Positions 1 to 64,000 of a stretch of DNA of 64,000 nucleotides are shown here, one piece after another (position 1 is the stretch's first letter; every line of letters starts with the position of its first letter). A program made the translations under genes and the position numbers. Below the pieces are notes generated by a model, which was not told the DNA's origin, searched no databases, and saw nothing but the letters and a program-made list of their open reading frames with translations. The DNA comes from a virus. The stretch is taken from positions 1 to 64,000 of IMG/VR virus record IMGVR_UViG_3300028835_002196; one strand, written 5' to 3'.

Positions 1-236
1 CTTATTAATACGTCATTGAATTTTATTCTAAACGGGGAGTTTTTGTCATAAAGCAACATTATATACCTTATAACCTTATCCTTACTAAGCCTGGTGAATT
101 TTGTTTTAAATTCTTTAATCTTCCTCAGCCTGGGATAAGATGTTATTACATGCCTGGGTGGCTGTACAACAGACACGTCAAACATCATGCTTTTAAATTC
201 GTTTTCTGCGAAATTTTCAATTAAGTATTGATTCAT
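1..236 (-). CDS. Hypothetical protein, partial (runs off left edge)
   Basis: ATG at 236 opens MNQYLIENFAENEFKSMMFDV...YIMLLYDKNSPFR; frame stays open to position 1 and overlaps the end of the GroES-like gene. Confidence 0.6.
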   Translation of the reverse strand, partial: MNQYLIENFAENEFKSMMFDVSVVQPPRHVITSYPRLRKIKEFKTKFTRLSKDKVIRYIMLLYDKNSPFRIKFNDVLI

Positions 237-954
237 CTACTATGGCAAACATATGGTTTCTCTGAATGCGATAAAATACTTGCTTTCCTTCTAATGAAGC
301 ATGGTAGGCATATTCAAGAGGGATATTGGATTTCCTGCGTAAAAGAATAATATCACCCGGGCTCATCTTATCTTTAAAATCAAAGTACCGTGGATCCCGA
401 TATTTTCTGATAGGATCAGCTACATACTTAAGTCTCGCCATTACGGCATTTTTACCACTTTTCACAGTATCGGGTATTAATAATTCCATTTTTTTCATTC
501 TATCCCTCAGGTCTTCCTGTACAATACCTTTTATTGGAGTAAGAAGATTATACCCATTAATAGTTATTACCCGATCTCCACGCCTGGCTGCAAAGAGTTT
601 ATCATATCTTAAGATAAGGTATAGATTATTATATTGGTCTATGAGAAGCCGGCCATTATTCAATGCGTTTATTGCTGCAAGATAATAACTGATCACGTAA
701 TCACCTACCCGGAGCCGTATGTCCGTATCCCAATCAAGACTAAAATTATGACCGGGAATCGTGTCAAATATTAATTTCTTACAAATAGAAACAACATGAC
801 CGGTTATTGGTGCATGTTGTTCGGGTTGAAATGAGCAATCAAGGTAAAGCTTATTACCATCGCTCATTTTGTATTCATCTTGTTTACGGTCTATCTGGAT
901 CAACACATTATTAGGTGTTGGTTCCATGGAGAGGATCTGATCTTTGGAATACAT
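217..954 (-). CDS. GroES-like co-chaperonin (two GroES-like halves)
   Basis: PTPNNVLIQ...TGHVVS...LRVGDYVI...YLILRYDKLFA pattern, repeated in the second half (SPGDIILL...FYRIQRNHMFAIV). Confidence 0.65.
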   Translation of the reverse strand: MYSKDQILSMEPTPNNVLIQIDRKQDEYKMSDGNKLYLDCSFQPEQHAPITGHVVSICKKLIFDTIPGHNFSLDWDTDIRLRVGDYVISYYLAAINALNNGRLLIDQYNNLYLILRYDKLFAARRGDRVITINGYNLLTPIKGIVQEDLRDRMKKMELLIPDTVKSGKNAVMARLKYVADPIRKYRDPRYFDFKDKMSPGDIILLRRKSNIPLEYAYHASLEGKQVFYRIQRNHMFAIVDESILN

Positions 955-1223
955 TACTTTCTCTTTTTTACAGTTACTACCTTACCGCCAATATTCTTTT
1001 TTTCAATATCCCCTTTTTTATAAGCATTTTTAGTGGCTCTCCAAATTTTTTGTTTTTGAGCCCTCTTCATCTGGTCCCACACGAGCTTTTCATGCCTTCT
1101 TAAGGTAATATCAATTCCCCGGTAATGAACAACAACATACTGATCCATAACGTCCTTTGCCAAGACAGGCCTTGGCCACAACTGTCGCCAGAGCCACTTG
1201 AAAATTTCTTTTACTACTCGCAC
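954..1223 (-). CDS. Hypothetical basic protein
   Basis: ORF tightly coupled to both neighbours. Confidence 0.6.
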   Translation of the reverse strand: MRVVKEIFKWLWRQLWPRPVLAKDVMDQYVVVHYRGIDITLRRHEKLVWDQMKRAQKQKIWRATKNAYKKGDIEKKNIGGKVVTVKKRK

Positions 1224-1763
1224 TTATCTTTTCTTCTTCTGAGAAGATTCCTTTTCCTGATCAGGGTTAGGAGGGGTATCGTCCTTTGGTTGATTACTGC
1301 CAGTGGGGGTTTGTAGATTTACGACCTGTTCTGTAAGGCCATTAACTCTTTCTACAAGGCGTTCATTTTCTTTGCTAAGAGTACTACTTTCCTCCGTAAG
1401 AGTTTTTGCCTGTTGTTTAAGCACTGAATTTTCATCCTTAAGCTCTTTCGTGGCAGTCTTAGCAAATTCATTAGCAAATTTCTCTGCACCGTCCTGAAGG
1501 TCTTTCACTTCATTTTCAAATTCCAATATCCGATGTTCAAAAGATGATTTTACATCTTCAACTGTAATAGCACAAGCCTTATCTACATTGTCAGATATCT
1601 CTTTTTGAATTTTCTCTTTGGATAGAGAATGTTTATCCAATTCGCTGTCAATAACCCTCTTTACATGACTGGAATTAGTGCGGTTAACAATTCCTTTTTT
1701 AGCAGCGTTATAGATCCTGGTAGCTGCGGGGGAGAAATCCTGTACATTTTTCGTCTTAGCCAT
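1224..1763 (-). CDS. Coiled-coil hypothetical protein
   Basis: 179-aa ORF with E/K-rich heptad-like central region. Confidence 0.65.
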   Translation of the reverse strand: MAKTKNVQDFSPAATRIYNAAKKGIVNRTNSSHVKRVIDSELDKHSLSKEKIQKEISDNVDKACAITVEDVKSSFEHRILEFENEVKDLQDGAEKFANEFAKTATKELKDENSVLKQQAKTLTEESSTLSKENERLVERVNGLTEQVVNLQTPTGSNQPKDDTPPNPDQEKESSQKKKR

Positions 1764-1837
1764 AATTTTGAATGATTTTAGTTAAACAATGAGCCAATAT
1801 ATAAAAAAGATATTAACATTGATAAGAGGACCTTATC

Positions 1838-1878
1838 AAAAAAAAGGCAGGTAGCTTCACCGACAACCTGCCTTTTTT
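1838..1878. terminator. Bidirectional intrinsic terminator
   Basis: AAAAAAAGGCAGGT...ACCTGCCTTTTTT hairpin with A and T tails, downstream of the DUF2829 gene. Confidence 0.75.
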
Positions 1879-1938
1879 CAAAAGAATGGAAACATAACAC
1901 TTAACAAAACATTCACATCACTGGCAAAGATAATAAAA

Positions 1939-2370
1939 TTATTCAACAACAAACCAATCATCTGACAACATATCTGTTTGTGATGCTAACCAGGGAACGA
2001 AAGTATTTTGAACAGTTTTCATAACAATAAATGGAAGCATTTCGCTGTATTCAAAATCTTTAGCCTTTTCGTATTGTAAATACATATCCTTTCCGTTCCA
2101 TCCTTCCCTGGCAACCTTTAAGTCTTTTTTCAATGCTTCGACAGCTAATCCGAAATTCATGTGTCCACCATCAATCAAGCGATATGCTTCATCAAATTGA
2201 GGTTTTGGAGACCATGATTCATAACCGTCCGGATAGACAACCAAGAAACCATCTTCGTGATAATTCTCTTCTTTTGGAGGGTCCCAGCCACGATAACTAT
2301 TGTATGCACCCCTTGTCATGGGTTTTGCTTTTAAAAGCTTAACCCCAATGTAATTTTGTAAATTGTTCAT
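1939..2370 (-). CDS. DUF2829 / Tad2-like protein (possible anti-defence nucleotide sponge)
   Basis: C-terminal MNFGLAVEALKK..KVAREGWNGKDMYL...PWLASQTDMLSDDW is the DUF2829 signature; N-terminal YIGVK..AKPM...GYESWSPK..F..AY domain. Confidence 0.75.
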   Translation of the reverse strand: MNNLQNYIGVKLLKAKPMTRGAYNSYRGWDPPKEENYHEDGFLVVYPDGYESWSPKPQFDEAYRLIDGGHMNFGLAVEALKKDLKVAREGWNGKDMYLQYEKAKDFEYSEMLPFIVMKTVQNTFVPWLASQTDMLSDDWFVVE

Positions 2371-2589
2371 AATTTGTAAAATATTAGTGAGTAAATAAAA
2401 AATAGAACTTCGTAGTAATATTCAGAGGTTCTCCCGGTGCCTCTTGTTTTTTTTTAGAAGATTCTCGTTACTTCTAAAAAGAAAGAAGAAAAAGAGAAAA
2501 CGTAGAAAAGAGAAAAAGAAGAAAGAAAAAAGCTGTCAAAAAACTTTCTTCTTTTCCTTTGCACAGGCAAAGGGATATTTATCTGATCG

Positions 2590-2915
2590 AACACGACTAT
2601 TTCAACGGAACGTGGGATAGGCTATGATAATTTTTACAGGGGAGGCCGATGCTGATCCTGGGTTGAAGTCTGATTTCTAAACCTAAAATAAAACTCACGG
2701 CATACAAAGAAGGTATCAACACCTGGCCATCCCTTAAAAAGTAAAGCCTAACAATACAATCATCTTCCGGGATAGGGAGACACACGACTTGTTAGGCTAA
2801 ACTGTTGGAAACAACGTTCCAATATCATTTAGATTATGTCGTGTATAGTTGATACTTATCCCGGATTTGATTGTAATATATCATACTCTAATTAGTATTT
2901 AAAGAACTTTATTGC
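2590..2915 (-). ncRNA. Candidate structured non-coding RNA
   Basis: No credible ORF; five perfect complementary pairs of 6-10 bp within ~150 nt; consensus promoter immediately upstream. Confidence 0.45.
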
Positions 2916-2918
2916 TGA

Positions 2919-2950
2919 CAAAGCTAAATCAAGTTTTGTTAAAAAACAAA
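2919..2950 (-). promoter_or_regulatory. Bacteroidota primary-sigma promoter
   Basis: Minus strand TTTG-N20-TAGCTTTG matches the -33 TTTG / -7 TAnnTTTG consensus. Confidence 0.7.
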
Positions 2951-2952
2951 TT

Positions 2953-3291
2953 TTATTTGAATAATTTATACGGGATATTACCCTTTACTCTGTACTCTTT
3001 TGAATTATTCCATGAGAAATATTTTGGTTCCAGTTTCTTTTCCATGGATTTAGTAACATCAACACGACAGGGGATCCTGCGAATATAACAATACGCTCCC
3101 AGGGGAACGTCAGGTTTTCCTTTAACCGTGAAAACAAGCATTGTTGTTTTGATGGTTGAGGTTTTCTCATGGTATTTGATTCTTTCAAATTTCCCACAAT
3201 AAGCCTTTGTTTTGATCAGTTTTCCTTCGGGGTACCGGCTAACAGCACACCCGGACAGGAGAATAAAAAGGATTAATATTTTAGTTTTCAT
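2953..3291 (-). CDS. Putative lipoprotein
   Basis: Likely true start MKTKILILFILLSG-C (lipobox); the longer ORF call overlaps the upstream gene. Confidence 0.6.
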   Translation of the reverse strand: MKTKILILFILLSGCAVSRYPEGKLIKTKAYCGKFERIKYHEKTSTIKTTMLVFTVKGKPDVPLGAYCYIRRIPCRVDVTKSMEKKLEPKYFSWNNSKEYRVKGNIPYKLFK

Positions 3292-3631
3292 TTTTATTTT
3301 TATTTTCCAGAGCAGCTTGAATCCTGAACCATGCCATTTGACTTTGATCAACAGCCTTTTTAATAGCCTCGATTCCAACTGTTCCTGTGCGATAGATATG
3401 TGTATAGTTAAGTGCCCAGCCCGGGGGATTTTGTAAAATTTCCAGATCTCCCACGCAAAGTTGTCCCGGAGCATAATATTTTGTAACACCATTCTTTCGT
3501 ACATAAGCCCATAGGCCTTCGCCACATCTGATTTCAGGAACCTCTTCGGCCAACACCTTAGCAACCGCAGGAGCAAAGATCAGCCCCAGGGTAACTACAC
3601 TTGTTTTTTTAAAAAAATCTCTTCTATCCAT
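3281..3631 (-). CDS. Small protein with twin-arginine-like signal peptide
   Basis: MDRRDFFKKTSVVTLGLIFAPAVA. Confidence 0.65.
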   Translation of the reverse strand: MDRRDFFKKTSVVTLGLIFAPAVAKVLAEEVPEIRCGEGLWAYVRKNGVTKYYAPGQLCVGDLEILQNPPGWALNYTHIYRTGTVGIEAIKKAVDQSQMAWFRIQAALENKNKNEN

Positions 3632-3857
3632 TGGGCCGGTTTTTAAAACATTCATTATAAGTTAATGGATATTGCATAATAAGATCATTATTTGTAATAA
3701 GACCAAATCCTGTTCTTCTACACTTAGGCACGATAACCCCATACAATACTTTTTGGGGCTTTATAGCCTTTTTAATAACCCCCGCAACAACCGCAGGAGC
3801 AATTATCACTCCCAGGGATGCAATGCCTATTTTTTGAAAAAACTTTCTTCTATCCAT
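3624..3857 (-). CDS. Small protein with twin-arginine-like signal peptide
   Basis: MDRRKFFQKIGIASLGVIIAPAVVA. Confidence 0.65.
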   Translation of the reverse strand: MDRRKFFQKIGIASLGVIIAPAVVAGVIKKAIKPQKVLYGVIVPKCRRTGFGLITNNDLIMQYPLTYNECFKNRPNG

Positions 3858-4060
3858 TACTCATTCATATAGGATAAATCCTCATGATCAGATAATGATT
3901 CCAATAAAAGATCTAGTGTTCTACAACCAAACCGGTCCTTTTCTCCAACATATAATATATAATTATAAGTAAGATCGTCATGTATTCTTATAGATACATT
4001 CTTTAGACCTTTTTCTTTAGCTGACTTAAAAATATCAGCTATCACTTTTACTTTTTCCAT
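3857..4060 (-). CDS. Hypothetical protein
   Basis: ORF in operon; likely start MEKVKV. Confidence 0.5.
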   Translation of the reverse strand: MEKVKVIADIFKSAKEKGLKNVSIRIHDDLTYNYILYVGEKDRFGCRTLDLLLESLSDHEDLSYMNE

Positions 4061-4077
4061 TGTTTTTACAATTTTGT

Positions 4078-4254
4078 TTATTTTCCTTTCTCGTGATCGT
4101 CCCGCCAAAACTTTTTTCTTGCCCGCGTTGCTTTATCAAAAGTTTTCAGGCAATCTGTCAGATATTCTGCAAGAACAAAATCGGGAGTATCACTACCATT
4201 TTCAAGACTGTTCTTGTTTATTAGGTCCTGCAATTCTTTTCTGAATTTTTCCAT
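4078..4254 (-). CDS. Small phage protein (58 aa, not in ORF track)
   Basis: MEKFRKELQDLINKNSLENGSDTPDFVLAEYLTDCL...; ENGSxTPDFxLAEYL motif recurrent in phage hypothetical proteins. Confidence 0.65.
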   Translation of the reverse strand: MEKFRKELQDLINKNSLENGSDTPDFVLAEYLTDCLKTFDKATRARKKFWRDDHEKGK

Positions 4255-4275
4255 TTTGTTTGTTTTTGACGCTTG

Positions 4276-4611
4276 TTACTTGTAAGAATTATTATTTTTC
4301 CATCCTTTTCTATCAGTAATTTTTAATAATTCAATCATATCCATATGACCATATAGTTTTCGTAGGGTTTCAAAAACTTCATCACTATAAACATCCTGAA
4401 CCATTCTTATCTCTAAATGTTCTTGATACATCTTCCTGGCCTGTTTAATATGCCACTCCCTTCTGAGTTGTTTTATTCTCTCATCGAGCTCTTTTATATT
4501 AAAGCCCGGTAAACCTGGTTGTTCAGATATAGCCTTAATAACAACACCAGGAAGAAGGGCTGCCCCTGCAAGGGTAGCACCTATGTTCTTAAAAAACTTT
4601 CTTCTTTTCAT
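4276..4611 (-). CDS. Small protein with twin-arginine-like signal peptide
   Basis: MKRRKFFKNIGATLAGAALLPGVV. Confidence 0.65.
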   Translation of the reverse strand: MKRRKFFKNIGATLAGAALLPGVVIKAISEQPGLPGFNIKELDERIKQLRREWHIKQARKMYQEHLEIRMVQDVYSDEVFETLRKLYGHMDMIELLKITDRKGWKNNNSYK

Positions 4612-4844
4612 TTTTTGCCATATAATTTCTAAAATCTCGTGACATGTTTACAAGATTTTTTACAGTTTCTTTTTTTCGATCCTCTGTAAACCCCCCTGAT
4701 TCTAATGAATCAATAGTCTTATTTAAGGTTTGTAAAAATTTATATTTAAAACCGTAAAAAGTCCAGCATTTAGGCATTTGATATAAAACATTCACATTAC
4801 CCCGGAAGATATCTGCTACCGTTCCTTTTAAGCAATATAGCCAT

Positions 4845-5087
4845 TTATCCATCAAGATTGCTTTTAGATTCTGACATTGACATAGTTGGTCTTGTATCCC
4901 TGTACATATATTGTATAAGGGCTTTATTAGCATCTTCAGCAGTTGTTATTAACTGATCGATCACCTCGAGGGGATCTTCGCCTCTGACCAACATCTGAAC
5001 AACTGTATTAAAAAGTGCAGATGTTTTATATTCTTCTGTCATTTGTCTGATTATTTTTGTTTTATAGGAAACAATACACTGTCCCAT
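4845..5087 (-). CDS. Hypothetical protein
   Basis: ORF in operon; start uncertain. Confidence 0.45.
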   Translation of the reverse strand: MGQCIVSYKTKIIRQMTEEYKTSALFNTVVQMLVRGEDPLEVIDQLITTAEDANKALIQYMYRDTRPTMSMSESKSNLDG

Positions 5088-5527
5088 AGTCTTAACTTTG
5101 TTCTGGAAAGACTTGCTTTATCTATTAAAAAAGTAATTCCATTACCGGCACCAGCTCTAGGAATATCTTCATTAACAACTATTATAGAATGTCCGGGATT
5201 TTCCTCTTTATGAGAAGGGGGAGGAGTCTTGCTTTCCTCTGAAAACGAATTTGAAAAGACTAAAAACACCTCTTTTTTTCTAATAACAGGAAATTCCTCT
5301 AATTTATTACATGGAATTATAGTCACTTCATTTTCTTTTAATACAGTAACAAAGCCTATTATAAAATCATGGGAAGGTTTATAAGATTCCTTGTAAGTTA
5401 AGGGATATTCAAAAATTTTCGGATCCACGGGAGGCTCAAGTGATTTGAATGCACCTAATACTTTTGGGGTAACACTAGCCCCCACACCTATGCAAATTAT
5501 ATTAGCTAAAAATTTTCTTCTTTCCAT
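5051..5527 (-). CDS. Protein with twin-arginine-like signal peptide
   Basis: MERRKFLANIICIGVGASVTPKVLGA. Confidence 0.65.
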   Translation of the reverse strand: MERRKFLANIICIGVGASVTPKVLGAFKSLEPPVDPKIFEYPLTYKESYKPSHDFIIGFVTVLKENEVTIIPCNKLEEFPVIRKKEVFLVFSNSFSEESKTPPPSHKEENPGHSIIVVNEDIPRAGAGNGITFLIDKASLSRTKLRLWDSVLFPIKQK

Positions 5528-5805
5528 TACAATAAAAATTCATGAAGTTTAAAATTCCCGGATACCTTAAGTTTCGGGTACCCGCCTTTTTTAATAAACG
5601 ATTTTTGTTGTTTGTACAGACCCTTCCCTACATACAAGAACTCTTTCCCTGCGTCCTCACCAGCCGCAATAACAACATCAAATAAGGCCAGGTTTATTTC
5701 TTCTTGGATATTAAGCCCCACAAGATCCCTGTGAAATATTCTAATGAACCAGGCTTTAAGCCTCATGTACAGTAATCGTCTCATAGTTATTAACAATTTT
5801 ATCAA
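5527..5805 (-). CDS. Hypothetical protein
   Basis: Translationally coupled ORF. Confidence 0.5.
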   Translation of the reverse strand: MIKLLITMRRLLYMRLKAWFIRIFHRDLVGLNIQEEINLALFDVVIAAGEDAGKEFLYVGKGLYKQQKSFIKKGGYPKLKVSGNFKLHEFLL

Positions 5806-5991
5806 CTGGTTTTTCTTTCAGGAACCTTGTTTTCAGGCCACCTAAAAACACGAATATCCAGCCACCAGGGACCCTTACCAAATAAGAGCCCTTCCTGCCA
5901 TAGTACATTTTAGCAAGCAATGGCATCAAGGAAAGATCCGATGGTTTTCTATACCACATAATTAACAAATTTTAATCAACAATTTTTTTTA

Positions 5992-6732
5992 TCAAAAAGG
6001 CAAATCGTCATCATCCACGTTATGCTTACGAATTTCCTTACGTCCTCCTGGGGGAACATCATCTTCGCCAGGGCCCGGCACAGTTCCTTCCGGTGCATTT
6101 CCTCTTTGAGCATCGCTTTGAATATCGCCCGTGCCTGTTGTATCAACCACGCTCTCTCTTTCATCATCTTTAGGTTTCCCCGGAAGTTTATCAATAATAT
6201 TGGTTTCCAGATAATCAACCAGAAATTTCATAACCTCTATTTTCCAGACAGTGATATCGTCTTTATTCGCTCCTTCGGGAAAATCCGGGAATCCCTTGGG
6301 ATCCTCTTTAGTAAAATAGCTGGGAATATTTTCATTATCCTGCTTCAGCACCAGCCTAGCTTTTCTTTCTTCCTCAAAGAAATACGGATGAAATGATATA
6401 TCCCGCAACACATCAGCGTTGGGCAGTTTACTCAAAAACGCAAACGCATATCCGCTATCGTAACTAAATTGCAGGCCCAGGACTTCATTACCATCCTGAA
6501 TTGTAACCAGCCATTGCCGGCCATAACCCTTATTGTCTTCCTGGACTTCTATACTGCGGATAATACCGCTAACATAGTCATTTACTATTTCAAACACCGG
6601 ATACGGACTTTTTCCATCGTCCGGAGTTATAGTTCTTCCTGTGGATCCGGGAGTACTTTCAGTTACCCTTTCTCTCCATTTACCTCTACTGCAGGTGAGG
6701 TAGGATTTGTGCGGAACGTTTCCTCTTGCCAT
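5992..6732 (-). CDS. Putative single-stranded DNA-binding protein
   Basis: Beta-rich N-terminal domain, disordered G/P/D-rich linker, acidic C-terminal tail DDDDLPF. Confidence 0.6.
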   Translation of the reverse strand: MARGNVPHKSYLTCSRGKWRERVTESTPGSTGRTITPDDGKSPYPVFEIVNDYVSGIIRSIEVQEDNKGYGRQWLVTIQDGNEVLGLQFSYDSGYAFAFLSKLPNADVLRDISFHPYFFEEERKARLVLKQDNENIPSYFTKEDPKGFPDFPEGANKDDITVWKIEVMKFLVDYLETNIIDKLPGKPKDDERESVVDTTGTGDIQSDAQRGNAPEGTVPGPGEDDVPPGGRKEIRKHNVDDDDLPF

Positions 6733-6757
6733 AATACTATTGATTTTAAGTTAATAA

Positions 6758-7003
6758 TTATTTTGAATTTTTTACTATATCTGTTAATAATTTAATACCG
6801 TACGCATCGGACTTATTTATTCGCAGGTCAAATATTCCATGACCGGTTTCCCTTGTATCAATACAAAGCCTGTGTGTATTGAAATCATTATGATGCTTCA
6901 CTGGTTCGGGCAATTCTCCAACGCACATTTTTTCTTGCAAGCATCGTTTTGTGATGCAGTCTTTATGTTTACACCATTCTGGACGTTTTCTGATATCAGC
7001 CAT
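6758..7003 (-). CDS. Cys/His-rich hypothetical protein
   Basis: Several Cys and His residues; in operon. Confidence 0.55.
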   Translation of the reverse strand: MADIRKRPEWCKHKDCITKRCLQEKMCVGELPEPVKHHNDFNTHRLCIDTRETGHGIFDLRINKSDAYGIKLLTDIVKNSK

Positions 7004-7006
7004 AGT

Positions 7007-7318
7007 TTATTTTGTTAATTCAATTATTGTTACTTTTTCATTGATTCCGGCTTTGCAGGGAGTGTTATCTTTAAATTTTGTCCAAGTATAATGATTAGAA
7101 TCATTCTTAACCAATATCCACATCTGGTTTTTAACCTTCCGTTTTCCATTACTCACCTCAATTACTCTTTTTGAGGCTTCGTATTCTTTCATTGCTTCAT
7201 TATAATCTTTTTCACAAAAAGCTATTTTATACCAATTCTCTCGTTTTGGCTTTTTCATCTTGTAATACTCAAATTTGACTTTGCCGTCTATTAATCGTAT
7301 GTATCCGGGCTTTATCAT
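7007..7318 (-). CDS. Hypothetical protein
   Basis: ORF in operon. Confidence 0.55.
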   Translation of the reverse strand: MIKPGYIRLIDGKVKFEYYKMKKPKRENWYKIAFCEKDYNEAMKEYEASKRVIEVSNGKRKVKNQMWILVKNDSNHYTWTKFKDNTPCKAGINEKVTIIELTK

Positions 7319-7433
7319 TGTTCCTTAATTAGTCGTTTTTTAACTAAATAATATAATTAATGTAACACAAATCATAAAAATGATTGTAGCGATTATACAT
7401 CCCGTATTTTCGTCTTTTTCTATTTTCATAGCT

Positions 7434-7853
7434 TTATTGTTGTCTGATTATTTGCCGGTAATATATATACCCGTCCCTGTGATTTTCCTCCTGCTCTAAG
7501 TCATCATAGAGTTTTTCCCATCTTGCTTTCCTGTTCTCGAATACAAAAACTCCTATGCTCAGGGTAACCCCGGCCACGTACATTGTCCCAACTTTCCTGG
7601 TAGTAGTTTCAAAGCTTCCTTTCCTTTCATCGCTCACTATGATCATATGGTTAATAAGAAATGTACCAAGTAAAACTGCTCCTGCTCCATAGTGGGTTGG
7701 ATGCCTTCCTTCTATTACCGGAACCGGCTTATACTGCATGTACTCCATGTTCTTGTAGAGATTCGAGAGTGATGATGTGTCTTGCAAACTCATCTGGGCA
7801 CTTGTATTGAATACCAATAAAAATGCCAGTACTATTAAAGAGAGTGTTTTCAT
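7434..7853 (-). CDS. Membrane protein with signal peptide
   Basis: MKTLSLIVLAFLLVFNTSA signal plus two hydrophobic segments. Confidence 0.6.
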   Translation of the reverse strand: MKTLSLIVLAFLLVFNTSAQMSLQDTSSLSNLYKNMEYMQYKPVPVIEGRHPTHYGAGAVLLGTFLINHMIIVSDERKGSFETTTRKVGTMYVAGVTLSIGVFVFENRKARWEKLYDDLEQEENHRDGYIYYRQIIRQQ

Positions 7854-8212
7854 AACTTTTGTTCCTTCATATATTTAACAAAATGACCAAAATTTTCCTG
7901 TATTAACTCGGCACATTCATTTATGGTACCCTTGAATCTTAATCGTTCTTTGCAATAGTTCTTGATGAAGTCATATGCTTCTTTTTCCTGTTTAAAGCAC
8001 CTGTAACCGTTAAAAAATTTCATGACACCATTCAGCTCCTTACAGTCTGTTATCTCACCGACCTTCTCTCCCGTGCCAGCTTTTCCTTTTGTAATGTAAG
8101 GAATAATATTGCCGTTTTTCATCGTCCTGGGGTATCCCGGGCCCATACCAAGGTATTCCCCTGTTTCTGAATCGAATGTTCCATCTACCAGATCATCTGC
8201 GATTTCTCCCAT
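7850..8212 (-). CDS. Hypothetical protein
   Basis: MGEIADDLVDG...GEYLG..PGYPRT N-terminus recurrent in phage hypotheticals. Confidence 0.55.
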   Translation of the reverse strand: MGEIADDLVDGTFDSETGEYLGMGPGYPRTMKNGNIIPYITKGKAGTGEKVGEITDCKELNGVMKFFNGYRCFKQEKEAYDFIKNYCKERLRFKGTINECAELIQENFGHFVKYMKEQKL

Positions 8213-8233
8213 GATGTTAGTCTCCTTTCATAA

Positions 8234-8644
8234 TTACTTTTCAAATTCAATAACAGCGTTTAATACATCTGTATATCTTTCAAACCAACCCATCATCATT
8301 TTACGCATGAGCCCAAAATCCTCACCTTTTGCATATAGTCCAATAATAGGAATACCTTTAGCGTAAGCCATTCCGCACTCGGCTGCTGCGTCTTTCCCGG
8401 AAGGAGAAATATATATAACCAGATCAGATTTCATCACTCCTTCGGAATCATACATAAAAGACTGATTTGATTCAGTTGAATTTACCCAGGTTTCAAAATC
8501 AAATTTTTTTGTAATATGATTATGATTTTCACCATAATTATTTTCGACAAACGATAATACTTCGTGACCTGCTTCACGCAGAAAAACTGTAAGCATTTCT
8601 ACAGTATGCTGATTTTTCCAAGAGCTTGCTATATATATTTTCAT
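8234..8644 (-). CDS. Nucleoside 2-deoxyribosyltransferase-like protein
   Basis: MKIYIASSW...D..GVMKSDLVI...SGKDAAAECGMAYAKGIPII matches the NDT/RCL fold motifs. Confidence 0.65.
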   Translation of the reverse strand: MKIYIASSWKNQHTVEMLTVFLREAGHEVLSFVENNYGENHNHITKKFDFETWVNSTESNQSFMYDSEGVMKSDLVIYISPSGKDAAAECGMAYAKGIPIIGLYAKGEDFGLMRKMMMGWFERYTDVLNAVIEFEK

Positions 8645-8670
8645 AATCCCTTTTCAATAATTAATTTTAA

Positions 8671-9070
8671 AAAACTAAACTTTACTTTACTATACAACGC
8701 CAGACGGAACTACACGGTACTATGCGATACACCACTAAACTCAATATTTTATTTAATTCCTTCAATTCTAATTATAAAACTATACTTTACTATACGCTAC
8801 CTCACACCACAAGACCTCACAATACTCAACATCACCCTACTCGACGATACGTCACACCACCATACAGCACTCAACTCAATATTTTATTTAATTTCTTTAA
8901 TTCTAATTATAAAACTATACTTTACTTTACGCTACCTCACACCACAAGACTTCACGATACTCAACAACACTCTACTTGACAAAACTTTACATCACAAAAC
9001 GTAACTTTACAACACTACACCCTACCCTACAAAACCACACAACACCATGCTCAACAGCACGGTACATTAC
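8671..9070 (-). repeat. Three pentamer-periodic arrays (GY-NNN)n separated by two 35-nt linkers; putative guide RNAs
   Basis: Plus-strand NNNAC/NNNGC units: 8671-8740 (14), 8776-8875 (20), 8911-9070 (32); linkers 8741-8775 and 8876-8910 are 33/35 identical. Confidence 0.9.
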
Positions 9071-9642
9071 TTAAATTCTTTAATTTTTTCAGCAACAAAT
9101 CTTCCAAACATACCATTGCAAGTAGGCCTGAAACTTCCAATCCCACAATGCGTACCAGCATATTTCAACACATCTTCTATTGTTGGCTTTGTAATCGTAT
9201 CATTATCAATCCACAATTCAAAATCAACCTTTAAATTGAGCCACTTGGGCCTGATCACGATAACTCTTGCCCCGGCTTTACGATTCCAGACGCTTCGCTT
9301 ATCTATAATATCCCAGGGGGGAAGCCATATTTTTTCCGGTTTAACAAAGAACATAGCTGCAACAATATTTTTCATAGACTTACGGCTATTTCCAACCTTC
9401 GCCTTCAAGTATGCTCCTGCATTGATCATTGCTCCACGCAAATGTTCGGATGGTAAATAATGCTTTTTTTCCTTCATATCGTAGTAAGAATGAAACTCAG
9501 CCCTGACATTATCAGGTTGAGAAACCTCTGGTCGTTCAATGATCGCACCACGTCTTTTTTCCCATTCGTCAAGGGTTTCGTCATCCATGCGATGTTGCAT
9601 GTATGGCGTTGTGCCAATAATTTCTACTTTGTACTTCTTCAT
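9067..9642 (-). CDS. Stand-alone Cas7/RAMP-like protein (Vipr-like), 191 aa
   Basis: Start MKKYKVEIIGTTPYMQH at 9642; YLPSEHLRGAMINA helix motif; C-terminal G-rich loop GIGSFRPTCNGMFGRF typical of RAMPs; flanked by pentamer arrays. Confidence 0.75.
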   Translation of the reverse strand: MKKYKVEIIGTTPYMQHRMDDETLDEWEKRRGAIIERPEVSQPDNVRAEFHSYYDMKEKKHYLPSEHLRGAMINAGAYLKAKVGNSRKSMKNIVAAMFFVKPEKIWLPPWDIIDKRSVWNRKAGARVIVIRPKWLNLKVDFELWIDNDTITKPTIEDVLKYAGTHCGIGSFRPTCNGMFGRFVAEKIKEFK

Positions 9643-9657
9643 AATATTTGTATTAGT

Positions 9658-9787
9658 TAAACAAAACTTTACTTTACTAGACGACACATCACTGAACTGT
9701 ACTTCACAAAACAATACGCTACTGGACGCTACTTGACTAAACTGCACCCTACTCTACTATACCCCACATTACGCCACAGAACGAGAC
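9658..9787 (-). repeat. Fourth pentamer-periodic array (26 x GT-NNN), upstream of the RAMP-like gene
   Basis: taaac aaaac tttac tttac tagac gacac ... gccac agaac gagac; all 26 units end in AC on the plus strand. Confidence 0.9.
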
Positions 9788-9794
9788 TTTCTGG

Positions 9795-9992
9795 TTACCT
9801 GCTTCTTTGTATTTGTTCTCCATATATAATAGCTGATGCCATTATTATCTTACGTGTTAATCTAATATCCTCGGCTCCCGGTGAAATACATTTATCGTAT
9901 GTATGATTCATCCAATTCATAAGTCCCCTTTTCATAAATCTGCCACATAAAGGGCACCGAGCCATAGCAGGAAAAAAAATATCGTTCAACAT
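9795..9992 (-). CDS. Small zinc-finger-like protein
   Basis: CPLC...H...C. Confidence 0.45.
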   Translation of the reverse strand: MLNDIFFPAMARCPLCGRFMKRGLMNWMNHTYDKCISPGAEDIRLTRKIIMASAIIYGEQIQRSR

Positions 9993-10004
9993 TAGAGACT
10001 TTAA

Positions 10005-10472
10005 TTATTTATTCAATATTCTATCAATCTCCGCGACACAAAAAGCAGCAGCTGCGGCCAGGCGATCAATTTCTGTTTTGTCGAAACGGATATGATCACA
10101 GCCGGCTTGATTCCAATCTACAGGAAAACTAGCCAGCCTGGTTAAACAAGCTATAGCAGCCTGCTTAAGTTCTCCATTGCTATTATGCTTAACATCAAAA
10201 TAAACGGTTTTCCCGTGCTCTTCGATCATTTCTATTCTTTCCCGGACAACCATTTCAAGACCGGTATTTACTTTATTAGGACCAGGTCTTTTATTAAATC
10301 TTTGAATAAAGGGGATTTCCTGATAAACGTATTTTCTCATAGCAGAAAGCAGGGCCCGTCTCAGTTCGACAGAAAGTCCTAAATATTTAATATTTATTTT
10401 TTTCAATTCTGCTGTTATTATTTCTACTTTATCCATTGTTTTTACAATATCATTATTTTTCGTGTTCGGCAA
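10005..10472 (-). CDS. Conserved phage hypothetical protein
   Basis: ER..IE.HG....D..H.NGEL..AA...RL..AAA..VAEIDR pattern common in phages. Confidence 0.6.
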   Translation of the reverse strand: MPNTKNNDIVKTMDKVEIITAELKKINIKYLGLSVELRRALLSAMRKYVYQEIPFIQRFNKRPGPNKVNTGLEMVVRERIEMIEEHGKTVYFDVKHNSNGELKQAAIACLTRLASFPVDWNQAGCDHIRFDKTEIDRLAAAAAFCVAEIDRILNK

Positions 10473-10662
10473 AAAATTCAGTTAATCCATCAACAAACAA
10501 CTTAGCCCCGTGATCCCTGATATAGTTAACATCTTCATCCAGATTCTCACCTTTTACCCCGGCTATATAAAATTTAACCTCACCTACATCATTTTTAATA
10601 GCAACTATACCGATAGTCTGAATCCCGGTCATCCAGTACACGCCTAAAACTTCTGATGCCAT
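10453..10662 (-). CDS. Hypothetical protein
   Basis: ORF in operon. Confidence 0.55.
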   Translation of the reverse strand: MASEVLGVYWMTGIQTIGIVAIKNDVGEVKFYIAGVKGENLDEDVNYIRDHGAKLFVDGLTEFFAEHEK

Positions 10663-10678
10663 GATTAATCCTCCGCAA

Positions 10679-11050
10679 TTATTCGTTTACAATGCAAAAA
10701 ATCTCAGTTATCATTACTTCATTTTTTGCATTTTCCATTTGACTATCAGACGAACTTATTTTAAAAATTTTTCCATTCAGATCAACATGTAATTCTCCAT
10801 GCTCATCAACCACAATCCTTAAACTTTTCAATATGGTAGCTACTTTAGCCTCTATTTCATCCAGTTCCTTTAAAGCCTTATTCTTATTTTCTAATTTCGT
10901 ACTTCTGGCCTCAGCATAGACAAATACGTTCTGAAGTAAGTCTACTACATTTATTTCCTCGCTTTTATTCATAACTAATTTTGTAAATTCGTTAAAAATT
11001 ATTCTAAAAATATTCCTAACACCTAAAGCGATGGCTGCTTTGCCTGCCAT
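10679..11050 (-). CDS. Hypothetical protein
   Basis: ORF in operon; start uncertain. Confidence 0.5.
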   Translation of the reverse strand: MAGKAAIALGVRNIFRIIFNEFTKLVMNKSEEINVVDLLQNVFVYAEARSTKLENKNKALKELDEIEAKVATILKSLRIVVDEHGELHVDLNGKIFKISSSDSQMENAKNEVMITEIFCIVNE

Positions 11051-11277
11051 TCACCAAATTTTTTCCACTCGATCATATCACAAACGGCACGGAGCATACT
11101 TACTAATGCCCAGGATCTTATTCTCTCCAAACCTATATACTTTAACTGTTTTTTACTATACTTAATTATAACAGGATCAACCACTCCCATTCTCAATTCA
11201 AATTTTCCCGAAGAAGTATCCTCCACCGGATCAAACCCTGTTAATACAACAATCGCTGTTAACATTTGTTCATTCAT
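11023..11277 (-). CDS. Hypothetical protein
   Basis: ORF in operon. Confidence 0.5.
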   Translation of the reverse strand: MNEQMLTAIVVLTGFDPVEDTSSGKFELRMGVVDPVIIKYSKKQLKYIGLERIRSWALVSMLRAVCDMIEWKKFGEWQAKQPSL

Positions 11278-11294
11278 AACATCAAAAGCGTTAG

Positions 11295-11597
11295 TTAATC
11301 ATCAATTTTGACCGTTACTGTCATGCAGTCTGGTTGTACCCATGCAAAATACCGCCCTGTGGGCAGGGGCAGGAAATCAGCCGTGCTGTATTCCCCGCTT
11401 TTTCCTCGTAAATCATGCTTGTGTTCATTAAGCATGAAGCCCATGATCCTGTTATCACCAATTATAAAATGCGTGTATTTACCAACATCGTTATCCGCAG
11501 CTATCTTTTCACGTTCTTCTGCCGTTGATGCCTGCGGGCAGTCAAATTCACCCAGGAACTTGTCAAAATAGTAAAATTTTATAGTTTCCTCTTTCAT
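11295..11597 (-). CDS. Hypothetical protein
   Basis: Likely start MKEETIKF. Confidence 0.5.
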   Translation of the reverse strand: MKEETIKFYYFDKFLGEFDCPQASTAEEREKIAADNDVGKYTHFIIGDNRIMGFMLNEHKHDLRGKSGEYSTADFLPLPTGRYFAWVQPDCMTVTVKIDD

Positions 11598-11602
11598 AAC
11601 CG

Positions 11603-11809
11603 TTATATTATTCCGTGGTATGTTCGATCTACCCATTCTATGTCAGCCCAATTCTCAAGTAAAAACGGACCAATAGTATAATATCCTATGAACTTCTGCT
11701 TGATTTTTACATGCTCAAACCATCTTATCTCGTTTCCTATTACCTTTTTAAACCATAAGAATTTGTTAATAATTCTGGTCTCACTGTACATTCTGGCTTT
11801 TTTTCTCAT
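11603..11809 (-). CDS. Hypothetical protein
   Basis: ORF in operon. Confidence 0.5.
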   Translation of the reverse strand: MRKKARMYSETRIINKFLWFKKVIGNEIRWFEHVKIKQKFIGYYTIGPFLLENWADIEWVDRTYHGII

Positions 11810-11811
11810 AA

Positions 11812-12042
11812 CTAACTGTTTCTGTTGAATATCATAACCGTTTCTAACCTGAAAACCTGGAATTCATCGCAATCATAATTCTTTAACCCTTTCTCCTCAA
11901 ACAAGTACCGTAACCTATTGTAGGAGATTCCAGTCTTCTTCGAAAATGTACGCATATCTGTCGCACCCAATTCAAAATCACCGACCTTATCCCTGTAAAT
12001 ATACAGGTACCGGGAATACAATCTTATTATAGCCTCTCCCAT
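11812..12042 (-). CDS. Small HTH-like protein, first gene of the leftward operon
   Basis: MRTFSKKTGISYNRLRYLF HTH-like segment; promoter upstream. Confidence 0.5.
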   Translation of the reverse strand: MGEAIIRLYSRYLYIYRDKVGDFELGATDMRTFSKKTGISYNRLRYLFEEKGLKNYDCDEFQVFRLETVMIFNRNS

Positions 12043-12065
12043 GATTGTGTACTTCCTTACCGCAA

Positions 12066-12238
12066 CTGTTCCGCAGTATAATTAACCATACAAAGATAAA
12101 ACACTTTTTTTACATAAACAAGCATTCCGCAGAATAGTTGAGGCTGACCCCTTCTGTCCCGCAGTACAGTTGATGTGTGTAAAAGTATGTTATTATTCCC
12201 TAAATATACCCCCTTCTGTTCCGCAGTACAGTTGATGT
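12066..12238. repeat. Four imperfect direct repeats with a (T/C)CCGCAG core
   Basis: CCCTTCTGT(C/T)CCGCAGTACAGTTGATGT at ~12149 and ~12211; partial copies at 12066 and 12125. Confidence 0.8.
12091..12122 (-). promoter_or_regulatory. Bacteroidota primary-sigma promoter
   Basis: Minus strand CTTG-N20-TATCTTTG. Confidence 0.6.
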
Positions 12239-12505
12239 AAACAAATACCCGTGAAATGTACCCCAGGGTAAGTGTATGGGTATGGGTATTCCATGATTAT
12301 TATCCGGCTGGTGATTTCAAAAGAAAATCGGAATTTCCGCACCCGCCCCCCCATGTCCGTGGATGTTCGCACATTTATATGATCAGATCAAAAGCTGTTT
12401 TTTGCTCGGGAATATGAAAAGCAATTGAATTAACACCATTTTGATTCACACCGGTGGGGTAGGGGAGAGGTGAAAACCTGCCTATTCATGCCGTTTACAA
12501 AGTCT

Positions 12506-12533
12506 ATTGAACATAATAATAGTTATGTGACAT
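12506..12533. other. dif-like XerC/XerD recombination site
   Basis: ATTGAACATAA-TAATAG-TTATGTGACAT: 11-6-11 layout; right arm 9/11 to the XerD arm TTATGTTAAAT, left arm 10/11 to its reverse complement. Confidence 0.7.
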
Positions 12534-12694
12534 TTTATATTGCCCTGTAATTCAACGCCCGATCTGCCCCTGCCTCTCCTCCTGTGCCACGTTTCGCACG
12601 CCTGCCTCTTGCTTTATTGTGGCACGGAATGTATTCTAACCCATCAAATTAATGCTACCTTTACAATCACTATCCAATTCAATCTACACCGTTT

Positions 12695-13198
12695 ATGGGA
12701 CGCAAAGGAATGCCACTACAATTGAAGACGACAAAATTCGAAGACCAGCTCGAGAACGTCAGCCCATTTCAACGCGAACTAATCCGTAAACAGATCATTG
12801 CTTATAAGAAGAAGATGTATAAGATCATTGAAGAGGGGTTTTTCTATGGTGTTGGTGGTATAATGCACTTCTGGTTGTGGCACGCTGTACTGTCTTCTAA
12901 ACATATTCCTATCACTTATTTTGTATTGTTATCAAGAGCGAGATGGTTGAAAGAACAACAGGATCAAGATATGTTCAAACTTTCAGATTTATCCCCCTGT
13001 AGTATTTCAAGTCGTCAAATTGCTTTACTTATTACTTCAGGCATCAAGCGAGGACACATAAAACGGCATCCTTCTGTTTATGGCAAATACATCATAACTC
13101 CCAAAGGAAATGAATACCTAACCAGATTAACTAAAGAAATGTACAAGGTTGTAGTCGATTTATATGATCCTGGTATTAAAAAAGACCTGAAGGTTTAA
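12695..13198 (+). CDS. Putative winged-helix DNA-binding protein
   Basis: C-terminal ...KRGHIKR...GKYIITPKGNEYL MarR-like wing. Confidence 0.55.
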   Translation: MGRKGMPLQLKTTKFEDQLENVSPFQRELIRKQIIAYKKKMYKIIEEGFFYGVGGIMHFWLWHAVLSSKHIPITYFVLLSRARWLKEQQDQDMFKLSDLSPCSISSRQIALLITSGIKRGHIKRHPSVYGKYIITPKGNEYLTRLTKEMYKVVVDLYDPGIKKDLKV

Positions 13199-13215
13199 AG
13201 TCATCAGGTCTTTCT
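13178..13215. terminator. Hairpin between convergent genes
   Basis: AAAGACCTGA...TCAGGTCTTT. Confidence 0.55.
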
Positions 13216-13244
13216 CTGGTGTTGGTGTATAATGTTGTGTAAGG

Positions 13245-14099
13245 TTAGTCATCATCAACCTTAACCTCTATAAGATCATGCTCCCATTCACTCTCTGTAA
13301 TAATGTAACCAAACCTGTTTACCAAATGTAAACCCGATACGATCCAAAACACACCATCTGTTTCTATAATCGTCCAAATCCTCCGTGGCTTTTTCTTGCC
13401 CATTTCCCGTACATATGCTAATTCTCTATCATACGTTTCAAAAAACCAACCATCCCAACTGGCATTACTATTCAAATGATTTTTTACGGGTTTGTACTTC
13501 TCTATGAACTCATCATAGCTAATTATTTCAGGTGTTAATCCTTTCTCTTTGTTATACCAGTTTATAAATTTAAGAGCCAATAAATACGTTGAGTTCATCC
13601 AATCCGTTTGCTTAATTGATACACTTACTACAACTTTTCCTGTAAATGCGTCTAATACTTCGGCGGCTGATCCCATCAACTTCACACAGTAATAGTATTT
13701 CTCAATATTATTTGATAAACACCTTGTAGTATCTATTTTTACTATCACAGACATAATCCAATCGTATGATGTACTAAATTTCAAGTCCTTCGTTCCGTTT
13801 CCCATCCATCCGGGAGAAAAAGGCAATCCCGCCTTTTTAAGTTCTTGCCCATCATACCAGCCTTTTTTATCAGGGATAACGCCCATAAACTTACCTATAA
13901 TTTTAGACGCATCTAAAGGCAGTTTATCAAATCTGATCATAAATAGCTGGGCTTCCTCTCTCTGTCTGGTGTTCATTACCTTGTACCCGCTTTTTTTGTC
14001 CTTATGAATTAAATCATCAAGGCTTTGGGGATCGAAACCATTTTCGTGCATCCATTCTCTGATGTCACGGTGAAGTATTTCTTCTGGTGTTGCTGTCAT
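13245..14099 (-). CDS. Hypothetical protein
   Basis: 284-aa ORF with FSTSYDWIMSVIVKI motif seen in Bacteroidota phage proteins. Confidence 0.65.
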   Translation of the reverse strand: MTATPEEILHRDIREWMHENGFDPQSLDDLIHKDKKSGYKVMNTRQREEAQLFMIRFDKLPLDASKIIGKFMGVIPDKKGWYDGQELKKAGLPFSPGWMGNGTKDLKFSTSYDWIMSVIVKIDTTRCLSNNIEKYYYCVKLMGSAAEVLDAFTGKVVVSVSIKQTDWMNSTYLLALKFINWYNKEKGLTPEIISYDEFIEKYKPVKNHLNSNASWDGWFFETYDRELAYVREMGKKKPRRIWTIIETDGVFWIVSGLHLVNRFGYIITESEWEHDLIEVKVDDD

Positions 14100-14125
14100 A
14101 ATGTGTGTCCTTTCTTTTTATGGTG

Positions 14126-14365
14126 TTAATGAATAACAGGAATTACTTGTAACTCTGTAAATGATGCGAACAATGATCCTGCGTCATTCCCTTCATCATC
14201 CCTCGATGGATAGATAAACGATCCATCTGTAAAGAAGATCACTAAAGGCTTACGAAACCAACCGTGATTTTCTTGCTCTTTATCCGTCATGTAACGAACT
14301 TCTTTAATAGTCTTACCTACTAAATGTTTCGAGCAAATTTGTTCCCATTCTTTTTGTGTTCCCAT
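14126..14365 (-). CDS. Hypothetical protein
   Basis: LVGKTIKEVRYMT...PSRDDEGNDAGSLF recurrent phage motif. Confidence 0.6.
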   Translation of the reverse strand: MGTQKEWEQICSKHLVGKTIKEVRYMTDKEQENHGWFRKPLVIFFTDGSFIYPSRDDEGNDAGSLFASFTELQVIPVIH

Positions 14366-14394
14366 TTTGTTTGTTTTTTTGGTGTTAATATATA

Positions 14395-15069
14395 TTATAT
14401 CGAATTTCTTCCCATTTGCCCATCGTCAGCAAAACTATGGTAATGATCACAAGTAATAATAACATGATCTAACACTTGTACATCCATCCACTTACACGCC
14501 TTCTCTATTTTTATTGTTATTATTTGATCTAATTCACTTGGCATAATGTTTCCTGATGGATGATTGTGACATAATATTATAGAACTGGCTAACCTGTCGA
14601 TTGCAGCTTTACATATTAACTTTACATCTATTACTGTACCGTTAACGCCTCCCTGACTTATTTTAACTTTGTCCGTTATTGCATTTCTCCTATCTAAATA
14701 CAACGCCCAAAACTCCTCATACTTCAAATGCCCCAGCAATGGTAACATCGTATCATATACATCCCTTGAACTACTAATTTTAGGCAATTTATTAGCTTCC
14801 TGTATCCTTGAACGCCTTGCCATTTCCTGACTTACTAAAAGCCTGAAACTCTGTTGTTTTGTTAAGCCTTTATTTTGCAGATCATAGGTAGATTGCCTCT
14901 CTAATACTTTGTAATTGTTGTTACAATCATTAAGTATCGTTCGGGCTTGCTGTAACGTATACTCTTCGGGCTTATTGTTAGCAATCAATATACTTATTAA
15001 TTCCGCATCTGATAACGCCATTAAACCCTTTTGAAATAATTTGTCTGTCAATGTTTCCGTGTCTTTCAT
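14395..15069 (-). CDS. radC: RadC family JAB/MPN domain protein
   Basis: ALSDAELISILI N-terminus; EEFWALYLDRRN; HNHPSG...PSELD; VLDHVII. Confidence 0.9.
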   Translation of the reverse strand: MKDTETLTDKLFQKGLMALSDAELISILIANNKPEEYTLQQARTILNDCNNNYKVLERQSTYDLQNKGLTKQQSFRLLVSQEMARRSRIQEANKLPKISSSRDVYDTMLPLLGHLKYEEFWALYLDRRNAITDKVKISQGGVNGTVIDVKLICKAAIDRLASSIILCHNHPSGNIMPSELDQIITIKIEKACKWMDVQVLDHVIITCDHYHSFADDGQMGRNSI

Positions 15070-15095
15070 GGTGTTTGGAGTGTTTGATAACTCTA

Positions 15096-15380
15096 CTATT
15101 TGTTTGAATGATACTTGATAATATAACCTATCAAAAATTTCTGATAATGCTTAGTCATTTCCTGTACCCAATTAACTATAACGGAAACAGTCAAATAATC
15201 AGCTTTCTCGACTGCCTGAACCATTTTTAATTTACTCATAAAGTGTTGGGTTATGTGATCATCCCAAGGGGTATTTTTCGCAAGGTGGTTAATGTCAATG
15301 TTGTATAAAAAATGCTGATACGCATTAAATACACTAAATTCATTGTCACCAACTGTTTGTGTGTCTGTCTTTTGTGCCAT
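15096..15380 (-). CDS. Hypothetical protein
   Basis: First ORF after the leftward promoter. Confidence 0.55.
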   Translation of the reverse strand: MAQKTDTQTVGDNEFSVFNAYQHFLYNIDINHLAKNTPWDDHITQHFMSKLKMVQAVEKADYLTVSVIVNWVQEMTKHYQKFLIGYIIKYHSNK

Positions 15381-15412
15381 AATTGTGTGTTTTTAATTGG
15401 TTAATGTCAGAT

Positions 15413-15444
15413 CAAATGTATTATATATATTAATATAAAACAAA
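15413..15444 (-). promoter_or_regulatory. Bacteroidota primary-sigma promoter in a divergent control region
   Basis: Minus strand TTTG-N20-TACATTTG; a near-consensus rightward TTTG...TAATATTG lies at ~15471-15503. Confidence 0.7.
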
Positions 15445-15530
15445 TATTTTGTAACTTTTTTTACAAAAGATTTGTTTTTATCATTTATTTGATTTAATAT
15501 TGTACTGTCTAATATTAATAAATACATATT

Positions 15531-15626
15531 ATGGAAACACAAACGACACGCATTCAATTATTTATAATGAAAGTAATCACCGTTGCTTTGATTATAGCGG
15601 GAACATTTCTCTCCTGTGTGCTTTAA
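15531..15626 (+). CDS. 31-aa hydrophobic peptide
   Basis: METQTTRIQLFIMKVITVALIIAGTFLSCVL; between a candidate promoter and a terminator. Confidence 0.5.
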   Translation: METQTTRIQLFIMKVITVALIIAGTFLSCVL

Positions 15627-15636
15627 TTGGTGTTAG

Positions 15637-15670
15637 AAGGGGTTGGGGCATCCGTCCCAATCCCTTTTTT
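15637..15670 (+). terminator. Intrinsic terminator
   Basis: AAGGGGTTGGG...CCCAATCCCTTTTTT. Confidence 0.7.
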
Positions 15671-15705
15671 ATTTAACTTTACCATAGCAAAAAAACCAGA
15701 TCACC

Positions 15706-15939
15706 ATGGCAAAAGAAAAGCCAGATCACATGAAACAGTATTTTAATCAGAAAAGGGAAGAGATAAGAAATGCCAAATCTATTTCCGAACTACTTAATTT
15801 AGCAACTCTCAAAGGAAATTCACCTAATTATTTCACTATAAAACAGTATTTTGAAAACGAACTCAATAATGATCTGGAAAAATGCAGAGAACATGCTACA
15901 AATATTGTTAGCGGTCTGCAATATAAAATGTATAACTAA
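15706..15939 (+). CDS. Hypothetical protein
   Basis: ORF in rightward operon. Confidence 0.55.
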   Translation: MAKEKPDHMKQYFNQKREEIRNAKSISELLNLATLKGNSPNYFTIKQYFENELNNDLEKCREHATNIVSGLQYKMYN

Positions 15940-15952
15940 AACCCTTGAAATC

Positions 15953-16186
15953 ATGACTGAAAAGCAAATAAAAGAAAAAGTACAGGAAATGTATAATAGT
16001 ATTGATATACAATGGTATGTTGATAAAGTTCTCCAATCTGGATGCGTTAATATTGATAGTTGGGAAGATAATGATCGTCTACCTAAAATAATATTAGCAA
16101 CAGCACTAAAGCAAATGGCATTTCAATATGAACCAATGGACGCAACTGATAAAAATACGGTCTCAAACATTATATTACTTCTCTAA
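15953..16186 (+). CDS. Hypothetical protein
   Basis: Likely start MTEKQIKE. Confidence 0.55.
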   Translation: MTEKQIKEKVQEMYNSIDIQWYVDKVLQSGCVNIDSWEDNDRLPKIILATALKQMAFQYEPMDATDKNTVSNIILLL

Positions 16187-16209
16187 ATATTCACCAAACC
16201 AAACATTTT

Positions 16210-16494
16210 ATGACAAAGACAATTCACATCTTCAAGTATTCACCGGTATCCATTGTGGTATTAGGTGATACGAAACCCATCAAAGACAGGCTGAAAGCCA
16301 TTGGTGGAGTGTACAATCCACGTCTAACCCATCCCCGGACTAAAGAAAGAGTGCCGGGCTGGGTGTTTAGCTCGAAAAGAGAGCAATTAATTATAGGTGT
16401 CTGTCAAGACGCTATAAAGGATAAGGTCATTAATAAGGTCGAATCCCATATGCCTGAGAATATCAGCGAAAAGAATTTAATAGCAACCGTATAA
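16210..16494 (+). CDS. Small nucleic-acid-binding-like protein
   Basis: YS..SIVVLGDTKPIKDRLKAIGG.YNPRL....GWVFS motif, seen in mobile-element and polyvalent proteins. Confidence 0.55.
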   Translation: MTKTIHIFKYSPVSIVVLGDTKPIKDRLKAIGGVYNPRLTHPRTKERVPGWVFSSKREQLIIGVCQDAIKDKVINKVESHMPENISEKNLIATV

Positions 16495-16504
16495 ATTAAA
16501 AATC

Positions 16505-17446
16505 ATGGAAACAACACAGGAAAATTGGAAACACTTCATTCTGCACCTTTATAAAGGATTGGCAGATGAACTCTTAGGCTCTTATACCTCAAAGGAAAGG
16601 GATAAAGAGATCGAAAGACTTAATTCTACGCATGATGAGGTATATCATTATTTTATACCCATATCTATTCAGGGGGAAATACAAAAACTGGTTGTTGAGG
16701 GGCTTTACTGGAATGAAGAAACAGAAAAAGAAAAGATTAAGATTACCCCCGCTATGAAAAATCTGAAAGGGATACACCACATAAGTTTACAGGATATCCT
16801 TACACAGCATGTTTATGATATGTCTAACGGATATTTTTCTCCTCAAGGTAAAGTAGGCGTTGAACCCGAAACATGGGCTATTGATTGTTATTGGGACGGA
16901 GAAGTATTCGAAACATTTTTATATCAAAGTAAACACGAATATGAAAGTGATATCGAAACTCTAAGCCCCAAAAAAGAATCCCCGGCAGAAGGTTATACAT
17001 TCATTAACTGTTCTATCTGTAACAAGGACTTTAAAAAGGATGCGACTGATTTCCTTTTAGGCTTAACAGATGAGGCAAATACTATCTGTCCCAAATGTAC
17101 TGATAGTGAAAAAGAACCAAACGTATTCATTAATTTTTATCAATGTGTTTGTGGTAAGGAATGGGAAAGCGTTTGGAGTTGTGCATGTAACAGTAAATGT
17201 CCAGAATGTAACAGCGAAATAGAACCACATCAAACCGAAGACATACCGCCGGCCAAAAATAAAGGCTATGCCGATATGGTATTAAGAAGAGACGTAGAGG
17301 GAGTATTTAACCCTGATTCAGAAGATACTATTCTTGTATGTCTGAGTGAAGATGTTAAATGGTTAGAGGAAAGGTACAAGCAATTATTAATTGATAAGTA
17401 TCATGCCACCAAAAGTATTATTTCGACCCATTACGGCAAACATTAA
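16505..17446 (+). CDS. Hypothetical protein with Cys clusters
   Basis: CSIC, CPKC, CVC, CAC..KCPEC. Confidence 0.6.
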   Translation: METTQENWKHFILHLYKGLADELLGSYTSKERDKEIERLNSTHDEVYHYFIPISIQGEIQKLVVEGLYWNEETEKEKIKITPAMKNLKGIHHISLQDILTQHVYDMSNGYFSPQGKVGVEPETWAIDCYWDGEVFETFLYQSKHEYESDIETLSPKKESPAEGYTFINCSICNKDFKKDATDFLLGLTDEANTICPKCTDSEKEPNVFINFYQCVCGKEWESVWSCACNSKCPECNSEIEPHQTEDIPPAKNKGYADMVLRRDVEGVFNPDSEDTILVCLSEDVKWLEERYKQLLIDKYHATKSIISTHYGKH

Positions 17447-17569
17447 GCCCTAAGATCATGACTTATCAAAGTAAATTTTTTACAACAGAACAGATGTCCG
17501 GATCAGGTCAGTTAAATTTAATTGACCTGATTGAACGGACATTAGATAAAACTAAAATCATCAAAAAAC

Positions 17570-17824
17570 ATGACCGAAAAAAAAGCAAATCGACTAAAAA
17601 AGAACTTGGAACGCATACCGTACGGATCACTTGATGTTCGTAAGGTTAAGGGATTATTGCCTAAAAAAGACTGGAATCTTATTGTTTATGAAATGGATAT
17701 AATTAAAAAAGAAAAACAACTGGTTCTCATACACATTGAATTTATGTTATCTTTTAAAATAAAGCATTGTTGCGGTCTATTAATTGAGGCTGAGGGTAAT
17801 ATTCCTTATTATACATTATATTAG
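17570..17824 (+). CDS. Hypothetical protein, possibly the frameshifted N-terminus of the C5 methyltransferase
   Basis: Stops exactly where motif I of the methyltransferase begins in another frame. Confidence 0.45.
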   Translation: MTEKKANRLKKNLERIPYGSLDVRKVKGLLPKKDWNLIVYEMDIIKKEKQLVLIHIEFMLSFKIKHCCGLLIEAEGNIPYYTLY

Positions 17825-19404
17825 ACCTGTTAGCTGGTGCTGGTGGAACTACCACCGGTGCATTAGCTGTTAAGGGAATTATAGTTGTCTGGGCATTGAA
17901 TCATTCCAAAGAAGCTATATTCACTCACCAGGTCAATCACCCCAACACCGAACATTTCCACGCTGATCTGGCAGAAATGGATGTAACTAAACTCTGCCCG
18001 GTTGATGGTTTATTTGCAGGTCTGGAATGCACGAACTTCAGCAATGCCAAAGGAGGTTTATCAAGAGATGCTGACAGCAGAATGTTAGCATACGAACTGG
18101 ACAAATATATAATTCATTGCCTGCCCAAGTATATAATGATTGAGAATGTAAGAGAGTTTCTGGATTGGGGACCACTGAGAATTAAGGAAGATCAAGCCAG
18201 ATCGACCAAAAAATACTCTGCCTTAGCTATAGTCGAAAAAGGTAAGAAGAAAGGTGAATATGTTATTATTCCAATCAAAGAACGCAAAAAAGAATATTAT
18301 AATAAATGGATCGAACACGTTAAAGGTTTGGGATATATAAATTATCAGTATAGAATGTTGAACTCGGCAGATTATGGCTCATTCACCTCCAGGAAGCGTT
18401 ATTTCGGCATTTTTTCCCTGCCCGGTTATCCAATATCATTTCCTTTACAAACTCATCACAGGGACGGAATCAACGGTTTTAAGAAGTGGATGGCATGTAA
18501 GAAAAAGATCGACCTGAAAAATACCGGGGAATCCATGTTCGGCAGGGAATTTAATCTCAATCTACCTAAACAGGTAAGGAAACCATTAGTAAAACGCTCG
18601 ATCAGCAGGATCATTAACGGTATGAAAAAACATTGCCCGGAAATGCTGCAGTACATTGTTAAGTATTATGGATCAGGAGGAGGACAGCACAGCTCGATCA
18701 ACACACCATTGGATACCATTACAACCAAAGCTCGACATGCTCTTGTTACCCTGAAAAGAGAACAATTTATCAGCGAACATTTTTGGGGACAGGATCCTTC
18801 ACAAAAAACGGATAAACCCCTCAACGTGATAACGACAAAAGAATCCAAACAGCTTGTTACGGTTGAAAAAAAACAGTTCATTAACCAGTGTTGGGGAAAC
18901 GATTATAATCATTCCGGAATAAAAGAACCCCTGAAAACAATAACGACTACTAATAAGCATCAGCTTGTTACTATTGAAAAGCAACAATTTCTCACCCAAT
19001 ATTATGGCAGGGATAATGCCAATCAGAATCTTAAAGAACCAATAAGAACTATCACCACTTGGAACACTCACCGGTTGGTCACAGTCGAAAAACAACAATT
19101 CATATCGACATACTTTGGTAAAAGCGGAGCACATTCTCTTGATAAACCCTTGGGAACTATTACAACAGAACCCAAACATGCTCTTACAACTGTCCTGGCT
19201 AATGGAGATTTTGATATTAAGGTACGTTTCCTTACCCCTGCAGAGCTGGGGGATATAACGGGATTCCCGAAAAATTATCAATGGTACGGTAGTAATAGGT
19301 TGCGAATATGGATGATAGGCAATGCTGTTCCTATTCCAATGGCTAAGGCACTTATTGAGCAAATTAAAATCGAATTTATTAACCTTAAACCCATTAAATC
19401 ATGA
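17815..19404 (+). CDS. DNA (cytosine-5) methyltransferase with internal ~37-aa repeats
   Basis: Motif I DLLAGAGG lies upstream of the called start (from 17824); catalytic LECTNFS; IENV; R.RYF; GNAVP; five PLxTITT repeats. Confidence 0.85.
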   Translation: MILDLLAGAGGTTTGALAVKGIIVVWALNHSKEAIFTHQVNHPNTEHFHADLAEMDVTKLCPVDGLFAGLECTNFSNAKGGLSRDADSRMLAYELDKYIIHCLPKYIMIENVREFLDWGPLRIKEDQARSTKKYSALAIVEKGKKKGEYVIIPIKERKKEYYNKWIEHVKGLGYINYQYRMLNSADYGSFTSRKRYFGIFSLPGYPISFPLQTHHRDGINGFKKWMACKKKIDLKNTGESMFGREFNLNLPKQVRKPLVKRSISRIINGMKKHCPEMLQYIVKYYGSGGGQHSSINTPLDTITTKARHALVTLKREQFISEHFWGQDPSQKTDKPLNVITTKESKQLVTVEKKQFINQCWGNDYNHSGIKEPLKTITTTNKHQLVTIEKQQFLTQYYGRDNANQNLKEPIRTITTWNTHRLVTVEKQQFISTYFGKSGAHSLDKPLGTITTEPKHALTTVLANGDFDIKVRFLTPAELGDITGFPKNYQWYGSNRLRIWMIGNAVPIPMAKALIEQIKIEFINLKPIKS

Positions 19405-19793
19405 AAAAATTATCAAGCACAGTAAAAGAAAGAGCTGAAAAGGCACATGATATTGAAAAATTGATTGATCAGCTTAAAGTTATGTTGCTTAGTATAAGCA
19501 ATAGAATTAAGGAAAAAAAAGCAAAGAAAGACATTACAATTATCCTGGCCGATTGGCAAGGTTGTGATAGAACTACATTTAACCGGGATAATTTTAATGC
19601 AATAAAAAAGGCTGAAGGAGAAGCTATTGGAGCAAAGTCTTATGAATCATGGTTAATTGCCCAAGATGCAATTTTACAAATCATATTTTCATTCCTTGAA
19701 TCTGAATTAGATAGGTTAGTAGAGGCCTATAACGATCTTGAACACCTGGAAGTGATAGAAGAACCAGAATTTGAAGATTTAGGACAAAAATGA
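19401..19793 (+). CDS. Hypothetical protein
   Basis: ATGA overlap with the upstream stop. Confidence 0.6.
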   Translation: MKKLSSTVKERAEKAHDIEKLIDQLKVMLLSISNRIKEKKAKKDITIILADWQGCDRTTFNRDNFNAIKKAEGEAIGAKSYESWLIAQDAILQIIFSFLESELDRLVEAYNDLEHLEVIEEPEFEDLGQK

Positions 19794-20086
19794 AATCAAA
19801 CCATCCCCAGGATATTTATGCTGAAACAATACCAAAGCCCCGTAACAAGGGCATAGGTCAACTTCCGCATTGTATTGATTGTGGAGAATATAAAGACGAA
19901 CCCATGATCTATGCCGGCTTGGGTGGTAAAACAGCTCATTGTAAAAAATGTTTATTGAAAATGGACCCGGAAAGCGAATTATTCCCCGTTCATATCAAGC
20001 ACAAAGGAATGTTGGTTAAGGAAGCTATCGAAATCCTTAATAAGCATGTAAGTAAAGATCAAACAGGACAATTATTATTGTTTTAA
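19790..20086 (+). CDS. Zinc-finger-like hypothetical protein
   Basis: CIDC...HCKKC. Confidence 0.55.
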   Translation: MKSNHPQDIYAETIPKPRNKGIGQLPHCIDCGEYKDEPMIYAGLGGKTAHCKKCLLKMDPESELFPVHIKHKGMLVKEAIEILNKHVSKDQTGQLLLF

Positions 20087-20100
20087 CTAAAATAAAAATC

Positions 20101-20379
20101 ATGAAACACAAATTATCAGGTAATGCAGAAACAAGGGAAGTTCATCTTGATGGTGAATTTCTTGACCCTAAACCAAGCCAAAAACATTACAATCATTCTC
20201 CCGATGGATTTAATTGGGGGTATGGTGGTAGTGGGCCGGCACAACTCGCACTGGCAATAATGCTAAAACTAACCGGCAGGGCAATCGGCAAGGCCGAAGG
20301 TTATCAAGAGTTTAAATTTAGAGTAATTGCAGCAATCCCAGGTGGCGAAGATTTTGACATTGAATTTAATTTAAAATAA
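20101..20379 (+). CDS. DUF6166-like protein
   Basis: NHSPDGFNWGYGGSGPAQLALA signature. Confidence 0.7.
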   Translation: MKHKLSGNAETREVHLDGEFLDPKPSQKHYNHSPDGFNWGYGGSGPAQLALAIMLKLTGRAIGKAEGYQEFKFRVIAAIPGGEDFDIEFNLK

Positions 20380-20387
20380 CACACATC

Positions 20388-20597
20388 ATGGACGACTGGA
20401 ATAATCCGAAATTCGCATTCTGCCTCCTGCCCACCAGCCTTATACTAAAATTTGTTAATGGGAAATTGGATGCAAATGCCTACCTTAAACGTGAACTTGC
20501 AAACAGGGGAGTAAATTTGCAGGGGACATGGGTAGGACATGAGAGATCAGAAGAACTATTATTAACCTCAAAAGACAAAGACGATGAAACCAGCTAA
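20388..20597 (+). CDS. Hypothetical protein
   Basis: ELANRG....G.WVG motif recurrent in phage proteins. Confidence 0.55.
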   Translation: MDDWNNPKFAFCLLPTSLILKFVNGKLDANAYLKRELANRGVNLQGTWVGHERSEELLLTSKDKDDETS

Positions 20598-20859
20598 TTT
20601 TAAAAAGATCGAAGAACTTATGGAAGAGAGAGAGAACCTGATCGTTCTCCGGGGTAAATTCAAATCTTGTAAAGGTACTGCAATAGACATAGGTCCGGAT
20701 GAAGAACCCAAAATAAATCTTTCAGTTAATGTAGGCGGAGGCCCTTACACAAACACTTTACAAGAAGATCACAGCTATGCTATGGCGTTTGTTACAGGCT
20801 ATATTTTTACTCTGAAACAAAAAATTGATATGATCAACGCTCAACTCAAGTCATTATGA
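20584..20859 (+). CDS. Hypothetical protein
   Basis: ORF in operon. Confidence 0.55.
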   Translation: MKPANFKKIEELMEERENLIVLRGKFKSCKGTAIDIGPDEEPKINLSVNVGGGPYTNTLQEDHSYAMAFVTGYIFTLKQKIDMINAQLKSL

Positions 20860-21022
20860 AAATAGAATTAACCACTAACATCCCATGTGACGGTTTCAAA
20901 AAAGGAGATACCTTCAAGGTATTAAGATATCATGGCAATACTCATGTTGTAGTAGAAACCCCCGCCGGGAGGGTTGCTTACATACCAAGAACCAGGTTTA
21001 CATTTAAGTCTGAAAAAACAGA

Positions 21023-21445
21023 TTGATGACAAAATTCAAAACAGTATTTGAAAGCCCTTACGTTCACGTAACAACTGATGAGGTAAAAGTAATTGATCGC
21101 ACTACGGATTTAGGTATAGCCGGTAAAAAAATATTAGCCCGACTAACTAAAGCCATACATGACCCCGAAAAACCTGTTCGTAATATGGTAGCTGATTTTG
21201 CCTATCATAGCCGTTTAGGAGAACTTTATCTTTTTGTAGCTGATAACAAACCCCTGGGTCTGAAACTCTGGAAATCGTCTGATAAAGTAGGTCACATAGT
21301 CGTATTTATGTCATACAGCTCTATGGCCATGCTTGAGTACTTACGAACCTCTCAAAAGAATGATCCCGACAACAAAACCACGTATAGTGATCTTATTAAT
21401 TATTTAAGATTACAATTTTATAAAAGTAAAATCGAAGTAAAATGA
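21023..21445 (+). CDS. Hypothetical protein
   Basis: ORF in operon. Confidence 0.55.
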   Translation: MMTKFKTVFESPYVHVTTDEVKVIDRTTDLGIAGKKILARLTKAIHDPEKPVRNMVADFAYHSRLGELYLFVADNKPLGLKLWKSSDKVGHIVVFMSYSSMAMLEYLRTSQKNDPDNKTTYSDLINYLRLQFYKSKIEVK

Positions 21446-21651
21446 GTGATATTAACCACGGATGGGAAGACAAAGAGCCAAAGGAAATAATTCTTCATCC
21501 GGGTATGTATGAAAAATATAAAAAATATCCTGAAAAAGAAAAAGATATAATTTATGGATCGCCACGCAGAGAACCGGGTTATTTAAGATGGGGGGTCATT
21601 ATTCTTTTTTTTATCCTGGCGATTGTTATCCTTTTTATTATTTGGTTTTGA
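21442..21651 (+). CDS. Small membrane protein
   Basis: C-terminal transmembrane helix. Confidence 0.55.
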   Translation: MSDINHGWEDKEPKEIILHPGMYEKYKKYPEKEKDIIYGSPRREPGYLRWGVIILFFILAIVILFIIWF

Positions 21652-22140
21652 TGGTGTTTGCTTTCGTATTGATTCTTGTAATAACAGCCCTACAAATATT
21701 CCATTTAACTTTCTTATAACATCGCGAACCTCTTCTTCCTTGTACCTCATTATCATTATACCCGACATTTTTGGGAATACAGCATTGTATTCACTCAATA
21801 AATCTTTCCTTAATATGTCAATCTTGCCCCAATCAGCCGTTTTAACTGTCTTAGAATAAGATATTCGCTGATCTTCTGTGCCCTGGTCAAGTAAAACATG
21901 TTCTCCTGGCGTTAAGAGGATGATATTGCGTAGATAATACTTAAAATGGGGAAATTTACCTTTATCTTTAGGCAATACATGGGCAAACATGTTTAAAAAA
22001 TAGGGGGTATTGAAAAAATCTCTTAAGTATACGCCTGATAAATAAGACCGGTGATCCATATAATGCCAAAGTGTTTTAAAGGCCGCAAATTCACTCTGAC
22101 TAATTTCTCTAATTATTTCAGGTAATGGGGGCTTTTCCAT
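21583..22140 (-). CDS. HNH-like / NinG-like nuclease-fold protein
   Basis: FAHVLPK...FPHFKYYLRNIILLTPGEH resembles a degenerate H-N-H. Confidence 0.45.
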   Translation of the reverse strand: MEKPPLPEIIREISQSEFAAFKTLWHYMDHRSYLSGVYLRDFFNTPYFLNMFAHVLPKDKGKFPHFKYYLRNIILLTPGEHVLLDQGTEDQRISYSKTVKTADWGKIDILRKDLLSEYNAVFPKMSGIMIMRYKEEEVRDVIRKLNGIFVGLLLQESIRKQTPSKPNNKKDNNRQDKKKNNDPPS

Positions 22141-22320
22141 GACTATTTTTATTAAAACTATTGATTTTAGGGGATACTACGGTATTCCACTACATAAGAA
22201 AATTGTTTAAAACGTCTTAAATTAAGTCAAATTTTGCAAAAACGTTACTTTTAGTCGAAAAATATAACGATTAAAAGTAACGGCATTATATAAGCCCCTC
22301 TAAGAAGGCCTGATATCAAT

Positions 22321-22358
22321 AAAAAAAGGACATCCGGTGTTGACCGGATATCCCTTTT
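22321..22358 (-). terminator. Intrinsic terminator
   Basis: AAAAAAAGGACATCCGGT...ACCGGATATCCCTTTT after the RecT-like gene. Confidence 0.65.
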
Positions 22359-22419
22359 AAGTAGTAAATCTTGACAAAGACTGACGAATAGTATGTTGTA
22401 AAAAAGATTCAACATAAAA

Positions 22420-23994
22420 TTACGAATCATATCTGGTTAGTAAATAGTGAATATCAACAGCCGGTGCATTTTTTAAGAAGTATTCAAGGTCATCAAACTT
22501 ACTTCTATACGTTATCTTATGCTCCTTTGAAAAATAAATTCTACTGGCCAACTCCTGATAAGTGGCGTTATTAAACCCATTATCTGCAAGTTGCAGGGCT
22601 ATACTTCTTGCTTTTTGAAAATCACGTTCCCTGTGCCCCTCTTCAATTTCAGAGATTTCAATACCAAAAGGATTTGACTTTTCTGAGGAAGGAGAATATT
22701 CTTCCGAGATCTGATCTTCTTCTTGCTGCGGGGTCTCTTTTTCATCATCCAAGGCAGGGTGTGAGACCGTTTCTTTCTTAGGGATACTTTCTGTATCTTC
22801 CGGACCAATCTTTGTTCCGGGCGGAGTTTCGGCAGGAGGAACTGCCGGGGCTTGTGATTCTATATAATTTGTAAACCTGCCTTTTTGAAAAGCAAGTATG
22901 GCCAGTCTATACTTTTTATTACTTTTCTTACCTGGGAGCTTGTCAATTTCATCTACAATACTTATTCCATCTAAACAACATTTCTTTGCCAGTTCATAAA
23001 TTTTTGTTCCCATTTTTAATAACTGATCTTCGGCAAACCCCGTAAAAGCCTCTTTCCTGCTTATAGGAGATGGATCGATCTTTACTTTTTTCTTTCCCGG
23101 TTCCGGTTTTTCCTTTCCCGGTTCTATTTTTTTCAAATCCTCTGCTGTTTCACGCAATTTGTTTTTGTCTTTGTCTCCTAATCCTAGTTTCTCATGACGT
23201 TTGGTAACCTTATCTGCTACTGCCCCGGTTAACTGTTCACTTTTTTGAGTTTTCCCATCAATATCGGTTATAGCAACAGGGCCACCTTTAGTGTCAATAA
23301 TTTTTACTGACACATCAGGATAATCATTGATTTCCTCCAAGATAACCAGTTGCCCCAACACATCAGGATAAAGGTCTCTCGATATAAAACCTAAACCACG
23401 GTACATACACATGCGATCAGGGTACCGGTACCATGGAGACTGCCTGTGCATTGCTCCCTGATTCCCATTTAATTTTTGTTGCGTCACCCATAAGTCAGCT
23501 CGTTTGGCTTCACGCACTCCAAAACTCCGGGTAATGGTCGTTCCACTGGTCCTGGTACTGGTGATTGTGTATTGATAATCGTCTTTATCAATATTACCGC
23601 TAGCCGTTTCTTTCCATTCTTTTACCAGGCCTGATGAAAATATCATAGCTTTTGCCCCGTCTCCTTTAATAGCCATTTTGCCATATATAGGAACAATCAT
23701 ATTTAAAGATGCAAACGGAGATAAACCAATTTCTTTACCGGCACTGACAACGGCAAGAATCAGCCCGCAGATAGGTTTAGTATAATCAACTGGCCACCGG
23801 TCCTCAGTAACACCTTCAGTTTTTGTTTTTTCATAATATTTATCAGGCAAACTACCTCCCTCAGCTATTGCTTGTGCCCATTTTAAAGCCGAATCTATTT
23901 CTGAAAGAGATTTTTCAGTAAATATGTATAATCTTGAATCCTGCGGGACAATAGATTTTAATGGTTGTTCTTCCGTTGTTTTTTCATTTTCCAT
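22420..23994 (-). CDS. RecT-like single-strand annealing protein with long C-terminal extension
   Basis: GKEIGLSPFASLNMI..IYGK...EAKRADLW...SPWYRYPDRMCMYRGLGFISRDLYPDVLG..ILEE. Confidence 0.75.
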   Translation of the reverse strand: MENEKTTEEQPLKSIVPQDSRLYIFTEKSLSEIDSALKWAQAIAEGGSLPDKYYEKTKTEGVTEDRWPVDYTKPICGLILAVVSAGKEIGLSPFASLNMIVPIYGKMAIKGDGAKAMIFSSGLVKEWKETASGNIDKDDYQYTITSTRTSGTTITRSFGVREAKRADLWVTQQKLNGNQGAMHRQSPWYRYPDRMCMYRGLGFISRDLYPDVLGQLVILEEINDYPDVSVKIIDTKGGPVAITDIDGKTQKSEQLTGAVADKVTKRHEKLGLGDKDKNKLRETAEDLKKIEPGKEKPEPGKKKVKIDPSPISRKEAFTGFAEDQLLKMGTKIYELAKKCCLDGISIVDEIDKLPGKKSNKKYRLAILAFQKGRFTNYIESQAPAVPPAETPPGTKIGPEDTESIPKKETVSHPALDDEKETPQQEEDQISEEYSPSSEKSNPFGIEISEIEEGHRERDFQKARSIALQLADNGFNNATYQELASRIYFSKEHKITYRSKFDDLEYFLKNAPAVDIHYLLTRYDS

Positions 23995-24005
23995 GACTAT
24001 TGATC

Positions 24006-24371
24006 TTAGTGAATAAATTTAATACTTGGATTTATATCCTTTTCCTGCATCCATTGAAAATTTAATCCATGTCCAAAATCATTAAGAACATCCATATCAC
24101 ATGGGTTAAACCATTCTAATTCACTACCTTTAATAAAAACTTTATAAAAGGTATGGTTTGGGTTTGAATATCCTCCAAAGTCTCCTTTGGATGGAAAATT
24201 AACCTCCCCCTTATCCTCATATGGTTCTGGTGCAAGTAATGAATTGTACCAATCAATAAGTTTTTGCTTTTCATAAGCAAGGGCAACTACATTGCCATTT
24301 TCGGTATTTTCTTTCAGGGGATTTAAAATAAGTCCCCAAACTTTTACTTCTTCAATCTGTCTTGTTTCCAT
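24006..24371 (-). CDS. Hypothetical protein
   Basis: ORF in operon. Confidence 0.55.
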   Translation of the reverse strand: METRQIEEVKVWGLILNPLKENTENGNVVALAYEKQKLIDWYNSLLAPEPYEDKGEVNFPSKGDFGGYSNPNHTFYKVFIKGSELEWFNPCDMDVLNDFGHGLNFQWMQEKDINPSIKFIH

Positions 24372-24582
24372 TGTTTTTGATATTAGTTAATTTTTTTAAT
24401 CTGTTCATCTCGTCATTTGTAGTCCATATAGGATCATCACACTTACATTGAGAATAATGATTATCACACCGGGCACACCACCGCATAAGAATATGAGAGC
24501 TGCTTTTTAAACTTGCCAATCTCTCTTTAATATCTTCGCAGGTACAATCTCTTAGATCGTTTCCGCATTTACAACAAAACAT
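24352..24582 (-). CDS. Cys-rich small protein
   Basis: CCKC...CTC...CARC...CKC. Confidence 0.55.
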   Translation of the reverse strand: MFCCKCGNDLRDCTCEDIKERLASLKSSSHILMRWCARCDNHYSQCKCDDPIWTTNDEMNRLKKLTNIKNNGNKTD

Positions 24583-24592
24583 AATTATTTAG

Positions 24593-24865
24593 TTAATTAA
24601 TACTTATATGTAATTCAGTGCCATAATGATTCATTAACAATTCAATGCTATGATCATCACCCTTAATCCATGTGAATTTTCTTAATTCAAAAGCTGTTAC
24701 TTCATTTACATAACCCCCGCTCTTAAATATTTGATCAAAAATATCGAATATATGTTTAATATAATCGTCTAACCCAATATCCTCAACTGTGCTGGGCTCA
24801 ATTCTGAATTTTGCATGACCTACATCCCATTTTTTTAATATATCTTCACTTTTTGTACAGCTCAT
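24593..24865 (-). CDS. Hypothetical protein
   Basis: ORF in operon. Confidence 0.5.
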   Translation of the reverse strand: MSCTKSEDILKKWDVGHAKFRIEPSTVEDIGLDDYIKHIFDIFDQIFKSGGYVNEVTAFELRKFTWIKGDDHSIELLMNHYGTELHISIN

Positions 24866-24875
24866 TTTATTGTTT

Positions 24876-25460
24876 TTATGGTGAATAATTTATTTTATTA
24901 TGTTTACTTATCCAGGATCTCTTCGAAGGTTCGACCCAGGCCAAGCCTAAGAATTTAAAAAAATCCTCTTCCGTAGTAAATGGGGGGGGGAGGGTAGGGT
25001 GTTCCTTAAATTCTTTTTTTATTTTCCAGGTCTGTCCTTTATGATCGCACTCTTTCTTTCTACGTAAACCGTCTTTAGTTCCGCACCACCCCAGCCTATT
25101 CCAGGTTATAGCCAGAACATTATGACTAAAAGCCGAGGATCCGGTACGAATAGCTACAATCCTTCCATAATCTATCGGGTTGGTAATGTACAACTCTATT
25201 TGAATACCAGACTTAGGATAATAAAATCTTTTCAATCTTGACCCATTAACTTTTATTCCCGGATAATTTTTGTGAAAGTGCATATCAAGGCTCAGGGGAT
25301 CATCAGTCAGGGGCAGACAAACAACTTCTATATCTCCCACGTCAACCTTTAGTCTACGTGTACTCCCTACAACAATAGCCTTATTACAGTGAGGCCCTAA
25401 TTCTGTCATGAACCTCTTTGCTATATTTAATGCTTGAGAAAGCGGCATTCTGTTTTTCAT
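24876..25460 (-). CDS. Minimal family X DNA polymerase / nucleotidyltransferase
   Basis: VGSTRRLKVDVGDIEVV; IRTGSSAF; TEEDFFKFLGLAWVEP.KR. Confidence 0.8.
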   Translation of the reverse strand: MKNRMPLSQALNIAKRFMTELGPHCNKAIVVGSTRRLKVDVGDIEVVCLPLTDDPLSLDMHFHKNYPGIKVNGSRLKRFYYPKSGIQIELYITNPIDYGRIVAIRTGSSAFSHNVLAITWNRLGWCGTKDGLRRKKECDHKGQTWKIKKEFKEHPTLPPPFTTEEDFFKFLGLAWVEPSKRSWISKHNKINYSP

Positions 25461-25762
25461 AATTTCGATATATTAAGTCCTTCCAGGTTTGCATACCATT
25501 TTCTTTGACCACCGGTTATTATTTTAGAATTTCCCCGGGCCTGAAAAGTTATATGAACATGTTCATTTAAAGCAAAGCCATTAGATAAGCTCATGCGTTC
25601 ATTTATAAAACTAATAGGTATTTCTTGTTTATACCCGTCAGCTAAGACCTCTATAACTAAATTACGGTACGTGAATTTTGGTGAATGAGATACAACATTG
25701 CCAATATGAACAATGTATCCGTCAATTTCGTGTTCGTTCTTAATTCTGTACTTTTTTGCCAT
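25457..25762 (-). CDS. DUF3127-like OB-fold (SSB-like) protein
   Basis: KFTYRNLVIE...YKQEIPISF...VHITFQARG...KWYANLEG. Confidence 0.65.
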   Translation of the reverse strand: MAKKYRIKNEHEIDGYIVHIGNVVSHSPKFTYRNLVIEVLADGYKQEIPISFINERMSLSNGFALNEHVHITFQARGNSKIITGGQRKWYANLEGLNISKL

Positions 25763-25934
25763 AATGTTTTTTTTAAGTGTTAATAATAACAGGGTCAACT
25801 CCCTGTTGATCTTAATTGGCCATGACGGGGTTGATTTTGGCTTCAAACAGACGTTGTTACTCCGGAGTTTGAAATAATCCAACTTTCCCTAAATTATTTC
25901 TCCACTGCCGCCTTTATAGGCCCGGTGCAATATT

Positions 25935-26219
25935 TTAATCATGTTTACGAATTAATATAGTTCCTATCAGTACTTCACTGTCTTCAAAACGCCGAAGTAA
26001 ATTATTAAGCATATATTGTCTTTCTTCAAGCTCCGCTTCTGCAATTATTATATTTTCAGCAGATATTGTTGAAGTGATGGGACGAAATCTTATTAGCGTC
26101 CCATGCTGGGTTATAGCAGTCCATTGATAATTTCTCATAATAACTGTTGATTTTGAAGGTTCCTGATTTTTTCTTTTAATTTTAGTATTCTCAATGTTCC
26201 GAGCCTGGCTAATTTGCAT
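25935..26219 (-). CDS. Hypothetical protein
   Basis: ORF in operon; start uncertain. Confidence 0.4.
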   Translation of the reverse strand: MQISQARNIENTKIKRKNQEPSKSTVIMRNYQWTAITQHGTLIRFRPITSTISAENIIIAEAELEERQYMLNNLLRRFEDSEVLIGTILIRKHD

Positions 26220-26565
26220 CTATCCTCTTCACTCCATTTCACGGCATTTTCATTTCTCCGACAATACTTTATTAGTTCTACTTCAATTGAACCTTCTATC
26301 GGGTCTTTAATTGCAACAAGAATACCCGCTCTTTCAGGTATACATTTCAATGCAATTAGTTTGAGTTTTTCCGGTACTGCAAAAAATAACTGAGCAATCT
26401 TTTCGTCATGATGACCATGCCATTTCCTGTGGCATACCCGGCTTTACTTAAACTTAAAATATCACACTCATGTAAATCCATTCCCCAGCTCACATTTGGA
26501 ACAATAAGGTTTGTTCTTGTTCCAAGATATTCCATAACTGCTATTTCTATATCAAGACTTTTCAT
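26135..26565 (-). pseudogene. Frameshifted PD-(D/E)xK nuclease-like (MmcB-like) gene
   Basis: IVPNVSWG..HECDILSLSKAGYAT in one frame continues as KWHGH..KIAQLFFAVPEKL...IPERAGILV in another; the expected ExK segment is absent. Confidence 0.55.
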
Positions 26566-27401
26566 GAATTAGCCATTTTATAACCAACAACAGTTGGATT
26601 TGACCATTCTCTCGTAAAAAGATTCCATTTTCTTTTATCCGGAATTTCGTTAGAAAATTTATATTCATTATTCTTGTAAAACATGGCCATTGGTGTAAAT
26701 CCTAATCCCATAACATCAGTCAACCTTTTTTCCGCCTTTTCAAATGTATCTGTCGGATAACCTATTAAAACAAAACATTTTGCCTTATGTTTTTTATTTT
26801 TATGAATTATTCCGGCTTTCTTAAGCATTTTTGAAGCACTTATTAAGGGTTCAAAGTCATCTGGTGTATCATAAGCAAAAAATATACGTTCTAATTTAAG
26901 TTGCAACAATAAATCAATATGCCATTCTTTCAACCTTCGTGCTTCTAATCCGCCGGTAAACGCAATCCATTGATCTTGCCGCTTTAACATTTCAAATACA
27001 TTCCGGATATGATCTTCTGAACACGCAAGTAGATTATCATCCAAAATATTCCATCCATTTTTTATTTCCAGCTCCTCGATATCCCCAAACTTTTTCCAAA
27101 CATTACAAAACCAGCACTTATTCGGACAACCCCGGCTCGTGATCACATATCCCTTTTTAAGATACATGCCAAGCATAAATTCTCCTTTACAATTATTTGT
27201 TGCCGGGCCACCTATCTTTACCGGTGCAACTAACCTCCATTGTTCAGCTAACTGTTCTGCTCTTTCTAAGTCCCAACTAAATGTAACGCTAATATGAATT
27301 TCATCTGCCTGGTCAAATAATCCGGGAGTCCCAAACCTCACCTTATCATCCAAAGGAGTGGCGTTTGTTTTTCTCGGAAACACTCGAATTATTTTATTCA
27401 T
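26562..27401 (-). CDS. Radical SAM protein
   Basis: TSRGCPNKCWFC (CxxxCxxC); LDDNLLA. Confidence 0.85.
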   Translation of the reverse strand: MNKIIRVFPRKTNATPLDDKVRFGTPGLFDQADEIHISVTFSWDLERAEQLAEQWRLVAPVKIGGPATNNCKGEFMLGMYLKKGYVITSRGCPNKCWFCNVWKKFGDIEELEIKNGWNILDDNLLACSEDHIRNVFEMLKRQDQWIAFTGGLEARRLKEWHIDLLLQLKLERIFFAYDTPDDFEPLISASKMLKKAGIIHKNKKHKAKCFVLIGYPTDTFEKAEKRLTDVMGLGFTPMAMFYKNNEYKFSNEIPDKRKWNLFTREWSNPTVVGYKMANS

Positions 27402-28233
27402 AACCTATTGTATATTGTCCTTGATCTTTGCCATCATAATTCATCCAAATACATTCCCTGCCTTTCCTTCCGGAGATAGTATGATAATCTCCCAGCGGAA
27501 TCATAACACAATCCTTGTAAAGCCTGTTCATTGTCGGGCACTCATAACCGCTGATCATGAACATTCCCCTGACCTGGTGTAATACTTCTGCAAGGTCCTG
27601 GTGATCCTGATCACTAAAATCAAACATATAATCATGATGACTTGTTCTACTTTCACGACAATACGGGGGATCGCAATAAAAGAAAGTCTTGGGATCATCA
27701 ACTAATGGCACTAGTTTCCGAAAATCCCGGTTTTCAATCTGAATACATTTAAGCCGGTCAATCACCGGTAATAACTTTTCAACCCCATTTAACCATTTTG
27801 AGACAATTTCGGCGACATTCGCCCTGGAATTTTTACAGGTAGGACCCCAGCCCTTATTTTCTCTTTGTGATCCTAATCCGAAAAAACTCTGCCTCAGCCT
27901 GACATAAAATCTCCTGGCCTTTTCAACATCACTACAACTCTCAATGTCCCATGCCTGGTTATATTCTTCCCTCGAGGTGGGAGTAAGGTATAATAACGAC
28001 AATAATTCCTGGGGCTGCTCTCGTAATGTTTTGAAGAAATTTACTACTTCGCTATTAATATCATTAGCCGTATCAATCCCTGATAATGGTTTGTTCAGAG
28101 TTACAACCATGCTCCCGCAAAACAGATCCACGAAATGATCATGCTTGGGGAAATAATCATATAACTTCTGTACCATCTGGAATTTTCCCCCAAAATAGTT
28201 GAATGCAATTAATTTTTTCGTGTTCCCTGCCAT
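27394..28233 (-). CDS. Dam-family DNA adenine methyltransferase
   Basis: FNYFGGK; FVDLFCGS; ANDIN; FYCDPPY. Confidence 0.9.
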   Translation of the reverse strand: MAGNTKKLIAFNYFGGKFQMVQKLYDYFPKHDHFVDLFCGSMVVTLNKPLSGIDTANDINSEVVNFFKTLREQPQELLSLLYLTPTSREEYNQAWDIESCSDVEKARRFYVRLRQSFFGLGSQRENKGWGPTCKNSRANVAEIVSKWLNGVEKLLPVIDRLKCIQIENRDFRKLVPLVDDPKTFFYCDPPYCRESRTSHHDYMFDFSDQDHQDLAEVLHQVRGMFMISGYECPTMNRLYKDCVMIPLGDYHTISGRKGRECIWMNYDGKDQGQYTIGYE

Positions 28234-28234
28234 A

Positions 28235-29005
28235 TTACTGATTAAAAAGGTCATTCTGAAGAAATTCTATAATCCGAAGATTAGCCAAATTACAATAAAA
28301 TAATGAATTATCACTCCCACAATATAGCCTGTTAAGCTTTAATGCAGTAATAGCAGTTGTACCACTTCCCATAAACGGAGCATACACTATCTGCCCGGGA
28401 TCCGTACTGAACATTATTGCCCGGCCAACTAATTTTTCAGGCATTTGAGCCAAATGAGCTTTCTCCCGGGTCCCTAGTTTTAAAATAGCCTCCGGATGTA
28501 CTATTGACCCAGCGTAAATAGGCCTGATATCATCCCAATAATCCAGTAATTGTCCTCTTTGATTCTCTTTTCGCTTGGGATTCCAGGGAACTACACCCTG
28601 CCTGGTTTCTGCATAGGTATTAAATATGTAATCTTTTGTTTTCGCATAGAACAATATCGGTTGCGTGCTGTTCCAAAAACTTCTCTTTGTATGATCACCG
28701 GTAACATTTTTCCATTTAATCAGATTTAGAAATATCCCATGTTTGTCCATTAACGGAAATGTTTTTGACAGATTCCGATCGAGCGTCATTAAGTAAAAAC
28801 TGCCGGTAGGTTTTAATATTCGCCAGCACTCACTTATCCACTGATCACACCATTGAAAATAATCCGTCCTTTTATCGTTAGATCCCCTGTATTTTTTTCC
28901 AATATTGAAGGGAGGATCTGCGAATATCATATCAACACTTTCGCTGTGCATGTTATACAGTGCATCTAACACGTCTTTATTAAATATTGTGTCTATGTAA
29001 TTCAT
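28235..29005 (-). CDS. N4/N6 DNA methyltransferase (beta class)
   Basis: FADPPFN; H.AQMPEKL; APFMGSGTT. Confidence 0.9.
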   Translation of the reverse strand: MNYIDTIFNKDVLDALYNMHSESVDMIFADPPFNIGKKYRGSNDKRTDYFQWCDQWISECWRILKPTGSFYLMTLDRNLSKTFPLMDKHGIFLNLIKWKNVTGDHTKRSFWNSTQPILFYAKTKDYIFNTYAETRQGVVPWNPKRKENQRGQLLDYWDDIRPIYAGSIVHPEAILKLGTREKAHLAQMPEKLVGRAIMFSTDPGQIVYAPFMGSGTTAITALKLNRLYCGSDNSLFYCNLANLRIIEFLQNDLFNQ

Positions 29006-29007
29006 GT

Positions 29008-29298
29008 TTACCTATAAGTCGTATAACCAAGTATTTTTAATTGCGTGGGATGAAAAGTATGTATCTGCCCGGTTTCTGCCTCCTCGACAATAGCCGTGGT
29101 TATTGTATTAACTCCCACAACCTCCTCTTCACTATTCATTACAGGATTACTTTCTTGCCCCCAATGGTGAAGGTATCCCTTTAATTCACGAAAATCCGGC
29201 AGTTCTTCTTCATCTTTGCCTCCAGCTATATCTAACGCTCGTATTTCCTGTTCTTCTTCGGTCAAATCTATATTTACACTAACCAATAATTTTCTCAT
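29008..29298 (-). CDS. Hypothetical protein
   Basis: GYLHHWG...TTAIVE..TGQI motif recurrent in phages. Confidence 0.55.
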   Translation of the reverse strand: MRKLLVSVNIDLTEEEQEIRALDIAGGKDEEELPDFRELKGYLHHWGQESNPVMNSEEEVVGVNTITTAIVEEAETGQIHTFHPTQLKILGYTTYR

Positions 29299-29654
29299 TA
29301 ATCTTCTTTTCTATAATAAATATCATCTTTAAATCTCCAACAATAACCATAAGCAGTATGTTGCCGGCCCTGTATTACAGCTCTTATATTTGAAGCATTG
29401 CCATTCATGCGTTTTGCTGCGGTGTTAATACTTGGATGAATTTGAATAATATGACCGTATTCATTAAGCTGTAAAACCGCTTTACCCTGTTTATAAAGGA
29501 TGGTGTTCGCTCTATAATCAAAACCGGCTCCATAAGCACAATCTATAGCGTAATTTAGGGCATCACTAATCTTATCAGCCCAACTGGCTTCATCCAGATG
29601 AGTTGTGGCCATAAACTCATACCAAATAATTTCTTTAGCTTTTTCTGGCTTCAA
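29298..29654 (-). CDS. NUMOD1 DNA-binding domain protein
   Basis: KAVLQL...IQIHPSINTAAK...SNIRAVIQGRQHTAYGYCWRF. Confidence 0.7.
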   Translation of the reverse strand: MKPEKAKEIIWYEFMATTHLDEASWADKISDALNYAIDCAYGAGFDYRANTILYKQGKAVLQLNEYGHIIQIHPSINTAAKRMNGNASNIRAVIQGRQHTAYGYCWRFKDDIYYRKED

Positions 29655-30751
29655 TATGTTAAATCTAATTTACCAATTTCTCTATCTACTATATCCTCTG
29701 AAGGTTTTTCTTTGAGGTTAATAACAAGGGATTTTGTTGTTAAATTACGTTTATCAACCCAGCGAACACCCCCGTCATTACCAAAGTCAATAAAATCTGA
29801 TCGGTTATTTACCATATACTCAATTAACTGGTTTTTTGTATAATCCCTCTTGAATCCTAATCTTTGAATGATCTTTTTCAACATTTCATCTTCCCTGCAT
29901 ACTGCAAATAAGGCAAAGGATCCTTGTATTCGATCACGTTCTTTTAAGAATTTTAATGACATATATTCTTTATAAGCCTCTGTATCGTCAGGGGGGGGTT
30001 CCAGTCTTTGAATTATCGCATCATACTTTTCCGCTATAGCAATTTCCCCTGCTATATCTGCTTCATTTCTCTTTAGAAAAGCTTCTTTTGCCGGAACTAT
30101 TCTATCATACCAGAAAGACTTTGTTACTTCAAGAATTTTCTCTGCCATGGCCCTGTCCTGTTGAATGTATTCAACCCGGAAATCATTACCATCCTTCAGG
30201 ATCGCTATTTCAGCGTAATCAACTTCTAATATTATCATGTATGTCTGTAACTGGACCAGGAAATACTGCGGGATACCACTTTCCCATACCTGGGAAGCCC
30301 AATAAGACAGGGTTTTGCATTCCAGGGGAACTTCATCAGTTAAAGGTTCGCTGGTAATAAAATTTGCTCCCCCTTCAATATTTATAACCCTATCTACAGA
30401 CGCAAATAACCACGGGTACTTGGGATTAACCACGTACCCGTTAACATTCTTACATCTGCGAATTACCCGGTTATTAGCCCGGTTTTTAACATATCCATCA
30501 GGGGTGTCATCCCAATACTGCCAGATCTCGGCTATTTTATTCTCATGCTCCCTGCCCCAAAACATTTTCGTGTTATCTTCCATCCATAGATCTGCTGTCC
30601 CTACTTTCTCGTGGTATATACGCATCCAGGTATCATACTTGTTTATTCCCAACACCGTTCCTACTTCCGATCCACCAATACCATTTGCCCTGTAAGCATA
30701 CCACCCAGGGCTGTGCATGGCCATTCTGATTATCTTAATACCCTTTTTCAT
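29651..30751 (-). CDS. YqaJ-like recombination exonuclease
   Basis: W.AYR..GIGGSE; WGREHE; PWLFASVDR; LECKT; YFLVQLQTYM. Confidence 0.85.
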   Translation of the reverse strand: MKKGIKIIRMAMHSPGWYAYRANGIGGSEVGTVLGINKYDTWMRIYHEKVGTADLWMEDNTKMFWGREHENKIAEIWQYWDDTPDGYVKNRANNRVIRRCKNVNGYVVNPKYPWLFASVDRVINIEGGANFITSEPLTDEVPLECKTLSYWASQVWESGIPQYFLVQLQTYMIILEVDYAEIAILKDGNDFRVEYIQQDRAMAEKILEVTKSFWYDRIVPAKEAFLKRNEADIAGEIAIAEKYDAIIQRLEPPPDDTEAYKEYMSLKFLKERDRIQGSFALFAVCREDEMLKKIIQRLGFKRDYTKNQLIEYMVNNRSDFIDFGNDGGVRWVDKRNLTTKSLVINLKEKPSEDIVDREIGKLDLTY

Positions 30752-30759
30752 ATTATATT

Positions 30760-30987
30760 TTAATTTTCGGATGTAAAAATTTTCAACCTGATTGCTTTTG
30801 CCAATTCTTCCAGTTTTTCTGCAAGCAGTTTAGGTGTAAGTGTCTTATCAAAAGTGAGAAAAAATGAGTGATCTTTTTTCATGCCTGCCATTAAAAATAA
30901 TCTTGATTTCTCCTTGGTAAGTTGCTTCGCCCATTTACTAGCCCGATCATTATTAAATATTTCTGTTACTCTGTCTTCTCCTATCAT
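30760..30987 (-). CDS. Hypothetical protein
   Basis: ORF in operon. Confidence 0.5.
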   Translation of the reverse strand: MIGEDRVTEIFNNDRASKWAKQLTKEKSRLFLMAGMKKDHSFFLTFDKTLTPKLLAEKLEELAKAIRLKIFTSEN

Positions 30988-31655
30988 AATTCATCAAGAT
31001 TAAGGTGTTTCAGCATTCCTTTTACAGTATTATAATAATCATTCAACTTTTCTATTTGCCCGGGAAGTAATTTTTCAGGAAAAGATCCCTGATGTAAAAT
31101 ATCTTCTTTGATATTAACATAATGCCTGGCAATTTCATTTACCAGGTTCTCATGCCGTTTTACTAAAGTAACCGTAGTGTTATATGTTTTGCTACAAATC
31201 TCAAGCTCTGTCTTTAACTTTTCAAAATAAGCCTGGTATTTCTTTTTTTTATCGGCAGGAATAATACTATCTCTCATATATTCCCATCCTTTCTCTACTT
31301 TTTCTGCTAATGGAAGGATAAACCGGCCGTGAAACTCGTCCAATTGACTTGCACATTCCCAATTATCCACTACACTGTACTCGTCTTTGGGATTATATTC
31401 GTCAGCCTTCTGCACATGTTGTTGTAAAACATTAATAGGTACAATATTAAGATTTACACCTTTTATGTTTTGCTGCGGAAACTCCCGGATCTTTCTTATT
31501 GGTATAACAAATGTTCCCGGATACAACAACTTTCCTGTTCCTTTCTCAATATAGGTAATTTTAACCATTACCTGATCATTGGCATCTAATCCCAGGACAT
31601 TAAGCCCCACGGACCGGTCCTTCCATATAGGTTCTTCTATTTCAATTAATTTCAT
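30984..31655 (-). CDS. Hypothetical protein
   Basis: Coupled 223-aa ORF. Confidence 0.6.
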   Translation of the reverse strand: MKLIEIEEPIWKDRSVGLNVLGLDANDQVMVKITYIEKGTGKLLYPGTFVIPIRKIREFPQQNIKGVNLNIVPINVLQQHVQKADEYNPKDEYSVVDNWECASQLDEFHGRFILPLAEKVEKGWEYMRDSIIPADKKKKYQAYFEKLKTELEICSKTYNTTVTLVKRHENLVNEIARHYVNIKEDILHQGSFPEKLLPGQIEKLNDYYNTVKGMLKHLNLDEL

Positions 31656-31981
31656 GACAGTTTCAATTCAGGGTGACGGCTGAGTTCTTTTATTCTCTGG
31701 CTTTCTTTTTTACTCAACACGCACCCGCTACCCTCATTTTTCTCCCATTCCTTTGCATGATCAATTAATTGCTGGGCAATTTTCATCCAGAAATTCTGAA
31801 TATCCTCACCCATCATATTAAAAAAAGTAAGTGCAAAGGCTTTCCCATGTTGCCGGGCAAGTTTTTCGGCAAGATTTTTAATATGGGGCGTACCCTCGTA
31901 AAGGGCTTCCGCTAATTCCCTAGCAGACAACTTTGCGTCTTCGGGTTTCAGCATTACTGAGTTAAACGGAGTTAATACCAT
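31652..31981 (-). CDS. Hypothetical protein
   Basis: Coupled ORF. Confidence 0.55.
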   Translation of the reverse strand: MVLTPFNSVMLKPEDAKLSARELAEALYEGTPHIKNLAEKLARQHGKAFALTFFNMMGEDIQNFWMKIAQQLIDHAKEWEKNEGSGCVLSKKESQRIKELSRHPELKLS

Positions 31982-31985
31982 AATC

Positions 31986-32900
31986 TTACGATTTGATTTT
32001 TACTGGCAATTCTATCTCGAATTTTATATTATTTATTGCTTTTTCAACAATGCCCGGTACTTCTTCTTTGATGATCCTACGTACCTGATCATCAATTTCC
32101 ATTAATGCTTTTGCAGACAAATTTACTCCACTAGGGCCAGGAGCACCTATTCCCTTATACGTATCCCAAATTCCTTTACCATCAGACGCAGTCTTATACT
32201 TGCCACCATCAGGCTGAGGGGTCCCTACTGGAAAAAGCACCCCCATATCTTCATATACTTTAAACTTACCATCAGGGCATTCCACAAAATTAACTATTCC
32301 GTTTTCTTTATCAACCCACACGAAATTTCCTACACGCACTTCTAAATCTATTTTAGCTTCCTGCTTACCTTCAGGAGTAAATTCCAATGTCTCTTTCGTG
32401 ACAATCTCAACATCTGCCTTATCCATAGATGTCTCCTGATCCCCGGCATTAATTTCTGAAACGTCTTCGGGAGCCGTAACGTGAACTTCTTTCCTGCTTT
32501 TCGGATCAGTATATGTCCTTACCTTAGAATCATCGGGAGACGGACTACTATCGGTCTTCTTCTCACGTGTAAGCTTCTTTGTCTTAAGGTCATCTATCTG
32601 AATAATTTTAACCGGTTTTTCCCCATGATCTTTAATAACACCGGCTTCAATAAACAAGTTATTACTAGCTTTATACAGGGTCTCCCAATGTCTTTGAGGG
32701 ATTTGAGTAAACCAGTAACTCTCATTTCCCAGGCGAGTATATATGTAATCAGGAACGCCTAATATTCTACAAACCTCCTGAGTTGATACCTGGTTAAGTT
32801 CTCTTCGAAATTCTAATATTTTACTTGCTACCTTTTTATAAACAAGCTCGCTCCATGGATAACGTTTTGGATTCATAATATATAGTTTTAAAATGGACAA
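31986..32900 (-). CDS. Hypothetical protein with N-terminal HTH-like segment
   Basis: STQEVCRILGVPDYIY. Confidence 0.55.
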   Translation of the reverse strand: MSILKLYIMNPKRYPWSELVYKKVASKILEFRRELNQVSTQEVCRILGVPDYIYTRLGNESYWFTQIPQRHWETLYKASNNLFIEAGVIKDHGEKPVKIIQIDDLKTKKLTREKKTDSSPSPDDSKVRTYTDPKSRKEVHVTAPEDVSEINAGDQETSMDKADVEIVTKETLEFTPEGKQEAKIDLEVRVGNFVWVDKENGIVNFVECPDGKFKVYEDMGVLFPVGTPQPDGGKYKTASDGKGIWDTYKGIGAPGPSGVNLSAKALMEIDDQVRRIIKEEVPGIVEKAINNIKFEIELPVKIKS

Positions 32901-34840
32901 TCATCATCAATAGGGGTATATATTTCCAACTGATCAGGATCCTCTTCCTGAGTGATCGTTCCAAGGTTTATTTTTTTATGTGTTATATGATAGTCTTTGT
33001 CTTTTTTATTTATCCTGAAATTATTGAATTTAAGAAAATCAAGCCTGATAATCCCTTCTGTTCCAATCTCCTCAAACCGAATCTTCTCTACTTTCAGATA
33101 AGTAGTTGTAATATCTTTGGCCTTATATTTCAAGTCATCGTTTTCCTCTTCCATCTCCGCAGCTTCCCCATCGGTAAGAGCAGCAAATTTATACCTGTGT
33201 ATAATGACTGCAATATCCGCCTTCTCATACCATGCCGAAGATCCTTTGATATCATAAACACTTGGCATAATGTAATTTCCATTCCTGTCTTTCGCTAATT
33301 TCGTGGGATGAGCAATAATAAAACCATGAATATTATGATAGGTATTAAAATCCGCCAAGTATTCAAGTTGGCTTTCAATAAATTTGGTTTCGCTCATGTA
33401 GCCTGGTGCATCATTATCCAGCTTATTATAAGCATCAATCACATAACCAAAGATATTCTCTGTTTTAACAAGATGGCTAATATATTTACAAATAGACTGT
33501 AATTTAGTCACATCTGTCCTTTTAATCGTGCCATCAAAACTTTCATAATTCCGGTTATCAGGAGCCACTACAATGAAACGGTTCTCGATAAAGTTCAATA
33601 TATCTGCCCATTCCTTATCATCCATACTATCAGGTTGACCCTCCTGATATGTTTTCTCAACGAACAATTCAGCCAATTTAACGTGTTCTCTTGCTGTTGG
33701 CCTGTTTTCAGGTGTAAACATGGCCAGTTTAACTTCAGTATTTACCTTCACAAGTTCTTTTAAATACCATCTTAAAACAACAGATTTCCCCATGCCCGGA
33801 ACGCCTGACCAGAAAGATATATGGCCTCTTTTAGGAGTAAATAAAAAATCCAGTTCCGGATGTCCGCAGCTCAAGCCGGGTTGTAACCCTTGTTTACGAT
33901 ATTCAATTAAATCATGCTTTATATCACTTGGCCGGATAATTCCCTGAATAGGCAGATTAGTGGCATTCTCATAACATTCCCTGACTTTATCAACACCCAG
34001 GGCCTCTAACTTGTCTGCCCCTCTCAATACTTCATTAATATCTTTGTAACCTTTGGGATACTTTATTATCTTACATCTCCACTTACCCAGCCTGCGGGTA
34101 AGCTCTTCAAATAGCACATACCCGGCATCGTCATCATCAACGCTGATATAAAAATAATCAACATGCTTTGCTATTTCCCTGAAATAAGGATCATTGAGAT
34201 AATTAAATTCCTTTTTAAAATTTTTTGCCTTCAGGCTGGGTGCTCCCTGGGGAACACTAAGTATATTCCTTAGCCCGGCCTCCCGGTAAGTCAGACAATC
34301 CCATTCTCCTTCTGTAATACCTACAATATTGTCTTCTTCCCGGAGGGGATCTTTATTAATTGACAGGGTTTCTAATCCCCAAAAAACAATTTTAGTCCCA
34401 TACTCTTTCTTGATCTGCCACCACTTAAGCTTTGCTCCGGGTTTATAGTTCAGGAATTTTACATTAACCAGGGCGTAATTTTCATAATAAGGAAAACCGA
34501 TAATACCCTTATCGGTTTCATATATCATAGCCTGGGTCAATGTTGTTGTTGAAAAACCGCGATCCCTGTAATACTTTGTAAATTCCAGGGAAAATTTCCT
34601 CTCTACATTCATATGTGTCGGCATGCCCGAATTTGCCCTAACCTTCTCATACTTCTCCATCACTTCCAAATTGCCGGACCATCCACAACGATGACACTTA
34701 AACCATCTGTTACCAACTTCATTGTTTACCGTAAGGCAAGGGTGTTTGGGGTGTTTGCTTGTCTCGCTACAATTAGGACAGGTAACAGAATGTCGGTCTT
34801 TCCCCGGGGGGGACTTTATGCCTAATTCTATAAATTCCAT
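32888..34840 (-). CDS. Bifunctional DNA primase-helicase (T7 gp4/Twinkle type)
   Basis: Zn finger CPNC..CHRC; TOPRIM ITEGEWD and DDDDAG; Walker A GVPGMGKS; IAHPTK; DIKGSSAW. Confidence 0.92.
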   Translation of the reverse strand: MEFIELGIKSPPGKDRHSVTCPNCSETSKHPKHPCLTVNNEVGNRWFKCHRCGWSGNLEVMEKYEKVRANSGMPTHMNVERKFSLEFTKYYRDRGFSTTTLTQAMIYETDKGIIGFPYYENYALVNVKFLNYKPGAKLKWWQIKKEYGTKIVFWGLETLSINKDPLREEDNIVGITEGEWDCLTYREAGLRNILSVPQGAPSLKAKNFKKEFNYLNDPYFREIAKHVDYFYISVDDDDAGYVLFEELTRRLGKWRCKIIKYPKGYKDINEVLRGADKLEALGVDKVRECYENATNLPIQGIIRPSDIKHDLIEYRKQGLQPGLSCGHPELDFLFTPKRGHISFWSGVPGMGKSVVLRWYLKELVKVNTEVKLAMFTPENRPTAREHVKLAELFVEKTYQEGQPDSMDDKEWADILNFIENRFIVVAPDNRNYESFDGTIKRTDVTKLQSICKYISHLVKTENIFGYVIDAYNKLDNDAPGYMSETKFIESQLEYLADFNTYHNIHGFIIAHPTKLAKDRNGNYIMPSVYDIKGSSAWYEKADIAVIIHRYKFAALTDGEAAEMEEENDDLKYKAKDITTTYLKVEKIRFEEIGTEGIIRLDFLKFNNFRINKKDKDYHITHKKINLGTITQEEDPDQLEIYTPIDDDCPF

Positions 34841-34843
34841 AGG

Positions 34844-35251
34844 CTAAAGACAATAACCCAGGCTAACATTCAAATATTTCATTGATTTATCGTCCCTGTA
34901 TATAAATCTCGGACCTTTGTGATCATCCCCAGGGAAAGGATAACAGTGATTCAATGCAACCCCCGTGTCAGCACCATCATTAAAAAAAACTGGCCGGTTA
35001 GTCATGTTTGTTATCGTGGGAACACTTTTTTTGGTCAGGTCAGCAAATTGCTTAATCGTCCAAACATTATATCTCATACGCTCTATGACGTACTCTTTGT
35101 CTTTGTTAAGCTTCTTGCTGAGCATGCCTATAAGATCATGATCAAACTTAACAAAACAAATTATAACATCCTTTATTTCTCCCGGACGTTCCTGAATTAC
35201 TACCGAATCTTCTTTTGTCTCTGTCATATTATAAAACTTTTGTTTGCTCAA
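34844..35251 (-). CDS. Putative DNA-binding protein
   Basis: WTIKQFADLTKKSVPTITNM HTH-like segment. Confidence 0.5.
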   Translation of the reverse strand: MSKQKFYNMTETKEDSVVIQERPGEIKDVIICFVKFDHDLIGMLSKKLNKDKEYVIERMRYNVWTIKQFADLTKKSVPTITNMTNRPVFFNDGADTGVALNHCYPFPGDDHKGPRFIYRDDKSMKYLNVSLGYCL

Positions 35252-35379
35252 AGATATTCATAAAAGATAACTTTTACAAACTTTCTTTTAAATAAAATTT
35301 GCTATAAATAAAACATGGGGCAATCTTGTGTGAAAGCCCCATGAGTGAAGATCTAAATAGCGAGGAGCTATGAGATCTA

Positions 35380-35989
35380 TTATCTTTTTAGTTTTATTTT
35401 TCGGCCAAACTTAAACCCGATCAAATTTTCCTGACCAAACCTGGTATACTGGATACCGTAGATGTTATCCTTCTTGTTGATCAAGTCCAGATCAGCTCCG
35501 AATAAGAACTTTCCGCTATGGGTTCCCCCCCCTAACCTAATAGCACCATATAATCCTGTTTGCTGAACCCTGACCTCGTACGGTACCGGTATAGGTTTTG
35601 TTACCTCCACGATCGTCTGCACCTCTGTGAGGGTTATTTCATGTCGCCAATTCCAATACGTTAGCAAACCTTTTACTGTTGCATTAATCCAAAAAGAACG
35701 TATCATTAATAGTGCTATCACTATAATAATTTGTCTGAGGATCTACAGCTATAGCTTTTGGAATTTCACGATCAATAAACTCTGTTTTCCATCGTGTTAT
35801 AAAGGTGTCTACCTTTACCGTATCCGGAGGCCTGTTAGCAATGGCTATGATACTATCAATAAAAGATTGATCAACCACTGTTTTACCGGCCGGTAATTTA
35901 TCTGGTCTCGAACATTCTTGCAGAAATACAACATACCCTACCAATACAATGATAGTAATACCCATTAATGATATGCCAAATTTTTTCAT
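35380..35989 (-). CDS. Membrane-anchored (spanin-like) protein split over two frames
   Basis: N-terminal TM, then DTVKVDT..., stop at 35684; beta-strand-rich continuation SFWINATVKG...IGFKFG in the +1 frame. Confidence 0.45.
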
Positions 35990-35991
35990 TA

Positions 35992-36291
35992 CTAGGTAGC
36001 TGAAATGGTTGCATTTGATGAGGCAACTTTCCAATTCGAGCCATCACTGATAGCTAGCGTTGGAGCACCCGCATGACCATCGGTCACATAAATCATTGCA
36101 CCTGCAACTTGTTCTTCATCCAAAGCCTGGGCCTCGGCAGTAGTGTATGATGGTAACATGAAGGGAAGTTCAACAAAGGCCCTGGTCCCCTGTACTCCTA
36201 TTCTTTTACGACCACCAGTAACCGTCTGAAATTGGATCGCACTTATATCTAAATCACGATCAAATACTCTTTTTGGAACATCAAGTTTCAT
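35992..36291 (-). CDS. Putative virion decoration / fibre protein
   Basis: LPSYT...GAMIYVTD...G.PTLAISDGSNW motif found in phage head and tail fibre domains. Confidence 0.5.
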   Translation of the reverse strand: MKLDVPKRVFDRDLDISAIQFQTVTGGRKRIGVQGTRAFVELPFMLPSYTTAEAQALDEEQVAGAMIYVTDGHAGAPTLAISDGSNWKVASSNATISAT

Positions 36292-36386
36292 AATTTTTAA
36301 TGGTTTAAGTTAATACTGGATTTAATTATATAAAAAAACGAATTTACATTATTTTCCTTAATATCTCCTATCCAATCCATAATAAT

Positions 36387-36950
36387 TTATGCTATTTTTT
36401 TTCTCGGTACCTGAATCTTACTTAAGTTTTCTAGTTTTTCCCTGATTGATTTTCTTGCTCTCAAATATTGCGACCTGGATGTACTCTCGTTAATTCCCAT
36501 CAATTTAGCAATTTCCTTATGACTATACTCCTGCACTGCATACAATTCAAAAATCATTTTGTATCCTCTAGGTAGCGAGCCTATTATGTCAAGCAATTCA
36601 TTACACACAAAAACTGGATCGTTAAAACTCAGCTCTATTTCTGTTTCATCAATACTTTTGACATCGTAATGATAGTGATAATGCTTCTTATTTCTGTTAT
36701 AGTTTGTTTTAGCCGTGTTGAAGATTATTGCTGCCATCCAGGCCCTTAATGGAGCTGTTCCCCTGTACTCGTCGATTTTCAGTAAAATCTTCAGAAACCC
36801 CTCCTGTAATATATCTTCAGCCTCCGAAGTTTCAAAGGCATACCTTTTACAGATGTTTATGAAAAACACTGAATACTGTTCAAATAGTTGCTTCTGAGCC
36901 TGCTGGTTCTGTTTTATACATTGTTCTATAAGTTGCTTCTCATTAAACAT
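36387..36950 (-). CDS. ECF-type RNA polymerase sigma-70 factor
   Basis: AEDILQEGFLKI; LPRGYKMIFELYAVQEYSHKEIAKLMGINESTSRSQYLRAR. Confidence 0.92.
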   Translation of the reverse strand: MFNEKQLIEQCIKQNQQAQKQLFEQYSVFFINICKRYAFETSEAEDILQEGFLKILLKIDEYRGTAPLRAWMAAIIFNTAKTNYNRNKKHYHYHYDVKSIDETEIELSFNDPVFVCNELLDIIGSLPRGYKMIFELYAVQEYSHKEIAKLMGINESTSRSQYLRARKSIREKLENLSKIQVPRKKIA

Positions 36951-36973
36951 TTTCGTGCATTATTTTGGTTTTT

Positions 36974-37636
36974 TCATGATTGAAATTTTAAGTATTCAAG
37001 AATCCCTTCAAATATAGCATAAGCTCGATCATTACGAAACCCATCATCTTTCAAGTATCTTAAATCCCTGTTATTTGTCATAAAAGCATTCTCAACCAGC
37101 ACCCATACACCTTTCGTTTCACGTAATATGAAATAATTCTGTCCTTTAATTCCATTGTCATGCCTGGGACGAATTACGTGACTATTTTTTGCATCAGATT
37201 GCCTTATACTATCAGCAATACACATGGCCAGCAACTTCCCTTTTTTAGATTCCCTTTTACCCTTCTTATAATAGTACACACAGAAACCATTTGCATCCGG
37301 TTTAGGAACTAATCCGTCAGCATGAAGGGAAACACCTATCAATTTTTTGCCTCTTGCCTGAGCGTCTAAAAACAACCTGTTCTCTATTTCTTTTCTCCTG
37401 TTCAATCCTTCATCTCTCCAACCGGCAGCCAGTTGATAATATTCCATTCCGGAATAATTCCATAAAAGAGTGAGCTTGTCTTCTTCTGCCGTGTTAAATT
37501 CATTCTCTCTCAAGGATCCGTCAATACTCCTCTTACCGCCAGTCAGCCAACCATGCCCCGAATCTGCCACGAATACATAATTTTTGATAAGAGATGTCAA
37601 TTGGATTATTGCCTGTTTATCAAATATGTTATACAT
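36974..37636 (-). CDS. N-acetylmuramoyl-L-alanine amidase (endolysin, Amidase_3)
   Basis: DSGHG; RENEFN; VSLHAD; YFILRET...VLVENAFMTN. Confidence 0.88.
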   Translation of the reverse strand: MYNIFDKQAIIQLTSLIKNYVFVADSGHGWLTGGKRSIDGSLRENEFNTAEEDKLTLLWNYSGMEYYQLAAGWRDEGLNRRKEIENRLFLDAQARGKKLIGVSLHADGLVPKPDANGFCVYYYKKGKRESKKGKLLAMCIADSIRQSDAKNSHVIRPRHDNGIKGQNYFILRETKGVWVLVENAFMTNNRDLRYLKDDGFRNDRAYAIFEGILEYLKFQS

Positions 37637-37672
37637 TATTTTCCCCTTTCTTTTTTGTAACAAAACTGTCTT

Positions 37673-38140
37673 CTATACAATTCGAATCAGCATTCCAAGC
37701 CATACCAGATAATAAGCTACTATCTCAATCCAGAATGTATGATTTCTCATATTACATTTCATTGCCGGAATCGTAAATATTAACTGGGCCAAAACAAAGT
37801 ACCAGAGATTGAAATCAATGATCAATGCGGCCATCCCGAAAATAATTCCGGCCATAGCACCGATAACATGAACCTTCTCAGTTAGTTCAGTATTTTTTGT
37901 ATCCGCTGCGGCTCCGGCAAAACATATTGCTAATCCGGCAAGGAAGGTTAAAGCTGTTCCTCCTGCTATCATTAACGGGATTGAAAACCCCCAGAGAGAG
38001 AGGGTAAAAATCCATTTATTTTCGATATAATACCATGATGCTGAAACAGACCGGAGCCATCCAAACTTAATTGTTATTCCTGCCACATAGGACGTGAATA
38101 TAATGAAACTCAGGATCAACGCTATTAATTTGTAATTCAT
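37673..38140 (-). CDS. Multi-pass membrane protein
   Basis: Five to six hydrophobic segments; SVSASWY motif; next to the endolysin. Confidence 0.65.
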   Translation of the reverse strand: MNYKLIALILSFIIFTSYVAGITIKFGWLRSVSASWYYIENKWIFTLSLWGFSIPLMIAGGTALTFLAGLAICFAGAAADTKNTELTEKVHVIGAMAGIIFGMAALIIDFNLWYFVLAQLIFTIPAMKCNMRNHTFWIEIVAYYLVWLGMLIRIV

Positions 38141-38153
38141 CACATTTAGAGTT

Positions 38154-38390
38154 TTAGTTTTTAAGTAAGTAAGAAACTCCAAGGATAAAAGCCGTCCATG
38201 CTCCACCTATTATGGCAAAAAATTTGTTTTGCCTTTTTTTTAAATTCTGAATACAATCGGTGTTATCTTGTATTTGTTTAGATACACCTCCTGGAGTATA
38301 CTTGGTGCCTAACGCCCAATCTTTTATTTCTCTTACGTCTTCAGCAAGAGCTACAAAAGTTTCTTCATTCACTTCAATTTTTTTGCTCAT
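38154..38390 (-). CDS. Putative holin-like protein
   Basis: Start MSKKIEV; coiled coil followed by a C-terminal TM; within the lysis cluster. Confidence 0.45.
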   Translation of the reverse strand: MSKKIEVNEETFVALAEDVREIKDWALGTKYTPGGVSKQIQDNTDCIQNLKKRQNKFFAIIGGAWTAFILGVSYLLKN

Positions 38391-38800
38391 TTGAGAATAC
38401 GGGTTATAATTTCTTTTATCCATAAATTCTTTATACCAAGTAATATCAGCCCCGCTAAAATTACTAACGTTAGTTTCCACATGCTAAACCATCCCAGGAA
38501 GAGCAGAATAACCGCTGCTGTAATGGAGAGTAGACTTATCATGATTATTTTCCAGTACTTTCTATACTTGAAGGCATACACGGGACTTATTACCGGGATC
38601 TCCGGGCTGAGAATTTCATCCAGAATCTCCAAAGGAATTTTGTCTAAGTTATTCAGTATAACACGCAGGCCTTTATCCCCGTTGCCTTCACCACGAGGAA
38701 TAGGGTTAGAAGGAATAGAAACTTCCCCAGGGTCAACCCATAATTGATATGATCGATAAACAACAAAAGGCATTAACCTGCCCGTTCTACCTAAACTCAT
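38387..38800 (-). CDS. Membrane protein (holin candidate)
   Basis: Two C-terminal TM helices. Confidence 0.45.
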   Translation of the reverse strand: MSLGRTGRLMPFVVYRSYQLWVDPGEVSIPSNPIPRGEGNGDKGLRVILNNLDKIPLEILDEILSPEIPVISPVYAFKYRKYWKIIMISLLSITAAVILLFLGWFSMWKLTLVILAGLILLGIKNLWIKEIITRILK

Positions 38801-38803
38801 GTT

Positions 38804-39115
38804 TCAACGCATTACTGTTATATACAATTTAGCACCTAATACAGAAATTTTCGTTGTTATCTGTACGGTAAAATATTCTACCAAATCCAAAGGCAAATAT
38901 TTATCCGTTGCTGCTGCCGTTGTTCCAAAAATAAAATGACATACAGCATCCGCAACTAACCTCACCACTTGACCAGGATAAAATGTTTCAGTAGATGTTG
39001 CTGAGGCACTTGTTCCATCAACTATTTCATGGTGCCCCACAGGAGATAACGCCTGAATAGGTCTTTTTGAATAATCGTTCCCTAGCTTGGGAACATCGCC
39101 TTTCTTATTAGCCAT
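38804..39115 (-). CDS. Hypothetical beta-rich protein (possibly virion)
   Basis: ORF downstream of the giant protein. Confidence 0.55.
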   Translation of the reverse strand: MANKKGDVPKLGNDYSKRPIQALSPVGHHEIVDGTSASATSTETFYPGQVVRLVADAVCHFIFGTTAAATDKYLPLDLVEYFTVQITTKISVLGAKLYITVMR

Positions 39116-39167
39116 AACTTTTAACTATTTATATTTAGTAAATCTAATCAATACTTTTAAACAAATT

Positions 39168-42100
39168 TTATCTTTTAGGCCCTATCTTCCCTCTTCCTGC
39201 TTTCTTCCTGGCCTTTCTCTTTTTTTCTTTTTCCAGGTGTTCTTCGTAAAAATCCCTGGTCTCCCACTGGCTTCTCAGGTTTTCTGCATAATCAATAACC
39301 TCGAGACCAAACCTCTGTCTTTCCTTAGCACCGCCAATATCAAAATACTGATTCAGTAATTCACTTAAAGCCCTGTATTCAGGCTCATAAAACAACTCAT
39401 GTTTACGAGCTGTCTTCATTATCCATTGCACATCTTTAGACCCATAAACATTCGAATATCTAAACTGCCCCGTATCAGACCAATCCCATTTATGCCGGCT
39501 ATCCTCTGCCTTGCCTCTTACTGCCTGATAGGTATCAATAAATTGTTTACCAAAATAAGTGAATTGAGCATTAACAAAAGCATCAACCATTCTTGCATCA
39601 ATGAAAGGTGGTTTCTCAGGTGTTCCTTTCTTGCGAAAGAAATTGTTCATAAACTGTGTCATATTCATAACATCCTTGCCAAACTGACTGGCCCATTGTG
39701 TATTTCTTTCACGAATATCCTTATAAAATTCCTCCGGAGGAATATAATATTTATCTCTAAAAAAATCTTTCTTCGTAGTAATAGCCGTTATACCACCAAT
39801 AGCAGAGCTTAAATTATATAACCTGAACGGAAATATCAAATTAAACAAAGTCGAATTAATATAATTATCGAATGCCTTATCATCTCCCAAAATAAACTTA
39901 TCAGCCAATCGCTGCATACCACTTGATAAAATTCCCAAGTCAAAAGCTCTCGGAATAGAAATCCATCCCCCCCAGGGTGTTGGAAAATTCATAAACAGAT
40001 CTCGCCTCCACGCCGGGAACTGAAAATATTCTTTTCTTTCACGATCATCCAACATTGCCATTAATGATGTCTGCAAGGCTGTAATAATGGCTCCATAAAT
40101 GGCCAATCTAATAGTTGTACCACGTGGATTCTGCCTCATCTTCCAAATACTCTTCGCCTGACCTCTTATCATGGGATTGAGAAATGGTACATTAGGAGCT
40201 ATCCTGCGAATATAATACCCCATCACACGAAAATCCATTATTCTTCTCCCCTGTAACCCAGCATAAAGCAAAGCATCATAATCTACCATCCCTTTCTTTT
40301 TAGCCCATCTATAAGAACTGGAAAAAATAGCCGTACGTGGCTTTCTTTCACCTGACTTCATAAATCTTTCATATCCCCGATCCCATAATACTGTTTTAAG
40401 GTGTTCGGGATTCATGACAATAACAGATTTATCCTTTAATAACTTGGTCATAGCAACCTTCATTAAACCATAATACTGCCTATCTGTTGTCAGGTACCAT
40501 CCAAACTGACCGCCCCCCATACGATTCATCATTTCACTCGACCACTTCTGCATTGCCGGGCTAAACCAATCCTTGAGCTTAAACCTATGATCATGCGTTA
40601 TACCAGCAAACGACACGTCCCGTTCAAAATTTCGTAAATAAAATACCAGGTTAAATACTACCGAAGATCTAAATATGGTGGCCATCTGAGAAAGTATGGG
40701 TATGGGCACGGATTCGGCTACATTCATCATGCCATTATAAAATACCGGATCTACCTGCCACCACTGCTGCTCACCATACTTTTTAAATCCAACACTTTTT
40801 TCTAATTTATAAGGCACTCTCCTGGCCAGTTCTGCCAATCCTGAAATCTCGGAAGAATACATCTCCCTGGTAGGAACAAACCATTTGAACAGTTGTACTT
40901 TATAATTATTATAATCGCTTTCCTGGATCGTCCTTGTAGTTAAATACAATAACTGGTCCAGGGGATCTTTAATAAACTTAGCACTTCCTTTGGCCCTGTG
41001 CATCCAGTCCGGAGTAAATTGAACACCTATCCCTCTCCTGTTACCCGGCCTCATCTCTGTTTTACGTATATCCCACGCCTCATCAGGGCTCATTACCATT
41101 AATCTTGCCAGGGCAACGTATGATAAGTTTCTTTCTCTTATATACTGCCCGGCCTCCTGGGATAACAAACCGGATCTAATCGAATATTCAATTAAATTAT
41201 CTCCAAAAAAACGATACTTTCTTGCAAACTCCTCCCATCGCTTAACATCTTCTTTATTTTTCCTAACCTCTTTTAAAAGAGCTTGTGCTGCTTCATTATC
41301 AGTAACAAATCCTCCTCCAATGCCCGTATACACTCCTTTCGAAAAATCATATCTTTCTATGGGGAAATACAAATCTTCATCGCTAATATTATTTTCTATA
41401 ACCCATTCAGTTATCCTGTTTATATGTACGGCATACTTTTCTGCTATTGCCGGATGAAGCTTTAATATTTCAAGAGGAGGTAATTTATCACTATAATTTT
41501 TCAAATCATACATTACCTGATCACCCTGTATCTTCCACTCCAATTCAATAGACCTTTCAGCAATCATATATGTCATCGCATCATGTAGATCTTTAACAAA
41601 TGTTCCATAATCTGTTTTATCAAGATCATCCAACATCCATACGATATTAACCTGTTTATTCGTTACGGGATCATACACCGTTTTTCCATCGGGCATTTGC
41701 ATACCATGTTGAAATATGGCCACCATCTTATCATTGTGACCGGCAAGCAGTGATCCCATGTACAGGGGATTTTCACTCGGTTTTACGTTAAGAGGATCCC
41801 ATGCCTGTACCACGTTCTTTACAACTCCCTGCCGTTTCAAGGCCTCAACAAATGCTTTCTGTACAGGCCACATATCATTTGATAACCCCCAAACAATCTT
41901 ATCAGCCCATCCCCACTTCAGGCCAAGGGCATTATTATCTTTTCTATGTAAAAAGTTCTCAAACAGGGATTCCGGCTGCTCTTTTAATTTAAAATCAGCA
42001 TGAGATTGGGCACGCTCCATCCATGTCGATCCAACATACCTGCGAATATCATCACCAAATTCCCGGATAACTTCCAAAAACTCATCAGGAACTCTTTCTT

Positions 42101-45100
42101 TAAACCATTCCGTTAGCTTTGGAAAATCTTTTTCTGTTTGATTGGGATTAATAATCCAGGCCCTTATATATTCAGCCGTTCCCTCAGATCTACGATAAGC
42201 CTCTTTATCTAAAGTATCCTTTTTAGGCTTACTGCCATATTTCCACAACCTGCTTAATTCATGATTTATATCGGGGATCTTCCAGCTCACTTCCGGACCA
42301 ACTATCCCAAACATATCATCAATGCGATGACCTAACTCATGTGCTGTAACGTCAAGATCTCCCTGGTATTTCAAAATAATCATCTCCTCGCCAGGTACAT
42401 AAAATCCCGCAATTCCTTTACGTGGTTTCTGATACCTGACACCTGCCCGGAACTTTCGTGGTATAGATAATTGTATTTCCCATATCTTTTTTGGAGGACC
42501 TTCACTTGGCAGAGGATCAGGAGATATTCTCCCAACCCTTCCCCCGGTGTTATTCTCATACTGAATATCCTCGTCAGGTGGTGGTAAGTCGCTATCACGC
42601 TTAATGGCCGTGGCTGTGTCAATAAAATCTTGTACGACACTTGACTGTCCATGAAGAGCCTCAGCTGCATTAAACGCACTCTGAGCAACCTTCTCCGGCC
42701 TCGTTGCAATGGTAAGCCTGTAATCATCTAATATCTGTAATACCTCATCTAACTGACTTTCCCTAAAAAAGCCGTTAAAACTTTGATTGATCTGTGTAAA
42801 TTCACCATCAAACATGATAGCCGGTAACTTGCTTTTACTGGCATCCCAATATTTAGCTCCTTTCTCCCTGCTTGACGGCACACGTAAGGTATATAATTGA
42901 TCATCTGTATAATCACCATAATTATATTCCATAGATCTCGGTATTCCCTTCATGATACTAACATGGCCATCCGTGGTTTCTACATAATCCTTGTTTGCCA
43001 GGGCCAGTATAATATTTTTTGCATCCTTGATGGCGATTGTTACCATTTTATCCACACGGGGCTCAAAATTATCAGGCAATAATATTCCCTTTTTTATCAA
43101 TCCTTCTTTGGTGGTGAACTCAATCAACTTGCCCTTATAATCTTTAAATGCCTGCAGGATATTATTAGTAACAATATATCTTTTTACCCTTTTACCGGCA
43201 CCCTTCAAATGATAATCCCATTGTTCTTTTGCACTTGTTCTCTCTGAAGGTGAGAGAGAATAGCTGCTCGCTATAATCGTGTCCAAATACTGATCCTTGC
43301 TCAGGGGGACCTGAAAAGATCTGCGACTATCTGCTGTTGCAAATTTAATTCTTATATTACTCGGGACCCATGGATTAAGTTTATTTACATTTATATCATA
43401 ACCCACAACGTAACCCTTATTCATTCTTGTAATATTCCCGATATCCTCCTCGTAAGCAACTTCATAAATCTCCCCAACCTTGAAAAACTTAATATACCTG
43501 TCAATCGAATTTGTTAATAAAGTGTTATTTTTCTGAACAGTACTAAGTCTGTACCCTCTAAACTCTTCAAGCTTATTTATTTTATCTTTCCTCATCTCCT
43601 CAGCGTCCCTGACATTTTTCCCTTTCTCAACTGCCTCATCATACCTGCGATGCTCTTCCTTTATTTTAATATCGTACATCTCGGTAACTTCCTGCTGTTT
43701 CTTTTCAAGATTCTTCTGCAAGCCATCATAAATCTTTTTGTACGTGTCCTCTACATGTGCCTCAGCCGTCTTTCCCATAAGCTCTTTATTGATCAGATCA
43801 TCAATCTCTTTAGCCATCATGGGGTTTTTCATACTATTAACATCCATTAATTCCATAAAACTATCATCCCCGAAAGCACTAAACCCCCCTCGTCCACGAA
43901 TAACAAGGTCTTTATTTATACTCTCTGCTTGCAAATCCAAGGCCTTAACCTCAAGATCATTTTGATCGGTTTCGTTAAGATAGTCAATCAAGGCCTTATA
44001 CCGGTCTATAACGTCTGTATAAAATTCCTCTTGCTGCTGGGTTGTAAGTATCGATACTTCATTAGTTACTTTTCTTGTAGGATTCTCTGCCCTGTTCTTA
44101 GATTCATCAACTATACCCAAAGGATCACCGATAAGAGTATTAATATCCAGGTTATCCCTTAAATATTCTTCAACAACCTGATCACCGTACTTATTCAAAA
44201 TATCAACAATATCCAGCATCTTCTCGCTTTGTTTCTGATTTGATGTGGTGTTGGCATCAAGCATACCTATTTTCTGCCGGGTCATCATCAGTAGTCTTTG
44301 CTCTGCAGGCACAACACTACTTACATTATTATATATCGGATCCGTTACCTGACCGGCACGATGAATCCTTCCTATCTTCTGCATATAGGCATTAATATCT
44401 GGCTCTGGTTGTACAATAGTCATCACCCTTTGCGACTGATCTTTAAAATCAACCGATGAATGAGCCGAAAGACCGGTAGACGAAGCCACGTTACCAAGAA
44501 TTACCCAGCCAGGTTCATTATTAAACTTGCGTATAAGCTCATTTTTAGTTGGCCTAGGATTACTAACCAGTTTCCCCTTCATATAATTATCACCTGTAAA
44601 CTCTATTTTTGTTTTTCTACCCGTAATTTCTGCAACCTTGTAACCTGCTTTTTCAATTTCATGTATCATTATATCAATTGGTGATGCAGATATTTCCTCG
44701 CCAATCTCTCTTATTTTCTCTAACAAAGCATAATATGTTTCCTGACCGGCAGGGCCCAGAACTCCCGGATCTAAATATTCGGGATGAGGTACACCTGTTT
44801 CGTCCACAACTGTTGCTTTCATCACTCCTTTTAAGCCACGTTCCAGTACATAAGAAAAGTTTGTTGAAACTTCATCTCCCATACTGACTAATCCTTCATC
44901 CATCATGTGTTTGAACATGCTCTCCATAGTATTAGAAAATGCAACAAACGGCTTCTGCCCCTTCTCTAACTGTTGAATAATGGTAGGTGTTATATGTTGA
45001 GCTTTCAGAGTAAACAATAACTGGTTAATAACATTATAAATTTTATTGAAATAAGGATAATTTTGCACGCCCATTCTTGTAGTTCCCCTTCTTTCCTCCA

Positions 45101-47798
45101 TCTGCTTTCCTTCAGCCTTAAGCTTTGCATTCCACGCTTTAATAATAGGCTTAACAAACATCTCCTGAAAACTGATTATCTGTCTCACCAGATCAGTAAC
45201 GGCATCATATTTCTTCAATATATCCTTACCGGCATCATTAATCTTTCCTGTCTCGGGGTCCCTGCCGTAAACAATCCAGTTATTCTCTATACCCTTCATG
45301 CTACGCTCCCTGCGAATAAGCTGCATAGATTCCACAAGTTGTGAACTAATAATCTCCATCAGGGCCGGCCCTCCAGCCTTTATAGCCTCAGCCAATTCTT
45401 CGTCTGTAAGAGCAGCCTCCCTGATCACCGTATTAACACCATATAAAGGCAAGTTGTCAGGACGTTTCGCATAGGTAGCTGATAAGAAAGTAGCTCCGTC
45501 AGCACTTCCTAGTACATCACGAAGAAAGAATCCAACATTGCTCTGTCCGCTAGCCAAATGACTTTCATCCATTACTACTATATTATTCCTTGCCAAATTC
45601 TCAAATAATGCTCTCTTCTTACGCCCATTCTCTGTTTTATCTGTCATTAACTGAGAATAACTGACAAGTATAACATTATATTCCTCTGAAATATCACCCT
45701 CGTCCATTGCTTTATTTATGGCTGCCGGATCTGACTGGTATAATTCCCTGCCTTCGGGATCAGTAATGATCACGGCTCCGGAGCCATCTGCAAATGTCTT
45801 ATTAAACATAAACGGCCTTAACTCACCAGATCCTATCCCTATCAGGTCACGATAAATATCCGAATACAGCCCCGCATCTTTAGTCATGAAGATTGGCCTG
45901 TAACCATTATTAACAGCATATCTCAAAATGCCTGCTGCTACCCTTCCTTTGCCAACTCCTGTCTGATCACCAATAATTACCGCCTCCCCATTACTGATAT
46001 TATATAATGCCATGGCCAGGGCATCTATCTGCTCCGCATAAAAAGCCTTATACATATCTGCTCTTGAAGGATAATTGAGTTTTCCCATTACATAATTATC
46101 AAAATCCCCTATCTCCCCGGCAAGTTGGTACAGGGCATCTTCCATTTCGTTTGCCTGAGACAAAGGAATGACTGTTTCTCCCGATGGTCCTTTAGAAAGT
46201 GGTCTATATGGCTCTACGCCCCCTGCCTGTTTAATAATGAGTTGTTGCTTTCTCTGAGATCGTGGAGCCACTGCTCCAAGGACAATTCTTCCAACATCTC
46301 CTTCGCCTCTGATTGTTTCATCAGGGGTGGTAATCCCTTCACCGGTTGGATCTCCTGAAGTTCCGATGTCAGGTCTCGGAGTTCCTGGGATTCTACCAGG
46401 AATGCTACCAGCCTCTCCCGGTCCGGGTGAAACAGGTTGGGAAATGTCTCCTGGAATATTCGGGCCAGGTTCCTCTGGGGGACCAATAGTAGTAGGTCGT
46501 GTAGCTTTGGGTAAAGGAGGGGCCTCATCCGGTTGGGTCGGGGGAATTTCGTCAACCCTTCTTTCAATCCGAATATCCGTATCACTTCCTCCCCCCTCAT
46601 CCATGACGGGTCGTAATAATGCTTTTTCATTTGGTTTACTTATTAAATCGTTAATATTTTTATAAACATCCCCCCAGGTAACTGCAGGGGTAAGACCTTC
46701 TTCCTTAAACATCGGAGCAACGCCTTCTGGTATGGGTTTACGCCCCCCAATCATTATAAGTCTTATAGGCCATGAAGTCCCCATACGACTATACAGATCT
46801 CCTTCAATATTTACAATACCATCAACAACATAGTTCTTATAAAGCCAGTTATAAAAATACAAATCACCGCCTTTAATTGCTCCGTCCTCATCCACTTCAA
46901 GATGCCCTCCGGCAATAATCGCGGCTTTTCCATCATCACTCATCAAATCTAACCCGTTCATGGCAATAATATGTTCAATCCTCGATACATCAAACCCTTT
47001 CATCCTGATTTTTGGAACCGATCCAAAAGGAGGATTAAGAACAACGGCAGGAAAATGTCTCTCCATGAAATCGAAATCCGTATCCTTTACCGGTTTTGTC
47101 GCATCAAAGTTGGCGACCTGATTGAATCCCAATGTTTTTAAATTCTTATACCTGCTTTCTGACAGGTCATTAACAAACACCCTCAGGGGATCTGCATAAA
47201 TAACCAACATTCCATTTCCTGCCGAATTATCACCTATATACTTGGCTGCATCTCCGTTTACATACTGGTGCATCATAAAAGCTAATGGTCCCGGAGTACT
47301 ATATTGTTGCTTGCCCTTAACTTCACTGGTAAGTTTGCTTAAAGAAGGCTGAGTATTATAAAACGTAACCAACTTATTAAATCTTTCCTGTTCGGAAATA
47401 TTCCTGTCCCTTGCTATATCCCTAAACCTCTCTGTAAATGCAAGCTCCATCTGGTCCCGGATCTCCGAATCGGTAAGAGTTAACCCGTAGCCCGGTAATA
47501 AGGCCTTAACTGTTGTGAAAGTAACCCTGCGACCGTTAAGAAGATCGTTCTTTATCTGATTACGTAAAAGGTATGACCTTGCATTTTTTAATTTTTCCCT
47601 GGCTTGGGCAACATCATTATCAAATAACGACTGTGCATGTTGCAGTCTTTTAGGATCTGCAACCTTATAAGAAAGAACTATCTGTTTTTGTCTCTCTGCA
47701 ATAAGACTAAGCCAGTCTTCAAGGCTTGCCTTAAACCAGTCAACATAATCACTAAGCCAGGTATTCCCTCCCATTTCCAAAGCCCCTGAAAGAGCCAT
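39168..47798 (-). CDS. Giant polyvalent DarB-like protein: adenine MTase + strawberry-notch SF2 helicase + LPD38-like C-terminus
   Basis: QQYSTP, DNSAGNGML, LNPPFG; IGDQTGVGKGR, DESH, SATYAK, QKIGRIHRAGQ; zincin-like AHELGH; C-terminal P.WRRD..M.FP....ISIPR.FDLG. Confidence 0.8.
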   Translation of the reverse strand: MALSGALEMGGNTWLSDYVDWFKASLEDWLSLIAERQKQIVLSYKVADPKRLQHAQSLFDNDVAQAREKLKNARSYLLRNQIKNDLLNGRRVTFTTVKALLPGYGLTLTDSEIRDQMELAFTERFRDIARDRNISEQERFNKLVTFYNTQPSLSKLTSEVKGKQQYSTPGPLAFMMHQYVNGDAAKYIGDNSAGNGMLVIYADPLRVFVNDLSESRYKNLKTLGFNQVANFDATKPVKDTDFDFMERHFPAVVLNPPFGSVPKIRMKGFDVSRIEHIIAMNGLDLMSDDGKAAIIAGGHLEVDEDGAIKGGDLYFYNWLYKNYVVDGIVNIEGDLYSRMGTSWPIRLIMIGGRKPIPEGVAPMFKEEGLTPAVTWGDVYKNINDLISKPNEKALLRPVMDEGGGSDTDIRIERRVDEIPPTQPDEAPPLPKATRPTTIGPPEEPGPNIPGDISQPVSPGPGEAGSIPGRIPGTPRPDIGTSGDPTGEGITTPDETIRGEGDVGRIVLGAVAPRSQRKQQLIIKQAGGVEPYRPLSKGPSGETVIPLSQANEMEDALYQLAGEIGDFDNYVMGKLNYPSRADMYKAFYAEQIDALAMALYNISNGEAVIIGDQTGVGKGRVAAGILRYAVNNGYRPIFMTKDAGLYSDIYRDLIGIGSGELRPFMFNKTFADGSGAVIITDPEGRELYQSDPAAINKAMDEGDISEEYNVILVSYSQLMTDKTENGRKKRALFENLARNNIVVMDESHLASGQSNVGFFLRDVLGSADGATFLSATYAKRPDNLPLYGVNTVIREAALTDEELAEAIKAGGPALMEIISSQLVESMQLIRRERSMKGIENNWIVYGRDPETGKINDAGKDILKKYDAVTDLVRQIISFQEMFVKPIIKAWNAKLKAEGKQMEERRGTTRMGVQNYPYFNKIYNVINQLLFTLKAQHITPTIIQQLEKGQKPFVAFSNTMESMFKHMMDEGLVSMGDEVSTNFSYVLERGLKGVMKATVVDETGVPHPEYLDPGVLGPAGQETYYALLEKIREIGEEISASPIDIMIHEIEKAGYKVAEITGRKTKIEFTGDNYMKGKLVSNPRPTKNELIRKFNNEPGWVILGNVASSTGLSAHSSVDFKDQSQRVMTIVQPEPDINAYMQKIGRIHRAGQVTDPIYNNVSSVVPAEQRLLMMTRQKIGMLDANTTSNQKQSEKMLDIVDILNKYGDQVVEEYLRDNLDINTLIGDPLGIVDESKNRAENPTRKVTNEVSILTTQQQEEFYTDVIDRYKALIDYLNETDQNDLEVKALDLQAESINKDLVIRGRGGFSAFGDDSFMELMDVNSMKNPMMAKEIDDLINKELMGKTAEAHVEDTYKKIYDGLQKNLEKKQQEVTEMYDIKIKEEHRRYDEAVEKGKNVRDAEEMRKDKINKLEEFRGYRLSTVQKNNTLLTNSIDRYIKFFKVGEIYEVAYEEDIGNITRMNKGYVVGYDINVNKLNPWVPSNIRIKFATADSRRSFQVPLSKDQYLDTIIASSYSLSPSERTSAKEQWDYHLKGAGKRVKRYIVTNNILQAFKDYKGKLIEFTTKEGLIKKGILLPDNFEPRVDKMVTIAIKDAKNIILALANKDYVETTDGHVSIMKGIPRSMEYNYGDYTDDQLYTLRVPSSREKGAKYWDASKSKLPAIMFDGEFTQINQSFNGFFRESQLDEVLQILDDYRLTIATRPEKVAQSAFNAAEALHGQSSVVQDFIDTATAIKRDSDLPPPDEDIQYENNTGGRVGRISPDPLPSEGPPKKIWEIQLSIPRKFRAGVRYQKPRKGIAGFYVPGEEMIILKYQGDLDVTAHELGHRIDDMFGIVGPEVSWKIPDINHELSRLWKYGSKPKKDTLDKEAYRRSEGTAEYIRAWIINPNQTEKDFPKLTEWFKERVPDEFLEVIREFGDDIRRYVGSTWMERAQSHADFKLKEQPESLFENFLHRKDNNALGLKWGWADKIVWGLSNDMWPVQKAFVEALKRQGVVKNVVQAWDPLNVKPSENPLYMGSLLAGHNDKMVAIFQHGMQMPDGKTVYDPVTNKQVNIVWMLDDLDKTDYGTFVKDLHDAMTYMIAERSIELEWKIQGDQVMYDLKNYSDKLPPLEILKLHPAIAEKYAVHINRITEWVIENNISDEDLYFPIERYDFSKGVYTGIGGGFVTDNEAAQALLKEVRKNKEDVKRWEEFARKYRFFGDNLIEYSIRSGLLSQEAGQYIRERNLSYVALARLMVMSPDEAWDIRKTEMRPGNRRGIGVQFTPDWMHRAKGSAKFIKDPLDQLLYLTTRTIQESDYNNYKVQLFKWFVPTREMYSSEISGLAELARRVPYKLEKSVGFKKYGEQQWWQVDPVFYNGMMNVAESVPIPILSQMATIFRSSVVFNLVFYLRNFERDVSFAGITHDHRFKLKDWFSPAMQKWSSEMMNRMGGGQFGWYLTTDRQYYGLMKVAMTKLLKDKSVIVMNPEHLKTVLWDRGYERFMKSGERKPRTAIFSSSYRWAKKKGMVDYDALLYAGLQGRRIMDFRVMGYYIRRIAPNVPFLNPMIRGQAKSIWKMRQNPRGTTIRLAIYGAIITALQTSLMAMLDDRERKEYFQFPAWRRDLFMNFPTPWGGWISIPRAFDLGILSSGMQRLADKFILGDDKAFDNYINSTLFNLIFPFRLYNLSSAIGGITAITTKKDFFRDKYYIPPEEFYKDIRERNTQWASQFGKDVMNMTQFMNNFFRKKGTPEKPPFIDARMVDAFVNAQFTYFGKQFIDTYQAVRGKAEDSRHKWDWSDTGQFRYSNVYGSKDVQWIMKTARKHELFYEPEYRALSELLNQYFDIGGAKERQRFGLEVIDYAENLRSQWETRDFYEEHLEKEKKRKARKKAGRGKIGPKR

Positions 47799-47818
47799 AA
47801 GCTCATTAGATTCATTTA

Positions 47819-50800
47819 TTATATCATTCTAAATATTATATCTTCATCCGTAGATACTGTAATCTTATCACTTGGCTTGGGAATAACCTCGCCATCATAA
47901 ATCTTTCTCGCCTCCAACCTCTCATTCCCAATTTTTATCATTCTCTCCGATCTCTCTTTCCATAAAGGATCTGCCGCCCCTTCCCTCTTCTCAAGTAAAC
48001 TTACATGGGGGGCAGATTGTCCCCGGTCAAGATATTTTTGAGCATCTTCTGTTTCTCCCAAAGCATTACGTTGCCTGGCAATTTCATTATTTAATTCAGT
48101 CCACTCCTGCATGTGTTTAAATGGCGGAGGTGCAACGGCCTCGCCTGACTTGATCATTCCCCTCAACTGATCAACAGAAATCCCCAACATTGATCCTCCA
48201 TAATTACTGTTATCCGAATATACAGCAACCATTATTTTCTGTCCGATCGGCTTTTCAGCAAACAACGGGCCTCCGTATTTTTTCAACCCTTCATCATTAT
48301 CATCCCACTCCTCTACACGAATAATATCTAAAACCTTTTGAGAATTACCCTTACTCAGGTTAGGAAACAAAAAACTCTTACCAACAATATCCGAAAAATC
48401 CTCTTTCTTTGCTGGCTCGTGCATGGCCTGGTAGATCTCGCCAATATCTTCTTGTTTAAATCGCCTGGCCTGGGCAATATCCATCTTCTCAAATACCGTA
48501 TCTTCTACATCAGCTCCAATAGTTGTCATATATGCTCCATACCCTTGTTTAAGGTATGGCAACAACCTTTCAAGTTTCTCCTGGGTAACACTCCCTGCTA
48601 CTTTTTTTATCATTTCCGGGAACTTATATATTTTATTCCCTACAAAACGCTCGACTATTTTAGTGGCAACCTTAGCCAACTTAATCTCGTTAGGTGAATC
48701 CGTTTGTCTGCCTTCAGGAGATCCGTAAGAAAAATCAATATCTCCCAAAAGGCCTGTCATCTCGTCCAGTTCGACCGAAATATCTACTTCCCCTGGCTCT
48801 CCTTCCACCTTTTTGCCTTTAACACCAACTCCCTTAGTTGGAGTGATGCCTTCTGCCGGTTCTTCCCCGGCTTTTTTACTTTGCTTTTCTTTTTCATATA
48901 AATATTCTTTTACAATTTGTCCTTCTTCCTCAGTAAATGGAAATCCTGTGAAATATTTCTCACGAATACTCTCAAAATCTTTTAATGTAATACTTTCAAT
49001 GCCTTCCTCTTCCTTAAGCATCTCCATTACATCAACAAAATCAAAGTCTGATTTATCTATACCTTTTAAAAACGCCTGTTCATCTTCAATATACTTATCA
49101 ATACTCATCCCCGCAACTTCCTTAAACCTGATTTCCAGTTCTTTCATTACAGGATCCTTTGCCTCAGCCTTCTGCTTACTCGGATTCTCCATAATAAATT
49201 CCGCAATCATATCAGTAGTTACCTCGATGCCAAATTCCTCTGTCATATCTTTGGCAAGAACATCAATCTTGCTCGTGCCGGCAGCATATTGTTTGGTAAT
49301 TGGATCTTTTTTTCCTATCCAATTTTTCATCATGGCCATACTAAACTTATTAGGATCACCAAACTCCGCAAGACTTTTTTTTGTTACTTTTGTAGTTAAT
49401 AACCTTTCCTGCCAGGGTACTAACTTAGGCTGATAATGCTCCTGGCCCATTTGATAAATCCTGACAATCTCCTCTGGGTCTTCACTCTTTTCTGATACCT
49501 GCTTTGCCAGGATCTCAAAATCCTGGGGTTTTGCTGGTGCTGGTTTCCCTTTTTTCTTTACTTCTGGTTCTTCAGGTTTTAGTTTCTTAAGTTTTTGTTC
49601 AGTTTCTATTAAATCTACTTTTACTTGTTTTTCAAATTCCACTAAATCCTTTTCATTAACAACCTCCCGATACTCCTTATCTAACCTTGCTCCCCGCTTT
49701 ATAATCTTATCCCTCCATTGTCGGGTAGGGTGTTCAAACACTATTTCTTCTCCTTCGGGAAGTTTTTCTCTTGTTTTTTCTATAGCAGCCAATAATTTTT
49801 CTCCCGCCTGTTTTCTTCCTTCAATGTATTCTTTTTCTTCAAGATATTTTTCACCTAGCCACTTATTTATGAATTCCTCCATAGGTTGCTTGGCGTAAAT
49901 ATCTACCGGTATTTCACCGTTTAATATCTGATCAGCCAAAACATTAACCTCATCCTCTATTTGCTCAGGTGTCATATCAGGATCTATCTCTCTGATCTTA
50001 TCCCTTACAAGATCGTAAACGCCTTCCTGTAACTGCAAATTCTCAGTAGTTACTTCCTGAAAGGCTTTTTCTATCTTGTTAATCAATACTCCTTTTTGCT
50101 CTTTTAGCTTATCAATCTCACGTCTTTGAGTAAGATCCTTACGTCCCTTGAATTTCCCCAACTTCTCATCTATCTCCGTAATCTCTTTTTTCAACGGCTC
50201 TGTTTGTTTATCTGTCTCCATCCATTGATCAGTCCATTGCTGTCTAAAATCAGCTATTGTTCCTTCAAGAGCTTTCTGTGGAGGGCCAAACCTATTACCT
50301 TCCCACTCTTCAGCTTGTTTTATTTCCTGATAAACTTTCCTGTCGTAAGTCATCGTCAGTGTTTGCTTTGGAAACACGTCTCCCCCTTCACTCACGGGCA
50401 ATGCCGGCAACATAGGAGCTTCCCCTTCCTTAAGACCTGCTTGCATAAACTTACCAGCCTGCTTCCTCGTTTCCATTTCAAAATTAAACACTCCCCTGTT
50501 CTCATACAGATCCTCAAGTAATAGGTCTGTATGAAACCGGTTATTAAGAAGTATAGATTTCTCTGCCTTCCCTTCTTTCCATTTAGCCTGTGTCGGAAAT
50601 TTGTTTTTTGCCCTGGTGTTCTCAACAACCGTTATGGCATTCTCATAATTTTTTAACGTGCTTTCCAGCCAGCGATCTTCAAACGACTTGGCAATTTCGG
50701 ATTTACTGGCTATTCTGGCCTCCTTAACACCCTCTGTAGCCAATGGCCCATCGTATATATCCAACCATCTATACATTCTTTCTGCTGTATTGGTCATTCC

Positions 50801-53470
50801 TAAATCTTCTGCTTGGCGGGACGTTTTTTTCACTCGATCAAAATACTTAGGACTGAGGTACGAATACCACTTACCCCCCAGGGGATCAGAAAGTTTTTTT
50901 GCAGATGTTACTGAATATAACTGTAAAGGCCCAAATAATAAAGTATTAAATATCATCTCAGCCACCACTCTCTTTCCTGCCTCATCCATATTGCCCCACT
51001 GCTGATCCCAGGCCTCTTTAAAACTTTTATCCGCCGAAAAAGCTGCCTCAACAGCATTCGCAGTAGTAAAACCTACCTCCATACCTGCTGTTGTTCCCAA
51101 AGTTGTTTTCAGTAAAGGCCCAAATATCCTGCCTACCTTACTTTTAAACTTAATCCTGTCCGTAAGAGTATGTGTTGCATTCATCCCTGATATAACACCA
51201 GGGGCAAATCCTCCTATACCAGTGAATATTGCCTCGTCCAATAAAAACTCTAACGCTATAGCACTTGACCTGCTTATACGTGTCGGATTAACCTCTTTTA
51301 TCACCTCCCAGCCAATAGGAACGGGATCTTTTAAACCAATAACTGATTTCGCTGCTTTATGGGGTACTGGTTCTTCGCCCCCCCATCGAACAATACCGGG
51401 CAAGCCTTTAGGAGCTTGTCTTGTTCCTAACGGAACTGGTTTGACTGTAGGTGCTTTATAAAAAGGATGCCTTATAATTTTATAGCCGTTCTTTAAACGC
51501 CCCAGCTTCATTGCTCCTTTTGCAAACTTTGACACTCCCGATGATATAAAGAGTAATGGAAGATGAGGTACCGCACTGCCTGTAAACTCAAAAAATCTTT
51601 CCCACATAACCGGCTCAATATGTTTTTTCTCTTCATCTGTAAGCCCAACCGTCTCATTACCAATCTGTGCAAGTTTATGTATGATCGCAGCATCTATAGA
51701 TCCAGGACTAGCCTCAAGTACATTTTCCTCCCCAACAAATGAATGTAAGGCAGCATTACCAAATATCTGTGCATAATAACCGTCTTCTTTTGTAATATCC
51801 ATAGGCCCTACATTCTTCATGGCCATTAACGCATGTGCCTGAAAGTCTGCCTGTGCATATCCCTTATTGCGTAAAAGATCATCATACTGTTTCCTTGACA
51901 TTTTCCCTGTCTGAAAGGCTGCCTTTCCGTCTTCAAGCCTTCTTTGCCAATATTGGAGCTTAACGAAACTATCGGCCATACGGTCATCAAGCTTTTCTTG
52001 TGGTGTTGGTGTTGGTTTCGATGTTGGTTCTTTTTTCTTCTCTGCCACCTCTTTCCACGATCCAGCAGCAAATTCAACGGCTTTCTCTTTATCATCAAAA
52101 GCAATATAATTTTTTTCATCCAAAGCCGTTTTCATAGGATCTTCAGGCTCATCCCACTTGCCATCTTTATATGTAAGGGTAGGGTAAACATAATATTTTC
52201 CATCAGCCTCCCCCCACGCCATTAAGTGAGATGATTCCGTACCATCTTCGTTCTTTCTTACCGGACCTTTATCACCTTGTAATATCCTTTTAACAAACGG
52301 AACATTTTTATTATCACGTAATACTTTTTCTGTGTCAGACAATTCCCCTTCTTGCTCCTTGTTATATTGACTGACCCGGCCCTTAATCCCCTTAGCTTTT
52401 TGAATATAGTCAAGCTGTGCCTTCTTCCAGGCATCTGTACGATCCCAATAACCGATCAGGAAATCCGATCTTGGTATCTCATCTTGTTTCCCTACCCAAT
52501 CTTCGGCCTCTTTGCGTAACCCCTCTACCCTTACTCCTTCCTCGTCAAGTGTCTTGATCTCTTCCCCTAATTCTGTAATCTCTGGATCTTCCTCTGCCGG
52601 CACCTGGGCTGTCTCGAATAATTCTTGCATATAGGCAACAATATCCGCTTCCTCTACTGTTTCCGGTTTCCGGTGTAATCCTGTCTCCGGATCTAAAAAT
52701 GTTCCCTCTTCCCATCCATCAATATAGGGCTCTGCCTCTTTCCTGGCTACTTCGGGTATATTGGTATATTTAAGGGTGGTTTCTTTCTCCTTGCTCACAA
52801 GCTCACTTTCTGCATATTGCTGAAGCATGGGTATAATCTTCTTGATCACATGATTATCGTAACCATCCTCTTTTAATTTTCTCTCGATACGTCTCTTTTC
52901 CCCTGTATGAAGAATAGACAGAAACCCTCCCGGATTATCTTTGATGTAACCAAACTCCTTATCGCTCATTAGATCATTAAACGCCTTCTCTGCCTGCAGT
53001 GCTGTTTCTGCTCGCCCCTCCTTAAGGGATTCTCGCTCTCTAATACCCAATTCTGTTACCTGCCCTTTTATGGCATCTGCTTCGGCAATAAATGTTTGAG
53101 GGGATATTCTTGGCAGTATATCTTCAATTCCGACTTGGAGTTCATCATACAACTTTTCTGTCTCTCCGGCCTGGTAATCTATTGGAGAAAAATCTCTCTC
53201 CTTTTTTTTTGGTGAGGCCTTACCTAAATTCTCGGCAATAAAACTTTCTCTGATCCGATCAAATTCAAGTTGATCTTCTAATCCCTGGTGCTTAAGATAT
53301 GGAGTTGTTATCTTATCAAAAAAACTTTCCAGCTCTGTTTTTTTATCTTCCTCTACCATCCTGGAAAATTCAGGGCTATTAACTAAATTCCACTTGGCTT
53401 GATTGTACTGTTCTTTTTTTACATCAAACCCTTTCTGAAATTTCTTTTTATCGTCAACAATTCCATTCAT
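47819..53470 (-). CDS. Large ejected/cargo virion protein (possibly the N-terminal part of the giant protein)
   Basis: 1883 aa, E/K-rich, central G/A-rich hydrophobic stretch; lies after the tail genes. Confidence 0.6.
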   Translation of the reverse strand: MNGIVDDKKKFQKGFDVKKEQYNQAKWNLVNSPEFSRMVEEDKKTELESFFDKITTPYLKHQGLEDQLEFDRIRESFIAENLGKASPKKKERDFSPIDYQAGETEKLYDELQVGIEDILPRISPQTFIAEADAIKGQVTELGIRERESLKEGRAETALQAEKAFNDLMSDKEFGYIKDNPGGFLSILHTGEKRRIERKLKEDGYDNHVIKKIIPMLQQYAESELVSKEKETTLKYTNIPEVARKEAEPYIDGWEEGTFLDPETGLHRKPETVEEADIVAYMQELFETAQVPAEEDPEITELGEEIKTLDEEGVRVEGLRKEAEDWVGKQDEIPRSDFLIGYWDRTDAWKKAQLDYIQKAKGIKGRVSQYNKEQEGELSDTEKVLRDNKNVPFVKRILQGDKGPVRKNEDGTESSHLMAWGEADGKYYVYPTLTYKDGKWDEPEDPMKTALDEKNYIAFDDKEKAVEFAAGSWKEVAEKKKEPTSKPTPTPQEKLDDRMADSFVKLQYWQRRLEDGKAAFQTGKMSRKQYDDLLRNKGYAQADFQAHALMAMKNVGPMDITKEDGYYAQIFGNAALHSFVGEENVLEASPGSIDAAIIHKLAQIGNETVGLTDEEKKHIEPVMWERFFEFTGSAVPHLPLLFISSGVSKFAKGAMKLGRLKNGYKIIRHPFYKAPTVKPVPLGTRQAPKGLPGIVRWGGEEPVPHKAAKSVIGLKDPVPIGWEVIKEVNPTRISRSSAIALEFLLDEAIFTGIGGFAPGVISGMNATHTLTDRIKFKSKVGRIFGPLLKTTLGTTAGMEVGFTTANAVEAAFSADKSFKEAWDQQWGNMDEAGKRVVAEMIFNTLLFGPLQLYSVTSAKKLSDPLGGKWYSYLSPKYFDRVKKTSRQAEDLGMTNTAERMYRWLDIYDGPLATEGVKEARIASKSEIAKSFEDRWLESTLKNYENAITVVENTRAKNKFPTQAKWKEGKAEKSILLNNRFHTDLLLEDLYENRGVFNFEMETRKQAGKFMQAGLKEGEAPMLPALPVSEGGDVFPKQTLTMTYDRKVYQEIKQAEEWEGNRFGPPQKALEGTIADFRQQWTDQWMETDKQTEPLKKEITEIDEKLGKFKGRKDLTQRREIDKLKEQKGVLINKIEKAFQEVTTENLQLQEGVYDLVRDKIREIDPDMTPEQIEDEVNVLADQILNGEIPVDIYAKQPMEEFINKWLGEKYLEEKEYIEGRKQAGEKLLAAIEKTREKLPEGEEIVFEHPTRQWRDKIIKRGARLDKEYREVVNEKDLVEFEKQVKVDLIETEQKLKKLKPEEPEVKKKGKPAPAKPQDFEILAKQVSEKSEDPEEIVRIYQMGQEHYQPKLVPWQERLLTTKVTKKSLAEFGDPNKFSMAMMKNWIGKKDPITKQYAAGTSKIDVLAKDMTEEFGIEVTTDMIAEFIMENPSKQKAEAKDPVMKELEIRFKEVAGMSIDKYIEDEQAFLKGIDKSDFDFVDVMEMLKEEEGIESITLKDFESIREKYFTGFPFTEEEGQIVKEYLYEKEKQSKKAGEEPAEGITPTKGVGVKGKKVEGEPGEVDISVELDEMTGLLGDIDFSYGSPEGRQTDSPNEIKLAKVATKIVERFVGNKIYKFPEMIKKVAGSVTQEKLERLLPYLKQGYGAYMTTIGADVEDTVFEKMDIAQARRFKQEDIGEIYQAMHEPAKKEDFSDIVGKSFLFPNLSKGNSQKVLDIIRVEEWDDNDEGLKKYGGPLFAEKPIGQKIMVAVYSDNSNYGGSMLGISVDQLRGMIKSGEAVAPPPFKHMQEWTELNNEIARQRNALGETEDAQKYLDRGQSAPHVSLLEKREGAADPLWKERSERMIKIGNERLEARKIYDGEVIPKPSDKITVSTDEDIIFRMI

Positions 53471-53472
53471 AG

Positions 53473-55035
53473 TTAATAATCAAGTTTTTTCTTTTTCACT
53501 TGCCTGGGATCAAATATTCCCTTGTTCATTTGGTTTGTAATATCATTTACAGTTTGTTCGTACTCATCCCAACTCACATCCTTCATCCCACCAACTTTAG
53601 CTTTTACGTCATCCTTTATTACAGAATAAGGCACATAATCTGAACGATTAAATGAACTTATATCGTCTCCTTGCTCTACTTGGCCATATTTCATTCTAAC
53701 CAAAAAGTACGGCATCCAACTATAATTTATTCTCTTACCCGATCCCGTTAACTTATCATTAATCTTTTCAAGTTCCGCGAACTGTTCATCACCTATTGGT
53801 TTGTCTTTAAACGTATTCATTGGTCTAAAAATACTTTGTATTGGCCCCATCCAGGGCGATTGTTCTTTATTCAAATCAACATCCTCATCTCCTACCGGAA
53901 GCCAAATTATTTTCATTGGAAGTACAGAATAATTCCCCGCTTTTACCTCCGGCATGCCATCCTGGGTATTTACAAAATCTTCCGTAACATCTATGGCCAC
54001 AGAACTGCTAGGTGTATTTTTGAATACACCCTGTAAATTAACCGCAAAAGGCGAAGTATGTTCTATCGGACTATCTGCATTATCATTATAAAGAAGAACA
54101 GTATCCGGGTTCCCAATAAACATACCCTGTTCATCTTTTTTTGGAATACCTGATCCTATCGAAATTTTAAGTCCTCCTTCACCAACTGAATAGAAGGTTT
54201 CCTCAACCTTGCTGCCGGATTTTACATTCAAAAATTCTTTAGAATAATACTTATGAACATTTTCTTCTTTATTGGGATCAAGGTTATTCTTTATATCAGA
54301 TCTCATTATATCTGCAATACCTTCCCTAAACTCATCGCCCATTGCCTTTTGGCTCAACCATATCTTTTCAAGTGCGTCTTTACGATCTGTTGTAGAAATA
54401 CCCTCCCAGGTTTTCTTTTTAATTTTCCCCGTCAGGGGATCAAATGCGTTCTCTAGCACGTCTTTTGTTACTTTAGTATAATCAGCCACTCCACCTGTAA
54501 TGGTTTCTAATATATCCATTGGCTCAGTTTTATGCACAACCAGGCCAGGTACTTGTTTTGCCCTCTCAAATATATCGCCTTCATAATCAATATAATCCAT
54601 TATTTTCTGTTTCGTTTTCACTTTATCAACATCCTCTCTCTGCATCGCCTCCCAAGCACTCTTTACCGCCGCCCCTTGTCTTGTATAAAGATCCGAGGCC
54701 TGTTTCACCCTGTCTTTTTCCTGGGCAAATTTCTTAGCCAACAATTGTTCTTTTTCTGTAGTAGGGTTAGCAATATTATATCCTGCTTGGAAAGATTGAT
54801 TCCAAATTTCCTCAAGATTTCTCATGCCGCCGGTTATCTCCCTGAAATTACGATCATCTTCCCATGCCTTTAAATCATCAAACTCCTCAAATTCTGCTCG
54901 ATCAACACTCATTTTCTTTTTCAAAGCAGTTTTATTGGCTATATGATACTCCCAAGCAGGACTGGTATAACGCTCATTTTCGATTACCTGTGCCCTACCA
55001 AAGGATTGATTTATTCCAGATTGTCTAAGTGCCAT
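53473..55035 (-). CDS. Putative internal virion (ejection) protein
   Basis: Position between the stabilisation protein and the giant proteins. Confidence 0.5.
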   Translation of the reverse strand: MALRQSGINQSFGRAQVIENERYTSPAWEYHIANKTALKKKMSVDRAEFEEFDDLKAWEDDRNFREITGGMRNLEEIWNQSFQAGYNIANPTTEKEQLLAKKFAQEKDRVKQASDLYTRQGAAVKSAWEAMQREDVDKVKTKQKIMDYIDYEGDIFERAKQVPGLVVHKTEPMDILETITGGVADYTKVTKDVLENAFDPLTGKIKKKTWEGISTTDRKDALEKIWLSQKAMGDEFREGIADIMRSDIKNNLDPNKEENVHKYYSKEFLNVKSGSKVEETFYSVGEGGLKISIGSGIPKKDEQGMFIGNPDTVLLYNDNADSPIEHTSPFAVNLQGVFKNTPSSSVAIDVTEDFVNTQDGMPEVKAGNYSVLPMKIIWLPVGDEDVDLNKEQSPWMGPIQSIFRPMNTFKDKPIGDEQFAELEKINDKLTGSGKRINYSWMPYFLVRMKYGQVEQGDDISSFNRSDYVPYSVIKDDVKAKVGGMKDVSWDEYEQTVNDITNQMNKGIFDPRQVKKKKLDY

Positions 55036-55065
55036 TGATTGTTTCTTATTTAATTAATTTTATGA

Positions 55066-55746
55066 TTATTCTCCCTCTTCGCTTTCACTATTACCAGAAA
55101 GGCCCAATAACCGTTGTATTAACTGATTAAATATTGAACTGTTTTCATCTCCTCCTTTATTCATGCCCAATATTCCTCCCAGGCCAATCGTATCCCCTAT
55201 GGATTTAAACAGGTTAGACGTTCCGCCCATTATATTCTGTGTTCCCGCTCCTAGCATGGCGTTAGCCTCTGCCATCTTCTCCTGGTACTTCTGTTTCTTA
55301 TTCCAATCCCACGCCATCTGCTCATATTGTCCTTTTTGACCCAAGGCAGATCCTAACCGACCCTGGTTTTGATAAATCATTTCTTCAAGCCTTGCCTGAA
55401 GGTTCGAAAACTTATCCTGTTCTCCCGCAACCATCTGGGTTACTGCCCCCAAACCACCGGCTCCCGATTGCATATCTTTAATAGCCTCAATTCCCGTTGC
55501 TGTCGAGGATCGAATATTTCCCTCGTATATATCCTGTCCCGGAAGCCTGTCTGCCCCGGCAAGATTCCTGAATAAATTAACCATTTCATCTATGGATTCA
55601 GGGGTCCCCATCGTTGGGCGGGTTTTCTCCCATTTTCTAAGCATTTTACTTCCCTTCCCGGCTTGCCACATACCATAACCGGTTTTAATAAGATCACCGA
55701 ATGATCCTACTAACTGTGATGCACCTAATCCCATTTGTAGTACCAT
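55066..55746 (-). CDS. Putative ejection/pilot protein
   Basis: G/A/Q/M-rich with hydrophobic termini, typical of podovirus ejection proteins. Confidence 0.55.
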   Translation of the reverse strand: MVLQMGLGASQLVGSFGDLIKTGYGMWQAGKGSKMLRKWEKTRPTMGTPESIDEMVNLFRNLAGADRLPGQDIYEGNIRSSTATGIEAIKDMQSGAGGLGAVTQMVAGEQDKFSNLQARLEEMIYQNQGRLGSALGQKGQYEQMAWDWNKKQKYQEKMAEANAMLGAGTQNIMGGTSNLFKSIGDTIGLGGILGMNKGGDENSSIFNQLIQRLLGLSGNSESEEGE

Positions 55747-55757
55747 GATATTTAACT

Positions 55758-58700
55758 TTAACTTGTTTCGCTATCTGTATATCTAATCCTGATATTTTCT
55801 AAAAGATAAAACTCTCCATCATTCCCGTCATTTTCTAATTCAACAATAAGCACCTGCCCTCTCATCTCCCTTCCATTTATAGCCTTCTGGTCTGCTGACC
55901 ACCCTGCCCGTGGCGTATTCATGTCTTTCATTACCGGAGCATAATAAATTCCTTCTTTCGCTTCCAGCAAGCTTTCAGGAAATCTTGTTTCCATACCCAA
56001 GGGATAATTTGGATCTGCCGGCACCTGCAAGGCATCAGAAGATTCATTATAAAATTTTCTATTAGCCTTTATTGACATAGCTTTCCATATTTTCACCTGA
56101 TCAGGATCCACATTAACAACGAATATAATTGATGGATTATAAACCGAACCATCGTATTGATTGTAATTACTTCCCCTGTTATGAATAAAAATCTTATTAT
56201 TTATAGTGGATATCAATGTATTTCCGAAATTAATATATCTATCAACCCCCTCATTCGTGCCGTGTGTCCATCGTTTTTTATCCTCGTTAAACACCATTGT
56301 TTGTCGATGCTGGCCATCCCAAAACCAATGAGCAAATATTTCCTCAAACCCTTCATTAACACCAACAATACACCTAACATCCGTTTCATTTCCAATAGTA
56401 TCTGACAAGTTCCTGAAATATGTTCTCATCTTATAAGACGAAACCGCAAACGGGCCATTCGCACTATCCCTGATAAACTTGGCTGTACTACGATCCCAAA
56501 AATAAAGGTGCCTTTCATGTGCAAGTACGCTTTCAGGATTCTGTGTGCCCCAATTTTGTGTCGATGGCCTTTTTGTTCCCAGGATCGTATTTGTTAAGAT
56601 AATATTTTCCGATCCGTCAGGATTAAATGAAGAAGTTCTTTTAATATAAATACTCCATATTTTATGTGCCTGGATAATCTTCAGTACAAACCCAACCTCT
56701 TGCAATCCATAAATCCCCCCGTGTTTTTCTGGAAGGTCTGTATAATCACCGTACTCAAAATCTGCGATCTGATTATTTTTTGTTCCAATACTCAATATTC
56801 CGCCAAAACGTATTCGGTTTTTCATACGCACCTGTCGTGCCAAATCGCTTTCAATCTTTGGAAACCCCAAACCAATAAGGTTAGACGGCCTCGTATAATC
56901 ACTAAGATGAGCACTTTCACAATAAAATTGTGTAACATCTAAAAGTTCTCTCCGGTATTTATAACTGTCATTCGCAACAACAGTTACTTCTGCCCCGGTT
57001 ATATTCTGTCCATAAGAATTTATTGTCTGATCTACATCGCCTCCATGAATAGGCCCATCACCTGTTACAATGATCGGATATTTCTGGGCAATCTCAAAGT
57101 ACAGGTTCGCAGTTGTTGTTCTTTTTGGTCTGTATATCTCAACCATATGATCAACAGTCAAATCTGTATCATCCAAATATCTTTGTATCCTTAAAATATC
57201 CGAATCCTCCGGATCTGTTCCTATAACCTCAACATCAATATACCGGTCATACATAGTAAATGATCCCGAATCTATATATCCTATAACCCTCAATCTGTCA
57301 CCATTCTGAAAATCATACCTGTCAACTTCAAAATTCCTGTACGCATTCTTCACGCTATCAATCCAATCATTTATGTTAATCTCGATATAATCGGTCTGAA
57401 ATTCCACACTATTTATTCTTGCCTGTATCCAATAGGACATGCTAAGATTTCCGGTATAAACGATATGATAATGCGTGGCCCACGGTGGAGGTATATGATT
57501 AATAATAAGTTTTATCTGCCAATGCTTATCATGCTCAAGGTTCCCTGACCCCCTGTCATCATTATAAAAATCAAGATAAACGCCCATCTCTTTAGTCACG
57601 GAAACCGGGTTTTGTCTTCTCCGGTCATCATAATAAACCATTCCCAGGCCATGAGTAGCTCCTGCCTTAAGATTAATATATTTGGCAATAAGTTCTCCGG
57701 GGTCCTGTACCTGCCCTTCTACCTTATATCCAATTGTTTCATAATAATTTTCAATCTGCCCTAACTGTACTATGTGCCTATTAAAACAAATAATCCCGTC
57801 CAAGGTAAGGTAAGAATAACATGTATCAACATCTATTCCCTGCACACCACATTCCGTAACCAGAGCATCTCTTACGCTATTAGGATATCCGGCCTCATCA
57901 CCTGACAACATAATATAAGTAGCTGTTTTTACTACTGTATAATTATTTGAATATTCTACAATTTTATACACCGATCCAACATAACCTTTTTCAGGAAGAA
58001 TTATCATATAATGTCCTTCTTCCTGTAATGGATTAGGAGGATCGGGGGCTAAATCCCATGATATAACCTCCACCTGCATAGTAATAATTACAGGATCAGT
58101 GGTATCTCCCACAATACTTTTCTCAACCACTACACCCAATTTTACTTCCGGATACCCTTCGGTGGGATCGGCAAAAATTATATGATTATCCTCAATTATT
58201 TCAAGAAACCCTGCCTTTTGAGGAACGTAATGAAAAGGTTTATAAACTTCTGTATCAGAAATAGCATATGGAACAATATCATCAAAGAAAGAATACACCC
58301 TGTCCTGATAATCTCTTAATGTCTGATAATCATTATCATCATACTTATTAACCACGGTAACCCTATACCATGTCGAAAGATCTTTAGAACTGCGAAATAT
58401 AATCTCGATATGCACAACTCCTGATCCTCCTGATCCATAATTTATATCAATGCGATTATTTACACTTGTATCTTCGTTTGGTTCACCATCATGTGATTCA
58501 TCGCCTTCTGGCAAAGTAATGTTTGACACGGGTCCAAAAACACTTTTACGAAAATCATCATAGATCCAACGATAAGCGAATTGATAAAGATTTCCACGAA
58601 GATTATTTGATTTTCTGGACGTATCAGTTATATAAGTATATGTTGCGGGATCAATAGGAGGTGTCGCAATAAACAAAACATCTTCAATAAATAATTGGGG

Positions 58701-59354
58701 TTTATAACTATCCAAAATAAGACTTTTCTGATCCCAATAAGATGACCCACTCTCGGGTTCCTCACCTGTACTACCCTGAGATGCTGTCCAAAAATACCCA
58801 TTATGCCCTACAACATCGCCGGTAAGGTATGATTCTGTTGCCAGCCATTCTCCTGAATATTGTTGCACATCATCAAACCCATTAGCCATATACTGTATAG
58901 CCTTATCAATCTTCAAATATTTCGGCTCTTCATTATTATCTGTCCAAAAAAATTTCCCGTTCAGTACTCTTGCATTATATACAGGATACAGAGGATCTAA
59001 TTTCATAACGCCATATGTTCCTATGAGATCCTTAAATATTATAGCCGTTGTTTCATTATTAGCATCGATCACGATCACGAAGTCAGCTACCGTTGGCTCA
59101 TGATATAATAAATAAATCTTATCAAATTCTTTATCCACAGCTCCCCCTATACATTTGGAAGCCGAAGAAACCGGACCCCCCGCAACACTTTTAAGCAGCG
59201 GAGACTGTATCGCTTCCAACATGCCCCCGTAAGCAGCTATAGAAATACCAGACCTCATGTTCAAAAGACTTCTATAATCTTCTTCCGGAACATCTTTGTC
59301 GTGATCATCCGAATTAAGTCCTCCCCTAAACCTTTGTCGTACTTCTTTTATCAT
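55758..59354 (-). CDS. Tail stabilisation / nozzle protein (crAss-like)
   Basis: F.GGLNSD...YRSLLNMR start; FFWTDNNEEPK; YQFAYRWIY; GTQNPES; KEGIYYA; GREMRGQ. Confidence 0.75.
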   Translation of the reverse strand: MIKEVRQRFRGGLNSDDHDKDVPEEDYRSLLNMRSGISIAAYGGMLEAIQSPLLKSVAGGPVSSASKCIGGAVDKEFDKIYLLYHEPTVADFVIVIDANNETTAIIFKDLIGTYGVMKLDPLYPVYNARVLNGKFFWTDNNEEPKYLKIDKAIQYMANGFDDVQQYSGEWLATESYLTGDVVGHNGYFWTASQGSTGEEPESGSSYWDQKSLILDSYKPQLFIEDVLFIATPPIDPATYTYITDTSRKSNNLRGNLYQFAYRWIYDDFRKSVFGPVSNITLPEGDESHDGEPNEDTSVNNRIDINYGSGGSGVVHIEIIFRSSKDLSTWYRVTVVNKYDDNDYQTLRDYQDRVYSFFDDIVPYAISDTEVYKPFHYVPQKAGFLEIIEDNHIIFADPTEGYPEVKLGVVVEKSIVGDTTDPVIITMQVEVISWDLAPDPPNPLQEEGHYMIILPEKGYVGSVYKIVEYSNNYTVVKTATYIMLSGDEAGYPNSVRDALVTECGVQGIDVDTCYSYLTLDGIICFNRHIVQLGQIENYYETIGYKVEGQVQDPGELIAKYINLKAGATHGLGMVYYDDRRRQNPVSVTKEMGVYLDFYNDDRGSGNLEHDKHWQIKLIINHIPPPWATHYHIVYTGNLSMSYWIQARINSVEFQTDYIEININDWIDSVKNAYRNFEVDRYDFQNGDRLRVIGYIDSGSFTMYDRYIDVEVIGTDPEDSDILRIQRYLDDTDLTVDHMVEIYRPKRTTTANLYFEIAQKYPIIVTGDGPIHGGDVDQTINSYGQNITGAEVTVVANDSYKYRRELLDVTQFYCESAHLSDYTRPSNLIGLGFPKIESDLARQVRMKNRIRFGGILSIGTKNNQIADFEYGDYTDLPEKHGGIYGLQEVGFVLKIIQAHKIWSIYIKRTSSFNPDGSENIILTNTILGTKRPSTQNWGTQNPESVLAHERHLYFWDRSTAKFIRDSANGPFAVSSYKMRTYFRNLSDTIGNETDVRCIVGVNEGFEEIFAHWFWDGQHRQTMVFNEDKKRWTHGTNEGVDRYINFGNTLISTINNKIFIHNRGSNYNQYDGSVYNPSIIFVVNVDPDQVKIWKAMSIKANRKFYNESSDALQVPADPNYPLGMETRFPESLLEAKEGIYYAPVMKDMNTPRAGWSADQKAINGREMRGQVLIVELENDGNDGEFYLLENIRIRYTDSETS

Positions 59355-59371
59355 TGTTTTTACAATTTTAA

Positions 59372-60136
59372 TTACCTGCGTTTGGGTGACTGTTTAAGCA
59401 TTTTATACATAATGTCCCTGTATTCATCCATTGTAGGAGTGAATACAAAAGATCTTAATTCCATAACATCCCTGTCATAAAGTTTTTCCCTGCGTGTTTT
59501 TTCGTGACCAGGAATTCTTTTATCAAATTCCCCTAATTGCCAGTGCGTCCATGACAATAATGGTTTAACTGCTGGTCTTGGAATAGTCGTTGATGAGGTT
59601 AAAGATACTCCACTACTGACATACTCAAGTACAATTTCTGATCTTGGTACCTCCGGTGTAAAAATAAATTGTCTCATTTCTTCATCATACCGGAAATATG
59701 CTACATTATACCCCCCACTCATTCCATAAAGAGCTCCTACATATTTCCCGCCCTTAAAATGACTTACAAAAGAAGATACGTTACCAGGATCCGCACTATC
59801 AAGATGTCCAACATCTTTACCGTCTGGGAATTTTCGGGGCAATAACATGTTTTTTCTCTTTGTCAGTGTAACTAATTTTCCATTAACCGGAATCCCCACC
59901 TTAACCCAATCAATAAAATCCGAAGGAACATTAACTATTTTTGCCTCATCCATATACAGATATTCCACCTCTATATTTGTAGTATGATACAGGTTCAGGT
60001 CAGTAAACCCTTCTATCACTATCTGAGCAAGACGTTTATAATTTCTCATTGAATAGTCATTTATCCTGTTAAGATAAGACATCACCACAAATTTGAGGTT
60101 AACCAACCCTGCTGTTTTAGTATTTGCTAAACTCAT
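59372..60136 (-). CDS. Tail tubular / ring protein (crAss-like)
   Basis: VPSDFIDWVKVG; IVLEYVSSG; position in tail module. Confidence 0.7.
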   Translation of the reverse strand: MSLANTKTAGLVNLKFVVMSYLNRINDYSMRNYKRLAQIVIEGFTDLNLYHTTNIEVEYLYMDEAKIVNVPSDFIDWVKVGIPVNGKLVTLTKRKNMLLPRKFPDGKDVGHLDSADPGNVSSFVSHFKGGKYVGALYGMSGGYNVAYFRYDEEMRQFIFTPEVPRSEIVLEYVSSGVSLTSSTTIPRPAVKPLLSWTHWQLGEFDKRIPGHEKTRREKLYDRDVMELRSFVFTPTMDEYRDIMYKMLKQSPKRR

Positions 60137-60768
60137 TGTTTGGCTATATTATCGTTAATTTGATCTTCCGGAGCCATAGCAGACATCCTCTCCACGATAA
60201 GATCTACAACTGCCAGATCTTGCCCTGCCGGCATGGGTATTTCATCAAAATCATCATATTGACTAAGTGGCAAAAGCATCAATACTGCTATTTTTAATGT
60301 ACTAAGATCGGGCTGATCATAATAGATCCTGTACACGTTGCCCTCGTACTTTTCAATCCAAAAGGAAGGAACATCGTCCACTCTTCCCACGTCTAATACT
60401 GTAAAAACCGCTTGCGAATTGCTATCCACATGGGCAAACGGATTTGTGGGATCGTTCTGTGGATACAACATTCGTATACCTAAGTTTTCAGGCAACCTTA
60501 CGGGAGGAAATGGTAATAAAGAATATTTTAGGTTTCTATCAGTATCATCGCTAACATCAATATTCCTAAAAGTCCTGGCATACATATCAAGCTGAGAAAA
60601 ATCCTGATTCTTCACGCCTTCTTCATAAGTATCCCTGATAAGTTTGTTATAAGCAGCCTCGATATGCTTTTCAATTATTGCTCCATGGTACCTGCTCTTA
60701 ACATCTGCGGTCGTATCACCCCCTGAAAGACGTGATTCAACCATTTCTATTAACACTTGTTTCCTCAT
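60133..60768 (-). CDS. Tail ring / adaptor protein
   Basis: YSLLPFPPVRLP...GIR; position in tail module. Confidence 0.55.
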   Translation of the reverse strand: MRKQVLIEMVESRLSGGDTTADVKSRYHGAIIEKHIEAAYNKLIRDTYEEGVKNQDFSQLDMYARTFRNIDVSDDTDRNLKYSLLPFPPVRLPENLGIRMLYPQNDPTNPFAHVDSNSQAVFTVLDVGRVDDVPSFWIEKYEGNVYRIYYDQPDLSTLKIAVLMLLPLSQYDDFDEIPMPAGQDLAVVDLIVERMSAMAPEDQINDNIAKQ

Positions 60769-61490
60769 TAAATTCCTTTCGCTTTTTGCATTTCTGCATA
60801 TTGTATAAGGTCCTGTTTAGTAAGATTCATCCCCAGGTAACTCATCATGATCCTTACCAGGTCCATGTGTTTCTCTTTTCCCCATTCAAATTCAGTAGAT
60901 GTCCCCGAAGCATAAATTATCTCATTATCTACAATTGTATAATCAAACACCGGCTCAACAGGCATTCTATAATAATGAATATCCACGGCATTAATTGTGT
61001 TAGGATAAAGGTCAAACCGGTCATTCGGAGATTCTGTCATATTCCTTCTCATCACGGTAACAGGATATTTTGCCGATGGTGCTTTAGTGAAATTTCCCCT
61101 CCTGTCTGCCAGCTCACTCTCACGGAGCAATTCGACCGGTCGGGGAAATGTTCGGGCTTGCCCGTCTACTGTAGTCTGCCAATTATAAGTCATAGAATCC
61201 CAATACACATAACCCGTTGGTATTGCAAAAGCCCCGCTACTAACAGCTTGATCAAATACATGTAGCTTGAAAGCACTTATCTCTGCCAAGGCTTTATGGT
61301 TCATTTCAAAATATTCCCTGGCCACCGGTGTTCCTGGTTGGTATTCCTCCGGTAATCCCGTAACTTTTTTAAACAAGTCAATATTTGCAGCTATAATAGC
61401 CAACTTATAATGTTCGGGCTTAAAAAAATTGCCATTAAAATCTTTATCACCAATAAATTTGATAAAATCATACATTTGCATTAATGTCAT
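60768..61490 (-). CDS. Tail ring / adaptor protein
   Basis: YYRMPVEPVFDY...STEFEW...YLGMNL; position in tail module. Confidence 0.6.
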   Translation of the reverse strand: MTLMQMYDFIKFIGDKDFNGNFFKPEHYKLAIIAANIDLFKKVTGLPEEYQPGTPVAREYFEMNHKALAEISAFKLHVFDQAVSSGAFAIPTGYVYWDSMTYNWQTTVDGQARTFPRPVELLRESELADRRGNFTKAPSAKYPVTVMRRNMTESPNDRFDLYPNTINAVDIHYYRMPVEPVFDYTIVDNEIIYASGTSTEFEWGKEKHMDLVRIMMSYLGMNLTKQDLIQYAEMQKAKGI

Positions 61491-61493
61491 AGC

Positions 61494-62063
61494 TTACTTT
61501 TTTTTCTTTTTATCGGGTTTTGATATTTTTTTCTCTTCTTTAAATTCGATAATAAATAAAACCCCATCCATAGCACTCTGGGGAAGATCATCCGGCACCA
61601 AATTAAAAGGAATCAGGTAAGGCTCAAAATCGCTCTCCTCTTCAAGAAAATCATTAAATTTTTCAAGCTGCTCTTTCCTTTCCTTAATTTCCTTTTTGTA
61701 TTTATTCTCTAGTTTTTCAAAAGCCCGGGAATATTCACTATCGGGATCGCCCTGCCCCTCTATATCATATCTTTCTCCTTTCACCCGCCCTTCTACAGTA
61801 GGAATAATAATGTTTTTACCTTCTTCGTCTTTGCGACAAAACTTCTTGCTCAGCCCTTGTTCTTCCTTTCGATACTTACTATAATCCTCCGAGGACTTAA
61901 TCGCTTCCTCTACATCTTTAAGATGATTATTAAGCATCCATTTGTTCTTACTAACAGCAAGTTTAAAATTAATAATACCTTTTTTCTTCACATTCTCATA
62001 AGATACCTTGTCAGGAACAGCATTTAAACCGTCTCTCATTACATACAATTCGTCATTTTTCAT
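61494..62063 (-). CDS. Hypothetical protein (possible tail fibre assembly factor)
   Basis: Charged helical protein directly downstream of the tail fibre. Confidence 0.5.
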   Translation of the reverse strand: MKNDELYVMRDGLNAVPDKVSYENVKKKGIINFKLAVSKNKWMLNNHLKDVEEAIKSSEDYSKYRKEEQGLSKKFCRKDEEGKNIIIPTVEGRVKGERYDIEGQGDPDSEYSRAFEKLENKYKKEIKERKEQLEKFNDFLEEESDFEPYLIPFNLVPDDLPQSAMDGVLFIIEFKEEKKISKPDKKKKK

Positions 62064-62100
62064 AACTATAACTATTTAATTAATAAAAAAATACAATATA

Positions 62101-64000
62101 TCAATTTTTTAAAAGTTCAACTTCATCTTCCAGGTCTTTAACTCGTTTCTCTAACTGAATTATTTTATCCTCATGTGACTTAGTAATATTATAATGCTGC
62201 TTAATTCCTGCCATCATAACAGGAATTAATTTTGATGGGGATATCATCTTATAATCTGATTCAGGGTCAACAGAAACCATATCAGGAAATATCTGCTCAA
62301 CTTCATCAGCAATCCAGCCATGAGATTCAAGTTTATTAGAATCCCTTTTCCAATTGTATACCCGATATTGCATCTGTTTAATAATACTCAATCCATCAAT
62401 ATTATAATCTTTTATGTTTTCCTTTAATGTAATATCAGATGTAAAAGCAAATTGAATAGAATCAGTATCGTAATTTATATTTGCAATACCACCATAATCT
62501 CCGTCAAAAAATTTAATAGGATAATTATTAGTTGAAACAACATCTTCGCCACATTGAATCCCGATTCCCCACCTAGTAGTAAAACCACCATCGTTGAAAA
62601 AAAATCCTGCATATCCTGCAGCAACAGCCGTATTTGCTGTTATTCTACCTGTAACAGTCGCTCCTACAGAAGTCGTTTCAAATTTCTTCACTCCAGCATA
62701 ATAAAAATCCACTGCCCCGTCAGGATCGGCATAAATTAATGCTTTGTTTGAACCAGCAGCATTTTCACCTTGCATTATAATACGACCACCGTGTTTAAGA
62801 CTTCTTATAAAGAAATCTGTATCATCGTGATATATTCTGCTAACATCTGTTCCAAATAATATGTAATCACTAACTCCAAGATATATATAAGCGTTACAAT
62901 AAAGATTGCCTGTAAATCTTCCTGTTCCGTTTACGTCTAATATGTAAGAAGGTGTTGAATCCAAGATTCCAACTTTTCCATCGTTTAGCATAGTAATTAC
63001 ATTACTACCAAGAGCATAATTGTAAAAAAACATACTGTCATTACTACTTTCAAACTTTTGTAGCCATTTATTAGCTCCATCATCTTGAAACTGAAGACGG
63101 ATATCATTACCTGCCCCACCAGCATCAAGATTCAAATAGCAATGTCCTGCATTTGCCTCTAAATTAAGTGTGGCAGATGTTGCTCCATAAATATCTAATA
63201 AAGAACCTGTTATTCTTACTCCTGTTGAAGTTGTTTCAAGTTTTAGAGCAGTAGGAGCAGTTGAACCATATCTTAATTGAACCTCAGTTGTAGTTAAATA
63301 CAACAATGAATTAACAGAAGCCTGAGCAAGCCCATTTGTTATAAAACACATATAACCACCCGCAGTAGCAGCTTTAATATAATTTGCAGAATTTCTTGTA
63401 AAGTCTATTGTTTGAGGTAATATTTGTGTTTCATAAGTTGCCCCTTTTACTTTAAAGGTTGTTCCATCAAAAATAAGATTTGTTTCAGAAATTAATTTTC
63501 CATTTGCATCTGTTGTAATAAGAGCATTATCATTATTTAAAGTTCCAATAATTACATCATCTGTAAATCTTCCTGTTCCAGTTACGTCTAATGAATAAGT
63601 AGGATCATTATTATTTATCCCTAATTTAGTAGCACAATATGTTTTAAGATCACTAATGAAAAATAAAATATTACCCCCCCCACTAGTACTAGTATCTGAT
63701 AAAAAGTAAAAATGATTTTCTAGAAAATCGTCATTTTGATCTACATTGAAATAAATATTTTGATCACCAGCAAACAATAAATTACCACCACTAAAACTAG
63801 GTCCTGCAGCTACACTTTTTGTACTAGTAAGAGTATCTGTAAACCTCCCTGTTCCGTTTACGTCTAATTGATACGAAGGAGAATCATCGTTAATTCCAAC
63901 TTTTCCATCTGATAGTATTCTTATTCTTTCAGAACCACCTGCAAATAACTTCATATTATCACCTATGGCACCAATTCTTACCTTTGCATTATCAGTTGTA
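62101..64000 (-). CDS. Tail fibre with C-terminal intramolecular chaperone (peptidase S74), partial
   Basis: Frame open to the window edge; three GK(V/L)GI...P.Y.LDV.GTGRFT repeats; SDITLKENI...GWIADEVEQIFPDMV...coiled coil. Confidence 0.85.
   Translation of the reverse strand, partial: TTDNAKVRIGAIGDNMKLFAGGSERIRILSDGKVGINDDSPSYQLDVNGTGRFTDTLTSTKSVAAGPSFSGGNLLFAGDQNIYFNVDQNDDFLENHFYFLSDTSTSGGGNILFFISDLKTYCATKLGINNNDPTYSLDVTGTGRFTDDVIIGTLNNDNALITTDANGKLISETNLIFDGTTFKVKGATYETQILPQTIDFTRNSANYIKAATAGGYMCFITNGLAQASVNSLLYLTTTEVQLRYGSTAPTALKLETTSTGVRITGSLLDIYGATSATLNLEANAGHCYLNLDAGGAGNDIRLQFQDDGANKWLQKFESSNDSMFFYNYALGSNVITMLNDGKVGILDSTPSYILDVNGTGRFTGNLYCNAYIYLGVSDYILFGTDVSRIYHDDTDFFIRSLKHGGRIIMQGENAAGSNKALIYADPDGAVDFYYAGVKKFETTSVGATVTGRITANTAVAAGYAGFFFNDGGFTTRWGIGIQCGEDVVSTNNYPIKFFDGDYGGIANINYDTDSIQFAFTSDITLKENIKDYNIDGLSIIKQMQYRVYNWKRDSNKLESHGWIADEVEQIFPDMVSVDPESDYKMISPSKLIPVMMAGIKQHYNITKSHEDKIIQLEKRVKDLEDEVELLKN

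What the first reader, a model, noticed from the sequence alone, without database searches (positions are those of the whole stretch)
8671..9787. Stand-alone Cas7/RAMP-like gene flanked by four 5-nt-periodic arrays: candidate non-CRISPR RNA-guided (VIPR-like) system
Seen: 92 pentamers in four tracts (14, 20, 32 and 26 units). On the plus strand 89 read NNNAC and 3 read NNNGC, so the transcribed minus strand is an invariant GY followed by three variable bases. The arrays directly abut both ends of a 191-aa ORF with RAMP hallmarks (YLPSEHLRGAM helix, C-terminal GIGSFRP..GMFGRF glycine loop). No cas1, cas2, cas3, cas5 or cas6 and no CRISPR repeat-spacer array is recognisable in the window. Known: Cas7-family RAMPs polymerise along guide RNA with a fixed nucleotide step. 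From memory, recently reported phage VIPR systems pair such a protein with GGY/NN repeat RNAs that read DNA through a gapped code; I cannot verify the match here. Inference: each subunit grips the constant motif, and the variable bases spell a non-contiguous target, probably in a competing phage or a host gene. The base before GY here is mostly A or U rather than G, so this could be a divergent variant.
Basis: partly seen in the sequence, partly recalled or inferred. Interest (0 to 1): 0.97.

Follow-up and report, generated by a model that had tools for sequence, protein, structure and literature searches.

The report
Phage VIPR system with WGU-NN guides
A 76-kb phage from a subsurface metagenome carries a real VIPR system (a small Cas7-like protein flanked by four tracts of 5-base-repeat guide RNA genes) of an already published kind and repeat variant; its targets could not be found.

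Summary
There are 92 in-phase pentamers in four tracts (14, 20, 32 and 26 units), and no other such tract in the phage; about 1e-10 are expected by chance. On the gene's strand each unit is G, then U/C, then three variable bases.

The 191-aa protein is a Vipr. It matches the solved SUSP1 Vipr protein by sequence (E = 1e-7, full length). Its model has a Cas7/Csm3 RAMP fold (Foldseek E = 1e-7; Z = 10.3).

All 19 relatives' loci examined (18 distinct phages; L058 duplicates L004) carry the same GY-NNN arrays beside the gene and on its strand. The first G of the canonical GGY is G in only 13% of units, against 86% in SUSP2. This variant is already in print as "YNNNG" and "WGT/NN".

The G-loop aspartate that reads that G in SUSP1 is an invariant serine in this clade. 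No vap accessory gene, CRISPR array or cas1 is present, and the 3' tails are unstructured and A/U-rich.

No target was found in the viral, metagenome or Bacteroidota genome searches, so the pairing rule for this variant is untested.

The verdict is a new member of a known kind. This scan has already noted VIPR loci on many other genomes.

The parts
9067..9642 (-). vipr gene (191 aa, P0001): a stand-alone RAMP protein. The thumb beta-hairpin is at about residues 112-134 (includes R131), and the G-loop at about 166-181 (GIGSFRP...GMFGRF).
   Evidence: Matches PDB 36pp_D 'SUSP1 Vipr protein' at E = 9.8e-8 over residues 1-187. Matches phrog_4652 at 8e-17. About 29% identical to Felixounavirus Vipr proteins. 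AF2 model has pLDDT 83.9. Foldseek top hits are Csm3/Cmr4, and VIA gives Z = 10.3.
9658..9787 (-). Upstream vrRNA tract U: 26 GYNNN units, ending 15 nt before the vipr ATG. It may hold two guides, because an internal GUAUU GUUUU follows unit 16.
   Evidence: The split into two guides is inferred from tail-like A/U-rich units.
8911..9070 (-). Downstream vrRNA tract D1: 32 units, starting on the vipr stop codon. It probably holds 2-3 guides, because tail-like units occur at positions 13-15 and 17-18. Units 19-28 are a diverged duplicate of D2 units 7-16.
8876..8910 (-). 35-nt A/U-rich linker between D1 and D2. It keeps the 5-nt phase, shows no significant structure, and may hold a promoter or processing site.
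   Evidence: z-score -0.05. Its function is inferred.
8776..8875 (-). vrRNA tract D2: 20 units, of which 16 are variable and 4 are conserved A/U-rich 3' units.
8741..8775 (-). Second 35-nt linker, 33/35 identical to the first.
   Evidence: z-score +0.86.
8671..8740 (-). vrRNA tract D3: 14 units, of which about 10 are variable and 4 are conserved A/U-rich 3' units.

Best explanation
This is a phage-encoded VIPR system: a vipr gene plus four tracts that probably encode 4-7 guide RNAs (vrRNAs).

Shown here:
- The protein is a sequence homologue of the structurally solved SUSP1 Vipr and has the RAMP fold.
- The 5-nt arrays lie on the gene's strand, and this layout is conserved in every relative examined.
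- The unit is W-G-Y followed by two variable bases (equivalently GY+NNN).

Inferred from the published SUSP1 mechanism:
- The tracts are transcribed from the minus strand.
- One Vipr protomer binds per 5-nt unit and the protomers form a helical filament.
- The G and Y, and more loosely the preceding base, are flipped into protein pockets, while the two bases after Y are presented for pairing.
- The filament binds double-stranded DNA whose sequence reads NN-x-NN-x (one base skipped per unit). With no nuclease partner, it silences transcription of a competing mobile element in the host, which is probably a member of the Bacteroidota.

Proposed reason for the relaxed first position: the G-loop aspartate that hydrogen-bonds G1 in SUSP1 (D177) is an invariant serine here. 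The contacts for G2 (R138 = R131; W178 = F/Y171) and for Y3 (R179 = R172) are retained.
For: Protein:
- phmmer hit to PDB 36pp 'SUSP1 Vipr protein', E = 9.8e-8, residues 1-187 against 1-190.
- the only relatives among deposited phage genomes are Felixounavirus Vipr proteins, about 29% identical over 99% of the length.
- a confident model with a Cas7/Csm3 fold.

Arrays:
- the 14 IMG/VR loci, plus L056-L060 inspected, all carry GYNNN arrays abutting the gene on the sense strand. L057 matches L056 and L058 is identical to L004.
- across the 14 IMG/VR loci, 602 units have position 1 G 100%, position 2 U 87% / C 13%, and the G1 slot G only 13%.
- the same script on SUSP2 gives G at that slot in 38/44 units.

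Contact residues:
- H17, R131-P132 and S170 are invariant, residue 171 is F/Y, and R172 is present in 41/42 clade members. D177 corresponds to S170.
- K29, aligned with SUSP1 K33 (the contact next to the skipped base), is at least 90% conserved.

Context and variant:
- YNNNG and WGT/NN variants are described beside Vipr-like proteins.
- the replicon is a complete tailed phage without cas1.
- no CRISPR array.
- duplicated guide segments differ mostly at position c (10, against 4 at b and 3 at a).
- c is depleted in G and shows no codon-like behaviour. Both results fit c being unread.
Against: - No transcript evidence: no RNA run holds the locus.
- No natural target was found under the 1-nt-skip rule or seven alternatives, either locally or with seeded or mismatch-tolerant searches of IMG/VR, JGI metagenomes and 401 Bacteroidota genomes.
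- In SUSP1, GGY>AGY was among the GGY substitutions tested, and perturbing the GGY motifs abolished silencing. The rule therefore cannot simply be assumed to transfer.
- The 3' tails have no significant structure, unlike the SUSP1 pseudoknot.
- No vap gene is present.
- The D177S covariation rests on only three lineages.
Confidence: 0.82

Rival explanations
1. This is a VIPR-type filament with a different code. Because the G1 pocket is lost, the third variable base (c) stays stacked and pairs too. Each subunit would then read three contiguous bases (GY/NNN), and the target would be ungapped or differently gapped.
For: - Outside the tails, position c is almost as variable as a and b (1.90 against 1.93 bits).
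- D177 is replaced by serine.
- The single metagenome seed hit matches c in 6 of 10 units, giving 17 contiguous nucleotides.
Against: - That hit does not extend (3/12 upstream positions), and about one chance hit is expected.
- c is depleted in G and 68% A/U, so it is semi-fixed.
- a-b-c triplets show no stop-codon avoidance in the wobble-aligned frames (14 observed, null 11.2).
- Duplicated guides diverge fastest at c.
- The period-3 seeds used would also have caught this rule, and they found nothing.
- The lysine aligned with the skip-base contact is conserved.
Confidence: 0.1
2. The tracts are DNA-level elements, such as phased protein-binding repeats or origin- or packaging-related iterons. 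The RAMP-like protein would then bind them as DNA or be unrelated to them.
For: No transcript data exist. The tracts are A/T-rich and lie in an early-gene region.
Against: - The strand polarity relative to the gene is conserved in all loci examined; only one of 74 runs lies antisense, and it is far from the gene.
- Variable positions are hypervariable between relatives while G-Y is fixed.
- The protein is homologous to a protein solved in complex with exactly this kind of RNA.
Confidence: 0.03
3. This is a remnant of a CRISPR-Cas (type III-like) system: an orphan Cas7/Csm3 whose neighbouring repeats are incidental.
For: The best structural matches in the Foldseek PDB library are Csm3/Cmr4.
Against: - No cas1 or CRISPR array is present.
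- By sequence, the only significant PDB match is Vipr, not any Cas7.
- The fold library predates the Vipr entries.
- The arrays are conserved with the gene in all relatives.
Confidence: 0.01

Closest known systems
Type II VIPR of Escherichia phages SUSP1/SUSP2 (bioRxiv 10.64898/2026.04.26.720920 and .720927; PDB 36pp)
   Same: - A small stand-alone RAMP protein of about 190-200 aa, homologous over its full length (about 29% identity).
- 5-nt repeat guide tracts on the gene's strand, both upstream and downstream of vipr (SUSP1: one upstream, three downstream; here the same count of tracts).
- Encoded by a phage, with no cas genes.
- The G2 and Y3 contact residues are conserved.
   Different: - The first G of GGY is not conserved (13% against 86% G).
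- The G1-reading D177 is a serine.
- There is no vap1 gene.
- The 3' end is a set of conserved A/U-rich in-phase units plus an unstructured 35-nt linker, not a hairpin/pseudoknot tail.
- The tracts are longer (up to 32 units).
- The host is probably a member of the Bacteroidota rather than Enterobacteria.
Non-canonical VIPR arrays: 'YNNNG' (methods of 10.64898/2026.04.26.720920) and 'WGT/NN' (10.64898/2026.10.21.760802, 21 clusters, 6,318 sequences)
   Same: The repeat consensus is the same (A/U-G-U plus two variable bases), next to a Vipr-like fold.
   Different: I cannot tell whether this clade is among those clusters, because the figures and tables are not held. Neither text that I could read gives a targeting rule, a contact-residue explanation or targets for this variant.
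Cas7-family backbone subunits of class 1 CRISPR effectors (Csm3, Cmr4)
   Same: RRM core, thumb hairpin and glycine-rich loop; one subunit per fixed step of guide RNA.
   Different: The step is 5 nt rather than 6 nt. There are no CRISPR repeats or spacers, no other cas genes and no adaptation module, and the guide is an internally periodic RNA.

Membership tests
VIPR | Vipr protein: a minimal RAMP (RRM core, thumb, G-loop) homologous to characterised Vipr | tested here: met
   SUSP1 Vipr, E = 9.8e-8, full length; 29% identity to Felixounavirus Vipr; RAMP fold, Z = 10.3.
VIPR | Tandem 5-nt repeats with a fixed motif and variable bases, flanking vipr on its strand | tested here: met
   The window has 92 units. 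All relatives examined carry such arrays.
VIPR | Canonical GGY/NN consensus | tested here: not met
   The G1 slot is G in 12/92 units here and 13% across the clade, against 86% in SUSP2. The motif matches the published alternatives YNNNG and WGT/NN, so this does not exclude membership.
VIPR | Conserved 3' tail capping each vrRNA (structured, with a pseudoknot, in the SUSP1 clade) | tested here: inconclusive
   All four tracts end in near-identical A/U-rich units and two have 35-nt linkers. No significant fold was found (z of 0 to +1.2, against -2.5 for SUSP2). Tails differ widely among relatives.
VIPR | Accessory vap gene next to vipr | tested here: not met
   No neighbour is conserved among 15 loci. 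No vap1 homologue is found even at E <= 10. The paper also describes stand-alone vipr genes, so this is not a strict requirement.
VIPR | No CRISPR array or cas genes; viral location | tested here: met
   Phage hallmark genes were found, and the record is a virus record.
VIPR | vrRNAs are expressed and co-purify with Vipr | not testable with these tools
   The only holder of the locus is a DNA run from a subsurface metagenome.
VIPR | Guides match mobile-element DNA by the 1-nt skip rule | tested here: inconclusive
   No match above chance was found in local DNA, IMG/VR seeds, a JGI metagenome seed, three MAGs or 401 Bacteroidota genomes. The searches were seed-limited or samples.
CRISPR-Cas class 1 (Cas7/Csm3) | Cas7 encoded in a cas operon with a repeat-spacer array | tested here: not met
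   None of the related loci shares any gene with the others except vipr.

The most novel reading that the evidence does not exclude
In this serine-G-loop clade the former G1 position may have become a third guide base. The filament would then read three contiguous bases per 5-nt unit (GY/NNN), a pairing code different from the published two-bases-plus-one-skip rule.
Probability: 0.1. Interest if true: 0.7.

Novelty: new member of a known kind. Interest (0 to 1): 0.3.

Why it matters
VIPR was described only in 2026 and has been characterised experimentally mainly in the GGY/NN type II systems of enterobacterial and Pseudomonas phages.

This locus is a clean example of the WGU/NN variant, without a vap gene, in an uncultured phage that probably infects Bacteroidota. 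It belongs to a clade of more than 400 metagenomic relatives.

The clade offers a natural experiment on how the protein specifies its repeat scaffold. The single G-loop change D177 to serine coincides with loss of the G1 requirement. If that change is causal, it identifies a specificity determinant and a more permissive scaffold for engineered guides.

In itself, though, the finding confirms published biology rather than extending it.

Tried and rejected
Protein and RNA family searches:
- Pfam gave nothing for the protein.
- Rfam gave no family in the window or in three relatives' loci.
- The sigma-70 promoter scan found 6 sites against 6.8 expected, so no promoter call is possible.
- ARAGORN found no tRNA in L059.

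Target search, all negative:
- Eight pairing rules were tested against all DNA held locally; real guides scored the same as shuffled guides.
- IMG/VR seed D2[4-12] gave 0 hits.
- The seed shared by D1 and D2 gave 41 hits in about 15 families; the best extension was 7/16.
- Seed U[5-12] gave 12 hits, and seed D3[2-9] gave 10 hits; neither extended.
- The JGI metagenome 10-unit seed gave one hit (L083). It did not extend, and its skipped base falls at codon position 2, so I judged it chance.
- The L059 guides found nothing in three MAGs.
- Full-length D2 and U guides with up to 3 mismatches gave 0 hits in 401 sampled Bacteroidota genomes.

Other attempts:
- No RNA holder is listed among public runs.
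The contig of the 88%-identical relative P0002 and the NCBI-held relatives could therefore not be examined.
- The type (I-VII) could not be assigned, because the paper's figures and tables are not held.
- The stop-codon test for a-b-c triplets showed no signal.

Full report
**Observation.** The four tracts are exactly as described. On the + strand, 8671-8740, 8776-8875, 8911-9070 and 9658-9787 hold 14, 20, 32 and 26 in-phase pentamers. Of these, 89 read NNNAC and 3 read NNNGC. No other run of five or more such units exists on either strand of the window or of the whole 76,246-bp genome. About 1e-10 runs of 14 units are expected by chance.

On the minus strand each unit is G (100%), U/C (97%/3%), then three variable bases. 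The tracts abut ORF 9067-9642(-). The downstream tract starts on the stop codon, and the upstream tract ends 15 nt before the ATG. Two 35-nt linkers, 33/35 identical, keep the phase across the three downstream tracts. All four tracts end, in RNA sense, with near-identical A/U-rich units of the form GUAAA GUAAA GUWUA GUUUU.

**The protein.** Pfam finds nothing. A sequence search of the PDB gives one significant hit, 'SUSP1 Vipr protein' (36pp), at E = 9.8e-8 over residues 1-187 against 1-190 of 202. PHROGs places the protein in phrog_4652, a family of unknown function, at 8e-17.

Among 50,697 deposited phage genomes, the relatives are almost all Felixounavirus-type (SUSP1/SUSP2-like) proteins, about 29% identical over 99% of the length. 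An AlphaFold2 model built on 42 clade members (pLDDT 83.9) matches Cas7-family backbone subunits. Foldseek's top hits are all Csm3/Cmr4 at E about 1e-7 and probability 1.00. An independent all-against-representatives alignment gives Z = 10.3 to Csm3 over residues 1-191. That fold library predates the Vipr structures, which is why they do not appear in it. The secondary structure shows an RRM core, a beta-hairpin at about 112-134 (the thumb) and a glycine-rich loop at about 166-181.

**What is known.** VIPR (Viral Interference Programmable Repeat) systems were reported in 2026. They pair a Vipr RAMP protein with vrRNAs made of 9-16 GGY/NN pentamers followed by a 3' tail. The NN bases pair with double-stranded DNA while one target base per unit is skipped. 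The complex represses transcription, and natural targets are competing satellites and prophages. Seven types and six vap accessory genes are described.

The methods of that paper state that loci lacking YNNGG repeats have 'NNNGG, YNNNG, and NNNNG' repeats. A later preprint that mapped intergenic space found 21 clusters (6,318 sequences) of non-canonical 5-mers next to Vipr-like folds, including 'WGT/NN'. GY+NNN is YNNNG in another register. With the preceding base about 70% A/U, it is WGU/NN.

**Relatives.** The clade is large. There are 431 relatives at E <= 1e-3, the 120 best listed being 59-88% identical. Nearly all are metagenomic and none is named. In the 14 IMG/VR loci, GYNNN arrays of 6-23 units abut the gene on its own strand. 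Only one of 74 runs lies antisense, and it is far from the gene. The further loci L056-L060 carry the same arrays; L057 matches L056, and L058 is the same phage as L004.

Over 602 units from the 14 IMG/VR loci, position 1 is G in 100%, position 2 is U in 87% and C in 13%, and the slot of the canonical first G is G in 13%. The same script applied to SUSP2 gives G at that slot in 38 of 44 units. Array architectures vary:
- separate cassettes with promoter-like linkers (L003);
- back-to-back guides separated by one in-phase non-GY unit (L009, L014), resembling the paper's 'staggered' arrays;
- tails with a GC hairpin plus a T-run (L004, L008, L010);
- tails with a tRNA-like minihelix (L059).

Nothing but vipr is shared among the neighbourhoods. 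No vap1 homologue is detectable in this phage or in the relatives' loci. The paper itself mentions stand-alone vipr genes.

**Replicon and host.** The genome is a virus record estimated to be complete. It encodes tail-fibre and virion structural proteins, a primase/helicase, RecE/RecT-like proteins and a DNA methyltransferase. It has no cas1 and no CRISPR-like array.

The only public run that holds the locus is a subsurface metagenome DNA run, which is probably the source sample. Three relatives lie on phage-sized contigs binned into a Cyclobacteriaceae MAG, a Draconibacterium MAG and a Pacearchaeota bin. The host is therefore probably a member of the Bacteroidota, but this is an inference.

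**Mechanism.** In the SUSP1 structures, G1 is read by H17 and D177, G2 by R138 and W178, and Y3 by R179 together with helix-1. K33 contacts the backbone next to the skipped target base.

In this clade H17, R131-P132 (aligned with R138) and the G-loop G-x-G-S are invariant. Residue 171 is F or Y (aligned with W178), and R172 (aligned with R179) is present in 41 of 42 members. K29, which aligns with K33, is at least 90% conserved, although the alignment in that region is weak.

The one contact that changes is D177, which becomes an invariant serine. The distant L056 lineage also has GIGSFRP, lacks the H17 equivalent and likewise has no G1. I therefore propose that loss of the aspartate relaxes the G1 pocket. 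This rests on three lineages and is a hypothesis. In SUSP1, GGY>AGY was among the GGY substitutions tested, and perturbing the GGY motifs abolished silencing, so the tolerance seen here differs functionally from the tested system.

**Is the third variable base read?** Several results bear on this.
- Outside the tails it is nearly as variable as the other two (1.90 against 1.93 bits), but it is depleted in G and 68% A/U.
- Duplicated guide segments differ mostly at this position: 10 differences, against 4 and 3 at the other two.
- a-b-c triplets show no stop-codon avoidance in the wobble-aligned frames (14 observed, 11.2 expected).

These results fit the published two-base reading with a loosely specified scaffold base. 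They have little power, and about a 10% chance of a three-base code remains.

**Targets.** None was found.
- Eight pairing rules gave real = shuffled on all local DNA, in agreement with the paper's finding of no self-targeting.
- Period-3 seeds, which also cover the three-base rule, gave 0, 41, 12 and 10 hits for four guide segments in IMG/VR. These collapse into a few gene families in mixed frames, and none extends beyond chance.
- A 10-unit seed in JGI metagenomes gave one hit. Only 3 of 12 upstream positions matched, and the skipped base falls at codon position 2, so I judged it chance.
- Guides of the MAG-associated relatives found nothing in those MAGs.
- Full-length D2 and U guides with up to 3 mismatches found nothing in 401 sampled Bacteroidota genomes.

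These searches were exact-seed or sample searches, so the negative result is weak. Earlier notes of this scan warn that bold target-class claims for VIPR guides partly failed later checks, so I make none.

**Other features.** The linkers and tails of this locus have no significant structure (z of 0 to +1.2). The SUSP2 vrRNA with its tail folds at z = -2.5. The long tracts contain internal tail-like units, so they probably encode several guides head to tail. That would bring guide lengths nearer the published 9-16 units, but it is an inference.

**Verdict.** It is a new member of a known kind. What it adds is modest: a clean vap-less WGU/NN example in a probable Bacteroidota phage, clade-wide statistics, and a testable contact-residue explanation for the relaxed first position. 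This scan has already noted VIPR loci on many other genomes.

Noticed in passing
L059:3653-3690 and L059:3774-3811: In the relative binned with a Draconibacterium MAG, each guide is followed by an 11-12-bp hairpin with a 7-nt T-loop-like loop (GGUUCGAUUCC). This is a tRNA-like acceptor/T-arm minihelix (z about -2). It could recruit host tRNA-processing enzymes to cut the guides, by analogy with the hammerhead-interspersed arrays in the VIPR paper. ARAGORN and Rfam do not call it.
   Followed up: partly
L009:2619-2973 and L014:3599-4018: Six to nine guides of 8-14 units lie head to tail in one phase. Each is separated from the next by a single non-GY pentamer (TTNNN), resembling the 'staggered' arrays of the VIPR paper.
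   Followed up: no
window 9042-9065 (-): The first guide units after the vipr stop codon form a 10-bp terminator-like hairpin followed by a weak U-rich stretch. It may attenuate read-through from vipr into tract D1, or it may be coincidence.
   Followed up: no
window 8946-8970 vs L003:3919-4028; L007:3800-3914 vs L012:3813-3862 and L012:3983-4037: Five-unit guide segments are shared between different phages whose Vipr proteins are only about 50-60% identical. This suggests common targets or exchange of guide cassettes.
   Followed up: partly
L013:2953-3546: The vipr gene of this 142-kb viral contig appears split into two ORFs (107 and 48 aa matched) while the flanking arrays persist. It may be a frameshifted or decaying system.
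   Followed up: no
L083:4863-4891: A JGI metagenome contig matches the concatenated a-b-c bases of guide D2 units 7-12 over 17 contiguous nucleotides, antisense in a 431-aa ORF. I judged it chance, but it is the only hint that the third base could be read.
   Followed up: yes
genome G000:C1:72750-72960 (outside the window): A 24-nt tandem repeat (GGAGGTGTTCCTTCGCCT...) is present in at least seven copies. It probably lies in a coding region and is not CRISPR-like.
   Followed up: no
window 8234-8644 (-): A nucleoside 2-deoxyribosyltransferase-like gene (phrog_12607, 1e-13) lies immediately downstream of the last guide tract. It is not conserved next to vipr in relatives.
   Followed up: partly

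Follow-up and report, generated by a model that had tools for sequence, protein, structure and literature searches.

Four tracts of 5-nt GYNNN units, 92 units in total, flank a small gene, vipr, on the minus strand of a 64,000-nt stretch of viral DNA (the window; positions 1 to 64,000 of the 76,246-base IMG/VR record IMGVR_UViG_3300028835_002196). Read along the minus strand, the order is a gene, array 4, vipr, array 3, a linker, array 2, a second linker, array 1, and a further gene; all neighbouring genes lie on this same strand as the arrays. The features are as follows.

9658 to 9787, minus strand: array 4, the upstream guide-RNA (vrRNA) tract, 26 GYNNN units, the last four of which (9658 to 9677) are A/U-only
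9067 to 9642, minus strand: vipr, 191 aa, its stop codon within the first unit of array 3
8911 to 9070, minus strand: array 3, 32 GYNNN units, tail at 8911 to 8930
8876 to 8910, minus strand: linker 2, 35 nt, AT-rich, closing with AUUGA, 5 nt that keep the phase of array 2
8776 to 8875, minus strand: array 2, 20 units, tail at 8776 to 8795
8741 to 8775, minus strand: linker 1, 35 nt, a copy that matches linker 2 at 33/35 positions
8671 to 8740, minus strand: array 1, 14 units, including five A/U-only terminal units at 8671 to 8695
8645 to 8670, minus strand: a 26-nt stretch between array 1 and the ATG of the next gene, as read from the sequence
8727 to 8980, no strand assigned: tandem duplication of 135 bp, present in 1.9 copies with 91% matches (Tandem Repeats Finder)

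Array 4 begins 7 nt after the stop codon of the preceding ORF and ends 15 nt ahead of the vipr ATG. These four tracts are the sole GYNNN arrays in the virus record, while shuffled genomes gave 0 to 1 runs of at least six units. Window positions 7000 to 12000 returned no match in Rfam at E values up to 1. On the plus strand, positions 8671 to 9070 fall into one 5-nt frame, in which all array units read NNNAC, save three that read NNNGC, i.e., GYNNN on the minus strand. An earlier note on this DNA had described two AT-rich 35-nt linkers separating three arrays, and this description is exact: each linker is precisely 35 nt long, and the two differ at two sites only (C/T, plus-strand positions 19 and 23). 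The 5-nt phase that the note had seen running through both linkers is likewise borne out by the single NNNAC frame.

The 191-aa vipr product was aligned by phmmer with PDB 36pp_D, the "SUSP1 Vipr protein," with an E value of 9.8e-8 and residues 1 to 187 placed on residues 1 to 190. The product also matches phrog_4652, is 30% identical over its full length to proteins of Felixounavirus (Felix O1-like phages), and has no match in Pfam. With an AF2 model built from 13 homologs (pLDDT of 72.7), the top Foldseek matches were Cmr4/Csm3, with an E value of 3.5e-6. By homology and predicted fold, the vipr product is a Cas7-like RAMP and a homolog of SUSP1 Vipr, that is, a small RAMP with a single RRM, a G-loop, and a thumb. 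VIPR, first described in 2026, is a CRISPR-like RNA-guided DNA-silencing device made up of the Vipr RAMP and of vrRNAs in which 5-nt repeats are followed by an invariant 3′ tail (10.64898/2026.04.26.720920); type II VIPR is the subject of bioRxiv 10.64898/2026.04.26.720920 and.720927, of 10.64898/2026.10.15.759431, and of PDB entry 36pp.

Related loci carrying vipr number 97, from three sources.

IMG/VR: 14 loci, 47-64% identity
Metagenome contigs: 80 loci, 50-65% identity
Bacteroidota MAG contigs (Cyclobacteriaceae, Draconibacterium, Bacteroidales): 3 loci, 43-60% identity

GYNNN arrays were present in 94 of 95 related loci, with 221 on the vipr strand versus 3 on the opposite strand. Across the family, the median distance from the vipr stop codon to the start of a downstream array is 5 nt, and such arrays often begin within the stop codon; upstream arrays end a median of 22 nt ahead of the vipr ATG. 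These regularities bear on a reading in which the tracts and linkers act as DNA, serving as protein-binding iterons, an origin, or a packaging site. The 5-nt period, which equals half a helical turn, would suit such an element. Against it stand the strict strand bias with vipr, the homology of the adjoining gene to a protein whose solved structure includes such RNA, and the fact that the arrays accompany vipr across 97 loci with no other gene in common, and we regard a DNA element as extremely improbable. The locus is a phage VIPR system of a GY/NNN ("YNNNG") repeat variant. VIPR is a known kind of system, to which this locus adds a further example rather than a new kind. Only GGY/NN type II VIPR systems have been characterised so far, the discovery of VIPR being months old, and the locus and its 97 relatives now allow a compact comparison within the GY/NNN variant.

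The locus resembles the type II VIPR systems of Escherichia phage SUSP1/Felixounavirus and a Pseudomonas fulva prophage, in that a single small RAMP is encoded by a phage. Like SUSP1, the locus has one upstream tract and three downstream tracts of 5-nt units on the gene strand, with fixed and hypervariable positions alternating. As in type II, where a GGTAT unit stands before a pseudoknot, the tracts end in a putative constant 3′ element, and in type II, too, a conserved segment stands between successive tracts. In SUSP1, the one upstream and three downstream tracts yield four vrRNAs of ~100 nt with an invariant 3′ tail, and the RNAs mature from a transcript, made from a plasmid, of which vipr is also a part (10.64898/2026.04.26.720920). 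The proposal of the earlier note that the arrays are discrete guide units thus has a direct counterpart in the four separate vrRNAs of SUSP1 and, by this analogy, would hold for the window as well.

The accessory gene and the repeat depart from the canonical picture. VIPR loci "typically" include an accessory gene, vap, according to the VIPR preprint; unlike in SUSP1, the 97 loci retain none of the window's eight neighbouring ORFs next to vipr. Because the wording is "typically" and states no absolute requirement, the absence of vap does not exclude the locus from VIPR. The second departure is the repeat itself, GY plus NNN here but GGY plus NN in SUSP1: the canonical GGY/NN consensus does not describe the window arrays, in which only G-Y is fixed and the base before G is variable. 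According to the methods of the VIPR preprint, some VIPR types use YNNNG, NNNGG, or NNNNG repeats in place of YNNGG; since a YNNNG consensus appears there, we treat GY/NNN as a variant rather than as grounds for exclusion.

The protein alignment offers a possible counterpart to this change of repeat. In SUSP1, Asp177 is the reader of the first G in GGY and is essential, while R138, R179, and W178 hold the second G and the pyrimidine. The SUSP1 contacts R138, R179, and H17 are kept in the clade, and W178 is replaced by F or Y. Asp177, in contrast, aligns with Ser170 of the window protein, and Ser occupies this position in 13/13 clade members aligned. The change from Asp177 to Ser would fit the loss of the first G in the GY/NNN repeat. 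By homology with SUSP1, Vipr protomers would bind the GY of each 5-nt unit and so cover the repeat tracts. It is conceivable, though doubtful, that the guides of this clade are delimited without a structured handle, a few A/U-only repeat units and a following "WU" start unit sufficing to fix both ends of every vrRNA, and that the freed first base of the repeat serves as a third pairing base per protomer. If true, this would amount to a three-base code per protomer, unlike the two-plus-skip code of SUSP1.

The repeat units themselves would mark where one guide ends. On the minus strand, array 3 ends in GTAAA GTAAA GTATA GTTTT, array 2 in GTATA GTAAA GTATA GTTTT, array 1 in GTAAA GTAAA GTTTA GTTTT, and array 4 in GTAAA GTAAA GTTTT GTTTA. 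The near-identical A/U-rich ends that the earlier note had attributed to all four arrays are therefore real: in the last four units, A or T occupies 48/48 variable positions, versus 59% in the array bodies (p ~1e-11). The same note had taken this shared 3′ tail for a constant element, and the tail recurs at the homologous loci: throughout the 97, A/U-only units make up the final three or four of an array. When 180 distinct array ends were aligned on the last GY unit, the AT share of the last four units was 0.76, 0.78, 0.85, and 0.90, versus 0.62 to 0.67 inside arrays; no rise in AT toward the 5′ ends of arrays was seen in this family profile. The tail consensus is GT-W-W-A GT-A-W-A GT-T-T-W, then A/T, and the commonest last units are GTTTT, GTATA, GTAAA, and GTTTA. 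Identity over the last three units was 0.53 within a locus and 0.42 between loci, versus 0.27 to 0.32 for body units in both comparisons. The tail is therefore a semi-constant element of the whole family, while the rest of each array is hypervariable.

Unlike the 40- to 60-nt pseudoknot that forms the SUSP1 tail, the tail here consists of three or four A/U-only units, and in the window no structured tail or pseudoknot is predicted in its place. By analogy with SUSP1, the A/U-only block may be the functional equivalent of the invariant 3′ tail, and the tail units would have a role other than pairing. Near gene starts, A/U-richness could in part also serve translation initiation in Bacteroidota-type hosts.

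The 5′ border is marked in register with the repeat. Of 183 array starts, 84% have T at position −4 and 93% have A or T at position −5, so the unit ahead of the first GY reads WU-NNN in phase with the repeat. Both window linkers end in AUUGA, which is such a degenerate "WU" start unit. Because the start-aligned profile has no conserved A of a −10 hexamer, we take WU as a feature of the repeat register and not as a promoter box. Among internal units that depart from GY, 92/136 start with WT. Together, the tail and the WU unit would define the guide border, and the linker is an optional slot, free in length and content. Some related loci dispense with linkers altogether: arrays of 70 to 96 units (L009:2119-2473, L014:3089-3518, L084:1994-2473, and L093:1685-2034) are divided into sub-arrays of ~11 to 15 units, with nothing but A/U-only units and then a single TTNNN or ATNNN unit in between.

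The likeness of the two window linkers has a simple origin. They are copies within one 135-bp duplication, so their equal length and their identity are one event and not two observations, and one linker has a 1-in-5 chance of a length that is a multiple of 5 nt. When the copies are laid side by side, the duplicated block comprises 14 units, a linker, and ~3 further units, and the 14 units at the 3′ end of array 2 copy, with divergence, the 14 at the 3′ end of array 3. A recent duplication copied one 14-unit guide and its linker, and the guide later diverged at its variable positions only. The 33/35 identity had been read as conservation, a reading that fails here: the variable positions duplicated along with the linker reach a comparable 36/42, which 33/35 does not significantly exceed (Fisher p of 0.28). 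Nor does the phase extend to the family as a rule, with 19/71 linkers being multiples of 5 (p of 0.10). Beyond array 1, the first 17 nt of the 26-nt stretch at 8645 to 8670 match the 3′ half of the linker at 13/17 positions and end in the same TATTGA, and judged by this resemblance the stretch is probably a truncated third linker.

Array 3 may consist of two abutting guides of 18 and 14 units. Its units 17 and 18 (8981 to 8990, minus strand) read GTAAA GTTTT and have the look of an internal tail, and the 135-bp duplication begins at the very next unit; the suggestion of two guides arises because this tail-like pair sits exactly at the start of the duplicated 14-unit block. Arrays of the family have a median of 14 units.

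One could go further and hold that the linkers are functionless passengers of the duplication and that the three tracts stay on one RNA, each bearing its own Vipr filament. The lack of a difference between 33/35 and 36/42 suits this reading, as does the fact that the linker sequence was not found elsewhere in IMG/VR. We nevertheless judge it very unlikely, since vrRNAs in the characterised systems are separate RNAs of ~100 nt (10.64898/2026.04.26.720920), relatives carry ribozymes, terminators, and hairpins at the same position, and the family median of 14 units per array argues for defined unit sizes.

The related loci show how variously the slot between guides is filled. Their 73 distinct linkers are 8 to 82 nt long with a mean AT content of 76%; 36 are predicted to be essentially without structure, whereas a folding energy of −5 kcal/mol or better is predicted for 28. 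In the closest relatives the linkers are unrelated and 8 to 39 nt long, and others have none. For the window linker itself no structure is predicted, its folding energy being 0 kcal/mol, no better than shuffled sequences, a further difference from SUSP1. It has 0 exact matches in IMG/VR, even with its two variable positions left open. Conservation of the linker at homologous loci, one of the expectations of the earlier note, is thus contradicted: the relatives' linkers are unrelated and range from 0 to 82 nt. As a boundary or processing site, which the note had also proposed, the linker fares better, in that relatives place such modules at this position, but neither its sequence nor its length nor its phase is conserved. 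The linker is upheld only in the weak sense of a border spacer.

Several of the modules found in relatives have recognisable forms. In L003, seven 47-nt hairpin linkers are near-identical although they stand between unrelated arrays, and one of them has a fully compensated stem. Linkers of 46 and 67 nt in L097 (after the arrays near 3093) form a predicted 12-bp minihelix with the loop motif GGTTCGATTCC, which we take to be the look of a tRNA acceptor/T-arm; ARAGORN called no tRNA at these linkers. The minihelix may be a handle for tRNA-processing enzymes. Linkers at L094:1552-2062 and L011:2237-2409 contain a minimal twister-P1-like core (UAA-N4-CC, GUCCAAGYC, AAA-N4-GAGG). Their Rfam twister-P1 scores, 36.6 and 30.8 bits, fall short of the gathering score (67.2) for want of P3. 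The two helices of these elements are 98% paired, with compensatory changes at 5/8 pairs, a level reached by 0/500 shuffles. A literature search found no paper joining vrRNA and twister.

The L003 linkers speak for a reading in which the linker stays in the mature vrRNA as an unstructured 3′ tail or handle of ~35 nt, needed for Vipr loading or capping and equivalent to the 40- to 60-nt pseudoknot tail of SUSP1 vrRNAs. Their near-identity between differing arrays, with one compensatory stem, is joined by the type II arrays, each trailed by its conserved tail and by a further conserved segment of ~35 nt; on the strength of these two cases, the linker is a maintained element in some relatives. 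In the window, however, the linker has no predicted structure, arrays 1 and 4 go without one, the closest relatives have unrelated linkers or none, and the identity of the two copies is explained by duplication. A retained handle is therefore unlikely here.

The linkers of L037 point in another direction. They are 50, 60, and 51 nt long and form GC hairpins whose stems differ, with a run of seven T after each, i.e., intrinsic terminators; terminators between arrays imply separate transcription units in that phage. This re-initiation in L037 is among the points in favour of an internal promoter within each linker, as the earlier note had considered, which would make arrays 2 and 1 independent transcription units. 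In addition, array starts in many relatives are preceded, a few nucleotides upstream, by AT-rich sequence containing ATATT-like motifs, and in the window the minus strand offers −10-like hexamers in and at the edge of the linker, TATAAT (8906 to 8911) and TAAAAT (8882 to 8887). Such hexamers are always present in AT-rich DNA, so a non-canonical or phage-specific promoter may lie in the linker. The linker has no sigma-70-type promoter and no intrinsic terminator. It also lacks the Bacteroidota-type TTTG...TAnnTTTG and TAnnTTTG; the nearest TAnnTTTG lies within vipr at 9105 to 9112, which corresponds to the chance rate. No further copies of the linker motif occur within the window, which speaks against a recurrent phage promoter. 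Moreover, the start-aligned profile shows no conserved A at hexamer position 2, many relatives' linkers are too short for a promoter at 0 to 16 nt, and arrays abut ORFs, vipr included, throughout the family. Taken with these findings, an internal promoter in the linkers is improbable, and that part of the earlier note is not supported.

What we consider the fairly probable account is that the downstream region is a guide-RNA array in which borders are set by the repeat units, and in which AU-rich linkers are cut out of one precursor to give separate vrRNAs. Judging from the gene layout, one transcript would run through array 4, vipr, and arrays 3 to 1; a single precursor that is later cut is the simplest reading because there is no room for separate promoters and terminators around the arrays. 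Vipr would then polymerise on the GY units of this precursor, as its homology with SUSP1 suggests. The 3′ border of a guide would be set by its three or four A/U-only units, and the 5′ border of the next guide by the degenerate WU-NNN unit. Host single-strand endonucleases would probably cut the uncovered linkers and trim back to the protein-covered tract. The expected products are separate vrRNAs of roughly 70, 100, 160 (or 90 plus 70), and 130 nt. A search of sequencing runs for this DNA returned one DNA run, probably of the source sample, and no RNA run.

The comparative set indicates that the conserved border signal is a short block of A/U-only repeat units and not a folded tail, and that phages differ in how they use the slot between guides: some leave it empty, and others place there an AU-rich spacer, hairpin, terminator, tRNA-like helix, or twister-like ribozyme. 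Such knowledge helps to annotate the ends of vrRNAs in phages from metagenomes and to design minimal multi-guide arrays. A terminator-like hairpin, with 10 pairs followed by a U-rich run, can be drawn at window positions 9042 to 9065 (minus strand) from the first units of array 3. It lies right past the vipr stop codon, includes the exceptional GC unit GCATG, and could attenuate read-through or be a product of chance.

The architectures named in the VIPR preprint, which distinguishes seven VIPR types, include staggered (linker-less) arrays and arrays interspersed with hammerhead ribozymes. The linker-less arrays of the relatives, with borders inside the repeat tract, resemble the former. Some relatives also have a ribozyme-like element between guides, as in the latter, but it is twister-like and not hammerhead. 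The window, with its plain AU-rich spacer, has none of the architectures named there. By analogy, the account proposed above also recalls class 1 CRISPR systems (Cas6/Cas5d), in which variable guides alternate with constant separators and a precursor is cut into units; a filament of a Cas7-type RAMP on the guides is common to both, and Cas7-type proteins are the best structural matches of the Vipr model. Unlike CRISPR, the locus has no repeat-spacer units, cas genes, adaptation module, or evident dedicated processing nuclease, the constant part is a few degenerate 5-nt repeat units, and the guide is non-contiguous.

Potential targets were sought locally by BLAST of 186 unique guides of the clade against 383 kb comprising the phage genome and the related loci. 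In this set, matches with skips of 0, 1, or 2 were all no more frequent than with unit-shuffled guides. A guide of L027 matched the phage's own genome at 75450, an AT-rich match at chance level. A guide of L037 (array at 1000) matched L033:2541-2562 at 19/21 bases in contiguous triplets, which in this small local database is again at chance level; the matched segment is the YMQHRMDD-coding part of the vipr gene of another phage, and the match stops at the tail units. Targeting of vipr by VIPR guides has been reported in the VIPR preprints. Exact-pattern scans of IMG/VR with parts of arrays 2/3 and 4 were empty in four of five cases, and the fifth returned a single GC-rich phage sequence that did not extend past the pattern, about as expected by chance. 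A codon-like signal in the guide triplets was also discarded: the depletion of TAG and CTA does not extend to TGA, and in-frame stops are present, so there is no evidence of codon alignment.

Some genes near these arrays deserve a brief mention. In the window, the gene just past array 1 (8234 to 8644, minus strand) resembles nucleoside 2-deoxyribosyltransferases (phrog_12607, E value of 1e-13; Pfam PF05014 below the cut-off) and is not kept beside vipr in relatives. In L011, a 121-kb viral contig, a tRNA and a tmRNA gene lie at 3508-4026, ~450 nt downstream of vipr; the tmRNA scores 90.8 bits in Rfam, and ARAGORN gives its tag peptide.
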